A stretch of 61,086 bases of DNA, filler included, from Rhabdomonas costata (lineage: Eukaryota): the NCBI GenBank assembly GCA_019059605.1. It is 18 parts of 18 records of this genome, joined end to end, with 100 filler letters (N's around TTAATTAATTAA, not from the genome) between each part and the next. Parts side by side here need not be neighbours in the genome. Positions count along the whole stretch, not along the records: positions 57,807 to 61,086 come from JAHMHO010001071.1; 17 more parts are not named here. One strand, 5' to 3'. Position numbers and translations under genes: made by a program. A model generated the notes under the pieces. It had not been told where the DNA came from. It did not search any database and worked only from the letters and a program-made list of their open reading frames with translations. Positions 1 to 61,086 of this stretch are shown here, one piece after another. Within the stretch, counting starts at the first letter, position 1, and every line of letters starts with the position of its first letter.

Positions 1-83
1 TTGTTGGGGGGGTCCCCAAAATGCACTTGATGGGGGGTCACCATAACGCCCAGCGCCAAATTTCCCCAAATCAAGCATCCACT

Positions 84-513
84 TCACGCAAATGATGTCC
101 TCTCCCCACGGGCACTATATGCCACTGTAGAACCTACCACATGCTCACAGTCAGGATCGGACAAGCCTATATATCTTGCGGTCCGGATACGCAAGTCAGA
201 CGAACAACAAGAACAAAGAGCGTTCCTCCGTGGGTTTCTAATTGCTTTCTTCCCTTGACACGCACAAAAACGTCCACAATTGGCGATCACAGCCCCACGC
301 TCATATGGAAGATCCAGTCAACTGCCCGTAAACACATGCATCCCCACAGAACCGCAGGACGGGACCCAGCTCGTTCTCATCCAGCCTTCCATCCACGGCG
401 GCGCTCCGAAACGCGGCTTCCAGCGGAGCCTCGTCCACCCGGCTCGCCCCGACAGCCAGCAGGGCGTCCGAAGTGGAGGGAAACAAAGGGAGCGTGGCCG
501 CCATCTCGGACAA
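84..513 (-). CDS. Possible degenerate EF-hand/calmodulin-like fragment (spliced)
   Basis: LEAAFRSAAVDGRLDENELGPVLRF resembles helix-loop-helix AF...DG.L...EL..VLR; a downstream segment LSDPDCEHVV resembles the following linker. The loop is non-canonical. Confidence 0.25.
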
Positions 514-1561
514 CCCGCGGACACACTGAACCTCTCCCTCTCACGTTGGAGTGCTCTCCAAAAACCAAAGCGGAACCGTATGCCTGCGCACGTGTCGCGT
601 AGCTGAGAGGCAATGCCAGTTCACATCGAAAACAAAGATTAAAACCAGCCCGATCAAGAAGAATACTGTGCCAAGAACAGGCATATTCTTCGCCATACCG
701 ATGCGAGAACCCAGCCACATCCCTCGGATATTTACCGTCTAATTAAAGTTGAAAAAAGAGCCTTTCCCATGCCACAGGGACGGGCTGTGCTCTCCGCGTA
801 GTCTGGGGCTGTTCACTGCCGACCAATCAAATAACGACCCGGAAATCCCAGTTCCTCGGTAATGAGGAAAAATAATGCAGTTAGGTGGACTGGTGCTGAT
901 GTGACATGATCGCACGCTACAGATCAAAGTTCTTTTTGCCACCAAAAACTCAGAAAGCCACATTAGTATAAGAAAAGCGTTCGCCCCATATGGCTGCTAT
1001 GCAGAAAGCACGGTTCGTGAAATAAAACTGTTTATAGAAGCAGGAAATCAATACATCTGTGAAATCGCTTTTCGTTTAAGAGATTCTCCTCAGGAGTAGG
1101 GAAGCTGAGCCGAATTCTTCAGAAAAGAAGTAGGCATATACAGGACAAACTGTGGAGGGTGGGAGAGTGAAAACTGCAATAAACGGGTTGCTTGAACCCT
1201 CGCCCCAAACAAACACCACCGACAAGAGTGAGTCGGCATCAATGGCTCACCCCCGCCGACTGTGAAAGTTAGAATGCTAGTGCTCCCTGCATCTCTCCAT
1301 CTCTCCATTCGTTGGTCTGATGCAGGGAGGGGTTTACGGGGCACAGTAACGAGTCAGTGAGCTACTCTGCATCAACGCTAAACCTCAGAAGAGAACCCCC
1401 CCCCAGATTTAAAGGACTGGGAACTAGGTAAGCCTACCCTGGGAACTGGCGCTCCCCAGGTTGGATGGGGGTGGGGGTGCTGGCACTCACCTTGAAAGAT
1501 GCGCTTGAAAGGATGAACAGGTCGTCAGAAGTTGCAGGCAGCTGGGTTGCAGCACACCTCA

Positions 1562-2213
1562 CTGACATTCAACCTTCTCTTTACCATAACCGAAAGAGGA
1601 GGCGACGTAAAGAGGAGAGGCACCATTCACGCCCGCCTGGTTGACGTCCGCCTTATTGCGCAACAGGAGTGGTACAAGCTTGAAGTGGCCAGATCAGTTG
1701 CAATGGAAAGAGGAGAAAAACCATCCCCTCTGACCTGACTGATGTCCACCTTATTGCTTATCAAGAGCTTCGCGATCTTTCAGTGACCATTCCGTGAAGC
1801 GATGAAAAGTGGAGAAGCTGACCTGGTTGACGTCCGCCTTGCTCCGTAGCAAGAGCTTCGCAAGCCTGAAGTGACCATTCTGAGAAGCGAGGAACAGAGG
1901 AGAGGCACCGTCCCCGCTCGCCTGGTTGACGTTCGCCTCGTTGCGAATCACAAGCTCGGCGATATCGCTACGTCCACGCTCACACGCGATGCGAAGAGGT
2001 GAGACCCCATCCTCTCTGGCCTGGTTGACGTCCGCCTGATTGTCCAGCAAAAGTCCAGCAATCTCACGGCGAACATTCTGGGAAGCGACGTAAAGAGGAG
2101 ACGCACCATCCTGTTGAGCTTGGTTGACGTCAGCTCAACCACTAAGCAGAAGCTCCGCAAGTTCAAGCTTTCCGGTTTCCGAAGCGACCCAAAGAGCGGA
2201 GCAGCCATTTGAG
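1562..2213 (-). pseudogene. Ankyrin-repeat pseudogene (about 6-7 repeats)
   Basis: Repeats such as NGCSALWVASETGKLELAELLL, DGASPLYVASQN, DGVSPLRIACERG, DGASPLFLASQNGH, DGFSPL and NGASPLYVASSFG with ADVNQ linkers; interrupted by two in-frame TGA (about 2136 and 1782) and two frameshifts (about 1820 and 1692). Confidence 0.85.
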
Positions 2214-3287
2214 GTGAAGGGATGGAAACCCAAACTGTCTCTGCCTTTGCCACCATCTCCCGCACCATCTGCTGAGAGGGAAGCGCCTTAAAGGTGCCCT
2301 CAAGCACGACGTGGCGCAGGTGAGTCAGGGCCAAAACGATCATGAATTGCTCAAAAATAGCCAAAATTAGGGAAGGGGGAGGGGTGTGCAAAAAACGGGG
2401 AAAATAGGCGAAAAACCAGCCAAATCAAATTCGCATCTCTGTCTTCAAACAATAGTGGAATTAGGCAAAAAACAGGGGGGGGGTGTGATCTTTTTCCCAA
2501 AACATAGCCCAGCCCCTGAAAACCTTTCTCTCTCAACGACCTTCCCTTGCTCGCTTGTTAAGTCTTCAGGACCCAAAAATGGTCAAACTTCAACCTAAAA
2601 CGAACATAAAATGCTCAAAAATATCCTAAATTAGCGGGAGGGATGATTTGACTCTTTTGACTCTTTTTTGGGGACCCCCTGAAGACGTCACAAGGGAGTA
2701 AGGGAAGGTCATGCAGGGAGAAAGAATTTCATAGGGAGGGCTGTGCCTTCGGAATGGACAGGATCCTTCTTAAATTGTTTTTGTCACACATTATTGTGCC
2801 CCGGCGTCGCGCTAATATATATGGACCAGCTGAGCGAGAGACGGCCAACAAATGCAGAAGTACTTCCAAGCCACCAGCCCCAAGCTTGCAGGCAAAGATT
2901 AGGTCTCTGCGGCACGGGCCATGGCATAATATGGATATGCCTCACAGCCAAAAGAGAGGCAAGGGGGCTATGCAGGACGAAAGAGAGGGGGTACGCTCTC
3001 CCCACTCTGCATCCCGCACGACTCCCAAGGCCTGGGGGCCTAAGTTCTGAGGATTGCAAATATAGATATCAGACAGTTCGGTGCCAAATCGCGCCCATGC
3101 CTCCTTTTATTTTGACCACACTTGCACATTCAGCGAGGCCCTCAGTCCCACACATTGCACACCAAAACATACAACTAACCGAGTGCAATTCAACACAGAT
3201 TCCGAAAAAATGTCTTTGAGAACCACCCATACCCAACACAAATGCATCCCGGGAAACAACTGGAGCCCTTCCCATTCCCCACCACAA

Positions 3288-3387
3288 NNNNNNNNNNNNN
3301 NNNNNNNNNNNNNNNNNNNNNNNNNNNNNNNTTAATTAATTAANNNNNNNNNNNNNNNNNNNNNNNNNNNNNNNNNNNNNNNNNNNN
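3288..3387. other. Artificial contig spacer (N44-TTAATTAATTAA-N44); first of 17 identical spacers, the others starting at 6672, 10060, 13446, 17107, 20492, 23878, 27263, 30646, 34029, 37416, 40799, 44182, 47566, 50946, 54327 and 57707
   Basis: Identical 100-bp cassette with stops in all six frames recurring about every 3.38 kb; near-identical contig lengths (3280-3288 bp) indicate a length-sorted concatenation. Confidence 0.99.
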
Positions 3388-3953
3388 GGGTTGGGTGGTG
3401 TGTGGTGGCTTGTCTGGCGTGGAGCGGTGTACTGGACTGGAGTGGACTCGGCCGCTGTGACCTTTGGACGTGCGGGAGCCATGGCTTCGTGTGAGCTGGT
3501 TGTTTGTGCCTTCTTGCGGGGTATTGGAAGTGTCATTTTGCGTTATTTCGTACCCCCAAGTCGTCCCCTGGTCAAGTCCCATGCGCTAAGCGGGTATGTC
3601 TGCGGCGATTAGATAAAATAGCCTCCTTCAGTTGATACCGGCCCCGTGGAAAACCTCTCTTCAGCCAATTCAAGTTATCGTAAGCATTCGTCACCGACCT
3701 TTCGAACATGAAACCTTTTCCCGCCAGCATCCATGCCATGGAATCCCTCCACCATTTGGTTAGGGCTTGAGCTTCCGCGAGGCTTTTTCATTAGTAGTTT
3801 CTGGAACCCAGAGCCGTTTGCCGCCCAAAACTATTATTTTTTTTTCGGGATGCGATGCGCTCACTTCCCCGCACCGGATTTTCCCGCCGTGTTAGCTTTT
3901 TATTTTTATTTTTGGGCGTTACCGCGGGTTGGGTTCGTTGGTCGTGACCACGG

Positions 3954-6230
3954 ATGAAGAGGCGGAACACTCTGCGGGGGCCCACCGTTTGCCGGGTAAA
4001 GGGTCATCCCTTGGAGTACTCCGTCCATCTCTGCCCCAGGCATGCCTTTGCATGTGTGTGCAGTTGGTGAGATCGGTGCGTCGCTCTCTTTTTCTTGCAT
4101 CAAATTTGCGCAAAGTCCGCTTTTCTGTTTGGTATCCGTTTAATGCAAAAGGTCCTGGCTTTGGAACCGACGTTTAAATGCTTTGAATTGGCTTTCGCGC
4201 CTTTCCCTTCCCTTCTGAGCGCGTGATGCCGCCGCCTGTTCTCCTGATCGTTGGCCTTCGGGGACGTTTTGCTGGCCTGTATCACCACATAATTTTATCT
4301 TTTGGAGCTCTGCCTGCCCATGGGTAGTGGCCATAGTGCCCGGAAAATCTTCCTGCCGGCACCGAATCGGGCCGCGGATGTCCTGGAGGCTGTTTTGGCT
4401 CGTTCTTTTTTTTTCGGGATTAAGGGTCTTTTATCCTTTTTTATCTTTTCCGCCCTGCATGCAGTCTACTGAGTATACTGAGTTTCTCGGCATGCCTTCC
4501 CATAAGAGAAAGAACTGCACCATTCGCTTGTACCCACATCGGTTTTCCAGCAAGGATGCATCGTTTTGCAGTTTTCATCTTTCGATCCCTTTGAGAAAAG
4601 CCTAGGGCGCCCTTTCGGATGTCCTCGTGGTTCTCGCGGTGGCCTTTTTGAGCTGGACATTGCCGCCCTGCGACCAGCTACTGGTGGTGGTGTTTTTCCT
4701 CACAGGTCCCTTGGGCGTGAGCTGCAGGCGATCTTCCCCAGCACCGTGGACCTCCGCTCGCTGCTCATCGTGGTGACCTTCCAGCCCCGTCTTGCCCCTT
4801 GGTGACGTTCACCGAGGAGACGGAGCGGCAGAAGAATGAGAAAGTGGAGATCTTCGAGCAGTGGCATCTCCTCGCTACCCCCCCCCCCCCCCGCCTTTTC
4901 ATTTCTTCTCATTTGCCTTCGTTTCCTCTTTTCCTTGCAATTTCTTTGAGTACAATGCAAGGTGCTTCTGCGAAGCGGCCGCCAATCAGTCTGTAATTTA
5001 GCTTGGGACAGATTTTCGAAGGAGTGGGGTGGATGAACAGTGTGGGGCCACAGAAGAAGAATTGATCGAAACTTGCTTTTTCTAAACCATCCCAGCAAAA
5101 AAAATCACTGGTCCTCTAATGCAGTCGCCGGCCCTCCAGTGCAATATTCCAAGTTCTCTTTCCTCCTTTTCTCCAATATCTCCACGATTTGTTTCTGTAT
5201 GCAAGCCCGCTATGCTGTCTGAAGTGTTGATGTGGTATGTTGGAAAACCACGCCGTGGACAGCACGGAAGAGGTAGCAGAAAGAGTGTACGATTCATGGA
5301 CATGACCGGATTGCCCCCGTTCTTTTCGATGTCGTTCTTGGCTCCTGCCATCGCATCGCTCTGCATTCGTGCTGGTGAGTGGGGCGGCTGTGACTTCCAC
5401 TCCAACTTCAGTCGGTTTCACGTACCTTCTGGTTCTTCGGATGCCCTTGCCTGCCTACAAGCGTGGGGTATGCATCCTCTTTTTTTTTACAGGGCTGGGG
5501 CTGTGGTACAGCGGCTGGCGCGGGAGGGGCAGTGGGCGGACTACACGGACCCCGTCTCGGGGTTCCCGAAGCTCTCCGCGCGGGGCGCACACGCCTTCAG
5601 CGACGTCTACGCCATGGAGCACCTGGTGACGTATGAGCTGGAGCAGATTTGCGCGGCTGGCGGGGGCTGCCGGGTGTGGTGCACCCGAAGTGGAAACTCG
5701 GTGTGCCGAGAGTTTCGCTTGCGTTTGAAATATGGAACATGACCCTGCACTGTAAAGGCAAAGGTTTAGGACTGCAGGATATGGTTCTTGGGGATGACAA
5801 CAGCAGTGAACAAGAGTGAACTGCTCTTACAGTTTTGCGCAGTCTGCAATTCCTTAGCTCTTAGCTTCCCTTCCGGTAATGTTAGGCTGAAGAATTTTGT
5901 GGTCAGAGGTCAGGGCTTCTTTCACAGAGGGGGGGGGGGTACCGTGCCAAAGCACGGCACCGATGATTGCAGCAATCCTTCCGAATTTAAGACATTCTTC
6001 ATTTCCGAACGTTAACCCCTCCTCCTTCTCCCAATGTCCTGGAAGTTAAGTTTGGGAAGGCATGGGCTTGGAATCCTTCTGCTCCCCGTGCTTGCTTTTT
6101 CCTTTAAAAAAAAACAGGCTGCTATCCTGCGACAGCCTTCACCACGGCGCCCCCGGACCGCCTATTGAGCGTGCTGGATGAACTTTTTCCGGACAGTGTC
6201 TCGACGGTCCTGCAGGACAGCGGTAGCTAG
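3954..6230 (+). CDS. MMADHC: MMADHC/CblD-like cobalamin trafficking protein; exons 3954-4039, 4706-4863, 5493-5700, 6118-6230; two apparent 1-nt deletions
   Basis: Spliced product contains LEYSVHLCPRSLGRELQAIFP, IVVTFQ..LVTFTEETERQK, FEQWAGAVVQRLAREGQWADYTDPVSG and GCRV.VHPKWKLGCYPATAFTTAP, matching the WADxxDPxSG and HxxW...FTxA motifs of the family. Confidence 0.85.
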
Positions 6231-7714
6231 CGGAAACCCCATGGGGCCTCTGCCGTGTGAATGCACTTCCCCCACATATAACTCCTTCGGAAGGGCCCAG
6301 TAGTGGCTCGCTGTCCGAGGTTTAACATTGCCCTCCTGCATGTCCCTGTCTTGTCTGCCTGCGGTGAACGTCTCTCATCGCTGTGTACAATATGCCATCG
6401 ATCACCATAAATCGGTTTGCCCGTTATTATACGGGCAGGCATCATGTTGCAGACTTGTTACAGATCATTGCCTGCTCAGTTGCTGGGGACCAAGTCAAAA
6501 GCTCCCCTGTGCATTGTGCGTCGCGGCCGATCCAGCGAGTGGTTTCTAGTGGTTTCTTTCTATTAGGTGTATTCCTGCAGGTTCGCAGGAAATCAACACT
6601 GTGCTACGTATCAAGACGAGAATATAATCCACCCGCTGCCTTCCGTGGGAGCAATGCCACCCCCAAACCCCNNNNNNNNNNNNNNNNNNNNNNNNNNNNN
6701 NNNNNNNNNNNNNNNTTAATTAATTAANNNNNNNNNNNNNNNNNNNNNNNNNNNNNNNNNNNNNNNNNNNNTGTTTTTGGTGGCAAGATGCTGTGATGGT
6801 GGCTCTGGTGTCCGCAATGCCCTCCTCCCCTACGGTGTGATGGTGGTGACAGGATGCATAGCGCTAGAAATCCTGATGCTGTCACCCTATGCAGCACTGC
6901 CACCAACATCCGATGCACTGGTTGGCTGGGTCGGTTATGCATCACCATTGCTGGTTAGCTGACGCCACCATTAGTGTAGGGTTGGCATATCACCACCAGT
7001 CACTGCTGGGACTGTCATCCACCACTAGCTGGCATCTTGACATGTGTGGCTAGTTGTTGCATCACTACCGGCAGCATTGCACCACCTGTAGGGCATCTAT
7101 CATCACCATAACCGCTGGGTTGAGCCTTGGCCTGACCTTCTAGCTGCCTCCGGAGGGGTTCACCGGTCATATCCGTGACGTGGACTAAGCGACTCCTGAC
7201 ATCATGCCATACTCATAACTATGCTATGCGTGTATAGTCATAGTTACACTATGGTAGATGTGTCAACCAGTGGTTGTTTAGAGCCATTGAACCACTGGCG
7301 CTATCGTGAGATAATGTCACCATAGGACTGGTTACAGATTGTGTTCGCTGTTGTACGACGAGTGTGCTCCAAACATTGCCGTTGATGCGGATCCGGTGGC
7401 CTGGTCATCCTGGCCTTCCTGTCGATCCTCATGTGGGGGCGGTCTGGACTTCCTGACATCTTCGTTCCCATGCTTGTCGAGGTTGTTATCACTGTCATTG
7501 CTCACGGCTAGTTTCTTCCTTCGGTGGTTTACTCTTTCTTACCTCTCGCCTCCCGCAGGGCTTCTTGCGCAATTGGACATCACGAATGACGTCATATACC
7601 CCATCAGATATTCCACACACCCGAAATTCGCGACCCAGGAAATCCCGACACCCGAAAATGCACACACTCAAATCCAGTCCCGACAATCCAAAGAACGGTA
7701 CATCACAAATTAGC

Positions 7715-8545
7715 ACACAGTACTACAACAACACCAACACAACACCAATACCAACACCAACAGCAACACCAACAGCAACTCCACGAATCCTGACATCCGA
7801 ATGCACTGCGCACCACGATCCCCACATTTGCACTCACTCCAACTCCAAAATCCAACCAACAGAAGTGGCAACCGTGACACCAACTGTACTCTCAACGCCC
7901 ATTCCCACACCCACAATTGCACCGAAACCAACATCCAACTCCCGATCACCACCAAAACACATACCCCCGAATCGCACAGTACAACACACACCACCACCAA
8001 CCCTCACACCCAACACTACCATGCGTGAAACCATTGCAGAACACCCACCCTTACGCTCACACTTTGACCCAAACAAAAGCACCCAAATCGCAGACACCAA
8101 CATCGCTCCAACCCACACCCCAACACCACGCACACCACCCACACCCCAAGACCAAAAATCAGCACCCACACCTCAACAACGCCAAGCAATGCACACCGGG
8201 AGACGGAGACGCAACACCGGCCGACGACAGTCCGACAAACAAACACACCAAGACCCCAAGCCCTGACACCACACGCTACCAACCACACCCAAGCAGCCAC
8301 CACCCACCACACAACACACAACACAACAAGCCCAACCACCAAGACCCAACACACACAACCCAACCAACGACAAGCGCACACAAAGCCCACAAAGCCCACA
8401 ACTTGACCCAACACCCGCCTCGCCGACCAACCCAAGAGGAGAAAACAAATAAAGCCACGCCAAGCCCACACACCCCACATACCAACAACACAATACCCAC
8501 CAAGCCCAGAGCCAGCACCAACAAGAACCCACCAGAAGCCAAGTA
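7715..8545. repeat. C/A-rich low-complexity tract (long P/T/H-rich ORFs on +, V/G/W/C-rich on -)
   Basis: Strong CA strand bias with ACC/ACA/CACA units; the long ORFs are explained by stop depletion. Confidence 0.7.
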
Positions 8546-8752
8546 CACCCCCAGTTTCTGCTCCGCGACTGTGTTATGGTCGCCCATCTGCTTGGACCAG
8601 CAAAAAAAAGAGCCAGCGAGCCTTGACAAAAAGGTCCCCATTTCCCCTTATCAAGAGAAAAAAGGTGGCTGCGACACCAACAACTAACCCTGGACAGAGT
8701 CTCGGGTCGTTCCGCTCTGCTTTACTCCCCACCACAAAAAGTCAAGCGGTAC

Positions 8753-9724
8753 CTTCTTCCTGGCGGCCGCCAGGTCAACCTCCGTGTTGCGCAGGGTGTT
8801 CCGCAGGCCCTCGGCCTGCTCTGTGGAGGACCGCGCCGCCCTCTCGTGCTGGACCACCTGGTTGACCAGAGTGTCGTAGTTAGCCCGGACCCGGTCGTGG
8901 TCAACTGGGGCGCAAAAGAGCAACCGCACCACAGCAATGATTTCAAATGAAACTTCTGTTTGCGCACGGATTAGTAAAAGAATGCTCGGAAACACGCACT
9001 CATCGCAGAGGGGTCTGCACAGCAGTCCGGAGTACTATCATGCAAATGGTATGGGAGGAGATTCCGATCGGTTTTCATAATGACGAACGACGGAAATCAT
9101 CGCACACTCGCACATTCGTTGTGGAATCGAACCGAATCACAGAAAAAAACAGAGCAAAACACAAACAGGAAGTCGGTGGTGGTGCGATTGTTATTCGAAT
9201 CCGAAGTCATGAACAAGAATATGATAAAGCCATAGAAACTTTCTGACAAGGACGTGCGGATTATCTACAGGGCCGTGGAGAGTTTGAGGAGAGAGGATTG
9301 GCCGCAGAAGTAGCGACTAGTAGCAGCGAGTAGGAAGGAGGAAGGGAGCGGGAGAAAAGTGACTTGTCAGCGAGGACAGCCGCAGAAGGGCCTTCTGCAG
9401 CTGAGCCTCGAGCGACGCGCTCTGTGTGTGGGAGCTCGCCAGGTCCGCGATGCGCTGCTGGAGTCCCTGTTTGGAACGCACAGGAATGGAATGGCAAATA
9501 CTCACAAGTCCACCTTTACAGGCTAACTTTTTTTTCAATAACTTCGAATATTTTTTTGAGGCGGCCAGCTGTTTAAAACAAAATGGGTGAATGGACCACC
9601 ACATTCTTCGGCCCACCTGCCTCTCGGCCAGGAGTTGGTCCACGCTTCCCTGCAGGACACCATCGGGGTGCTCCATCGCTGCTTTGTTGCCCGCTTCGGA
9701 AGGAAGGGCATGCCGCAGCTTTTC
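8753..9724 (-). CDS. Coiled-coil protein, three internal exons (9724-9617, about 9466-9364, about 8904-8753)
   Basis: Phase-compatible GT-AG exons encoding GSVDQLLAERQ / GLQQRIADLASSHTQSASLEAQLQKALLRL / DTLVNQVVQHERAARSSTEQAEGLRNTLRNTEVDLAAARKK with a heptad pattern. Confidence 0.6.
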
Positions 9725-10501
9725 CTATGGGACACAAACACAGAAATATGAGACCCCCCTCCCGTGGATGATGAGCTGTCAACGTGTCAACGTGAGTGGA
9801 GCGCACAACCCGCTGGCGGGTGTGTACTTCGATCCCCTGGCATCTGAGCATCCCTTTTGCGAGTGCCCCGATTCTGCTGGCTGATATGACACATTGACGC
9901 ATTCGCTCGCTGTCGTTTTGTCGTCATGCGTGTGTGTGTTGGGCGCGGCTGGATGCTGACTGATGGTGACTACTGTGGACTGTCGGGCGCATGCGCTGTT
10001 AGCCACGGGTACTTGTGGAAGATACCTTCGGAGCGTATCGTGGTGATGAACAACAACCCNNNNNNNNNNNNNNNNNNNNNNNNNNNNNNNNNNNNNNNNN
10101 NNNTTAATTAATTAANNNNNNNNNNNNNNNNNNNNNNNNNNNNNNNNNNNNNNNNNNNNGGTTTGGGGTTAAGAACCCGTGAAAGGGGAAGGGAAAGGGG
10201 AGCCAAAGGCGACAGAGGAACGAGTTACGTGGGGTGGGTGTACCCTTCTTGGCGTTCGTGTGTGGTGCCGTGTGACACTCTTCCATAGGCTTTTTTGCAA
10301 CGATGCACCACAACAGCATTTTGCTTGCACAGCTGTGCATGGAGGTGGGGAAGGAGAAGACTTTTTTGAGGACCACCGCCCCCATGGCGAACCGATGGCA
10401 GGTCGGCAGACAAGGCGGGGGCATTCACCGACGAGGAGGGGAAGGAAAGGGAAGAGGATCTTTATGAGAGAATCGCCCAGCGCAATGCGCCTGATCTGGT
10501 C

Positions 10502-13390
10502 TTATTGTAGACTTGCGAGGGCCCTAAGGCACTCCATGACCTTCGGGTGCTGCTCGCCAAGCTGCTGCCTCCGAATACTCAAGGCCTCCGTGTATAGTGG
10601 CTCTGCCGCAGCAAGTCTGCCTTGCTTCTTGAACAGAACGGCAAGCCCACTGAGACTATCCGCGACCTTGGGATGCTGCTCTCCCAGCTTCTGCCTGTGA
10701 ATCCTCAAGGCCTCTTCGAGCAGTGGCTCTGCTGCGGAAAGCCTGCCTTGCTTCATGAACACAATAGCAAGCCCGCTCAGGCTGTCAGCCACCGTTGGAT
10801 GGTCGTTGCCCAGCTGCTGCCTACGAATCCTCAAGGCCTCCGTAATGAGTCGCTCTGCTTCGGTGAGCTTGTCTTGCTCTATGTATGCAGAAGCAAGGCC
10901 GGCCAGGCTCTCTGCAACCGTTGGATGGTCGTTGCCGAGGTGCTGCCTCCGAATCACCAAGGCCTCTTCGTGCAGTGACTCCGATGCGCTGAACTTGCCT
11001 TGATCCCTGAAGAGGTTGGCGAGGTTGTTTAGAGAGTCCGCAACCGTCGGATGGTCTTTGCTAAGTTGCTGCCTGCGAATCTGCAAGGCCTCCAAGAAGA
11101 GTGGTTCCGCTGCGGAGTAGTGGCCTTGCTCCATGAAGACGTTGGCAAAATTGTCCAAACAGGCGGCCACTCTCGGATGGTGCTCTCCATGTTGCTGTTT
11201 GCAGATGGCCAAGGCCTCCTCAAAGAGCAAGCCGTCCGTGAGCCATGAGTGTTCGCTCCATGGATCCTGCCTGGAGGGATTCCAAGCTCGGGCTACAGCC
11301 TGGGCACAGAGGACGGGGACGGAGTCGTCTTCTCCGGCGCCTTCCTCTCCTGTCCCAACATCAAGAAGAACTTCAAACATCAGCTTCATGAACTCTATTC
11401 AATAATGGCATTCCCATTTCCGAAAACTGAAAGGTGCGCTGGTTGGAACCATGATTCGATTGTTTCGGGTTTGCACCACAAGAGTACACGGAAGTGTCGA
11501 TAACAGTTCCTTTGCGTGATTTGATGGTGAAAAGTAAAAAGAGAAATCTAAAATCAAAAGAAAGCATATAAAAAAGCAGATGATTCGAACAAGATACACA
11601 ATGTAGGTACGTAAAGGCAGCATGAAAATGTATAAATGAGGGACAAACACTGGTTTGCGAGGTGGCAACGCTCAGCCATGTGGTGGCGAAAAATACCGTT
11701 CACAACTTTTTGAGAGCGATAAAAGACCATTGGTGCAAAAACAGCACAAATTCCATACTTAGCTGAAGCAAAGGACTACTCAAGAGCTCAACGCAGCTCG
11801 GGCGAAGAGCGGCTTGCGTCTGTAGGCATCTCTCAACAAGCTCCGTAAGGCCTGCCCCAAGGGCTTCCCGAGCACTCTCCGTCAGAACGTTTTCTGCTGT
11901 CACTTGTCGAATCCGGGGCCAAAGCTCATCGCATAACTCGGGCTGTGAGAAGTACTCCGGGAGCGTCCCGGTTCCCAGAACAGCGACTACCACCCCAAAG
12001 CTCCACACATCGAAGCCAAAGGTCAATCCAGTGATCTCATCGAAGTCGGGCGGCATATACGGAGGAGAACCCTGAAATGGGTTTCGTCGAAAGAGATCAT
12101 CGCTCTGGAAATAGGAGATCCCAAAGCCCGTGAGCTTCACTGTGCCCACCGCGGACACCAGGATTTTGCTCGGCTTGAGGTTGAAGTGAACAACACCTAG
12201 CGCGCCAAAAAAAATAAATGTGTCAACGGAATGAAATGGAGATGGTAGGGAATAACATCTTAAGTTGCGCTGACAACGATGCCCTGCATAAACCCCCTCC
12301 CCCCACCTTTGTTTTTTTTTGGGGGGGGGGAGGGGAGAGCTCGAACCCACCCCATGCATTTCTGGCTTCGCTTGGAATAGTATGCTGCTTGCTTTGAAAC
12401 AAAAAGCGAATCACCTAAACAGCGGTCGCTGTACAGCCCAACAATCGGAATCTATTGAAAGGACACATACGGCTGCACGTCGCCACCACGATTCAAAGGA
12501 GAATTATTGCGTTGCGCTGGAGGGGAGGGGCGAGCATCTAGAAGGAGGGCAGTCGCTCCCCACCTACCCAGCACCCACCCCAGGGGGTTGATTTCTTCCA
12601 CATGGCTCCATGGCTCCCCATGGGCTTCCCTACCACCCCTTTTTCTGCAGCTTCTGATTTGATGTAATTTTCGATTGCCTGCTCCCAACCTTCGAAAAGT
12701 GAAGGAAACAATGCATATCGTTTGCGACGTCATATCGTAGAGTTGACAAGCGAGAAGGGCTCTCTGCTGTTGGAAAGGCCACACAATGCGATTACGAGGG
12801 AGCTGTACCTTGTCCGTGAAGATAGTTCAGCCCAGTCAGGACTTGCCTCAGGTATTTGGGAAGAAGGTTCCGCGGAAAGGCACCGTGGCTGTCAAGTAAG
12901 AGCTGCAACGAGCAAAGCACCTTTTCTTGCACGATGCAGCCACAGGAAGGAAAACATCGCTCGTCTGCAGCAACATCGAGCAGCGAGACGACGTTTTCAT
13001 GGCAAAGCCGCCTCAGAGTCTCCACCTGAAGGAAAAGTGATCAAATATTTCCGAATCACGGTCATGAACAGGATGCCTCTCAAACCTTATTCTCTTAACG
13101 AACGGAGAGCACACCTCTTTGGAGAAGCTCTCGCCTTCTCTCACCACCTTAACAGCGGCCTCAAGCTTCAAATGAGAGCTGAACGCCGGAAAAACATTGC
13201 CGCTACTTCCCTTGCCCACCATGTGCGCAATAATTCTCCACTCGCCCCGTTCTCCGCGAAGGATGGCTACTGCGGGCACGGCGGGGACGGGATCCAGCAG
13301 GCGATGAAAGTCCTTCTCGCTCATGGTTGCAAAGGAGGTCAGGGATGAGGATCTGGAGAGGGTCTTCGGCGATGATGTCTCCATCTCCAT
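10502..13390 (-). CDS. Pseudokinase fused to kinesin-light-chain-type TPR array; exons 13390-13115, 13025-12809, 12196-11759, 11394-10502
   Basis: All three introns are GT-AG and phase-compatible (0,1,1). Kinase motifs GKGSSG, AAVK, HENVV, GLNYLH, HFNLKPSK, KLTGFG, DVWSFG and RPSCVELL; six 42-aa repeats EAL.IRRQQLG.DHP.VA.SL..LA. Confidence 0.85.
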
Positions 13391-13699
13391 TCCGGCAAAG
13401 GGAAGAACGCTTGATAAGAAAAAGGGGTGGTGCCACACCAAACCCNNNNNNNNNNNNNNNNNNNNNNNNNNNNNNNNNNNNNNNNNNNNTTAATTAATTA
13501 ANNNNNNNNNNNNNNNNNNNNNNNNNNNNNNNNNNNNNNNNNNNNCATCAGCGTCAAAATAAAAACGCATAGCACGCGTGTCTGCTGGAAGCCATAAAAA
13601 TCACAAAACTCAAATGAAAGTCTTTCAAAATGAACTGGAAAAACGTGGAAAAGTGCAAACCACATGGTAACTAAATATATTTGACAAGATCCTAAAAGT

Positions 13700-13935
13700 G
13701 TGTACTCGGTATTCATGCATTCTGTCTTCGGGTTGATCAGTTGGGAATTCGGCCTTTGGTATTTGGCGTTTGTGCATTCGTGCATTCGGGATTTATGCGT
13801 TCGGGGTTCGGTGTTTGGCATTCGGCATTCGGGTTGGCTTCTCCTTTTCAGATGCTTGCTGTAGGATATTCCGATATTCATGGGTATGGGTTGCGGTTTC
13901 CATTTGGGGTTCGTTGCATTCGGGGTTTGGGTTGA
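13700..13935. repeat. Degenerate ATTCGG/GCATTCG-type short tandem repeat; related tract at about 14462-14552
   Basis: Recurring (gc)attcg(gg), ttcgggg and tttgg units. Confidence 0.55.
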
Positions 13936-14918
13936 TGACCTTAGATAGCGGTATTATGTCGTACCTAGTGATAGGTGGCATGAGATTAGCGAAGGCCATC
14001 TATCACGAAGTGTGGTGTTCAACATTTCGTGAGTATGCGACCGTATGAGAGCATACTACCAGCAAAGAATAGGGGCCCCTGCCATGACCATCCCCTCTAT
14101 CTGTCATTCTACCAGTGGTCTTATTCACTTCACTTCTCATGCATCTCTCTCTTTCGACATTTTTGTGTGGTTTTTACACAAGAGAGTCCTTTTTGCATCT
14201 CGTAGTCCATCATCAACCCACACTATTCCACATTCCTCCACCAACATTTGCTCAGAATTTGCTCAAAGCTCTGAATTCCTACACCCCCTCAGTCTCCCAA
14301 ATCTGCAGTAAGGGTGCACGTCGGACTCCACTTAGATTAATTCCATACTTTTGTGTCTCAGAGTGGCATCTATCACATTTTCTGAAGTTACCATGGCTGG
14401 TACAGTAATTTCTCGCTTTGATGTAAAGTTAGCGTACATGGAGCCTGCATTTTTTTGCCTTTAGGGATCTGGGATTCGTGTTTAGCTTCGTGGTTCTGGG
14501 TTAGTGTCTCGGGATTCTCCTTTCGGTATTCGGTCTTTGGGTTCGGGGTTCCTGATGTCCAAACATGCTACTGACCAAGAAGCATACCAGGGAAGTGTGA
14601 GGCGAGTCCTATGCGTACGCCACCGGCCACAGTGTAGGACCTCATCTACAACATCACGCGTGGGGATTAAAAACAAAACGGGTAGTCTGTAGTACCGCCA
14701 TCATGCATCCCACGTGTAGCCATTTCTGAAGTAGTGGTTACGCACCCACCACAGTAGCGCGTGGTATGGTAAAGCCGAACTGAGCCCAGTAGCGTATGCA
14801 CACAATGGCCGTAGTAGGTACAAAATGGTGGTAGGACGCTGTTGTATGGCCACGGCATTATAGTAAATGGGCGTGTATGCCAATGTATGGGCTCTGTTAC
14901 CCTATTAGTGGTGTATAC

Positions 14919-15074
14919 GTGTGTATGTGTGTTTGTGTGTGTGTGTNNNNNNNNNNNNNNNNNNNNNNNNNNNNNNNNNNNNNNNNNNNNNNNNNNNNNN
15001 NNNNNNNNNNNNNNNNNNNNNNNNNNNNNNNNNNNNNNNNNNNNNNNNTGTGTGTGTGTGTGTGTTTGTGTGTG
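14919..15074. repeat. (TG)n microsatellite spanning an internal 102-N gap (14947-15048)
   Basis: TG runs on both sides of the gap. Confidence 0.9.
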
Positions 15075-15243
15075 GATACCAGTGTCAGGGTTAGGCATAT
15101 GGGGGTAGGTTAGTGCAATGCGATCCTATGCTACGAAGCCAGCCTTGCATGGCGGTGGTCTGCTACGGCATGGTGTCATCATCGGTGGCATAGGTTGTAC
15201 CCCGACCCTGTCGTGGTCCGTTGTGACAAAGACCCAAAGACCT

Positions 15244-15246
<3 letters not shown>

Positions 15247-15273
<27 letters not shown>
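15247..15273. repeat. (CT)n microsatellite; another at 26038-26061
   Basis: Direct inspection. Confidence 0.9.
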
Positions 15274-15278
<5 letters not shown>

Positions 15279-15519
15279 CCGCTCGTCGTGGGCGCACTCT
15301 CATTGGGCCACCCACGTCGTTACCCTGCCTGTTGCCTGTTCTTCCGCATGAACCCCGATGTAAAGCCAGTGTGCCACGACGGGACAGGAGGAGCGGAAGC
15401 GAAGGAAGAGACACGTATTCGAGTGAAGCGACAACGAAACCCAGAAGGGAGTACAAGCACAAAAGCGGCAAGCAATACGGAACGGAGCACAAAACCAAGT
15501 GCCTTTCGGCTCGGGCTAT

Positions 15520-16400
15520 TCACGAAAAGGTGTTTCCAAAGAATGCCGGGACGACTGGTAGCCCTCCTGGGGGGCCGCGGGCAACGATGGCCAAATTTAA
15601 ATGCCCAATACCCAAAGGAACATGCGTGCGTTTGTGCGGGTGGGTCATGGTGGCATGTCCAGGAAAACCAGCGCGTCCAGAATGGATTTCCACTTCGGTG
15701 GAATCTCCACCTTCAAAAGTAACACAGCCCGCCACCGTGAACTTGGAGAAATGGAGTCCAGCAATCAAATTAATATTCGTTTGTACGGAGCGGTCGAAAC
15801 AAAGCAAATTTCTGGTCAGTACTATCGGTTGTCACTGAACCGCAGTCAATAACAGCATCCATTGAAAATTAAGAAGCTCAGTCCAAAGTCTGAGATTAGC
15901 ATCCCCTTCGAATTGTTGTGAAACCGCTTCCCTCCAAGGAGCCTGGAAGTCCTTGTCTAACAACGATTCTTGCTCCAGGAGCCCAGGGACACAAACAGGG
16001 AGCACACCAAGGAGGGCACTTTGGAGGAAGTGCCAGTACTTCTTTAATGCCAAAGCAAAAGTATTGAAACCAAACAAAAGCTGGGAGCGGCCTAAGCCGC
16101 AACCACAACACGAAAGAGGATTTCTCCATGACTCTAAGACACCAGCTCTGCGCCACTGCCTCTTTAATTTTCAACCGAACCGAGGAAAGCCAGTCCGGAA
16201 TAAAGCAGGGGGTGTAGTGGCGCAGGTCAGGCTGAACAGACACCCCCTCACGACAGCAGCACATTTTAATTCATGACAAAAGCTTTCTCCATGTCGGCCT
16301 TTCCCACCATACAATCACCCGAAATGCCAGTTCCCTGGGTATTGGGAACACTTGAGAGCTTTCACACCAGAAGCCAACAACCCCCTTCGCGCGATCACGC
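15520..16400 (-). mobile_element. Possible highly decayed non-LTR retrotransposon fragment
   Basis: Broken ORF pieces; VKALKCSQYPGNW weakly resembles the RT end motif F.YLG.W. Weak support. Confidence 0.25.
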
Positions 16401-17312
16401 CTTCCACATCCCTTTAAAAAGGTTGCAGTTCTTTGTCACAAGGGGAAGGGACCGCCTGTGAAATGCAAGCAAAGAAAGGAAAGCACAGCCTCAGATCCCG
16501 GGGAGGGGTGGAGAGTTGTACATCATTTCTTTGCACCAGAAAAGATAGCGGGAAAAGTCCTCTTCGGAAGGCAAACAAATCAAAAGAGGCGCAAGAACAG
16601 TTTGTCTCACAGCCTCATCCATCGCCCCCCCCCCTTCCCGCACGAAAAAACGCGGTGGCGGGTTCCCTAATTTGCTCGTTTACGTTTACGGGTGCCGTTC
16701 ATTAGAAAAAAGAGCTCGGAGTGATCAAGGGCTACGGGTGCGACGACCCAAGCGACCTCTCAAAGAAGGAAAAAAGCTCCTATTTAAAAATGAGGTATTT
16801 TAATGAGTTCATTTCAATCATACACTTTGTTTGAGACCCCCCCCCGCGGATGGACGCTTCTGAAACGACCAACATGAAGACGAAAAGGAACTCATACAAA
16901 CAAATTCAAGACACCGCTCGCAATAGGGCCACTACACCGCGGACGAGGACACCCCGTTCTGGGCTGAGGAGACCGCGGTGGCGGTGTGGGCCTGAACCCA
17001 ATCCGGGCTGAGCTGAGCGTGCGTGCTGTGGTTATCGTTGAACACCCTCAGGGGGCACATCATCCCGGGGGTCACCTCCACTCCATCGGGCGAGAGCACC
17101 ACCACANNNNNNNNNNNNNNNNNNNNNNNNNNNNNNNNNNNNNNNNNNNNTTAATTAATTAANNNNNNNNNNNNNNNNNNNNNNNNNNNNNNNNNNNNNN
17201 NNNNNNGTGTGTGGTGAGGTTTGTAAAGTCCGTCACACAGTCGTACTCATATTGCTACGCCAACTACTCAGCCCCCTTTTCGGGGTTATTTTATAAATGT
17301 TGCATTTTACAG

Positions 17313-17687
17313 GTGTGCTGCTCTGTCATTACGTGGGCGGTGTACCTGGGCTTCGTAAGCCAGTGCGTGATCCCAGGCGTCACCAAGGGCTCTGGTTGGT
17401 GCCTGGCTGTAGCGGCCTTCTCTCTGGCCTGCGTGGGCCTCCTGCTGCTCATTCTCTGGTGCCTGATGTGCCCCCGTATTCCGCAAGAGGTCATCACAAC
17501 CGTTCCATGCCCACCACCAGTGGTGTGCACCAGCCTGCCCGACGCTTATATGACCTCCGCTGCGGCACCGATCGGACAGCCCGTGTTTCCCCAGCTCCCG
17601 CTGTACTCACAGTACATCGAGCCCTCGGTGGCGTTCGGGTACACCGCCCCGGAATCGACCCCTGTACTCTCAGACACACCCATGTAA
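17313..17687 (+). CDS. Last exon of an amastin/claudin-like membrane protein with Pro-rich tail
   Basis: ttttacag acceptor; two hydrophobic helices VCCSVITWAVYLGF and GSGWCLAVAAFSLACVGLLLLILW (G.G..L.V.A pattern typical of the last helix of claudin/amastin-like proteins); TAA stop. Confidence 0.5.
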   Translation: MCCSVITWAVYLGFVSQCVIPGVTKGSGWCLAVAAFSLACVGLLLLILWCLMCPRIPQEVITTVPCPPPVVCTSLPDAYMTSAAAPIGQPVFPQLPLYSQYIEPSVAFGYTAPESTPVLSDTPM

Positions 17688-18703
17688 TGGCTGTAACTTT
17701 ATGAACTTTATCAAGTAAGGGCTCTGATGGAATGACCGGGGTGCCTACCGCTGGATGGGGTCGGAGTTTGGTGGGTTCTGAACATTTTGTATTTTGTGCA
17801 TCTTCCACTTTGTGCTGATTCACCCTCCCACAAATTGCCCTTTATGTTTGACAACTCCTGGACACTCCAGGCTGGGAGCTTTCTCTGTGTGTTACCAGCT
17901 TTCTGCCCACTTTCTGCTCCACTCCCTTTCCTTAAACTTATACACCCTGCGCCTTTTTAAATTTTTGCGTATTATTTGATCTGAACTCAGTGGTATATTT
18001 CTGACCCCGAGCTGAACTTTGTGTGCCGGTTATTCAATGTGTGTTTTTATTCTGTGATGTGCTGCTTTGTTTGGATTCCCTTGCAGGCTGGTGCAGACTG
18101 TAGTGAGGTTGGACTGCTTTTCGGGACGGTGCCCGGTAAGTCTTGGGGTGTTTTCATGGTTGATGGGAACTCTTCCCTCCCTTGCGATTTGCGTCTAGCC
18201 TAGTGCACCAGGTTATTGCGGCAGACCACTTATTTATAATCGGATCAAGCCTGGTTAGTGTCGTCTTTGAGTCAATCAGACACTTGGCGGAGATGGACTG
18301 AAGCGGCAATATGAACTTCATTTGTATTTTTGGTTGGTTCTTTTGTTCCATCTGTGATCTGTATATTGAAACAGACTGCGCTTTTTCCAATGTATCGGCG
18401 CACTTGCTCTTGTTGCTGAAAAGATCTCCACGTTTTGATCAATGTCGCTGCTTCTTTTCGGCACCTGGTGCGCTGGTGGGCTTTGGCCAAAATAATTGAA
18501 GGTGAATTGCGGTTCCCACGTTTGGCATGAGTCGCGTCAGCACGACGAAGACATGCAATTCCGAGCACCATGCTCGGTTACCCGTTGTCCATGGCTCCTT
18601 TCAATTCTTCCCGCAATCCCTCAGTCCGAATCCTTTTGGAACACACACATACTATTTCATCTCTCACTTTAAAGGTGGCCCGGATAATATTTTGGGCGAT
18701 TCA

Positions 18704-20333
18704 ATGGCCAGCACGTCCCCGCGGCTCTACAACCACCCCCATTGCGGGAAAGACTGCAAGCTCTCCTCCAGGGAGCACTCCATCACTATTGCGGAGAAGT
18801 CTCGCACGGTATACCGCCTGGACTGTCCCTCCACGAAGATCCTCCACGACGCCCCCCAGCACGTCGACATGAAGGCTGTGAAGGCCGCCTGTGAGAAGGC
18901 CCTTGGCCGGGACACTCCCATAGCCATGATCCCGGAGGGCCAGCCTTTGGAGCAGACCGTTCTGGACCTCCACGCCGAGGGGAAGGAGCAGAACCCGTTT
19001 TATATTGTGGAACTCTCGGTGTGCTCCCTGGTTTTTGAAGCTTTCTTGGTGGAGGTGCTTCAGTAGCATCGTAGATTCCGGATGCGCGAGTCGCTCTCGA
19101 GTCAATTGGAGAGACTTTCGCCAACTTGGAGAACTGAGGGGCCATCTTGTTGGACGCTCTAAAGACGCTCTAAAGATATGTCAGTGTCTGGATATGTGGA
19201 CTATAAGTGGTTGCATGTAAATGGTTGACCTGGTAGTTGCTCTTGCCGAGATGATGAGTTCCGCTAATCTCCGTTCGCGTGTTGAGTGATGCAGGAGCAC
19301 AGCGGGACTGTTTGTGGTTTGTGGCCTTCCCCTCAGCTGGAGAGCCTCAGATGACTCGGGTGGCCTTTGCTGGCCTCCCACTTTTGCGTTTTGTTCGCAT
19401 CGCTTCAGTGCTTGTTGCCCATCATCAAGCGCGTTGTGGCCTTTCCTTGAGTTGTATGACCCGCGCGATTTTGTGACTTGTGTGCTGCGCAGGCCCCTGT
19501 AAGAAAGTTGGAGTCCTGGCGGCGCTTCATGCCGCGGATCCTTCCTCACTACGCCGTGAAGTGCAACTCGGACAGAGGCATCGTGGCTGCCCTGGCCGCT
19601 GCGGGCGCGGGCTTTGACTGCGCAACTCCCGCGGAGATTGACATCGTGATGGGCCTCGGTGTGCCGTCGTTGACGAAATGAGATGATTCCCCGCGTGCGT
19701 TTTTCATGTGACAGTCAGGAACATGTCATGGGTCATCTTAGCTGTGCCCTACTATACTTTGCAGAGCTGCCATTATGGTGCTTCAACATCAAACGTCGAG
19801 TGCTGCGCAAAACTGACGTCAATGAACATATTATTCTAAGGGTGCCTTGATGGATATCTGGCTACATGTCATTTTGGTGCGAAGACTCGGTTGAAAAGCG
19901 GGGTTGGCTGCAGTCATTCGTGACGTGAACTTCACAATGTAGCTTAGCACCTGTATGGTGTGCCTGGGTTTTCATGACTTTTTAGTGAGGATTCTGTTGG
20001 AGGAACGCTGAAGGTTGTAAAGCTTTCGCCTTTCCAGAATTCGTTGAGTAACATTTGCTGCTGCCCTGGGGGGGGGGACAAACAGACCGAGTTCAGCTTT
20101 TCAGTCACTCCCAGTTCATCACGGGCATGGATATTTTATTGTTCGCATGTTTTTTTAGGTGTTCACCCCTCGAAGATCATCTACTCCAACCCGTGCAAGA
20201 CCCCTGCGTACATCTCCGAGGCTGGGGAGAGGGGCGTGCACCGCATGGTCTTCGACAACGCCGACGAGATTCAAAAGATGCTGTCTCACAACCCCAAAGT
20301 CCAGCTCGTTCTGCGCTTGATTGTGGAAGACGC
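18704..20333 (+). CDS. ODC: Ornithine decarboxylase (fold III PLP), 5' part; exons 18704-19018, 19493-19658, 20159-20333
   Basis: PFYIVEL, PHYAVKCN (PLP lysine), GFDCA, IIYSNPCK, FDNADE and LVLRL motifs; GT-AG phase-compatible introns; truncated by the contig end. Confidence 0.92.
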
Positions 20334-21449
20334 GTATGATGCAACTTTTGTTTTGCGCGTGTGAGCTAAGCGGCTGGCCTTCTGTTGCCAGCAACCATCA
20401 AGGAGAGGTTTCCAATGCAGCAGGGTATGTTGGTATAAATTAAACGCCGCCTTTGAACCTCCCACGCTCTGAAACTGACCTCTAATTTAATNNNNNNNNN
20501 NNNNNNNNNNNNNNNNNNNNNNNNNNNNNNNNNNNTTAATTAATTAANNNNNNNNNNNNNNNNNNNNNNNNNNNNNNNNNNNNNNNNNNNNGGTTGTGGT
20601 GTTCCGGTATGACTCTGGAAAACGCTCAATCATTGTTTTGAACTTGGCCTGCGCGCTAGTAAAGTCGCTGCTTTGCATGCGCACATTTGCTTGAAACTCC
20701 TGCATTATTTGGTAGTCGTAGTACTTGGAAAGGCACGTCTGTTGCACGAGGCAAATGTGCCTTTTCGTTACAGAATTCTTCGTCTTGAGTCACCAAATGC
20801 TATCTTTTCCTAGCTAATTGAGACCTGGTCCGGTACTAGTCGATGTTGTTTTCGTTGCTTAAATCGGACGAGCCATTTAAGAAAGTGCAAAAGTTTCCCA
20901 AGTTTTTGCGTTTGTTTCTTGAATTTTAGGTACGCATGCTGCTTTTGCGGTTTCTAGCTGGTGACGGTCTGGAGAGATTGCCACGTAACTTGCACGGAAT
21001 TTTGATCAAGATCATTAAATCTGTTTGGTTTTGTGACATTAGTGTGATGGCTTGGTCCAGTAGGGATGGTGAATTCCTGCGGTAGTGGCGCTGGCTGCGG
21101 TACCTGAGTTCTTGGGGTGATCCTGAAGGGTTTTGTTGTCCTCATTCAGGTTTCTTACCACTCATCGTTGTTTATTTCTATTCCCACACAACTAGATGCA
21201 CCATGATGTTCTTTTTTTGGATTTGAAGGACCTGTTGTTTATCAATGTTTCTCTTGTAGTAACCATATTCTGTCACAGCAGTGGTGACAAAAATTCACTG
21301 AGTTGTTTCTTTGGTGTGCGGCTGCGCAGATCGAAACTAAACCTCCGGTATCCAGGAACTACACTGGGTTTTTACCCAGTTGATTTCAGTTAACAAACTC
21401 CACCTCGAGAACCCCTTCTGGGTTTGATCTCAGTTTACTATCTCCTCCA

Positions 21450-22460
21450 CTGGAGCGAAGAATAATCGATGGAAACTTTTACAGGTATGTGGATTATAAA
21501 GAAAGAAGGAGAAGGAACTAATAGGAAAATTAAAGCACGCCGGATAATTCCGATACTTTGCTTGGCGTTTGGGATTTTGGAAGCTCAGAAGTATGTAAAA
21601 GAAATCCAAGAGGGAATTTACAAGTAAAACATTGGAAAACTCTCACAAAAGTAAAAGCTTTGATGGATATTGATTCTGAAGCCTGATTGTTAATTGGGAA
21701 AACATGGTAAAAAGTTTTTCGACAATTTTGAGCGGTAGACCTGCATTTTTAATAAATCTAAGGCAGTCATGGGAAAACATGCAATACTGTACAAAACATG
21801 GTCAACGATGGAATGGGGGGATGAAAAGCGCAATGTAACGCAAGGGAACGTGAACAAAGGCGCTGGTTGAGGACACTGCGCAGCACGATTGTAACAAAAA
21901 CAGCATGTTAAAAGACTGTGATGTGTCAAAGGTGGTGGGTTGTCGAGCCATGATTTGGCCCAAAAGATGAATGATGGAAGAATGAGCGAGAGAATGGGCC
22001 ATAAACGTGGGTGGAGAATGGGACTTGCCAAAGGGCAGAACAAGAAAAAGAATTTCGTGGAAAAGGGGGTCCAATCGGAAAGATGCGAGCAAAATCGATA
22101 GAATTTCTTGAGGAACTGGTGAGAGGCGCGGATTTGATCCAAAAGCTGTTTTTTGTGTGGTCAAAGGCGAATGCGAGAGAAGGATGCTTCATGGGAATGC
22201 ACAAAGGACTAAGGCATCATTGGGATATGAGACGCAGAGAGATTGGGACTGAGTTCTGTGTTCTGAGCGGACGCAACACCCACCCACACTAGGAGCAATG
22301 GTGAGCCAAAGATCCGGTAATGAATGTGGCAGGGCTGTAGTCGCAGGTGGAATTGAAAAGACGAGTAATGAAGTGTTTGCGCGAAAGCTGTGGATGATAT
22401 AAAAATGGGCGAAGTCATGGTTTGGAAAGTTAAAGAGGACAAGGGTGACTAGAGGGTGAT
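21450..22460 (+). mobile_element. Decayed LINE (L1/Tx1-like) ORF2 3' remnant
   Basis: In correct order across frameshifts: VCGL, RY/LLGVW (RT end), VKGGGLSSHDL (post-RT GGL motif) and SCFLCG...ASWEC (zf-RVT-like); purine-rich sense strand. Confidence 0.55.
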
Positions 22461-22732
22461 GGCAAAGGAACGTTGTTATCTTGATGAGGGGAAAAATGGC
22501 ACGAGCCTGTTTGCGGGTTGGGGTGACCTTCAAAGTAGGCCGGGCTCTGTGGCACCAGGGCTGGCTAGAGGAAGGGGTTCCGCGACTCCGGGGACAAAGA
22601 TATGGGACGTGGAGCTCAAAATCCCGTGGCGTTCTGGAATAAGACTTCATTGTTAAGCTGGTTGAACTGTGTGGCACAATTTGTGATCTAGAAAAAGCAC
22701 ACGGACAGGGCGGGCAACCAGGAATCAGACGT

Positions 22733-22953
22733 GACCGGTCTTATGTCTGAGTGGTCGTCTGGGTGCCGGGATCTTGGCTGCAAAATCGCGGGTTCGATTC
22801 CCAGACCCGGCCATGGCGGCAGCCCGTCTTGGCTCCTGGTTCCCTTCCGCCGCCGGTGTGAGCCCATGCGGATTGGGCCGGGAGCGGCCCATTCCAGTGC
22901 GGAGCATGGTCTGTAAGAACACTCCCGGAAAAAGATAACAACAAATAAAATTA
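22733..22953 (+). mobile_element. tRNA-derived SINE-like element (or tRNA pseudogene with structured tail)
   Basis: A-box-like TGTCTGAGTGG (22744), B-box GGTTCGATTCC (22791), ends GACCGG...CCGGCCA, then a GC-rich hairpin body and A-rich tail. Confidence 0.6.
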
Positions 22954-23984
22954 AGGGAAAGGTTAATTTTGTAGGGACCCAAAACGATCAGCGGTTGCAA
23001 GGTGGTGGACGAGAACGGCCGGAGCAGCACAACCGAGGTACACCACTAATGGGCCACGACAACCAACCACATGTGAAATAAAGGTGGTAATAGCGAGAAA
23101 ATCAGGTGAAAGGAAACGTCCGGAAGATTTCCGCTACACTATTCACACGAGATTGGCTTGTTCACCGCTCTGCCCCTAACCCGGCTGGCATCCGAGGAGA
23201 CCCGCAGCCACGCATGGCACGCAGTTGGGAAGCTGCTGTGGGGCTGCGTCGGGCTTCCGCCGCACTTCCAACTTCCCGCCACCTTTCCTACGGGTTGGCG
23301 CCGCTAGCCGGTGCCCGCCGCCGCTGCCGGTGCCTTGCGGCCTCCACACGCACTATCTCTGCTTTTCCTTTTTTTCCCGGATGCATCGGCGACTTCTCTC
23401 TCACCTCCTGACTTTCGCTGATTCTCTCTTCTCAGCGCTCTCACAGCATCACTTTTTGCTTTCAGCCACTTGGCAAAGACACAGAGCCGGTAGAGTCCAC
23501 TCTGAGATCAATCTTTCGGTACAATATCTCCTTCAAACCCATTTGCCCACCCATCATCATCACACCGTTGAAAGGCTCAAACGAGTAGGAGTAGACAATT
23601 TGTGCAAACTGTGAACCGCGTCGGAGGCTGCACACGTGGGATGGGAGGCTGGGCGGGAGAGGGAGAGGCGTCCTCTCAGCGAGCAAAAGAGTTAAGTACA
23701 GAGTACACGAAGAAACAAAGGGTGATGCAGGTCCTCTCTCCAATTCCCAACGTCCGTCACATGCGCAGCTCAGAGAAAAACCTACAGACACGAAAAAAGT
23801 CCGCGTCGGATCCACACCTGGGTGGGGAATATCCTCGGTGCATCACACACCCCCCAAACACACCCAGATCGGAAGAGNNNNNNNNNNNNNNNNNNNNNNN
23901 NNNNNNNNNNNNNNNNNNNNNTTAATTAATTAANNNNNNNNNNNNNNNNNNNNNNNNNNNNNNNNNNNNNNNNNNNNGGTGGGG

Positions 23985-24867
23985 TTTGGTCTGTCGCGTA
24001 TCTGCAAATGGTAATTTATTTTACACAAAAACAGCATGAAACAGGCCGCAGGACTCCGTCCGGGGTGTGGTTGGTGTGGTTGCGAGCGAATATAGATGTG
24101 AATGGCAACTCAAATTTCAGTTTTGTACTCTAACGAGCAAAAAATGAGACTCGAAGGAAAGATCGTCCCAAAAAATGTGATAAGAGCAAGTCAACAATAA
24201 AAACCTTTCCTTTCAGCAAGCTGATTGCTGCCTTGTACAAGTCTTCCGCAATTGAATCGACATCACGGCCGTGATAACCCACTTCGGTGAATTTGGTGCA
24301 TTCCACCCGAAGAAAGGGTGCGTTGGTCAACTTCGCCACACGGCGGGAAATCTGAGCAGAAACAACTTGTGCTGAAACGTTCGCATACTCACAGAGCAAG
24401 GTGAAAAAAGGACTGCACACAAACCTCGGTCTTCCCCACGCCCGTTGGGCCTATCATGAGTATGTTTTTGGGGTAAATTTCATCCCGAAATTCTTTGCTG
24501 ACACGGTGCCTGCGCCACCGATTTCCTGCGCAAAAAGTGATTGAGAAAACCGATCAAACCACCGAAAGAACGATAAAGAACAAAAGAAGTACACACTCAA
24601 AGCCACAGCCACGGCCCGCTTCGCCACGTTCTGGCCAATTATATACTTGTCGAGGTGCTCCACGATCTCAAGGGGGGTCATTGAAGTTGTTTGAGCCAAA
24701 GACTCAAGCTCTGTCTTCAAAGCAGTCTCAGCCACCGGAGTTGAAGTGGGCGCTGATGAAGTCGTAGCATATCTCCTCAGCAGCAAGGAAAGAGAACTTC
24801 TTAACACTCTGTGCAAAAAAAACACCTCTTGTCATAAATTCTTCGGGTATGTCCTGACTTTCTGCAT
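23985..24867 (-). CDS. hslU: Mitochondrial HslU (ClpY) ATPase, 5' part; exons 24808-24597, 24525-24425, 24351-24205, 24001 to contig end; first exon uncertain
   Basis: [54 protein letters not shown] (Walker A) and [18 protein letters not shown]-rich N-terminal presequence. Confidence 0.95.
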
Positions 24868-25296
24868 TCGTCTTGGTCTATTTCTCTCTCTCCCCTCCCT
24901 AGAGATGGTGAGTCAAAAGGACCTTGTGTAAAGACAATAGTTCAATAGTCCTAAAAAAAAGTCGATAATGTTTGAAGTCAATTTTGTGCACACTATCGCC
25001 TTTACCAGTCACTGCCGACTTGGATTCACGAGGAAGACTTTTCAACCAAGCGAAATATGATTCTCTAAAATTATGCCACGAATCGTGGCGTTCAGTAGCA
25101 ATTGCAATCCACGTGAACACCGCCCCTCGGGAACACGTGTCCCACCCCCCTGGACAAATAAACTCACCTCAGGGACCCTTTTCGGTGACTGCAATGCACT
25201 AGTACCTGGGATCTTGGAATCAAGACATCTCGGACAGGCAAAAAAAAACTCGACCCAACAGTTCACAGCATCGCCGAAAATGTCTGAAGTTTTATA

Positions 25297-26001
25297 TCAC
25301 CGCTGTGCATGAGCTAGGACAGTGGAGATCATGCCCTTCGTGGACAAACACATCGCCTTGGAACGACAATCATAAGTGACGGGCTCCTGACCTATAAAAA
25401 CAGCTTGGTGGAGAGGGGGTACGTGCACGAGAGCGTGAACCACTCGGCAGGGGAATTTGTGCGCGCCTCAGACCACAGCATATACATGAACACCATAGAG
25501 GGGAAGTGGGTGACTTGAAAAATTCGTTGCGAGGAATGCGAGGGATGCGGAGGGATTAACGGCCCCTGTTTTTGAGAGAGTCCATGTGGCGGCACAACCG
25601 CTGCAGGAGAAGATTCCTTCTGTTTGATCTTCGCGATTTTGGGGGGGGGGGGAACCCTGCGATGAGACACGCTGCTGCAGTGGCTGTGATTCTCTTCTTC
25701 CTTACATGGATTTGTATGAATTTAAAATTCACATAATAATAATAAAGATAAATTTATAGCGCTTCTGTAAAATGGGGGGTAACAAACTTAACCAGGAGGG
25801 GCCTGAGGACTGCTGACCACCAAAGGCAAGGCAAAAAACAGTTCCACTTTGCCACCTTCACCAACCCGAAGCCTCGACAGGAGAAATGCGTGAAATTCAG
25901 GGTCCAGGGTGCAGGTTTCTACCCTCCAAAAACTCTCTCCCTTTTATATCGGTCCAGAGACTTGGTGGGTCCTTTGCCTTAACCTCAACAAAACCGGACA
26001 T
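25297..26001 (-). CDS. Hypothetical 57-aa two-exon ORF (26001-25923, 25391-25297)
   Basis: Phase-1 compatible G|GTAGAA ... TTTTTATAG|GT junction giving MSGFVEVKAKDPPSLWTDIKGREFLEGQEPVTYDCRSKAMCLSTKGMISTVLAHAQR*; no recognised homology. Confidence 0.25.
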
Positions 26002-27424
26002 ATTGATGCACAAAATACAAAAAAGAAGAAAACGCCGCTCTCTCTCTCTCTCTCTCTCTCTGGGCGCAAGAACAGAAAACGAACACCGTCGCTGCATTTT
26101 ATTGTACAAAAATGGAGCTTCGTCTGGAGGAGTATCCTACCAAAGTAGTTTTGCAGTATTATTGTTTCTGTTATGCATTAAACTGTTGTGGCAGTGAAAG
26201 GTGGGTTTGTTACCGTACTGTACTAGGGTCACAGGCATATTGAAGTGCGGGTTGGTGTCGATCACCACTTTTTATGCCAAAAAAAAACGTCAGCAAGGGG
26301 GTGCAGTACCAGTTTGCAGATGTTCAAGGTATTCCCTTATTGCCTTCATTGTCTTCAGGTTTTGGTCACCGGTTGCCCATGAATCCCTGACATCGACTAA
26401 TGAAGTCTCGCAGCCCAAGACATCCTGGAAAAATCTTTATGCTAAACCTCCTTGTGGGCACCGCAAACCTAACCCCGTGGGAGACCAAAATAACTTTCCT
26501 TAGGGGGCATGTGCTACGCAAACATAGCCTCTGCGAGAATGGAAAAGGAATGAAACCCCACCTTCGGCTTTGCGTCCTGCATGAGGAGGAGGGGGGACGG
26601 GAGTCCTTGAGTCTGTTGCAAAGATTAACACCTGACCAAGGACCCCAGCCTTTGCAACTCTTCAAATACGTAAAACTGCCCAGTGCATGACAAACACTGT
26701 GCACTCATTTTAGTGAAGCCCACATTATGTTCAGCATTGCCACGGAAAGCAGTTGCTCCTTACCAGGTTGGGGAATGAAGAGCCGCTAATTCTCACCAAT
26801 TTCTCAACTGTTGTGCTGCGAAAGCACGGTTTTGAGGAAGCCCTTTTAATTAAAGGTAAAATTCCGTTCAGCTCCATGTGCTCCTTGCTCTATTTTGCAC
26901 AGAGCTTCCACGCAGTACATTTTTCCCAATACTGACTCGCCGTAGCCTTAGTTGTTCTGCGTTTGTGGTGTGAAATCCACCTGACAAAAGGCAAACTGTC
27001 TCGCAATTCACATTCTCACCCAATGCTTTGCTCGTCTCACGCAGCAGCAACTTTTACTGTTGCGTTGGTTGTGTTTTGCCTGGCTCTCTTTGGCCATGAC
27101 CACTTTGCGATGTATGAGCAAGTGGGACGATGAATACGGGGATGATTACCAGCTTTGTCAGCAAAGTACACCCCAACAGACATCTGCCGTTTGTGACCAA
27201 ATTCCCTCCAAAAAAAGAAGATCCGCTGAAGTTGAGAGAGCTGGGAATTTGGCCACAAACAANNNNNNNNNNNNNNNNNNNNNNNNNNNNNNNNNNNNNN
27301 NNNNNNTTAATTAATTAANNNNNNNNNNNNNNNNNNNNNNNNNNNNNNNNNNNNNNNNNNNNTGTGTTGGTTGGTTTGGTGGTGGATGGTGGGCGGTGAT
27401 TGTGTATAGGTGTGGGGGTCGCAC

Positions 27425-28766
27425 CCGTGTCATACATCAGGAACACCACGCAGGCCTTCAGTGGTCGCTGCGAAGCAGCAGCCCGTGGGGCCAAGCTGGA
27501 CCTGCAGCGCTCCCCGGAGCGCCCGAAGAAGCACTCCGGGGAATGCGAGACAGCACAGCACACGAGAAAAGCGGGGGCACACGGGGGAAAGGAACGGCGG
27601 CACCCGGCTTGACACCTACCAGCTGTCCCAATATGGGGTGCACGAGTGGAAGTCAGGAGCAATGGTAGAAGAAGAATGAACAAAAACGAAATTGCAAAGA
27701 AGAAGAAGAACAATGATTGATGTGTCTTTTTATTCCTACATTTCCAGTTTCCGCTCAGCATTCTGTGAAAATTTTCGCACCTCACAGTGGGGAAAGAGGC
27801 CACGGACCCAATGCCCTGCAAAGCCGCACTCCGGAGAGCCATATGCAGGCACAGTGACATTCAGCAGCCGCTGCAGCGGAGTGAGGGGGTGGGACGGCCC
27901 AAAAATAGGGGAGGCCCCCACAGGAAGGCCCACTGGCTGCCTGCGGTTTCCAGTACCACAGAAAGAAATCCACAGACACCCAGCAGATAGCATTGAAGAA
28001 TGCCCACTACCACGCTCTCAAAAGGACAGTGCAGCCTTCGCAGCACTAGTGGCAGAGAAAGCTCTTCGGAAGTAACGTGTTAGACCAAGGAAAGGGGCCG
28101 CCTCCCAAAGATCCATTCTCATCCCCACAAAAGCAGCAAAGAGGTATTGCCCCCCGAGGACGCTGTTTTTAGGCTGACATGAAGCATTGCTGCGGGAGCT
28201 TCCCAGAAAACGGAGAACGGCCAAAGTTCGCCGCTGTGGACTCAGAGAAGGGAACTTACCTGCTGGAGTTGCCTCTGAAGGAAAAGTTTGGGGGAGCCGT
28301 CGCCTTCCTCTGCGCTTGCTGGGCGCTGAGCTCTGAGAACACCGGTTTCCTGAAGCACAGCGGAAGCCTCAGAAGAGGAGTCCCGTGAAATCATCGGGCG
28401 CCGACTAAAACGCTGTCCTGGGCAATATTATAGAATACGGAGCACAGCTCAGCGAAGAGCAGGGGAGGGAAGACAGAGGGGATAAACGAACAATCCTCCC
28501 TGATGTTGGGCACTGAGGAAGGGAAAAGGCGGACACCGCACAATGCGAACCACGGGAGGGGGGGGCGACTGCTCATTTTAAGAGAAAATGTCAGAGAGAA
28601 AAAAGCAGACCGCGCACTTGGGCGAGAAAAGAAAAATCACAGCTAGAGCAGGGCGGAGACAAAAGGCACGCCTTCTCTCAAAGAAGCGCTTCCGTCCCGG
28701 GCGGAGAACGACTCCAGCGGTCAGGAAAAGCATCAACAGCAGGGCGGCAAAGTGAGGGCCAGCCAT
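27425..28766 (-). CDS. Type II membrane or secreted protein, 5' part (glycosyltransferase-like layout), about 5 exons
   Basis: Signal anchor MAGPHFAALLLMLFLTAGVVL, Pro-rich stem with NFS/NSS/NVT sequons, then RPLKACVVFLMYD; exons are phase-compatible if the first intron is GC-AG (28671 GCGTGC). Confidence 0.45.
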
Positions 28767-29344
28767 TTCCTCGGGGACAAACCCATTCGCGGTAGAGAAA
28801 GACTGCAAGAGGGAAAAACCAAGAAGGATCGCCAAGGATCACCAGATTTTAGCATCGTACCGATATGCTCGAAGATGGGAAGCAAATGCGCACGCGGAAG
28901 CACACAGTGAGGGAAAAGGCATCCATAGCGGTGGTACAAGCAGATAAACCTGTGGCGGAAAGGTGCCAAAAAGGTAAGTCTCAACCATCAGGGTATTATT
29001 AACCTAGCCACAAACAAAGCTGAGTTACTGACCCCTAAAATAGAGGCCACCCAGGTAACCACGGGAAATTACCTGCACAACGACTTTATGTGCACGGTTC
29101 GCATAGCACCGAACATGTGACGCATGGACCGTTCGAGCCACGCGTTTGTTTGATAAGCGTGTTCTCAAAGTTGCATACCAAAATTACGGTGGAAAGCGGC
29201 GCCGAACAGGAGGAAAAATTACATGCAAAGCGACTTTATATCCACGTTCCACGCAGCAACATGCGGTGGATTGTTCGAGCGACGAAGTGAGCACCGACTG
29301 ATGTGGAAGTGTCGGTATTGCCAAGAAGTACCTCCGGGTATTCC

Positions 29345-29563
29345 TTCACATTTTTCATTTCGCACATTATAACCCTGACTTATTTTTGCATATTATAACC
29401 TTCACTTGCACATTATGACCTTTATTGCGATGCACGCGTCCCCAAGAAAAGGGTATTCTTTATTCAGGGTAGTTTCACACACAAAAAGGGTGAAGGCTAT
29501 ATTGTGCAAAGTGAAGGTTAATGTGCAAGTGAAGTTTATAATGTGCAAAATGAAAAAACTGAA
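29345..29563. mobile_element. Foldback/MITE-like element with inverted arrays of a ~20-bp subrepeat
   Basis: Left arm has three (cttcactt)gcacattataac units; right arm has three reverse-complement units; ends TTTTTCATTT / AAATGAAAAA. Confidence 0.6.
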
Positions 29564-30195
29564 CTGATATAATGCCCGAATCCCCAAGCACCAGTTCCCG
29601 AAGAGAAAGCAATAAGAACCAGCAACGAAGGATATCCGCAAAAGCAAGAATGCAGCAACGAGCATGCAGAAGCGAAAGGCCAAAGGCTCAATTAGATGCT
29701 CAGCCACCGGGGCAGACAAAACCGGCAGCATTTCACAAGCACACCCCCTTACCCACCTACCCACACCCACACACGCGCTTCCCTTTTTACACACATACAC
29801 ACACACGCGTGGGAGATGCAGGAGGGCATGCCCTTTTCGCGGGAAGTCCCTTCTGAGGGCTTGCACTATGCACTTGCTTTGTACCCTGGAAATCGTCTCC
29901 TTAGGACTTGTGTTGTGCGCAGTGCAACACCTCAGCGGCTGACTTTTCCCAAAGGACACTTTCTCCCTTCCCACCGCGGACCCATGGACGGCAAAACCCC
30001 ACAAATACGCGGCAGGAGGGCGAGAAGCCCATTCTGCAGAGCAAGGACAGGGAGGAATTGAAAAGCGACTCCACGAGCGTACAGATGGTGAAGCGGAATC
30101 GATTGTCCTTTAACTCCCCACACCACACTGCTCCTTGTACAAGGAAGCGCGAGTGAGAAAGAAAGAAGGGGGGGGGGGAGATGACGAAGAAATGA

Positions 30196-30297
30196 AGGTT
30201 CGTGGACGGCAGCAAGGAAACTTCTCTCCCCCCTCCTTTCCCTTGAGTGAGGGAACGGGTGGGGGAGATATGTTGCGTTGTTGCCGTCCACGAACCT
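30196..30297. other. 102-nt imperfect long hairpin (MITE-like or structured RNA)
   Basis: AGGTTCGTGGACGGCAGCAA / TTGTTGCCGTCCACGAACCT outer stem; TCTCCCCC/GGGGGAGA and TTCCCT/AGGGAA inner stems. Confidence 0.7.
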
Positions 30298-30747
30298 AGC
30301 GTGGTCTGTGGACGGCAGCAATGGTGATACCTAATAGGATCACCCATTTGCCTTAGAACGTCGCCACTGTGATCATCAAGGCGCCCGGGCGATCGAAAGA
30401 CAAGATCAGGGCGAGACAGAAAAACTCAAAAGCGGGGCAAGAGTGCCCATACATTTACAACGCCCATACCAAAGCGGGCCCCAAGGCAAAGCCAATATTT
30501 TCTCCGAAGAAACCTGAGGAGACAACATAAGGAAAGAAAAGAAGACGCGCCAGCATCCCACAGAAGGGGGTTTTTGAATAATAGTCACTCCAAACGAGCT
30601 GTGATAGCAGCTAGCGTCCAGCAAATCCTAAGCTAAAACAACACCNNNNNNNNNNNNNNNNNNNNNNNNNNNNNNNNNNNNNNNNNNNNTTAATTAATTA
30701 ANNNNNNNNNNNNNNNNNNNNNNNNNNNNNNNNNNNNNNNNNNNNGG

Positions 30748-30934
30748 TTTGTGGGCGGAGCCTTATGAGGTTAGGAGTTTTACTTATCAGGGTTCAACTT
30801 TATATGGAGCGGGTAGCTTTTCTTTGCCATCGGTAGTCCCTATACACACCGATGGCAAAGAAAAGCTACCCGCTCCATATAAAGTTGAACCCTGATAAGT
30901 AAAACTCCTAACCTCATAAGGCTCCGTCCACAAA
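30748..30934. repeat. Contig-terminal inverted repeat (87-bp arms, 13-nt loop); probable fold-back chimera
   Basis: Arms are reverse complements with one mismatch and start at the contig edge. Confidence 0.9.
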
Positions 30935-32409
30935 TCCTCTTTTTGTTCATCAGTATCATCAATCACAGACAGTACCACGACTCCGTGTGGCCTTTCCCAT
31001 TTTCGCGTTCAGCGAAAGAGCAAGAGAGGGAAAGAAATTGGAAGAAGCGCACAACGCCGGCCAGGGGGCTGACTACTAGGGCGTAGGGCGAGGGGGCGAG
31101 GGTGGACAACCAGCTGCCGCAGCATGAGGCGGAGGGGAGGAGCGGGCTCGGCTGTAGTCCGGATACAGCCTCTTGGCGACAGGGGAGGTGGTATGAGTGT
31201 ACCGCACGGGCAGCCCACTGCCCTTTCCAGGCCCGTAGCTTCCACTTGCGGTGGCAGCCATGGGTTCGACCTGGGAAAAAGTTGGGGCAAAGCCATGCCA
31301 AAAGAGGAGAAGAGCAGAATGATGGATCGCGTGGTATGTCGAACCCTGTAGCACGACCAGCACGACCTCCTCAACGGGGTGATGCCACCCAATGTGGCGA
31401 TGTGGTGGAGACCACCATGGCAATCGCAGGAAACGGCTCAAATAAGACAAAGAAATCCCCGCGGGAGAGAAAAATACCTCTGGAGCTGCCTCGGCCATGT
31501 TCTGCTCCGACGCTGCAAAAAGAAACAAGCTGCATCAAACCCAGCCAACCGCCAGCCAACCGCCAGCGGCTTTTCACCAACGGAGAAAAATGGAATAGAA
31601 GGATAGAGAGCGTTCTTCTGTCCATTGCATAAGCAGAATTAGCAACCCCAAAGTGTCAACAAGGCACCGCCCGACAGCTTTTCAGTTCAAGGGACAAACC
31701 TATGAATGCAGCCAAGCAGTTTATTTTTGTAAGTGTGAGACAGCTGAATACCCATCTTCGCAGCTTTTGAGTTCTCTGGTCCTTGAGGATGGAAGTACCT
31801 AAGACCGTCCAAACAAAACCGGCATACGAACACAAGAAACAAAGACAAGAAAGAGAGAGGGTTCACAGAAAATCAGCTGTGCAAGACAAGATAACAGCCA
31901 ACGCAGGTACGCCTTCGTCTGAATATGGCTCATGAAAGGGTTGTGGTCCGACTCCCTTGCCACGATGAACCATCTTATGGCAGGGTCCGCAATTGGATCC
32001 CTGCCACACAACCAACAGGTACACTTACTTCTGCAGCAAAGTGGTGATTAATGAGTCCGTCTTCCGCCATACGTACGCAGAGAGATTGCTTGAAACTCTC
32101 TTCATTATCCTCCAGTGCAAAGCTGAGCGAGAAGAATGCTTCACAGTGGCAACTCAGCAGGACGTGCGGCAAATTATAACGTCGTGTACCGCACCATGAT
32201 CACAAGCAATACCAAAATAAGGTGCGCCAAGGAGCAAGCAAAACAGCAGCAACAAAATCAGAGGCCACGACACACACAAAAGCGAGGGGATCTCTCTTTT
32301 GATGAGGCGAGGCTGGGAAGGAAGGAGAGAAGAACAAAGGAGCAAACCACCGCGCTTCTCAGCGTATGTACACAACTATAGCTGACGTACAGCACAGGTT
32401 AACCACAAC

Positions 32410-33321
32410 CTATCGCAACAACCATTCAAACTCATGATCGGTGGTCTGAAGGTCACAGAGCAAATGCTCAACACAACACCGTTGCGACTTGCTGTGATCC
32501 TCATCTATGAAATCCCGAAAGACATTCAACACAAACATCGACTCGTGTCCACTCTCAGCCTCTCTGCGGTCAAGGACTGCGCGAAGTGGGGCAAAAAACT
32601 CACCCGCCTCGGTATAAACGCTGCCCAGGAAGTCGTGAGTCTCCAAGCCATAAAGCTGAAGGTGTAGACGTTTCAGGGACGGAAAGCTCGCCAGATCCTC
32701 CAGAATTTGCACCCCTTCCATGGTGTTGTTGGTCGAGGATAGAACAAGTTCCGCCTCCGAGAGAGAAGGCATCGAACGAAGCTGGGCGACAAGCGATTTC
32801 AGTTCTGCACCGCCCAAAGGCACAGGGACGAGGCCAAGCTTCAATTTACTCAAATGGGGCGCGTTGGCGAGGAAATTGGTGATGCTGCACAAGCCTTTCG
32901 GCACGCTGCCACAGTGCCCTTGGAAATGCACAGCGAAGGACGTCAGCTGGGGCATAACTCTTCCAACCGCCGCGAGGATGGAAGCCAAACCTTCTGTTTT
33001 CGGCCTCAGCCGCACGCACTGCACAGTAAGCTCGCGAAGGGTAGGCAGGTGCATCAGCGATTCAATGACACTTGTGGTGTACCCAAGGTCACTGGGGGCA
33101 ATAGTGACAGCAGATGAGCCCCACTCCATCAGTCGTGGCAGCATGCGGGAGCTCCGAGTGGAAACAAAAACGCAGGTGGACGACGGCAGAATCACGACTC
33201 GCCTCAAAAAACAATGCTGGGCCCATCGTCGGCATACTCTCCGTACCACATTCAAGAAGGAGGTCTTCCTCGGGAGAAACCCGAAGACTTCGCGGAGCAT
33301 ATCGCCTGCAAGGCGTTCCAT
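32410..33321 (-). CDS. Intronless F-box + LRR (RNI-like) protein, 303 aa
   Basis: MERLAGDMLREVFGFLP...VVRRVCRRW F-box; LPTLRELTV, MPQLTSFAV, APHLSKLKL, MPSLSEAEL and FPSLKRLHL LRR-like motifs. Confidence 0.8.
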   Translation of the reverse strand: MERLAGDMLREVFGFLPRKTSFLNVVRRVCRRWAQHCFLRRVVILPSSTCVFVSTRSSRMLPRLMEWGSSAVTIAPSDLGYTTSVIESLMHLPTLRELTVQCVRLRPKTEGLASILAAVGRVMPQLTSFAVHFQGHCGSVPKGLCSITNFLANAPHLSKLKLGLVPVPLGGAELKSLVAQLRSMPSLSEAELVLSSTNNTMEGVQILEDLASFPSLKRLHLQLYGLETHDFLGSVYTEAGEFFAPLRAVLDRREAESGHESMFVLNVFRDFIDEDHSKSQRCCVEHLLCDLQTTDHEFEWLLR

Positions 33322-35059
33322 GGCCAATTTAAAAAACGATGGGCGCTTGTGAGAAGAGCGAAGGGACAGGGCCACATTAAAAAAAGTAAATGGCACACTG
33401 GAGCGGCGGGCTGCACGACACTTATGGCATACTTCCCAAACTGAAAACCAGACCGAAAGGTTGTGGTGGCATTGTGAAGTCTTTCGCAGAATGGATGTTT
33501 GATAAACGCCGATGCTCGGCAATTGAATGGACCCAAAATGCGGTTTCCGTTCACTAGACAGAGCTCACAGCAAGGGACAAAATGCCTAAAGAGAATCGAA
33601 TCCTGAGCGACATTCCTGTTGGTTTTGGTTGAAACCACAGCTGGGGTTGGCCCCGACCCAGGCCCACTATCTCACCCCCAATTCCTGCAGACACAAAAGA
33701 CCACCACAGAGCAAAGCCAGGGGTTTAGGCTCCGGGGGGAGGGGAACAGCACACAGAACGAACGGGCACAAAAACCCAATGAGCGAGCGCCGCTGAAGAG
33801 CACACCCTTTCAACTCAAACCACCGTCTGCCCAACGGCCCAGGGCAGGCCCTTTGGGAAGGCAAGAGAACGCACGACCATCGAAAGAGGCGTTCCGCTCA
33901 CACCATGTGTGGGCTGACCGCGAGGGACACACGTACAAGCACACACACATATCGAATCTGATAAAAAACCATTTCCCCCCAATAGGGATGGGAGGGGGAA
34001 CGCTCAAGCAAGATAGTGACCACCAAAANNNNNNNNNNNNNNNNNNNNNNNNNNNNNNNNNNNNNNNNNNNNTTAATTAATTAANNNNNNNNNNNNNNNN
34101 NNNNNNNNNNNNNNNNNNNNNNNNNNNNTTTGTTTCGGATCACTATTTCCATTATTTTACTTTGGTACTACGGCAAAACCCCCAAGCGGCAGCGTTACAA
34201 ACGCCGCCGCTTCATACCGCCACCGCAACCGAAGCCTAGCCACAAGCCGCCCGAGCCGGTCGGTTCATATTCGACCCTCCCCCACTGCGTGTCCATCACG
34301 TCATAATGTGATTCATGCAATCACTCTGTCTGATCCATGGTTCGTGGGGGCCCGTTTTTTTTGCCCGTCCCACGGCGTGTTCATCACTCCCTATAGGCAG
34401 ATAATATCAGTAGAAAAATGGCGCTGTTTTGGAACGCCCTGTTTGCACCGTTGTCTAAGGTTGGTCCGGCGTCCCACCACATTTCACGCCAATTTTCGTT
34501 TACTAGAGGCCAGTTTCAATTGTGGACCACCCCGTAGTCGATAAAATTCTCCACGGACAAGTTTGCAAGTTGATCAACATCCTCGAAGTCAACGCCGACA
34601 AAATTAGGACTTTCAGTAGAACTTCACGACAGTGTTGCTTGCAAACGTTCAAAAGATACCGCAAACGCCCCATAAAATTCCCCATATCCAGCGCATTTGC
34701 CACAAAAAACCCACACTTCCACCGGTTGGACTGTAAACTGTCGACATTTTTGGTTTGGCTGCCACACATCTAAAAGATTTGAGGTGTCAAAGCGACTCGA
34801 AGGCCATCAGATTCTCCAGATTGGAAATTGTGGTAGGAGGGTAATGCCACTTTGCTGTTACACCTGTCGCCGTTTGTCTTAGCATTTAGACAACGCGTAT
34901 GGAAGAGTTGTACACTCTGCAGATGATCGGCATTGATGCTAACACTTTACCTGATCAGATGGAAACAGATCAAGACGTTTATGGCTAACTTTCAAATCCG
35001 AGACCTATGGTCCCAAAGTAGTCCCGTGGGTGCACTACGGTATCAACTCACAGGGGCAG

Positions 35060-35400
35060 TACAACCCATTTGGTGCTTCCAACGTGGAAACACAAAATGG
35101 GTGCCAAATCACCTCTGGAACGATACATGGGGTTTTACGAGGTCCACGGTTTTTGATAAAGGCGGTGGAACGTGACCTCTGAGAGACGATATATTACCAG
35201 TAATTGTGCAAGTATCGTTAAGAGGACAGAGGTGGAGGAAAACAACCTTCTGGAACTAGATATTGCCGTTCAGCATCACCAGGTCTGTTTTTTTTGGATG
35301 TCGTTTTCCACGAATAAAGTTGTCTGCTTGAATTGTTCCCAGAGCGGCAATTATGCGAGCGCCTGTCCAGAGCTTCATGGAACACAAACCAGCAGTAGCT
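35060..35400 (+). mobile_element. Decayed gag/ORF1-like remnant with zinc knuckle
   Basis: CLNCSQSGNYASAC at 35325-35366 fits CX2CX4(H)X4C with H replaced by N; surrounding ORFs are broken. Confidence 0.4.
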
Positions 35401-37912
35401 AGTGAACCACCAAGCACAGCAAGATAGACAGATTGTTCCACAGCTCTCCCGCATTGTCCGCCAGTTCATAGGACACCTACAATAGTGGTGGCGTAGGTTA
35501 GTGTCTTCCTCCAATCTTGTTCCAACTGTAATAACCTGCGCCTTTCTAATACATGTCATCCAGTACCAATGGTAACACCCACCAACACGGCAGTCACATG
35601 AACACAGAAAACGTTTTCATGCCTGCAATTCTGTGCGCAAGTCTGACTCTATACTGTGTATGAAACAACAACCTTAATTCAACAGGCATACGTTAACGTA
35701 GTCAATGTTTCTCTTAAAGAGTATTCAAATTTCATTCAATTTTATCCACACGTATCCCAATGCCAGGGTTTTACAAATTTCAATATAACTTCAAAATTCT
35801 TTTCCATTGCAACTGCTCAACTTCATCATTGCAAAATTCATTCCTATTGACTTTGTCCTGCGATGATATTTCATCAAACTCCCCTTTTCTTGAAGTTTAT
35901 CCATTATGAACTTTTTCTGCCATTTTCTGCTCTATTCTACTGCTTTTCCAGTGCAGTATCCCCTTCCTTCTCCTTTTATCAAGGATGCTACCGAGCCTCT
36001 TCCTCAGTTGGCTCTCAGTGTGGGTTGTCCTTCTCTTTACACATTGTGCACTTTCCCAAAACTCGCCACACATGCTGTGAGATGCATGCCTTCTGCCTTT
36101 TTTCTGGATGTTTTGTCTTTTTTGCCACGCGCGCGTCCGCTTCACGGTGCTACTCTAATCGCCCCAGTCAACTGTGAAACACGACTTTGGATTACTGTCA
36201 CACACCGTCTATCCGCCGAGCCTCTTACGTTCCTCCTACCTCTAGCGGGTCGTCGTGGCTTTGGGCTCCGCTTCTGACAGCCTGTATCCCAACTTAGCTT
36301 TCACCAAGTTGGCGCTGCCGCGTTTTACCTGGGTGGAAACACCAAGAACGAGGCTGATTTTATCACAATCCATGTCTTGCTTCCTCTCTTTGTGCACTGC
36401 GGTTCTGTCGCCGCAGCGTGGGCTATATCTTTGGTTCCTGGCTTGGGTGTGTGTGGCGTCGGGTCTGCTCCGCGCTTGCTTGCTCTAGCTGGCTGGGGGA
36501 GGTGGCTCTTTTAGCTGATGCGGGTACGGGGTATTGGGCAAAATGTGTGGTTTAGCTGGACTTCTATTGCTGTGAATTCTGCTGGCTGTTCATTTCAAAG
36601 GCCTTTAATTTCGAAGGTTACGCTGGGATGTGGGGTCCTGGAGGTCTTGCCTCTACCCAGCCGTCCGATTACGTCTTTCCCACCCAAAAACAAGGCAAGC
36701 AAGAAGGGAACGGCACCAAAACACAGCACAGTGGAAAGTGAGAAGGTTCAGATCTCATCTTTTAGCCCTGACTCGCCTTTACTTCGCTTTAGCCTGGATC
36801 TGCTGAGCTTTTTAGCTGTAACATGTAAAATTGGTGAACAGCTTTCAATTTACAACCCAAAAATACCACAAAAACTAAACTATACCCAATCAAACTCAAC
36901 CAAAAATTATCCGACTTCAGACGCCGGTTTCCAGAAATTTTATCGAGATCACTTTCCTTTTCTCTTGAAATCGGCGTTGAGTAACACAGACTTGTTCCTC
37001 TTTCAATTATCCATCTCCTATTCGTGAAATTCTTCCAAATGCAGGATCTTCTCCAAATGCAGGATTCTTCTTGTCGATCCTGGCTTGGCAAAAACACAAC
37101 AAACTCGGGCACATGCACATCGATGATTGCTTTCATTCTCGTAAGCCTTTATCTCCACCTTCTCTTCTATAATCCTCTCTTTAGCTTGGCATTCTGTTTA
37201 CCCATTGTCTTGCCTCAAGCCTTTCCAGTCTATTTGAGCGCCTTTCTTCTTATATCTCGGGTACGCTTTATCTCTTCTCATCTCTGCTTGTTGGCTGCTC
37301 TCATTTCTCCTGTGCCTTTCGCTTGCCGTGCCTTCCTTTCCTTTTCAGCCTTTTACACCTTCCTACCCAATTATTTCTCTCACTGTGGGTCTTGCCCTTC
37401 TCTCCCTCCGTTTCGNNNNNNNNNNNNNNNNNNNNNNNNNNNNNNNNNNNNNNNNNNNNTTAATTAATTAANNNNNNNNNNNNNNNNNNNNNNNNNNNNN
37501 NNNNNNNNNNNNNNNGTTGGGTGTGTGTGACGCTCGTTGCTCTCATGTGCAGGCTTGTTTCGTTGAAGAAGTCCCCCTTTGTTTTCTTTTGGAACCCGAA
37601 ATCAATCGCACACTTCAGAAAGCACTGAACGAACGATTTTCTTGCTTTTTGCGTGAGGGATTGGTCTTTTTTGTGGAGGAGCGTCAAACGGTATGCCGTC
37701 GTTTGTACGTTATGACGGTGTTACACGCCGAGGACAAACCTAGGTTCGTATTGACATGCATCGCGAAGGCCCAGATTCGCGCCCCAGAGAACAATCGTGT
37801 CTTTTTTTTTACCCTGCACAAACGCCGATGGTCCCGAGGAATATGCAGTATGATTTTCCAAGTAGCTGCTTAAAATGCTTGCGGCGAATGTCGTGGTGTT
37901 TGGTGTGCGCAG

Positions 37913-40416
37913 GGGCTGACCCGGATGGCTCGGTCCCAGACAAAGAGAAGATTCACCCTCTTACGAGGGCGAGGGCGCTGAGGGCGAAGCGTCGTCGCAT
38001 TCAGTTGGGCGAGGACAGTGGAAATGGCACCATAGGTCTTCCCCTCAGCCTTGCACACGCTGACCGTTTATTTCTTTCCGGACGATGGCCCGGTCTTCGT
38101 TTGTTTGCTTGCTTGGTTGTGTTTGTGCTTGCTTTTGTGTTTGTGTCCTGTGTCCTTTGCCCTGTGTCCTGTGCTCTGGTGATGAGCGCCAGGGACGGCG
38201 CCGCGGGCTCTCCGTAGTAGTAGTAGTAGTAGATGTCCTGTGGATCCCAGGGGGAAGAAGATTTGAAGATAGACCACCCAGCGATAAGCAGACTGGGCCA
38301 GCGCAGAGGGTTGGAGCTCAGCGCAGTTTAAGCAGCCCGAGAGCATTTGAAATCCCTCTGGAGGTAAGAAAGACGTCCACCAAAACAATGCTCTGTGCAC
38401 GAAGTGTGTAGTGTTTAGTGTCTTCTTTTTTGTGTGCGCACGCTCCTGATCAACTGTCGGGATTTTAACCCCACTGGTCACAAGCAAGCAGCCAGCGATA
38501 ATGAAATAGGGGGTGTGACGTGTATGTGTGTGTGGGGAGATAACCTCAAGCGATATCGAGCCTTTTTACAATGATGGCGTTGTACGCCGATGTGCGTGTC
38601 GACGTCGCTGGGCTGGTGGTGTGGAGGTAATCCTCACCTCTACGTTGGTGGGCACCTTACGCGGAGGCGGAAGCAATCGTCAAGACCGGTCGTGACCCTC
38701 ATTTTTGAGTTCCGTTGTCACCCGCGATAAATACGGATCCAAAACCTCGCTCCAGGCAACAAACGTATTCTTTTCTACGAAAAGCGTGACCATTGCCTGT
38801 GCCTCCGGTCGGAAGGTGTGTGCGGAGCGCCTTTCTTACTTCAGACCAGCGAATCGCTAAGTTTTCGGTGCAGCTTGCCTGGTTTTATAATTTTTGTCCT
38901 GTGACTGCATGGCTTGCCGTGGGGTGACGCGGTATGCGCAGGAACCGACGAGGATCTCTCGGTCCCAGACAAAGAGGAGGGCAACCAGGCTGATGTGAGC
39001 ACGAGGGATTGCATTGGTTTCACGTCCCCTCGTTCACAGCACCAAACTGCAGCAGTGTGAGCTGTCCCGAAAGCACGGTTCTCCTCGCGAATGCCACGCA
39101 GAAGTACTGCTCCAACAAGACCGGCGCGTGCTCGGAGGAGGAGTGCTGCGTCCCTGGTACGCTTTGATGTGTGTTTGCATCCCTGGAACCGCGGTTTACT
39201 TTTTGGTTGAGGATTCTCAAGAACCACTGCCCATCATCGTCGGGATGCACCGGACCCCGAGAAGTCGGCATTTAGCGGGAGAAAGGTTGAAATCCCGGTG
39301 GAGGTCGTTTCATCATGTCTTGTCCACGGAGTTTATGTGTATTTGGGTTGCCTCACCCACGAAAAAAGATCAAGGTGGTTATCCCCCAGCTCAGATGAAC
39401 ATATGCGACCCATTTCAAAGCGCCCTGGGGAAGGAAGGCGGTGTGGGGTTTGCGGTTATGTGGTGGAGCGGCCAAGTTGCCGGAGAAGATTCAAAGCCCG
39501 CTGGAGGTTGAAAAAATTCTCACCGAAGCAGTACATCGGGAGAGAGAGAAATTGGCGGGGATGAAGGGAATGAACTTGGGTGAGCTCATATATAACATGT
39601 TGCCTTGGGGGTTGTGGGTTGTGGGAAAAAGGCTCGTCCCCCATTCTGGTGTGCTGCTGCATAACGATTAGTTATACGGTGCGATAATGATTGATTAATG
39701 ATTATTGCTGTGACACAGCGATGCCTAGGGTGCAGGAGAGACCTCGAGAAGTTTCCTGGCTTCAAGATAGATCTTTTGTCCCTTCGTTGTATGCCCGTGA
39801 GTGAAAAGAGGGCTTTTCCCCACGTCTGCTCGTGGTGGTGGTGGTGGTGGTGGTGGGTTATCTCTTGGCAGCTCCCACATGTGATACGATGCCTCCTGGG
39901 TCGTGCCCGTGGAGGACGCTAAGGTGGATCAATCCATCCTATCCGTACTGCAGGTCCAGCGTATGCACTGCGAACGACTGCTGCAGACCCGGTATTTGCC
40001 AAGAGCAAGGCAGCGGTGCTGCCTCGTTTCCTCCTTGTTCTCCGTACCCAGTGACTTGCTTTTGACGTCTGTCCCGCATTACTCGGGGGTTCGGCGTGCT
40101 TCAGCCATCCAAAACATCTGCCGTTCGGCAGCTATGCTGCGGCCAATGTGGGATGTGGTGTATCGCTTTGGGATGAGGGATGAGTTGGAAGTTAATGGCA
40201 GCACTGAAGGGAAATGGAAATGGTTGCAGCCCCCCCACTGCCGCCCTCGCAGAAGCTGCCGGTTTTCTGTCGCATCATTGTTGCTTTCTCCCTTTCATTC
40301 AGCTCCAACCTGTGACACAGTGGTCTCGTGCCCGCGGTACCAATTGCACCGCTACAATCCCTCTTCGATCGTCTGCCGCAGTTGGGTCTGCACCTTTGAG
40401 GAGTGCTGCTTCCAAG
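37913..40416 (+). CDS. Cys-rich modular extracellular protein; exons include 37913-38035, 39040-39156, 39872-39991, 40303-40416
   Basis: Three AG/GT-bounded phase 1-1 exons, each encoding P[TN]C-x4-7-CP-x13-C-x4-6-C-x4-CC. Confidence 0.75.
38215..38233. repeat. (TAG)n microsatellite; (GGT)n at 39832-39856
   Basis: Direct inspection. Confidence 0.85.
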
Positions 40417-40900
40417 GTGTGCGGGAATGCAAGGATGTGAAGAATAAAAGGAAGGTGGGCCGGTACAGGACGTTCTCCTGGGCTTTCAGGCATGAATCCA
40501 ATCGACCCCCCAAAATAGCAATGGGACCCGAAAAAATGCCTCTTCGACAAACCGAAGCATTCGTGCCCACTCCGGTGCCAGCGTAAGTATTCCTGGGTTC
40601 TTTTCCTAGGTATAATAAGCAGGCTCGATCGACAGCTTGGGCTCCATGTTTAGGCTTGCAAAGGCCCAAAACCTGGCTGAACAGCGCAGACCGACTTTCG
40701 GATGCTCGCATCAATTTCAACGTAACTTCACACAAGGTTTCTCAGTGGAACGTGAACTAAAATAACAGCGACACCCAGAGCCAAGTTTCCACCAACAANN
40801 NNNNNNNNNNNNNNNNNNNNNNNNNNNNNNNNNNNNNNNNNNTTAATTAATTAANNNNNNNNNNNNNNNNNNNNNNNNNNNNNNNNNNNNNNNNNNNNGT

Positions 40901-41086
40901 GTTGTTGGAGAGAAGCATTGTTTCCTCCCCCTTGATACACAACTCTTTGGAATTCGAAGTTTTGTTTCTCCTGTGGGGTACAATAGTAAAGCTATGCCAC
41001 ACATTTTCCCCCACAGGAGAAACAAAACTTCGAATTCCAAAGAGTTGTGTATCAAGGTGGAGGAAACAATGCTTCTCTTCAACAAC
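40901..41086. repeat. Contig-terminal inverted repeat (78-bp arms, 30-nt loop); probable fold-back chimera
   Basis: Arms are reverse complements with two mismatches and start at the contig edge. Confidence 0.9.
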
Positions 41087-41295
41087 GATTCTCATTTCCA
41101 AATAAACGCCATTTCCACCAATAACACCACAATCTCCCACCGATGACCTTTAGGGGGGACTTAAAATAGTGTGCGGAGCGGGGGTACAGTGGTCTTTTCT
41201 ACATGAAGATCCAGCTGCTTTCTGGCTTTGTTATGGCTGCTCGCAGCAAACAGTACCATGCCACCTGGTACCACACCACAAAGACATGCACACAC

Positions 41296-43029
41296 CGTTG
41301 ACATCGGAGCCATAAACGGAACTCTTCCTAGCAGCAGACCTCAAGCCCTTCTCCACAGCTTCTGTGAGAAAAACAGAGAAATTTCACGGCCAGTGACCGC
41401 TTCTTTTAGACATAAGCAAGGATCTCAGGTGACACGCAGGCAGTGCGTGCCAAGGGTTTGCAGTCCTCAACGCCCAAGGGCTACAGTGCCCCCTAAACCG
41501 TTATTCACAAAATCAGGCGTTATCACAACCTCAACACAGAGTCAGGCAAAACGTAACTCAAAGGCTATCCAGCAGGGGGAATAAACAGGGCCCATGCGGC
41601 ACCTGTGGATCCAGGCCGAGCAACACAGACGATGGGAGGCGAGCAGACATGGTTCCACAGGCAGTACTTCTCCACATAGTCGGTCCCGAAGACGGCAAAG
41701 ACGTGAATCGAGTGACCCGGAAACCTGCGGTAATGTATTGCTCCATAATGAATCTGGACTTTGACTCAACTGGATTTTGCATGCAACATCAAAGAGTCAA
41801 GCAACTTCGTCATTGCGCATATCTCTCCCATCCAAAATGCTGAAGTACAATCACAGATCAAATCACAAAAAAATTCCGACCCGTCCCCATAGAAAACCAT
41901 ACAGCACTGCAATGCAGCAAATCGGAAGGGCAGCCAAGCAATGGACAACAAAGGAACAGAATCGCAGACATACATAGGACTGAGGTGTTGCCGCAACATG
42001 TTGCAGATGCGTGTGGCAGAGGCCATGCCACAGGGAGAGACCGCCAGCCATTCGGAATCTTCCACGGCTTGCTCACACATGGCGACACGGTGGGTCAAGG
42101 ACATAGCCTCGCTTCTCAGTTTTGCTGAAGGGTGATACCCACATTCATCCAGGTCAACGTTGGTCACAGAGGCAAGACGAAGAATCCAAAGCAACGGAGA
42201 AAAGCTGTGTCACCCGGTCAAAACTAAACTGGATAATGGGCAATGAAGCCAATCCAGCCAATCCAACGCTTCGACAGAGAATTGTGCTGCAATACCGGTT
42301 TGGGCGTTGAGTTAGACATGGCGCACGTCATGTTAGCAGAGTTAGCAGAAGCAATAATTCTGGAAAAACTCAACCAGGCGCGATGTGGTGACCCTCATAA
42401 GGTCGTTTTAATGCCCGAAAAAGGCTATAAAAAAATTCCTGAAGCACCCCATAAAGTCGCGCGCCATGAGAGAAAACAAAGTCACTATGACAAAGTCACT
42501 ATGTCGCCTTTTCAGTGCTCCGTATCTGTTTCTAACAACCATGCTGTTCAAAAATGCAACCTTTTAACAGACACACCTTTTCCTATGGAAATATCGCTCG
42601 TGGGGTTAAAACGCCTCTTTTAGATTCCATCTCAAATAACTCTCACTTCTAAGGTGACGCGGGGAATATATTAGAGTTGAGGCACTTCCGCTAAAATGGT
42701 ATTGAATGAAAGTATCAGCGGAAGAAAACTTCTCAGCAGTCGTCACGAGCGAGGGCAAGCGCGAAGCGAGGCAAACCGCGGACATAGTCTTCGGATGACG
42801 GCACCAGGAAACCCCCGATCACGGCAAGGTTGGGCAGACAGGTCTGGAGATGTGTCAACGCAATTTCCATGATCTCCACGTGCATTTTATGCACCGGGTT
42901 CAGGGCGCCCGAAAGCACGAGGAAGACAAGCCCCCGCCTCTCAGAGACACCGTGATGGCCAAGGGCAGCCACCCTTTTGGAGAATTTCGCCTCGACTCTT
43001 TCGCTGAACGCCAGGCCTTTCCCAGCCAT
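41296..43029 (-). CDS. NMNAT/NadD-like nucleotidyltransferase; exons 43029-42777, 42124-41974, 41724-41603, 41361-41296; 3' end unresolved
   Basis: LVLSGALNPVHKMH (HxGH-type), VIGGFLVPS, HRVAMCEQAVEDSEWLAV, VFGTD, and IVCVARPG motifs; all introns GT-AG and phase-compatible. Confidence 0.85.
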
Positions 43030-44603
43030 TGTATGGCGGCGAAAACAACAGCTTCCGACGATGAAAGCTTCCACAAAGCAAGGGTTTGGCTTTATTTGGA
43101 AATCCCCGAAAGCCTTTGCTCGGGAAGACAATGCTAGGACCCCGAGCACAAGTAAAACTGGATGCGGAGCCCATGTTGTTTGGTGATGACCCGTGCCCGA
43201 GATGATAAGTTTCGCCATAGAACGATGCATGTCGTACGAAATCGTACAGAAATTTATTTGGTACGGTACGAACAATTGCAGCTCATGTGTACACGCGTCA
43301 AATGTTTACAAGAGGTTCAAGATGTGCTGTTAACTTATCAAGTTGTAATGTAAAAAAAACTCGTTTTCTCATGTGTAACGAGAAATTTGGAAACAACCGT
43401 ATTTCAAGTAATTTGGCCACAGTGGTTATACAGGGCTTTGGAAGGACAATGACAGGAACGCATGTGTCATTTCTTCACCTCAGGCCATTTCGAACCTAAG
43501 CATTGCACACCGGATCAAGAACCCTAAAAAAAAGCCCGCAAAATAATCACTGAAACCCTTGCACGACGAGCACGGTGAGAAAATAGCGATGTGAAAGTAG
43601 AGTGGCTGAATCACTGCACTCCACAAGAACCCCCTAATATAGATCCATCCAACTGCAGCACATAATGTACTCTGCAGCAGTGAATAAGTGGAGCGACCAT
43701 ACGATACATATTCGGGAGAGTTTTGGCCAAGTACATGAGGCACACATAAACACACACCGCAGAAAAGGCGAAGCAGGCTATGGGAATGAGACACCGTTCC
43801 GAAGCGGATACATTCCATCACGTTTTCTGTCGGAAGTGACACCGTCCACTGTCCACTGTCCACTCCACAGATGGACACATCCCTGTCCAGATCTTCACAG
43901 AGCTCCAATGATTCGTCGAAATAAAGCCAACAAGTGTAGTAAATGTGGGAGAGGGTCGCCTCATTGAGTTCCCGAAACACCCGCATGAATCTTCATTTCC
44001 AAAATGACCTTCACTACTGAAGAGCGGGGTCGCAAGCGTGCTTCAAACGAAAGAGACACATCGTAATCGCGGTGACCCAAATGCAGTGTTCTCGAAGTGG
44101 ACGTACTACGCCCAGGCGAATGAAATCGGTCCCTGCCCGAAGATCCCGCAATTCGACCTCGCTCTTCGGAAAAAACAAAACNNNNNNNNNNNNNNNNNNN
44201 NNNNNNNNNNNNNNNNNNNNNNNNNTTAATTAATTAANNNNNNNNNNNNNNNNNNNNNNNNNNNNNNNNNNNNNNNNNNNNGGTGGTTGTGTTAGATCCT
44301 GTAAAAGAAGGCAGGATTGTTGGAGCACGCTCAGTCTGATCACTTGCAGCAGCAGAAAGGGTAACCGCCCGTGACGCCAATTTCACACCACAACCAACCA
44401 TTCAGAAGTATTGTTGGATTTGGTGTGGGACACCCGGTACGTGTAAAAGCTGTTTTGTATTGAACATGTTTCTGGAATGAACAGGACAGAATCAGACAAA
44501 TAGCTCGGCAGTGGTACGGCACTCTCCTGCAGCGGTACACGACAGCTGTGCTGTACGGCGTTTATATAGAAGGGAGACGGAGTGGGTGTGGGGTTGACCG
44601 CAG

Positions 44604-46760
44604 CTAATCCGACATGCTCGAGCAGCGGCTTTGTGTGTCCGCCGGTGCTCTTGTCGGCGCCGGCGTCGGTGTGCTCCACACTGAGCTGCGCACAGGCCGA
44701 CTGCTGCACTGGTGTTTGCTTGTGTGTGTGTGTGTGTTGGTGGGTTGGAGGATGGATTGGTGAGGAAACAACACCCGAACGAGGGGAATGGCGTTCAAAT
44801 CTACAAGTTTTGCGACTGTGGCGACTTGAGGCAAACATGTCCCCATGCTTCACAGGAGAAGATCTGGTTGGGGTGTATGTTTTCTGATGGGTGAGGTAGT
44901 TTCCTGTTGATTGGAGGAACCCTGGACTCTCAGCTGGAACGAATGCAGGCGAAGGTGAATCAACGCGTCCCCAGATAATTTGTGACCTCACAAATCGCAC
45001 ATTAACTCCACTGCAGAATAGTATTGAGACTTAATTTAGGAGGACTTTTGCACTGGGATCAAACCGAGTTTTTACATGTGGCATTTTCAACTTTTTTTCG
45101 CTTTATATTCCCGCACGTCGTGAACTGGCCATCTAATGGTTGATTTCACTCAAATGTTGATACCTCTGCGATTCTGAACTTCACCCTTCATTTGCCGCAA
45201 GCCCCTTCCCCCCTTCCCACCCTGTCAACTTCTCCCTGCTCAATCCGCGCGCAGGGGCATTGTCCTCCATGGCCACCAGTATGGGCCGCGCCATTCTTCT
45301 CACGGTTTGTGCACCTCATTGTGGCCCGTGTGGGTGTTTGTGTGGTGGAGTGTTGGGACGTAGCCGAGCGCACCCCTCGTTTTGCCTACCACACACGCGC
45401 TGTGTGCAACCACACTGCACGTACAACGTTGCCCAGCGTTTTCTGTCGGTCTGGCCGTTTCCTAGACAGTAGTCTCACGTGTTTCGATAAGTGGAAAATT
45501 CTGGTCAACTGGCTTGAATTGGAGAGCGGGAGCGGAGTGACGTACTATGTGAAGTAATATGACGTTATCTGTTCTTCGTTAGTTCCGAGGATGACTGGCA
45601 AGGGGAAATTGCATCTTTGTGCTTGGGCTTGGGATGTCCAGGATTGTACCGCTGGGATCACCCAGCTGGAGTTCCGGCAGAACATTGCCAATGCCACGGG
45701 CATCCCGCTGGAGGTGTGCGGGTAATGGGTTTTACGTTAAACGGCCCCTCGGAAGAGAAACACGCTGGTCTTGTGTGCTTGGTCAGTCTTCAATCCTATT
45801 GCTATGATTGGAGGTTTCCGCAGAGATGCGCGTTTTTTTTTGGTTTTTCTCACCGCCCTATTTTGGTTTTCTTTGCGAAAACATTACGCACGGGCCGTGT
45901 GGATTGACACCATTCGTCATGTCAGAAGAGGACTGGGTGGTGCATTCTGGCTTTCAACTTGCACGTGCGCTGTAGACTGTAGACACACAGAGGCAGTCGT
46001 TTCATACTGTCTTAAAGCCGACTGTTTGTCCCCGCCTGACACCGGGCGAACGAATGAATGCTTGGCAAACACTGGCAAACGCTCCCCATGAGATTGGAAG
46101 TTCTCATGGGGGCTTGTTTTTGTGCGGTTTGGCAGCTCCGCCCGATTTCGTGAATTGTGTGTGCGTGAGCTTCGCCCAAAGAAACTTGTCACCAATTGGC
46201 GTTCCCATTGGCCAGAGCTGTACCCAGAATACGTTTTGAAATGCTTTTGCAAATCAGATTATAACGTTTTTGCCTTAAAATTGGATTTGTGGCAGTTTTT
46301 TCACAGGTGGTTTACGATCATAAGTTTATCCCGTGCAATCTGGAGTTCACCCGGAAGTGTCCACCGCGACATTCCTAAACCCATCTGACGTTTGTCGCAC
46401 ATCAGCCCAACGGCTCTGAAGATACTTTTGCTGATTTGTACCCTCGCACGGGATGCATGGAAACCAAGTCCAACGTATTGAAGGACTTACACGGCACTCG
46501 ACCCCCAACAGGCCATTGTTATTCTGCGGTGGGAATGCGCCTCCGTGTCAGTGGTGTTCACGGTGCTTGGGGCCACGGTGGCCCTGGCGGACTCTGGGCT
46601 TGTCGCAGCGCTGCAGGCCCTGCAGAACGGGAACGGAGGAGCCTCAGCGACTTCTGTTGTGACGATTGCCGCCGCGGATCTCAGCACCACTTCCACTACG
46701 ACAGCCACAGTCACCACTGCTTCTGCCCTCACTACAACCACCACGGGGGCGCCGTCGATG
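44604..46760 (+). CDS. Surface glycoprotein fragment: six-Cys module exon (44604-44711), SEA-like segment and Thr-rich mucin stretch
   Basis: ANPTCSSSGFVCPPVLLSAPASVCSTLSCAQADCCT; exon at about 45642-45713 DCTAGITQLEFRQNIANATGIPLE ending at GTGTGC; exon from about 46552 VVFTVLG...STTSTTTATVTTASALTTTTT. Full exon chain not resolved. Confidence 0.55.
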
Positions 46761-48942
46761 TACCCTTACTACCTCACTTTTGCTGACTCTGCCCAGTATG
46801 CCTTTTCTTCCAAAGTGGTTTCTTCTTGTGCGCTGGAAACTGTACTTGCATATACTGGAGCAAGGCTGCCAGTTTGCGTAGACAAAAAACAACAGCAGCC
46901 ACCAGCAACAGGAAATTGGAATCCGTAAGGGAGACAACGGTTTCGGGATTGTGCACGACGGCCAGCGAAAGGATGGGGCAAGAAAGGAATTAAGAGATGG
47001 TACCCCCGGGGGGACTGGAAAAAACAGTTTCGCGCTTTTTTTTCATTCATATGGCAACACACCTATAAACACCTCCATTTAAATGCACTTTTAGCAAAAA
47101 CAAAAAAGTAGAAAGGGGGGGTGCGTTACACTTCCGGCGCGGTGGCAGAGCAAGGATGAGTTGGGGGCGTGCCTTGATGGTGGGTCATGTGAAAAGTTGA
47201 CTTGGGCTATTTTGGTGGTATTCGGCGTTTAACACCGTTAAACAGAGAATTTTTTTTATTTTTTTGGTGAGTTTGATTCCCATGATTGGGAAAGTTTGCC
47301 TCGATCCCTAGATTTCGTTGTTTTGCCGAATAGGGGTTAGTTATACTGTGCCATAGATGTCGATTTTTAAAGTTCTAATTTTTGGGCTTGCCTAAACGTA
47401 CTGGGCACAGAAGCACAGAGAGTAGCGTCATTGGTAAGGAACGAGAACAACTTTTCCTCATCAGAGCGCAGAGCCAAATCAAAAATGATAACATGGTTGT
47501 CAAAAACGAGAGCAGGCATCGCATCGTAACCCTGGGAAGTAGCTGGGGGGGCTCCGCCCCCCCACNNNNNNNNNNNNNNNNNNNNNNNNNNNNNNNNNNN
47601 NNNNNNNNNTTAATTAATTAANNNNNNNNNNNNNNNNNNNNNNNNNNNNNNNNNNNNNNNNNNNNTTGTTGTGGCTGTTTCTTATTCCGAAGTTGGAGAT
47701 TTGGTTGTCCTTTTTAGCCCAAAAGAATACTCCCAGTTTTGCTGATACCGAATGAAAGAAACCGTTCGTTTTGACGTTTTTCTTCATGTTTATCATTTCT
47801 TCATGTTTTGATGGGTTGCCCTGGTTTTCCCCCACTTTTGAAATGAAACGTGCCATATCTCTCAGGAATTCTGCCTTCCTTTGCCCCCGTCACCTTCAAA
47901 GCGCGGCTTGTGGAGGCTGAGCAGGTGCGCATAAGTCGGTAACGAGACGCATGTTTTCTTGTAATGTCCGCCCTTCTTCTTACGCTCCTTTCCTATTTGC
48001 TTTTCCTTTCCTGCATTGTGTTCGGTCTTGTTCTTATGTTCTTGGGCCACGCCGCAAAACCGCTCGTTGTGTAGGTGCTTTCCCAAGAAATGGAGAAGTA
48101 CCCGAGGAGCTGCATTCACCTCTGGCTTGGAGGTCGCCTTCGACGCTCCCAACGGGCTGCCGCAGAAGCCAAAGATCTCTTCCAGAGGTTCGCTTTCAGA
48201 GAGAATTGCCTGCCTCCCCTTTTGTTGACTTGGTCACCTTTTTGTTTATCGGATGCGAGGTTGTACAGGAAGTTAATATAGAACAGTTTTTTTTGCAGGA
48301 AAGCACACACCCGAGACAGCGTCTAAGAGCATTATGCTCAAACAACTTCATCTATAGCCGTATTTATAACCAAGTCAAAAAAACGGGGGCCTGACAGCAG
48401 GCGAACACACAGGACGCAGAACCCGCCTGAAAAGGCTTCCCCCCACCCCCAACACTCTGTCGTCCCGGGACAATGCGTTGCGGGAGAAATCACCACCACC
48501 CTCCACCATCCTCCATCACCCAGGCTTCCTATTCATGACCCCATGTCGCTCCGGCCTTGCCCTTACTCAGGACTGGGAAAAAAGTGCAACCTGCAAAATT
48601 TGCGAAAAAAATTTGCATTTTCGAAAATTTTGGCTTGACATGCACTTTTTTGTTGTGCATCTTTTTGCTTTTTCGCACTTTTTTGCTTTGCATTTTTTAC
48701 TCCAATTTCCGGAGTCGATTTCTTTTTCTCACGCGTTCCCGTGCAGTGACTTCCCACCCACAAGTGTTCCTCGCTTGACCGTCATCGCCAGCACAGCCAC
48801 CAGCCGTATCCTGCGGCCGCAGCACTGGCTCGGCTCATTGTTATGCGTTGTTGCAAGTCATTGTTTATATCTCTCGATGCTCCCGGGGACTGAATTGCTT
48901 TGAAGCGGAGGTTGAGGCTGTGCTTCCTGTGGTTCTTCTCAG

Positions 48943-50927
48943 GTGCGTCGCGGGACAAGATCAGGTTGTGCAGATGAAGCACCTCGCTCTGTACGAGCTG
49001 GGGTGGTGTCATGCCTTCCAGCTGGACTGGCGGCCCGCTGCCGACGCCTTCGCCGTTCTTGCCCAGGAAAATTCCTGGTCCAAGGCCTTCTACACCTACG
49101 CAGAAGCGGCCTTCCTTGACTCGTCGGGAGACAAAACTAGGTAAGGAAATTGTTGTGCCTCCATTGTTGCGAGTCTTTGTCAAGCTCGCTGTGAGGGAGA
49201 GCAAGCTTGCACGCAGCTTCATTTGGGTACCAAAATACCTGGCATCACGGTCCTTGCTCACATACCCCTCAAGCCGTTTGTTTCACTGACCTTCTTTCTT
49301 ATGCAGCGCACTTGAGGGTGCGGTCATATTTGGTTGGGTGACTGATCTCCCTCGGGTTTCTTGTGTTGTTTTCGAGCGTGCCCTTTTTTACCTGTGCACC
49401 ACCCCAACAGGGCCACCGCATTGTACACGGCTGCACCGGGATTTATTGCCCGAAAGTTTGGAGGCCGGGTCCTTTCTGCAGAGCAGTTCGTCATCCGAAA
49501 AGTGGAAAGCTTTCAGGTGCGTTCGAAAACGGCTTGCCCACTCGCTGTTGTATTTGAAATTCTTTCTCCCGATTTATGTGATTTGAGTTTGAGTTTGCGG
49601 TTGACTTGCTATGGCGTGAACAAGAATTCGGGTCTTCGCCAAAATTATTCCCCCTCGCCGAGTGCTCGAAACGTGCAGTCCTGTAGAACCAGCAGACCGC
49701 CCGTCTAGCGACGCCTTTCAATTCTTTACTGCGTCCTCTGCAACCCAAAACCTGACGTTTACAGGGTGAAAAATCTCTGCTTCTTTTTTCCTTTTCTCTC
49801 CCTCCACCTTTCCTTCATGCAGAAAAGTGGTTTTGCCACCGTTCTTCCTGGGCTGGAGCTTGTCATGCTCTTCAACGGCTTCTCTCAGATGAGCCCTACC
49901 CAGCTCCAAGCGGCCCTTGACGGTTGCTCCTTCAACCCATCCACCCGCCCCAGCTTGATTTGGTGGTGAAAGTTGATTGTGAATTAGGTTCAGGTGAGAT
50001 TTACGGCCTGGAGTGCAAGTTATAGTTAACCTGAGGATTTCCTCTGGGGGGAGGCCAAACGAAGCTTACCTGGTGTGCTCTTTAAGTAAAGGTCGCTTCC
50101 ATGTCCCTCGCAGCTGTGCTGGAGCAGCTGAAGCTGTTCCCAGATCCCTCGGATAAGGCAGTGCCCTGTGAGGACCTGGCTGTATGTCAGCTGATGGCCG
50201 GAGCGCTGTTCAAAGTCCGTGCCCAAAGCCCTTGCTGTGTCTTTATTTGCTTTTTTTACTATTTGGTTTCACCACCCATTTTCGTATTCCCCCGACCACC
50301 TGCCCTAACTACCCCGTTTTCACTCCTCTGTCCGGATGGTCCTGCAACCAACCATGCGATGGACGATTTGTTGCGCCTCCATCACCACCATCATCGGGCC
50401 ACTTGCTGGTGCCTCTCTGCTAACACTACTCCCGTAGGACAGGCGGTGGACTGCTTTGGCCTGCTTTATTGTTTATTTTTCTTTGGTGGTTGCTCTTTCG
50501 TTTTGTGTGACTGGGACTCGTCTCACTCCATCGCTCAAGCGAGGCGAGAAAAAGAACAAATGGGAACATATTCAGTGAAACAAATCTTCTCTTCGTCCGA
50601 TGACAATAACCACCAGTGGGCAATGGGTGGACCAGCTTCACCTGTCCCCCTTGCACGAGCCTTTCTAACAACTCTCCATGTTGTTTTAATCTCTATTATC
50701 TCCATTGTGCTGTCATAACTTGGGTGCACCAGGTGGGGAAGGGAAGGGAACTGCAACTTTTCCCCTCCCCCCGCCCACTCTCCTTCCCTTCGCCGCAGGA
50801 GCTTGGGCGAAACGCAGAGGCATTGGAGAAGTTTGCATGGATCCGGGCCAACCGACGGCGGATCAAGGGAGAGCGCTATGTGGTACCCCACGCCCTGTAC
50901 GAGCATGCCTGCCTGCTCGTATCAGAG
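48943..50927 (+). CDS. TTC39: TTC39/IML2-family TPR protein, five internal exons
   Basis: QMKHLALYELGW...WSKAFYTY, RKFGGRVLSAEQFVIRK, LPGLELVMLFNGF, EDLAVCQLMAG and YVVPHALYE motifs; phase-compatible GT-AG exons starting about 48943, 49411, 49823, 50114, 50799. Confidence 0.85.
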
Positions 50928-52213
50928 GTGTGATCAACAACAACANNNNNNNNNNNNNNNNNNNNNNNNNNNNNNNNNNNNNNNNNNNNTTAATTAATTA
51001 ANNNNNNNNNNNNNNNNNNNNNNNNNNNNNNNNNNNNNNNNNNNNAATAAGGCTAGTAACACCCCGAAACTAAGGATACTAAGGATACTAACACCCCGAG
51101 AATTTAGTAGGTGACATTTCGAACAAGGAAGTCTTTTTAGCCTCTATTTATGCCGGTGGTCCTTCGCGGCATCCTGTAGTGTGCCGTGGTTAAAAAGTTT
51201 ACGGTGTAGCCTGCTATGCGAAAGTATGTGACGAGCAGTGTGATTGGCTCGAAGGCGCGGAGCGTTTTCCGAATCTGCCACCGTGCGGGTTAATTGCGTG
51301 TTCCCACAACTTAATGATATTTCCTTGCCCGCGGCGACAACAAAAAAGACAGCTCGTTCCAGAGCGGACCTCAGATTCCTCTGAGCAACTGATGGGTGGG
51401 ACCAAGGCGGCACCGCCACTGTTCCCAGGTTCCGCAGTGCTCACAGCGCTACTATCCATCCTTGCGACGACCGCGTCCCCCCGAAGCGGCCCAAAAAACC
51501 AAAGTCGTGGGGCTCTCTACAGAAAAAACTGCAACCTGGGAGAACGTGTGGGTTGGGATTCGAAAGATCCCAAGAGAAGAAGAGCCTTATTTCCGCAGGC
51601 ATCTGGGCCGAGGAGCAGAAACCCTCCGCACCATCAAATTGCTTGATGTACAGATCTAATATAACGAAAGAAGTTTTTTTTTTGCAGCTTTGGGGCCCTG
51701 AAAGTGGGGCTCTAACAAGCTAGCAGAAAACTATGTGTCATGACTGTTGAGAGGCATGAAACGTATGTATGCAGTGCAAATGCAATCGAAAAGTGAGGAT
51801 GCATGCTGTGAAAAACAAGAAGAAAGTACGAAAAAAAAAGGGGGGGACCCTTGGCAGAGCGTGGACGCACACGCAGTGCGGCCCCCACTGAAGCACAAAG
51901 GCTCCACAGTGTTTCAAGGCACCATTCTTCAGAGAGGAGGAGCCCAGCCTCACACGCACCGCGCCTATATGTCTGTCCTTTGGGCAAGGTTACGGGGAGA
52001 ATTTGCATGAAACATTTGTATGAAACAAAAACATTGGGTGAATTATTCCTTCCCACCCACTGATTCATATGTCCCGTGGGATCACTCCTGGCGCCATCTG
52101 AGAAGCACAAATGTCGTTCGCAGTCCATTTCCTCGATGGGGGCGGAAGTGAACCAGCCACGGAATAGTTGATGCGAGGAAAGGAAAGTGCTTCACCTCCT
52201 TCTATACCGTGCC

Positions 52214-53643
52214 TCACATGGGAAGGTCTTCCATGGCAACAAAGGTCCCGCCATCCCCAGTGGAGTGTGGCGGGGAGCCCGCCCTGTTGCTCGCGAGGGG
52301 GCGGGGGAAGGGCCCGCACAGCGCACACAGCTCCACCACCCCGCCGTTCGGGACCTGGTCCAAGTGTGGGCCCCGCATGAGGTGCGAGGGCAGCCCCAGG
52401 AACACCGTGCGCAGCTGCTCAATGACGCCCAGGTGGCAGACGAGGATAATCTGAACCACCGCACCAAGGTTGGGTGGGTGAGGATGGCAGAAGTGGGGGA
52501 CAGGGAATGGAGGAGGGTATATACAACCTTTTATATAACCTTTTGGCTTTTTTTTGTGATGCTATTACGGCAATGCTACCACCACCATCTCTAACTTCAT
52601 CAGCGCGCTTCCGCTTCCATTGCGCATGCGAGAGACCTTCTTTCCACAGTGAAGGTCCTCACAATGGCGCAGCAGAGACAACAGCCGTGCACGCAGCTCC
52701 CCAACGGGCTCCACACCGTATCCAGCCACCCCCGTGACGGACTCCTGTGAAATACACCCAAAGAAATCTCCGAAAGCACACACGAAATCCAAACTTGGGA
52801 TCGAGCACATCAGCAGACACCCCGCAGCTCTCACGCAGCGTTCCAAACAGATGGGTCTGCAGAGGCTGCTGCAGAGCTTCATTGAGCAACAAGCTGTAAC
52901 CTTAAAACGTTTTCACAGGTTCTCAGATGGTAGGCATATCTTCCAGCTTCTTCGGTCGCGCATTACCTCGCGGACGGATTCTTACACGCACAGTCGCACC
53001 ACCATACCACCTTTCGCTTCTATGTTCGACGTGTGCCCTTTCATGAAACTTCTCGGGCTACTGCACTGCAGTTGTGCTTGAACCACGCCATCCGCCGATT
53101 CTGGCTAAAGGTGCCTGTGGGAATGGTGACACCTCATCGAAAATCTGCAGCGTGCGAGGGGAGGGCCAGCCCTCGAGCTGTCCATGGAGGCGCTCCCGCA
53201 GCCGAGGATCCGGAATGGCGGCGGGAAGACTGTTGAGCTCCTGAAGAATGTCTGTGCAGAGAGACCGAAGATGGAAGTAGGTCGGAGAACAACAGAAAAG
53301 AAACCCAAGGGGGGGAGGGTGAAGTGAAGTGAGGAAACACTGAAGAAAAATCGACATTCATTGCCCTGAGGGGAAAACCCAATCCCCGGAGCACGTCAGC
53401 AGCGCGATTACCTAGCAAAAGGCACATGGAAATCCCGGTATGTCTCTTCCCTAGAATGCAGGGAAGTATTTCCCCAAAGCTGTCCCTCAGTGAAGCGCAA
53501 CGACAACCGGCAGTCTGAACAGCTCGCTTGTAATCCGAGGTGTACACGACCGTGTCCTCAGGGCTGAAGCCATACTTCTGCAAGCGCTGCGGAGCAAGCA
53601 CGTCACGGAGCTCCTCCACGCCAGTGTGGTGCAATCCTGCACC
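52214..53643 (-). CDS. Histidine phosphatase (phosphoglycerate mutase-like), 3' four exons; RHG exon not seen on this contig
   Basis: VYTSDYKRAVQTA, DPRLRERLHGQLEG, GVEPVGELRARL and IILVCHLGVI motifs in order; phase-compatible GT-AG introns. Confidence 0.85.
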
Positions 53644-54653
53644 CTGTGGGATGAGCATGAAAGAAAGCTCCGCCCACCGCCAACTGGGTGCAATATCTTT
53701 TACAGCATCTTTTGAGCTTTCTGGGACATGAACTCTGTAGTTTTTCGCCCATCCTTCTTATCCTTAGATTTCCTTTTGACTGCCCTAGTGTGAGCAGCAC
53801 CCATCCATCTTCCACCGGCACCAATAGCCACCCAGGAATTCGGCGGGTGGTGCTGCTTTCACGACGTTCGTCCGTGGGACACTTACTTAGGCTCGCATCT
53901 TCACCTTATTCACTGGGTGACCTCCAACACGTGCCAGTACCGGAGCCGGAGCCAAGGACATGGCGTGTGTATCACAAATTGAGCACTGGCCGATTGGGAT
54001 GCATGCTTGCGGGGATGGTAGTATCCTTACATCCTTACATTTTCATGCATTTTTCGACTTGGCCGCATTTCTAAAGCCTTGCCCGTTTCGAACCCTTGCG
54101 GGCCTGCATGCTAAGCCTATGCATTCGGCCCGGCCTGTTTAGCATATCTAAGTACCTATCTGAGTACAGAGCCTGAGCGTACGTCATGCTGGCACGGGGT
54201 GGGACGGAATGATTGTGTTCGCAGCTGCCCTAGGCGCCATTTTAGGACCACTTTCGGCATTTCCAACAAGGGCGACAGCACAGCAGCAAATTTGTTGCCG
54301 GCACATGGGTTTGGGGAATGGTGGAANNNNNNNNNNNNNNNNNNNNNNNNNNNNNNNNNNNNNNNNNNNNTTAATTAATTAANNNNNNNNNNNNNNNNNN
54401 NNNNNNNNNNNNNNNNNNNNNNNNNNGGGTGGGGTGGTATATTTGAGGGACGCAAATATACCACATTCGAAACGTGAAAAAGTATGCGCAGCAGTAATGT
54501 GCATACGGTGCTGCTGCTGCTGCCTTTTCTGGTGCGGACTTCATTTGCCGTTTGCCGTTTGCACGTTAAGTGAGTATACTTCGTTGCGCCAAGACTGTGT
54601 GGGGCCCCCGCAGCTCTCCGCTTCATTCAAAACTTGCTGGACGTTTTGCCCAC

Positions 54654-55589
54654 CTAGCCCAATTGCAAACCGAGGATATGATTGGCTGAAGTGGGATGGG
54701 GGCCATACCAAACCAGAGGATGACCCAGCTGGGGAAATACGGGAAGTGGTGGAACAGCAGCTCCGCGCACCCCGCCAGCCCGGCCATAACCAGGAATACG
54801 CACAGCACGGCGAACACCCCGCTGCCCACGGCAACCACCTCGAAGCCCGGGTCGGCGAAGTTCAGCACCCACTGCACGCTGCAGGAGCCACCCCAGTACT
54901 GCACCGCGGGCTTCTGTGTGTCAGGAACAGCGCGAGGGAGGGAGGGACTGAGGGAGGGCTTGGCCGATTTATTTTGGCGCACGGGGAACCGCACCTGCTG
55001 TTTCTCGGCTTTGCCGTATGATCACAACAATTCAGCACTTACAGATTTGTGTGCTCAGAGCTTAAGAATACCTCCCAACCTAAATGAAGCAATCGCGTCT
55101 TACTATCTTTTCCGCAGTGAACTCTACACCCCGCACAACACCTGAACTTCATGCGCCCAAGTACGCCCAAAGGCAGAATAACGACGGCAGGTTCGGGTAA
55201 GCGTGTCTGTACACCATCCTTGCAACGTTTGCATACTAAGTTTGAATTCTCCGCATTTACAAAATGGGATTTACACATGGCTCACATGCTAGAAAACGTT
55301 GCTTGAAGGTTGACCGTTTCGCTGTCGTGAGAGTGGGGTAAGGGTCAGAGCGCGAGAGACCCACGAAAAGTAGATCCACGTCCGTATGCTTGTGCGGGTT
55401 CAATAAGGCGATGTTCAGAGGTCCGCTGGGCTTGGGCGGGGGCTTGTGGGGGGGGGCATACGTTGTGCGAGGTGAGCCAGACCCAAGTTCCAAAGCAATG
55501 GAGGAACATCCGAGCCCACACGCACAGCGCGAATATCAGCACCGACAGCGCAATCTTGGTCCATTTCCAGGGGCCTTTCCCATTAATTC
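54654..55589 (-). CDS. OFCC1-like multi-pass membrane protein, internal exons 55589-55462 and 54913-54654; further probable exons up to about 57200
   Basis: Spliced LCVWARMFLHCFGTWVWL...FEVVAVGSG...CAELLFHHFP..PSWVILWFG..LQP recalls the W.R..LH..G.W..L / E...V..G / C.LLF...P...S..I...G pattern of OFCC1 as remembered; not searched. Confidence 0.55.
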
Positions 55590-58500
55590 CTGCAAATGCA
55601 CATCCCAACAGACTCACGTGAGAAACAAGCCACCCAATGACAACAATGGAGACTCGTAGAAGAGGGGATGCGAATCGTGCTCAGCTCACCAAAGAAACTT
55701 CTAAAAAAAACACCAAACTCCAGAAAAACGGTGCGGATCTTCATGGCGCATCATTGAAATTTGTTGTTGATATGTGTACTGTCTTTTCTGTGATTTCTTT
55801 GGAATCAACTGATCTCGAGCCAGTTGTCTGCAAAAGAAGGGGTAAAAAACGAATGACGAAGAGCGTATGGTCATTTACCAAATCGACGGAACAGAGAGCT
55901 TGCGAGGGAAGAAGGGAGTACAGGGAAGAAGAAAATACCATAGACCACGAAAAAGATTGAGAGATTGGGACTGAATCGAAAGGTATGGATCAAAAGGTTG
56001 GAGCTGAACTTGAAGGTGGGCTCCCTACCCCCGATCGTTAAAATGCCCGTCGAGCCTCTTCCCCTTCTAATTCCGCTCTGCCACATCAGCCACATCCACA
56101 CAAACCGCTCTCATAGAGCAGAATGTTCACCAGGAAGGGTAGCTTGTCGCGGAACCTCCGGTCGCGCTCCAGGAATTGCCTCCGGGAGCATACGCTTTGC
56201 TGAGCATCAAACATCCGCACATTCACAAAGAGAAAGAAATAAACACCCAGCAAACAAGCAATCCTGCAAGTCCATGAGCCGACTCCCGCTGGAAAATGAT
56301 GACCTGCGTAGACACGTGAAAACTACCATCAAATTAGAGAGCGGTGGTGATTCGCAGACCTCAGAGGTGCTTTTGCGACCGAAGTTCACCTGAAAAATCG
56401 CTCCAGTGGAGAATGCCACTGGATTTCCACACGCTGCCCTCCAGGATGAGTTTATGGTAACCATGGTTTTCAATTTTAGGGCGCCGGTTAATTAACAGCC
56501 TGACTATTTTGATGACCGCCGACCATCGCAAAGGTTTTTACCCTTCTTGACTTCTGCGACGGCTCCAACCTGTCTTCCGCCTGTCACCAAAATGACGAGA
56601 CTGCTCCTCTCAGAGAAATAAGCTCCATCAGGCAAAGCTTCGAAGGTCAGCTGTGAAGTTATGAGAAGCTTCGTTCAGTTGGACTCTGAGGATGGCGTTC
56701 GGTGTGGTGTGCGTTAGGAAGAGCAACGATGCCTGGCAGGCCAGGGCCGCGGTGGCTTTGGCCAGAACGTCCGCCAAGGCTCGGCTGGTAGGGTCCCTGG
56801 ACCGAACCTCGGGAGGCTCAGGAACTGAAATCTGCAAGTCAGGAATTTCCCCGCTGGACTCTCGTTCTTCGCGGTCGTCCGTTTCGCTGCCAACTCTGCA
56901 AAAAGGATAGAATGGACTGGAGGAAAACCACCGGCGAGTCCTAAAAATACCTAAACCATCCATTGGGTGGGGTCTCCCCACTGGGGTGACACATCTGCTG
57001 TTGTCCCAAATGACAGTAATCCTCCCATCCCTTGTCATGTCCATAAAAAAAGGAATGGGTACAGAAGCAGCAAAGGCACCCGAAAGTAGCCCACGAGGCC
57101 GCGGTCTCCAGGATCCCGGACTCCGCGAGCTTGTCCTGCAAAAGGAACCAAACAGAACAGACATCGAGGAACGGCCTGCTCTTGACCTACAAATCACGTC
57201 CACCCTCATTTTCCAAACTGGGTCCTTGGAGCGATATATTTACATTCCCAATCACCAACAGGGTCCAGAATCTTCCATAATTCACACAACCCTCAAGGCC
57301 ATTCCCCATCTCACTATCTCGCTAGACTGGTAGACTGGCACCTTCTTAAGGGAAGCTGCGCGTTGGTAGGCAAGCTCGGCACCCTGCCGCTGGAATCGCT
57401 GAGAGAAGCACATAAACAGACGCATGTGATGTGGTCGTCTTGGAAAGCCGAAGCGAAGCTAAAGTCAAAACGAAAGATGCGCTAGTAGGCAATGAATGTC
57501 AAAGAGGTTGGTGAGCCACAAAAAAAAAGGAGAGAAGGCTCGACAAAGCAAGCGTGTGGATGAAAATTCCCAAAATAGCGGCAGACTCTCACTCACTCCT
57601 TCGCTCACTCAATACTTTACGCCCTTGCTTGATTGACCCAAAAGAACACCCACGCACCTCCTGATGAAGAAAAAACAAACTGAATGAGGAGCCCTACCCG
57701 TCATCTNNNNNNNNNNNNNNNNNNNNNNNNNNNNNNNNNNNNNNNNNNNNTTAATTAATTAANNNNNNNNNNNNNNNNNNNNNNNNNNNNNNNNNNNNNN
57801 NNNNNNGTTGTCTCACGGTGGTTTCGGGACCCTCTTCGGACCCTCTTTCACATCCGCATCTATGGATATTGTGAGGCACGGCCCAGTGGGTTCGCGGCAA
57901 GGCTGGGGCAGTCCTTCGCTGCCTCGCTGACACTTGCAGGACCCCCCTCTTCACCGTTACGTGCTGCAGGTGCTCGCTCGTCAGCGAAGCGATGTCCTTT
58001 TGTGGATAGTTGGGCTTCGAGTCTGTTAAGGAATACGTTTGCTCCTAGACTGGTGGCTCTTCGTCTTGAAAACGGTCGTGATGTATGACTTGGGACGCTT
58101 TGATTTCCGTTGTGGAGAAAAAGGTTACGAGGGGGACCTCCGTAAGGTACTCGTTCTTGTGAAGCTAATGTGAATACTTCTGTGAACACCCGTCATAAAA
58201 AGTTTAAATCCTTGTTCGCGCTGGTTGCCTCCGCGATTGCTGTATATATTTTGTTCTGTCTAGTGCGCCGTCTTTTTTCAGGTGATGAAACCCCTTTCCA
58301 GTATATGGAATAGTGCAACAATGGAAGAGAGGGCTAAGTGCAACAATGGCAACCATTTGTGTGTGCTGCGGTCCAATGTGTTTATGTGAAGATGCCGAAA
58401 GGTTATAAGGATTTCCTTACCAGAGGTTTCTGCAGTCAGTGTTCCGCTTTTTGCACTGCGGAGGCTTCGCGCGACGATGCAAAGTGTGAAAGGCCACAAG

Positions 58501-58679
58501 TGTCCAGTTTCATGCCTGAAAACATTCGAGTGAATGTTCAATTGCCGCGGCGATCAGAACCTTACCCTTCGAGAATTCATACTCTGGGATAAAAGAGAAT
58601 CAATATGCATTCTTGTTGTAGCTGGTTAACTGTTTTTCTCTCTCGTCCGGGTTACATCCGTGCTAAGTTTTACTACACA

Positions 58680-61022
58680 ATGGGATGTACGTCGTGCAAG
58701 AAGGTCCCTGCGGTGGAAGAGGAGGCCCGGTTCGTTGGCCCGGGCCCTACCATCACTCCAGCGCTAGCCGGCAGAGACACCCCCCCTGTTTGCACCCCCC
58801 GTACCTCCACGGTGCCTCTTCCCGGGCAAGTCCCCGTTGTTGAGCGAGTCATTCTGAACCCGTCACCCCGCTCCCCTCTCAAGCAAGTGAGTCCGGTCAA
58901 TGTACCCAGCCATCAGAAAAGCCAGAGCGTGTCTTCCCCAAAAGAGAATGTGAATGAGTCAGCACCTCTTCCTGAACCAAAACGGCCGGAGCTTCCTCTT
59001 CCTGAGGCGGAGCCGGAGCCTGTGCATGCTGAACCTCAAGAAGAGGTTCATCGTGCCCGCTCTGCTGAGGACGCTGCTGTCGAGTTGACCGAAAGGAACG
59101 ACAGTCCACCTGAGGCCGCAGGTTGCGATGAACGTGGGACAGTGCGCGCTCCGATTTTTCAAGCTATCGAAACAGGTGACGCTGAGGGGCTCCACGCTGT
59201 GCTTCTCCGTGAGCAGCCCTCCCCAGAGCAGCTCCAAAGCGAACCTTACGGGTCGATGATGTACTTTTCCGCACGTTCAGGACACGTCCATGTGATCTCA
59301 ACCGTATTCGCGTGGTGCGGGGAGGGTTGCTTGGATTGGGTCGAGCCTGTCACGGGCTGCCAGCCTCTTCACGTGGCCGCAGAAAGGGGCCATCACAGAG
59401 CTGTGGCATGGTTATTGGCCCACCATCGCCAACGAAGCTTTGATGTGTGGAAGCTGAGAAACACGCTTGGGGACAGTCCAGTCGACATTTGTGTGACCAA
59501 ATCTTCAAAACACCCTGAGTGCCTTCGTGTGATGGAGACCTTCGTCGAAGCTGAAGCTGCGATGGGAGACAAGAGCTCCCTTCGTAGCTCTGGCATCGCC
59601 TCATTCAAAGTAAATCCCCGTAACCTTGCTCATTCATTGTCAATCAGCACTTTATTCGGGGACCGTAACCTCGGCTTTAGCCGCGAGCTAACTTCTGTTG
59701 AGAAGCTTTGTGGTGGAGTTATGCAGGAAGGGTCGGTTTTCTTGGAAGGAGAAACGGCGTATACAGCCTGGCTGAAGCTTAGAGATCAGCTTGTTACAGA
59801 ACGGGGCTCATTCTGGGCTCGGCATCCAACTCCTGAGCAGGTTTCCTATCGCCTGAGAGAAGCATACGAGAGTGTCGATGACGAGAAGCTCTACGACGTG
59901 GCGTTGCAGTTATATACGGCCGAGTCCTTTTTGTATCGCTCCGTTAATGCCGTGTTGACCAACCGTCATGCTTCCTCAGATGCCCACATCGCACCGTTTG
60001 TTTGGCTGCTGCACACAGCGGTGCGGAACCTCACCGAGACCATGCCGCATGTCTCGGTCTGCTACCGAACCCTCAATCTGAGCGAAGAGCAGCAGGCAAA
60101 GTACGCTCCACACAAGGACCGTGGGTTGAGCCTGATTTCGATCGATACGTTCATGTCTTGCACGTTTTCTGCGGAGAAGGTATTTTCGCTGATGGAGGAG
60201 TTTTCAGGAAACACGGTCCTTGAGATCTCTTGCAGCAATCCCCATAATCCTCGATGCTGCGCTGCCAAGATCACGCACCTGTCGTTCTATCCCGAGGAAG
60301 AAGAGGTATTGTTCCCCATGGGCCAACAGTTTCGGCTGGTCCGACAGGATTGGATGACAGTTTTGCAGTTGCACAAGCGGTTGGGAGTCGGTGAGCTTTC
60401 CCACAAGATGGATTTAGATAAGCGAGTGTGTGTTGTGCAGATGGAGGCTGTGGATGAGTTCTGGAGCATCGCTGTGGACCTCTGTGTCGACGGGGGCAAC
60501 CTTGCGGAGGCGCAGCAAATTATTGAGAGTCGTGTTGATGCAGACCAGCGAGTTTTTGGAGAATGGCACCCGGATGTGGCACACGGATCAGCAACACTTG
60601 CTGGGGTGTATAGTTTGCAGGGCAAAATGGCAGAAGCCGAGAGGCTTTTTGAGAAGGCCTTGAGAATTAAGAGACGGTGTTTTGGCCACGACCATCTCGA
60701 GAGCGCGGCCGCCCTGGACATTCTGGCTGATTTCCTCGTTAAGGATGGGCGTGATGCAGAAGCCGAGCCCCTGCTTGTGGAATCGTTGAGGATTCGGAGA
60801 CTTCCTTCAAACAGTTCCAATGTTACTTCCGGTATGGGCGTGGCAACGTGCTTGCGAAGTCTTGCGGTTATTTATCGAAATTACGAGATGTACGCAGAGG
60901 CAGAGTCTTTGATACATGAAGCCATGACGATTCCACAAGCAGGGGTTCGGTTTCTGCATCACGACCATCTCGAGAGCGCGGCCGCCCTGGACATTCTGGC
61001 TGATTTCCTCGTTAAGTATGGG
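58680..61022 (+). CDS. Intronless ankyrin + ADP-ribosyltransferase (R-S-E, ARTC clade) + TPR protein with N-terminal MGC acylation motif; true C-terminus lost
   Basis: MGCTSCKK start; ANK repeats 59148-59500 (GCQPLHVAAERGH); ART 59900-60345 (LYTAESFLYRSVN, YR, FMSCT, SFYPEEEEVL..G..F); KLC-type TPRs from about 60500 (FGEWHPDVA...AERLFEKALRIKRR). Confidence 0.92.
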
Positions 61023-61086
61023 CGTGGCCAAAACACCGTCTCTTAATTCTCAAGGCCTTCTCAAAAAGCCTCTCGGCTTCTGCCAT
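60627..61086. repeat. Direct repeat 60687-60753 / 60960-61026 and terminal inverted copy (61023-61086 is the reverse complement of 60627-60690)
   Basis: 67-nt direct repeat with one mismatch; exact 64-nt inversion joined through CGTG microhomology at the contig end. Confidence 0.92.

Follow-up and report, generated by a model that had tools for sequence, protein, structure and literature searches.

We report a gene from Rhabdomonas costata that encodes a protein in which an MGCTSCKK start and a disordered spacer are followed by ankyrin repeats, an ADP-ribosyltransferase (ART) domain with a complete R-S-E triad and kinesin-light-chain-type tetratricopeptide repeats (TPRs). On balance we favour the view that the product is a cytosolic, membrane-anchored, arginine-specific mono-ADP-ribosyltransferase, with its repeat modules acting as scaffolds, and that the gene is a nuclear gene of euglenid type. 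It is a known kind of enzyme, an ARTC-class ART, from an unstudied family.

The window, that is the whole stretch of 61,086 nucleotides that was analysed, consists of 18 concatenated pieces, each of about 3.28 kb, joined by artificial linkers. Because it chains separate contigs, the gene is confined to a 3,280-nt piece without usable neighbours (Table 1). A scan of this contig found no long open reading frame in the 873 nt upstream of the start and no second recognisable gene. A gene encoding Pkinase and TPR_12 domains (10505-12410) was considered as a neighbour and rejected, since the linkers place it on a different contig.

Table 1. Features of the gene and its contig, in positions of the window.
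Feature	Position	Strand	Remarks
Artificial linker N44-TTAATTAATTAA-N44	57707-57806		Parts the gene contig from the remaining window
Contig with the gene	57807..61086	.	3,280 nt, short
Upstream extension, in frame, 25 codons, from alternative ATG 58605	58605..58679	+	
MGCTSCKK, N-myristoylation/palmitoylation-type start	58680..58703	+	Gly2 + Cys3 + Cys6
Disordered Pro/Glu/Val-rich spacer, residues 9-149	58704..59126	+	pLDDT < 50, full-length model
Ankyrin repeats (residues 153-296), modelled as four helix pairs	59136..59567	+	Pfam, model helices, sequence matches
ADP-ribosyltransferase domain, residues 313-602	59616..60485	+	N-terminal helical part, then beta core
Arg463 of the R-S-E triad	60066..60068	+	Motif C-Y-R-T
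Ser493-Cys-Thr	60156..60164	+	Counterpart of the S-T-S motif
Glu540-Glu-Glu542, ExE motif	60297..60305	+	Context FYPEEEEVLFP; E540 = 60297, E542 = 60303
Kinesin-light-chain-type TPRs (TPR_12), residues 608-746	60501..60917	+	Pfam, KLC matches, model helices
Rearranged tail, 169 nt	60918..61086	.	Inverted copy of 60627-60795

The open reading frame spans 58680-61046 on the plus strand and encodes 788 amino acids. The original prediction, made from the DNA alone, ended the gene too early, at 61022; the order of parts that it described, from the MGCTSCKK start and the Pro/Glu-rich spacer through the ankyrin and ART regions to the TPRs, was recovered by the reading frame, by Pfam and by the structural models, in which residues 150-787 of the full-length protein are accounted for as ankyrin, ART and TPR modules. 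Residues 1-149 are disordered in the same model, and the first 150 residues are 18% proline and 12% glutamate.

Proteins that are both myristoylated and palmitoylated carry glycine at position 2 after the initiator methionine, have a small side chain at position 6 and bear cysteine close to the N-terminus; M-G-C-T-S-C-K-K fits this pattern and resembles the starts of Src-family kinases. No signal-peptide-like or transmembrane segment is present anywhere in the protein by a crude hydrophobicity test (maximum 19-residue Kyte-Doolittle mean <= 1.1), so the enzyme would be cytosolic, as had been predicted, and acylation of the Gly2/Cys3/Cys6 start is, in the lack of a signal peptide, most likely. 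An upstream ATG at 58605 lies 75 nt before the methionine of MGCTSCKK in the same frame and, if used, would abolish myristoylation. The transcript-derived protein P0002 begins at the MGCTSCKK methionine and not at this upstream ATG. Within the intervening sequence, the AG at 58666-58667, preceded by a pyrimidine tract, is a possible spliced-leader acceptor. Over its first 447 residues P0002 differs from the gene product at a single position (446 identities); beyond them it diverges, so that transcript-level support covers residues 1-447 and not the catalytic half of the protein.

The identity of the ART domain is confirmed by profile, fold and catalytic columns, all of which assign it to the PF01129, R-S-E class. 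In the whole protein, residues 407-555 match the Pfam ART family PF01129 with an E-value of 3.3e-11 and 43.4 bits against a cut-off of 22.3, and the isolated domain scores 46.4 bits against the same cut-off. An AF2 model of the domain (pLDDT 93.8, pTM 0.91) finds HopU1 as its top match in Foldseek (E 1.6e-9, probability 1.00), and the Foldseek matches displayed are all ART enzymes. Structural alignment with VIA-align gave Z-scores of 16.4 for HopU1, 15.6 for XopAI, 14.9 for Tre1 and 14.3 for rat ART2.2 (1gxy), the last superposing with an rmsd of 2.8 Å over 183 residues at 19% identity; among the 48,161 chains compared, every one of the 22 with Z >= 8 is an ART-fold protein. A single-sequence search of the PDB returned no ART at E < 0.1 (E 0.15 was obtained). 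A profile search of the PDB with full-length rows was dominated by the TPR columns and was uninformative on this domain; it was the comparison of folds that proved decisive.

R463, S493, E540 and E542 all fall in columns that are at least 90% conserved in an 80-row alignment of the query domain, 77 of the 131 family representatives and the paralogue P0003, and 68 of these 80 rows carry R-S-E-E. The conserved N423, Y462 and S535 are also retained, and the surroundings of the ExE motif, PEEEEVLFP, resemble the family consensus FPxEEEVL; the middle motif is a variant, reading S-C-T here vs S-T-S. The three catalytic elements lie exactly where the original prediction had put them (R 60066, S 60156, E-x-E 60297-60305), and the ART fold that it proposed is borne out by the Pfam profile and Foldseek results above. 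Its two general premises, that R-S-ExE marks arginine-specific ARTs and that the ARTs of vertebrates are ecto-enzymes, are stated in passages of a 2010 review (PMC3102197), which also give the rule that ExE confers arginine specificity. By this ExE rule the enzyme is predicted to transfer ADP-ribose from NAD+ to arginine, with the qualification that for some R-S-E enzymes the target is a nucleic acid or a small molecule instead of arginine, according to parts of PMC12340436 and PMC3102197.

On the N-terminal side of the ART domain, Pfam detects Ank_2 at residues 161-248 (33.9 bits against a cut-off of 27.3) and Ank_4 at 230-283, and sequence matches include ankyrin and DARPin proteins; the four modelled helix pairs agree with the estimate of about four repeats made at the outset. 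On its C-terminal side, TPR_12 is found with an E-value of 1.2e-19 (70.7 bits, cut-off 30.1), and the best matches of this part among solved structures in a sequence search are KLC1 and KLC2 (E 4.8e-19 to 5.6e-15). The full-length model shows eight TPR helices, or four repeats, at residues 608-779. At least three TPRs had been predicted; the reliable sequence, 60501-60917, holds three and the first helix of a fourth, and the remainder of the last repeat lies in rearranged DNA, which is taken up below.

These observations suggest how the protein may work. The myristoyl and palmitoyl groups on the Gly2/Cys3/Cys6 start would hold it at the cytosolic face of a membrane, with the flexible spacer of roughly 150 residues linking this anchor to the remaining protein. 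NAD+ would be bound through Arg463 and Ser493, Glu542 would be used in the transfer of ADP-ribose to an arginine of the target protein, and Glu540 would set the specificity for arginine. The ankyrin module before the ART domain and the TPR module after it are putative protein-binding scaffolds, which may select substrates or partners, or else restrain the enzyme. A membrane tether is probable from MGCTSCKK itself, from the same start in P0002 and from the lipid-anchor motifs found among relatives: MG-Cys starts recur in the family (P0033/P0151, P0035/P0152 and P0065), and CaaX ends are seen in P0003 (CLMM), P0004 (CSFM) and Euglena gracilis P0029 (CVIQ). The domain partners found in the 80 aligned rows are TPR_12 in 17, Ank_2 in 8 and WWE in 20, and the last of these, an intracellular domain, lends support to a predicted cytosolic location.

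Comparison with known systems sets the protein apart from each of them. The vertebrate ecto-ARTs (ART1, ART2.2 and ART5) share with it PF01129, the fold and R-S-ExE, the third motif of ART1 being given as 'EEE' in part of PMC7955679, and they too are attached to membranes by lipid, as is predicted here. However, vertebrate ARTs are described in passages of PMC3102197 and PMC7955679 as GPI-anchored or secreted ecto-enzymes, whereas the R. costata protein has ankyrin and TPR modules and, lacking a signal peptide and bearing an acylation-type motif, would face the cytosol; the crude hydrophobicity test found no hydrophobic N-terminus, and hence no sign of the signal peptide that goes with GPI anchoring or secretion in the vertebrate enzymes. 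Its best structural matches are bacterial ART effectors and toxins (HopU1, XopAI, Tre1, C3 and the iota/C2 enzymatic components), with Foldseek E-values of 1.6e-9 to 1e-6 for the bacterial R-S-E ARTs at 12-19% identity. Such effectors act inside cells, as this enzyme is predicted to do, but they are delivered proteins and have neither the ankyrin and TPR flanks nor the N-terminal acylation start. With kinesin light chain only the repeat type is shared: the heptad-repeat kinesin-binding region of the latter is absent, and the TPR array is here fused to an enzyme.

ART-TPR architectures are listed in domain databases, and the eukaryotic ART-TPR_12 and WWE-ART relatives, from Euglena and bdelloid rotifers, are uncharacterised, being named as 'unnamed protein product' or by transcript identifiers. 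Euglena gracilis P0029 likewise combines ankyrin, ART-like and TPR regions; in E. longa P0028 Pfam finds only TPRs, and the ART-like region is detected by sequence search only. Rotaria P0062 also combines an ART domain with TPR_12, though the rotifer ART-TPR proteins occupy a different part of the tree. The paralogue and architecture count suggested at the outset was drawn from protein databases only; an exhaustive protein search gave an ART subfamily of 131 representatives at E <= 1e-3 with mixed TPR_12, Ank_2 and WWE partners. A word-based search for homologues yielded 19 matches, of which 16 match in the TPRs alone, and with the ART region only it yielded three, from one labelled set and none among the shorter proteins. 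The gene is not unique, falling in a clade of 13 tips (support 0.955) that includes the E. gracilis and E. longa proteins, and the named proteins closest to it belong to three sets of euglenid transcriptome data.

R-S-ExE is complete in five of the 13 clade members. Among the others are paralogues P0003 and P0004, where C and L replace R and S, and the Euglena triads are incomplete, reading Q-V-E-G in P0028 and C-M-E-E in P0029. The family is thus one that tolerates loss of catalysis, judging from these residues, and, because the eight members without a full triad retain the fold and the repeats, it would also appear to have non-catalytic functions. This raises the alternative that the R. costata protein is itself a scaffold or pseudoenzyme, or a modifier of itself, of nucleic acid or of a small molecule, its intact motif notwithstanding. 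The S-C-T variant and the precedent of R-S-E enzymes with RNA targets (in part of PMC12340436) lean the same way, but the protein keeps all four key residues together with N423, Y462 and S535, as well as the consensus-like ExE surroundings, and we regard this alternative as unlikely.

The original prediction had gone further and proposed an enzyme gated by ligand, toxic or signalling, in which the repeat modules sense a target and control ADP-ribosylation or NAD consumption, as a candidate effector of cell-autonomous defence. That the modules switch on toxic ADP-ribosylation or NAD depletion in defence is unsupported and, in our estimation, quite unlikely. TPR_12 arrays are indeed joined to different enzymatic heads in this assembly, as in the Pkinase and TPR_12 gene mentioned above, and bacterial CHAT-TPR and kinase-TPR proteins match the TPR part, but Pfam shows no NTPase switch or other known immune-signalling module, none of the 17 families that it lists at E <= 1 being a NACHT/NB-ARC, TIR or death-fold module. 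Among solved structures the nearest folds are those of toxins and effectors from bacteria, and the family is specific to its lineage and has several paralogues; catalytic residues are nevertheless lost in most of the closest relatives, which would be odd for a weapon, and because of these losses in eight of the 13 members the clade pattern fits a family of regulatory enzymes and pseudoenzymes at least as well as it fits a weapon. Furthermore, constitutive lipid anchors suggest a resident membrane enzyme, and the gene has no genomic context on its 3.28-kb contig and no link to infection. A more elaborate version, which we consider improbable, would have ankyrin or TPR binding of a ligand or pathogen protein at the membrane free a restrained ART or NADase, with the dead CaaX-tailed paralogues as decoys or regulators in a STAND-free protist immune family.

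The 3' end of the gene, whose scrambled state the original prediction overlooked, is a mosaic. Its inverted copies have 99% and 87% identity to their source, and the middle 48 nt of the tail, a copy of 60696-60743, keep the direct orientation at 99% identity. Both residues 747-788 and the stop codon (TAA, 61044-61046) come from this tail. As it is a scrambled inverted copy of TPR sequence, neither these residues, and with them the last TPR, nor the stop can be relied upon; the true C-terminus is probably missing from the contig. The unequal identities disfavour a simple fold-back of one molecule by the assembler, and P0002 also departs from the gene sequence, at a different point, both of which could be taken to mean that the gene is genuinely truncated or rearranged in the genome, as a decaying copy, and is not mis-assembled. 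To this we give little credence: the frame stays open through its first 746 codons, which align throughout with full-length paralogues that carry about two further TPRs and a CaaX end, and the inverted arm runs out precisely where the contig does, at its final base, as a chimera of assembly or amplification would.

That the contig derives from a bacterial symbiont or contaminant, encoding a eukaryote-mimicking Ank-ART-TPR effector, is very improbable, for although the contig is short and has no other recognisable gene, the best structural matches are bacterial, and bacterial contamination of a culture is reported, in part of PMC8219788, for an organism with matching protein labels, the nearest named relatives are the euglenid ones, the region upstream of the start is free of long reading frames, the spacer is long, disordered and Pro/Glu-rich, the gene has a GC content of 0.547 (GC3 0.578), its codon counts and those of the kinase/TPR exons from a different piece are correlated at r 0.70, where a control read out of frame gives 0.08, and a search of 185,579 prokaryotic species genomes for a close relative of the ART domain, of low sensitivity, confirmed none of 52 pattern matches.

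The favoured reading, that of a membrane-anchored cytosolic enzyme, bears on a gap noted in the 2010 review, passages of which state that none of the characterised ARTs was both arginine-specific and intracellular, although intracellular arginine ADP-ribosylation (of G-beta, actin and histones) had been detected biochemically, and that, in unicellular eukaryotes, such ARTs "seem to be lacking" (PMC3102197). With its intact R-S-ExE, no secretion signal and a lipid-anchor motif of the inner-leaflet type, the gene is a concrete candidate for such an enzyme in a free-living protist, and the natural catalytically dead paralogues of the family offer ready-made controls. Should it be active, endogenous cytosolic arginine ADP-ribosylation would become experimentally tractable; should it be inactive, it would be one more uncharacterised multi-domain protein. 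A full-text literature search returned nothing that links ADP-ribosyltransferases with euglenids, or with Euglena and TPRs together; it did return a general review in which ARTs and bdelloids are both mentioned.

P0001, the 788-residue protein with N-terminus MGCTSCKK read from the ATG at 58680, carries a domain that Pfam assigns to the ART family (PF01129; residues 407-555, E 3.3e-11, 43.4 bits against a cut-off of 22.3). An exhaustive search of 1.84 billion representatives with residues 320-600 gave 131 proteins at E <=1e-3 and 18 at E <=1e-10. We aligned 80 rows, comprising the P0001 domain, 77 of the 131 matches and the paralogue P0003, the shortest and weakest matches being omitted by hand. 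N423, Y462, R463, L467, S493, S535, E540 and E542 each fall in a column conserved in 90% or more of the rows, and R-S-E-E is read in 68 of the 80. The catalytic set of the original prediction (Arg at 60066, Ser at 60156, Glu at 60297 and 60303) is borne out, its coordinates agreeing exactly with the P0001 translation. Where the family consensus has VYRG, FxSTS and FPxEEEVL, P0001 reads CYRT, S-C-T and FYPEEEEVLFP.

An AlphaFold model of the domain from the 80-row alignment is confident (mean pLDDT 93.8, pTM 0.91). Solved ART structures were not reached from the P0001 domain by sequence alone; with the model, HopU1 heads the Foldseek ranking (E 1.6e-9), above XopAI, Certhrax, C3 and the iota-type enzymes. 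In an all-against-representatives comparison of 48,161 chains HopU1 was the closest fold (Z 16.4), with likeness also to XopAI (15.6), Tre1 (14.9) and rat ecto-ART2.2 (14.3; rmsd 2.8 Å over 183 residues), and all 22 chains at Z >=8 are ART-fold proteins. Conserved catalytic columns, a confident model and top matches confined to the ART fold together show that this domain is a genuine R-S-ExE ART. A passage in PMC3102197 gives the first Glu of ExE as a mark of arginine specificity.

Three further domain types exceed curated Pfam cut-offs in P0001: Ank_2 (residues 161-248), Ank_4 (230-283) and TPR_12 (70.7 bits against 30.1). The best sequence matches among solved structures are kinesin light chains (residues ~618-757), then ankyrins and DARPins (~120-275). 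The full-length model (26-row alignment; pLDDT 79.4, pTM 0.75) has helix pairs and repeats in keeping with the roughly four ankyrin repeats and at least three TPRs originally counted; Pro makes up 18% and Glu 12% of residues 1-150. The Kyte-Doolittle mean stays at or below 1.1 in every 19-residue stretch; this crude test indicates neither signal peptide nor transmembrane helix, and a cytosolic enzyme is to be expected, as had been proposed.

Features of the ART gene and of its predicted protein, P0001
Feature	Position	Strand	Basis or remark
Piece carrying the ART gene	57807-61086		last of 18; linker positions
Open frame	58593 to TAA at 61044-61046	+	ORF reading
In-frame ATGs	58605 and 58680	+	inside open frame 58593-61046
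Disordered region	residues 1-149		full-length model
Ankyrin-like helix pairs, four	residues 153-296		full-length model
ART domain	residues 313-602		full-length model
TPR helices, eight (four repeats)	residues 608-779		full-length model

The nearest database protein, P0002 (eukprot:RCo004055), is identical to P0001 in 446 of the first 447 residues and has the MGCTSCKK start on which the predicted anchor depends. According to PMC8219788, the RCo labels belong to protein predictions made on a euglenid transcriptome; transcription thus covers the 5' half of the gene, and the upstream ATG at 58605 is unused in this mRNA-based model. Between the two ATGs lies a pyrimidine tract, then an AG at 58666-58667 that would suit spliced-leader addition. 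Gly2, Cys3 and Cys6 followed by Lys-Lys form what we take to be the pattern of dually acylated Src-family kinases. At residues 448-459 P0002 shows 12 homologous but differing residues, nearer the paralogues in pattern, and then ends; this switch may reflect a chimera of the transcript assembly, an allelic difference or one more paralogue.

The paralogues P0003 and P0004, from the same label series as P0002, are about 45% identical and have the Ank-ART-TPR order in common with P0001, with Cys and Leu replacing R463 and S493. In a midpoint-rooted FastTree phylogeny (221 columns, all 80 rows) they group with P0001 and P0021 (support 0.999), within a 13-tip clade (0.955) that also holds proteins of Euglena gracilis (P0029) and E. 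longa (P0028) and that itself lies in a 24-tip clade of TPR-bearing ARTs (0.986). R-S-ExE is kept in five of the 13 (P0001, P0021, P0022, P0023 and P0025) and lost in eight. Pfam finds ART in 57 of the 80 rows, WWE in 20, TPR_12 in 17 and Ank_2 in eight; among distant relatives, those with names come from bdelloid rotifers (Adineta WWE-ART, Rotaria ART-TPR_12), in agreement with a protein-atlas search. Motifs for lipid anchoring are found repeatedly in this family: MG-Cys starts in P0033/P0151, P0035/P0152 and P0065, and CaaX ends in P0003 (CLMM), P0004 (CSFM) and P0029 (CVIQ). All three CaaX-ending proteins lack catalytic residues; P0003 and P0004 have an extra Cys before the CaaX-type prenylation motif, and MGNSTT seven residues past the predicted start.

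On balance we favour P0001 as a predicted cytosolic, acyl-tethered, arginine-specific mono-ADP-ribosyltransferase. N-terminal acylation would tether it to the membrane through a flexible spacer, the enzyme would act in the cytosol, and the Ank and TPR modules may serve as scaffolds binding substrates or partners. A scaffold or non-arginine function for P0001 is unlikely. The ligand-gated, cell-autonomous defence effector of the original prediction, quite unlikely in our estimate, finds no support: Pfam finds no NTPase, TIR or death-type module in P0001, the lone contig piece has no genomic context to offer, and the nearest relatives are for the most part catalytically degenerate. The ART fold, R-S-ExE chemistry and repeat modules are already known, and ART-TPR architectures are present, unannotated, in databases. 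What is new is that one protein of an unstudied euglenid family is predicted to combine an intact ARTC domain of the arginine type with a putative cytosolic-face lipid anchor and to lack a secretion signal; full-text searches turned up no article on euglenid ARTs, and a key review (PMC6126934) may already refer to such architectures.

The 3' end of the gene is scrambled. Positions 60960-61026 are a direct copy of 60687-60753 (99%), 61018-61086 an inverted copy of 60627-60695 (99%) and 60918-60969 an inverted copy of 60744-60795 (87%); aligned jointly, 60918-61086 is 60627-60795 inverted, except for the middle 48 nt kept in direct orientation. The TAA falls inside the inverted arm and the open frame crosses the mosaic by chance, so neither the stop codon nor residues 747-788 can be relied on. 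The opposite strand of 60918-61086 is interrupted by stop codons, and P0003 and P0004 (848-856 residues) extend by about two further TPRs. We read the mosaic as a contig-end chimera. Unequal identity of the copies (99% versus 87%) would suit a real rearrangement that truncated the gene, yet the inverted arm stops exactly at the contig's final base, and we hold such a rearrangement to be improbable.

Composition, raised earlier as a check for a foreign contig, is compatible with one organism: the ART gene has GC 0.547 and GC3 0.578, and its codon counts correlate (r 0.70; out-of-frame control 0.08) with those of the kinase/TPR exons that lie on a different piece of the window. A bacterial contaminant or effector as the source of this contig of only 3.28 kb is very unlikely because relatives occur in three euglenid transcriptome sets; a low-sensitivity search of 185,579 prokaryotic species genomes for a close relative gave 52 pattern matches, none confirmed.

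The window is not one contig. Seventeen linkers (N44-TTAATTAATTAA-N44, a six-frame stop spacer), spanning 3288-57806 (e.g. 57707-57806), split it into 18 pieces of 3,280-3,288 nt, one being 3,561 nt; the near-equal lengths (~3.28 kb) look as though ordered by size. The ART gene lies alone on the last piece, so the other pieces are not its genomic neighbours and local gene-context arguments are impossible. Many piece ends bear short CA-rich (left) or GT-rich (right) tails beside linkers (e.g. 3258-3287, 3388-3417, 17207-17236), which look like adaptor or primer remnants and not genomic sequence. The longer piece (13546-17106) contains a single run of 102 N at 14947-15048, which does not have the paired 44-N form of the linkers and probably marks a gap in a scaffold. 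A 384-codon open frame at 32413-33564 (-) has a weak F-box match just below cut-off (E 6e-4, 20.1 bits against 20.5).

A Pkinase and TPR_12 gene at 10505-12410 (-) is ruled out as a neighbour of the ART gene, with linkers between their pieces. The piece that holds the kinase gene, 10160-13445, encodes a protein-kinase C-lobe (11703-12410, -; Pkinase E 1.9e-16) and then, beyond a gap or change of frame spanning 300 nt, six TPR_12 repeats (10505-11398, -; E 3.7e-74), 35-47% identical to the ART-family TPRs; thus the kinesin-light-chain-type TPR module is joined to a second, different enzyme in the same assembly.
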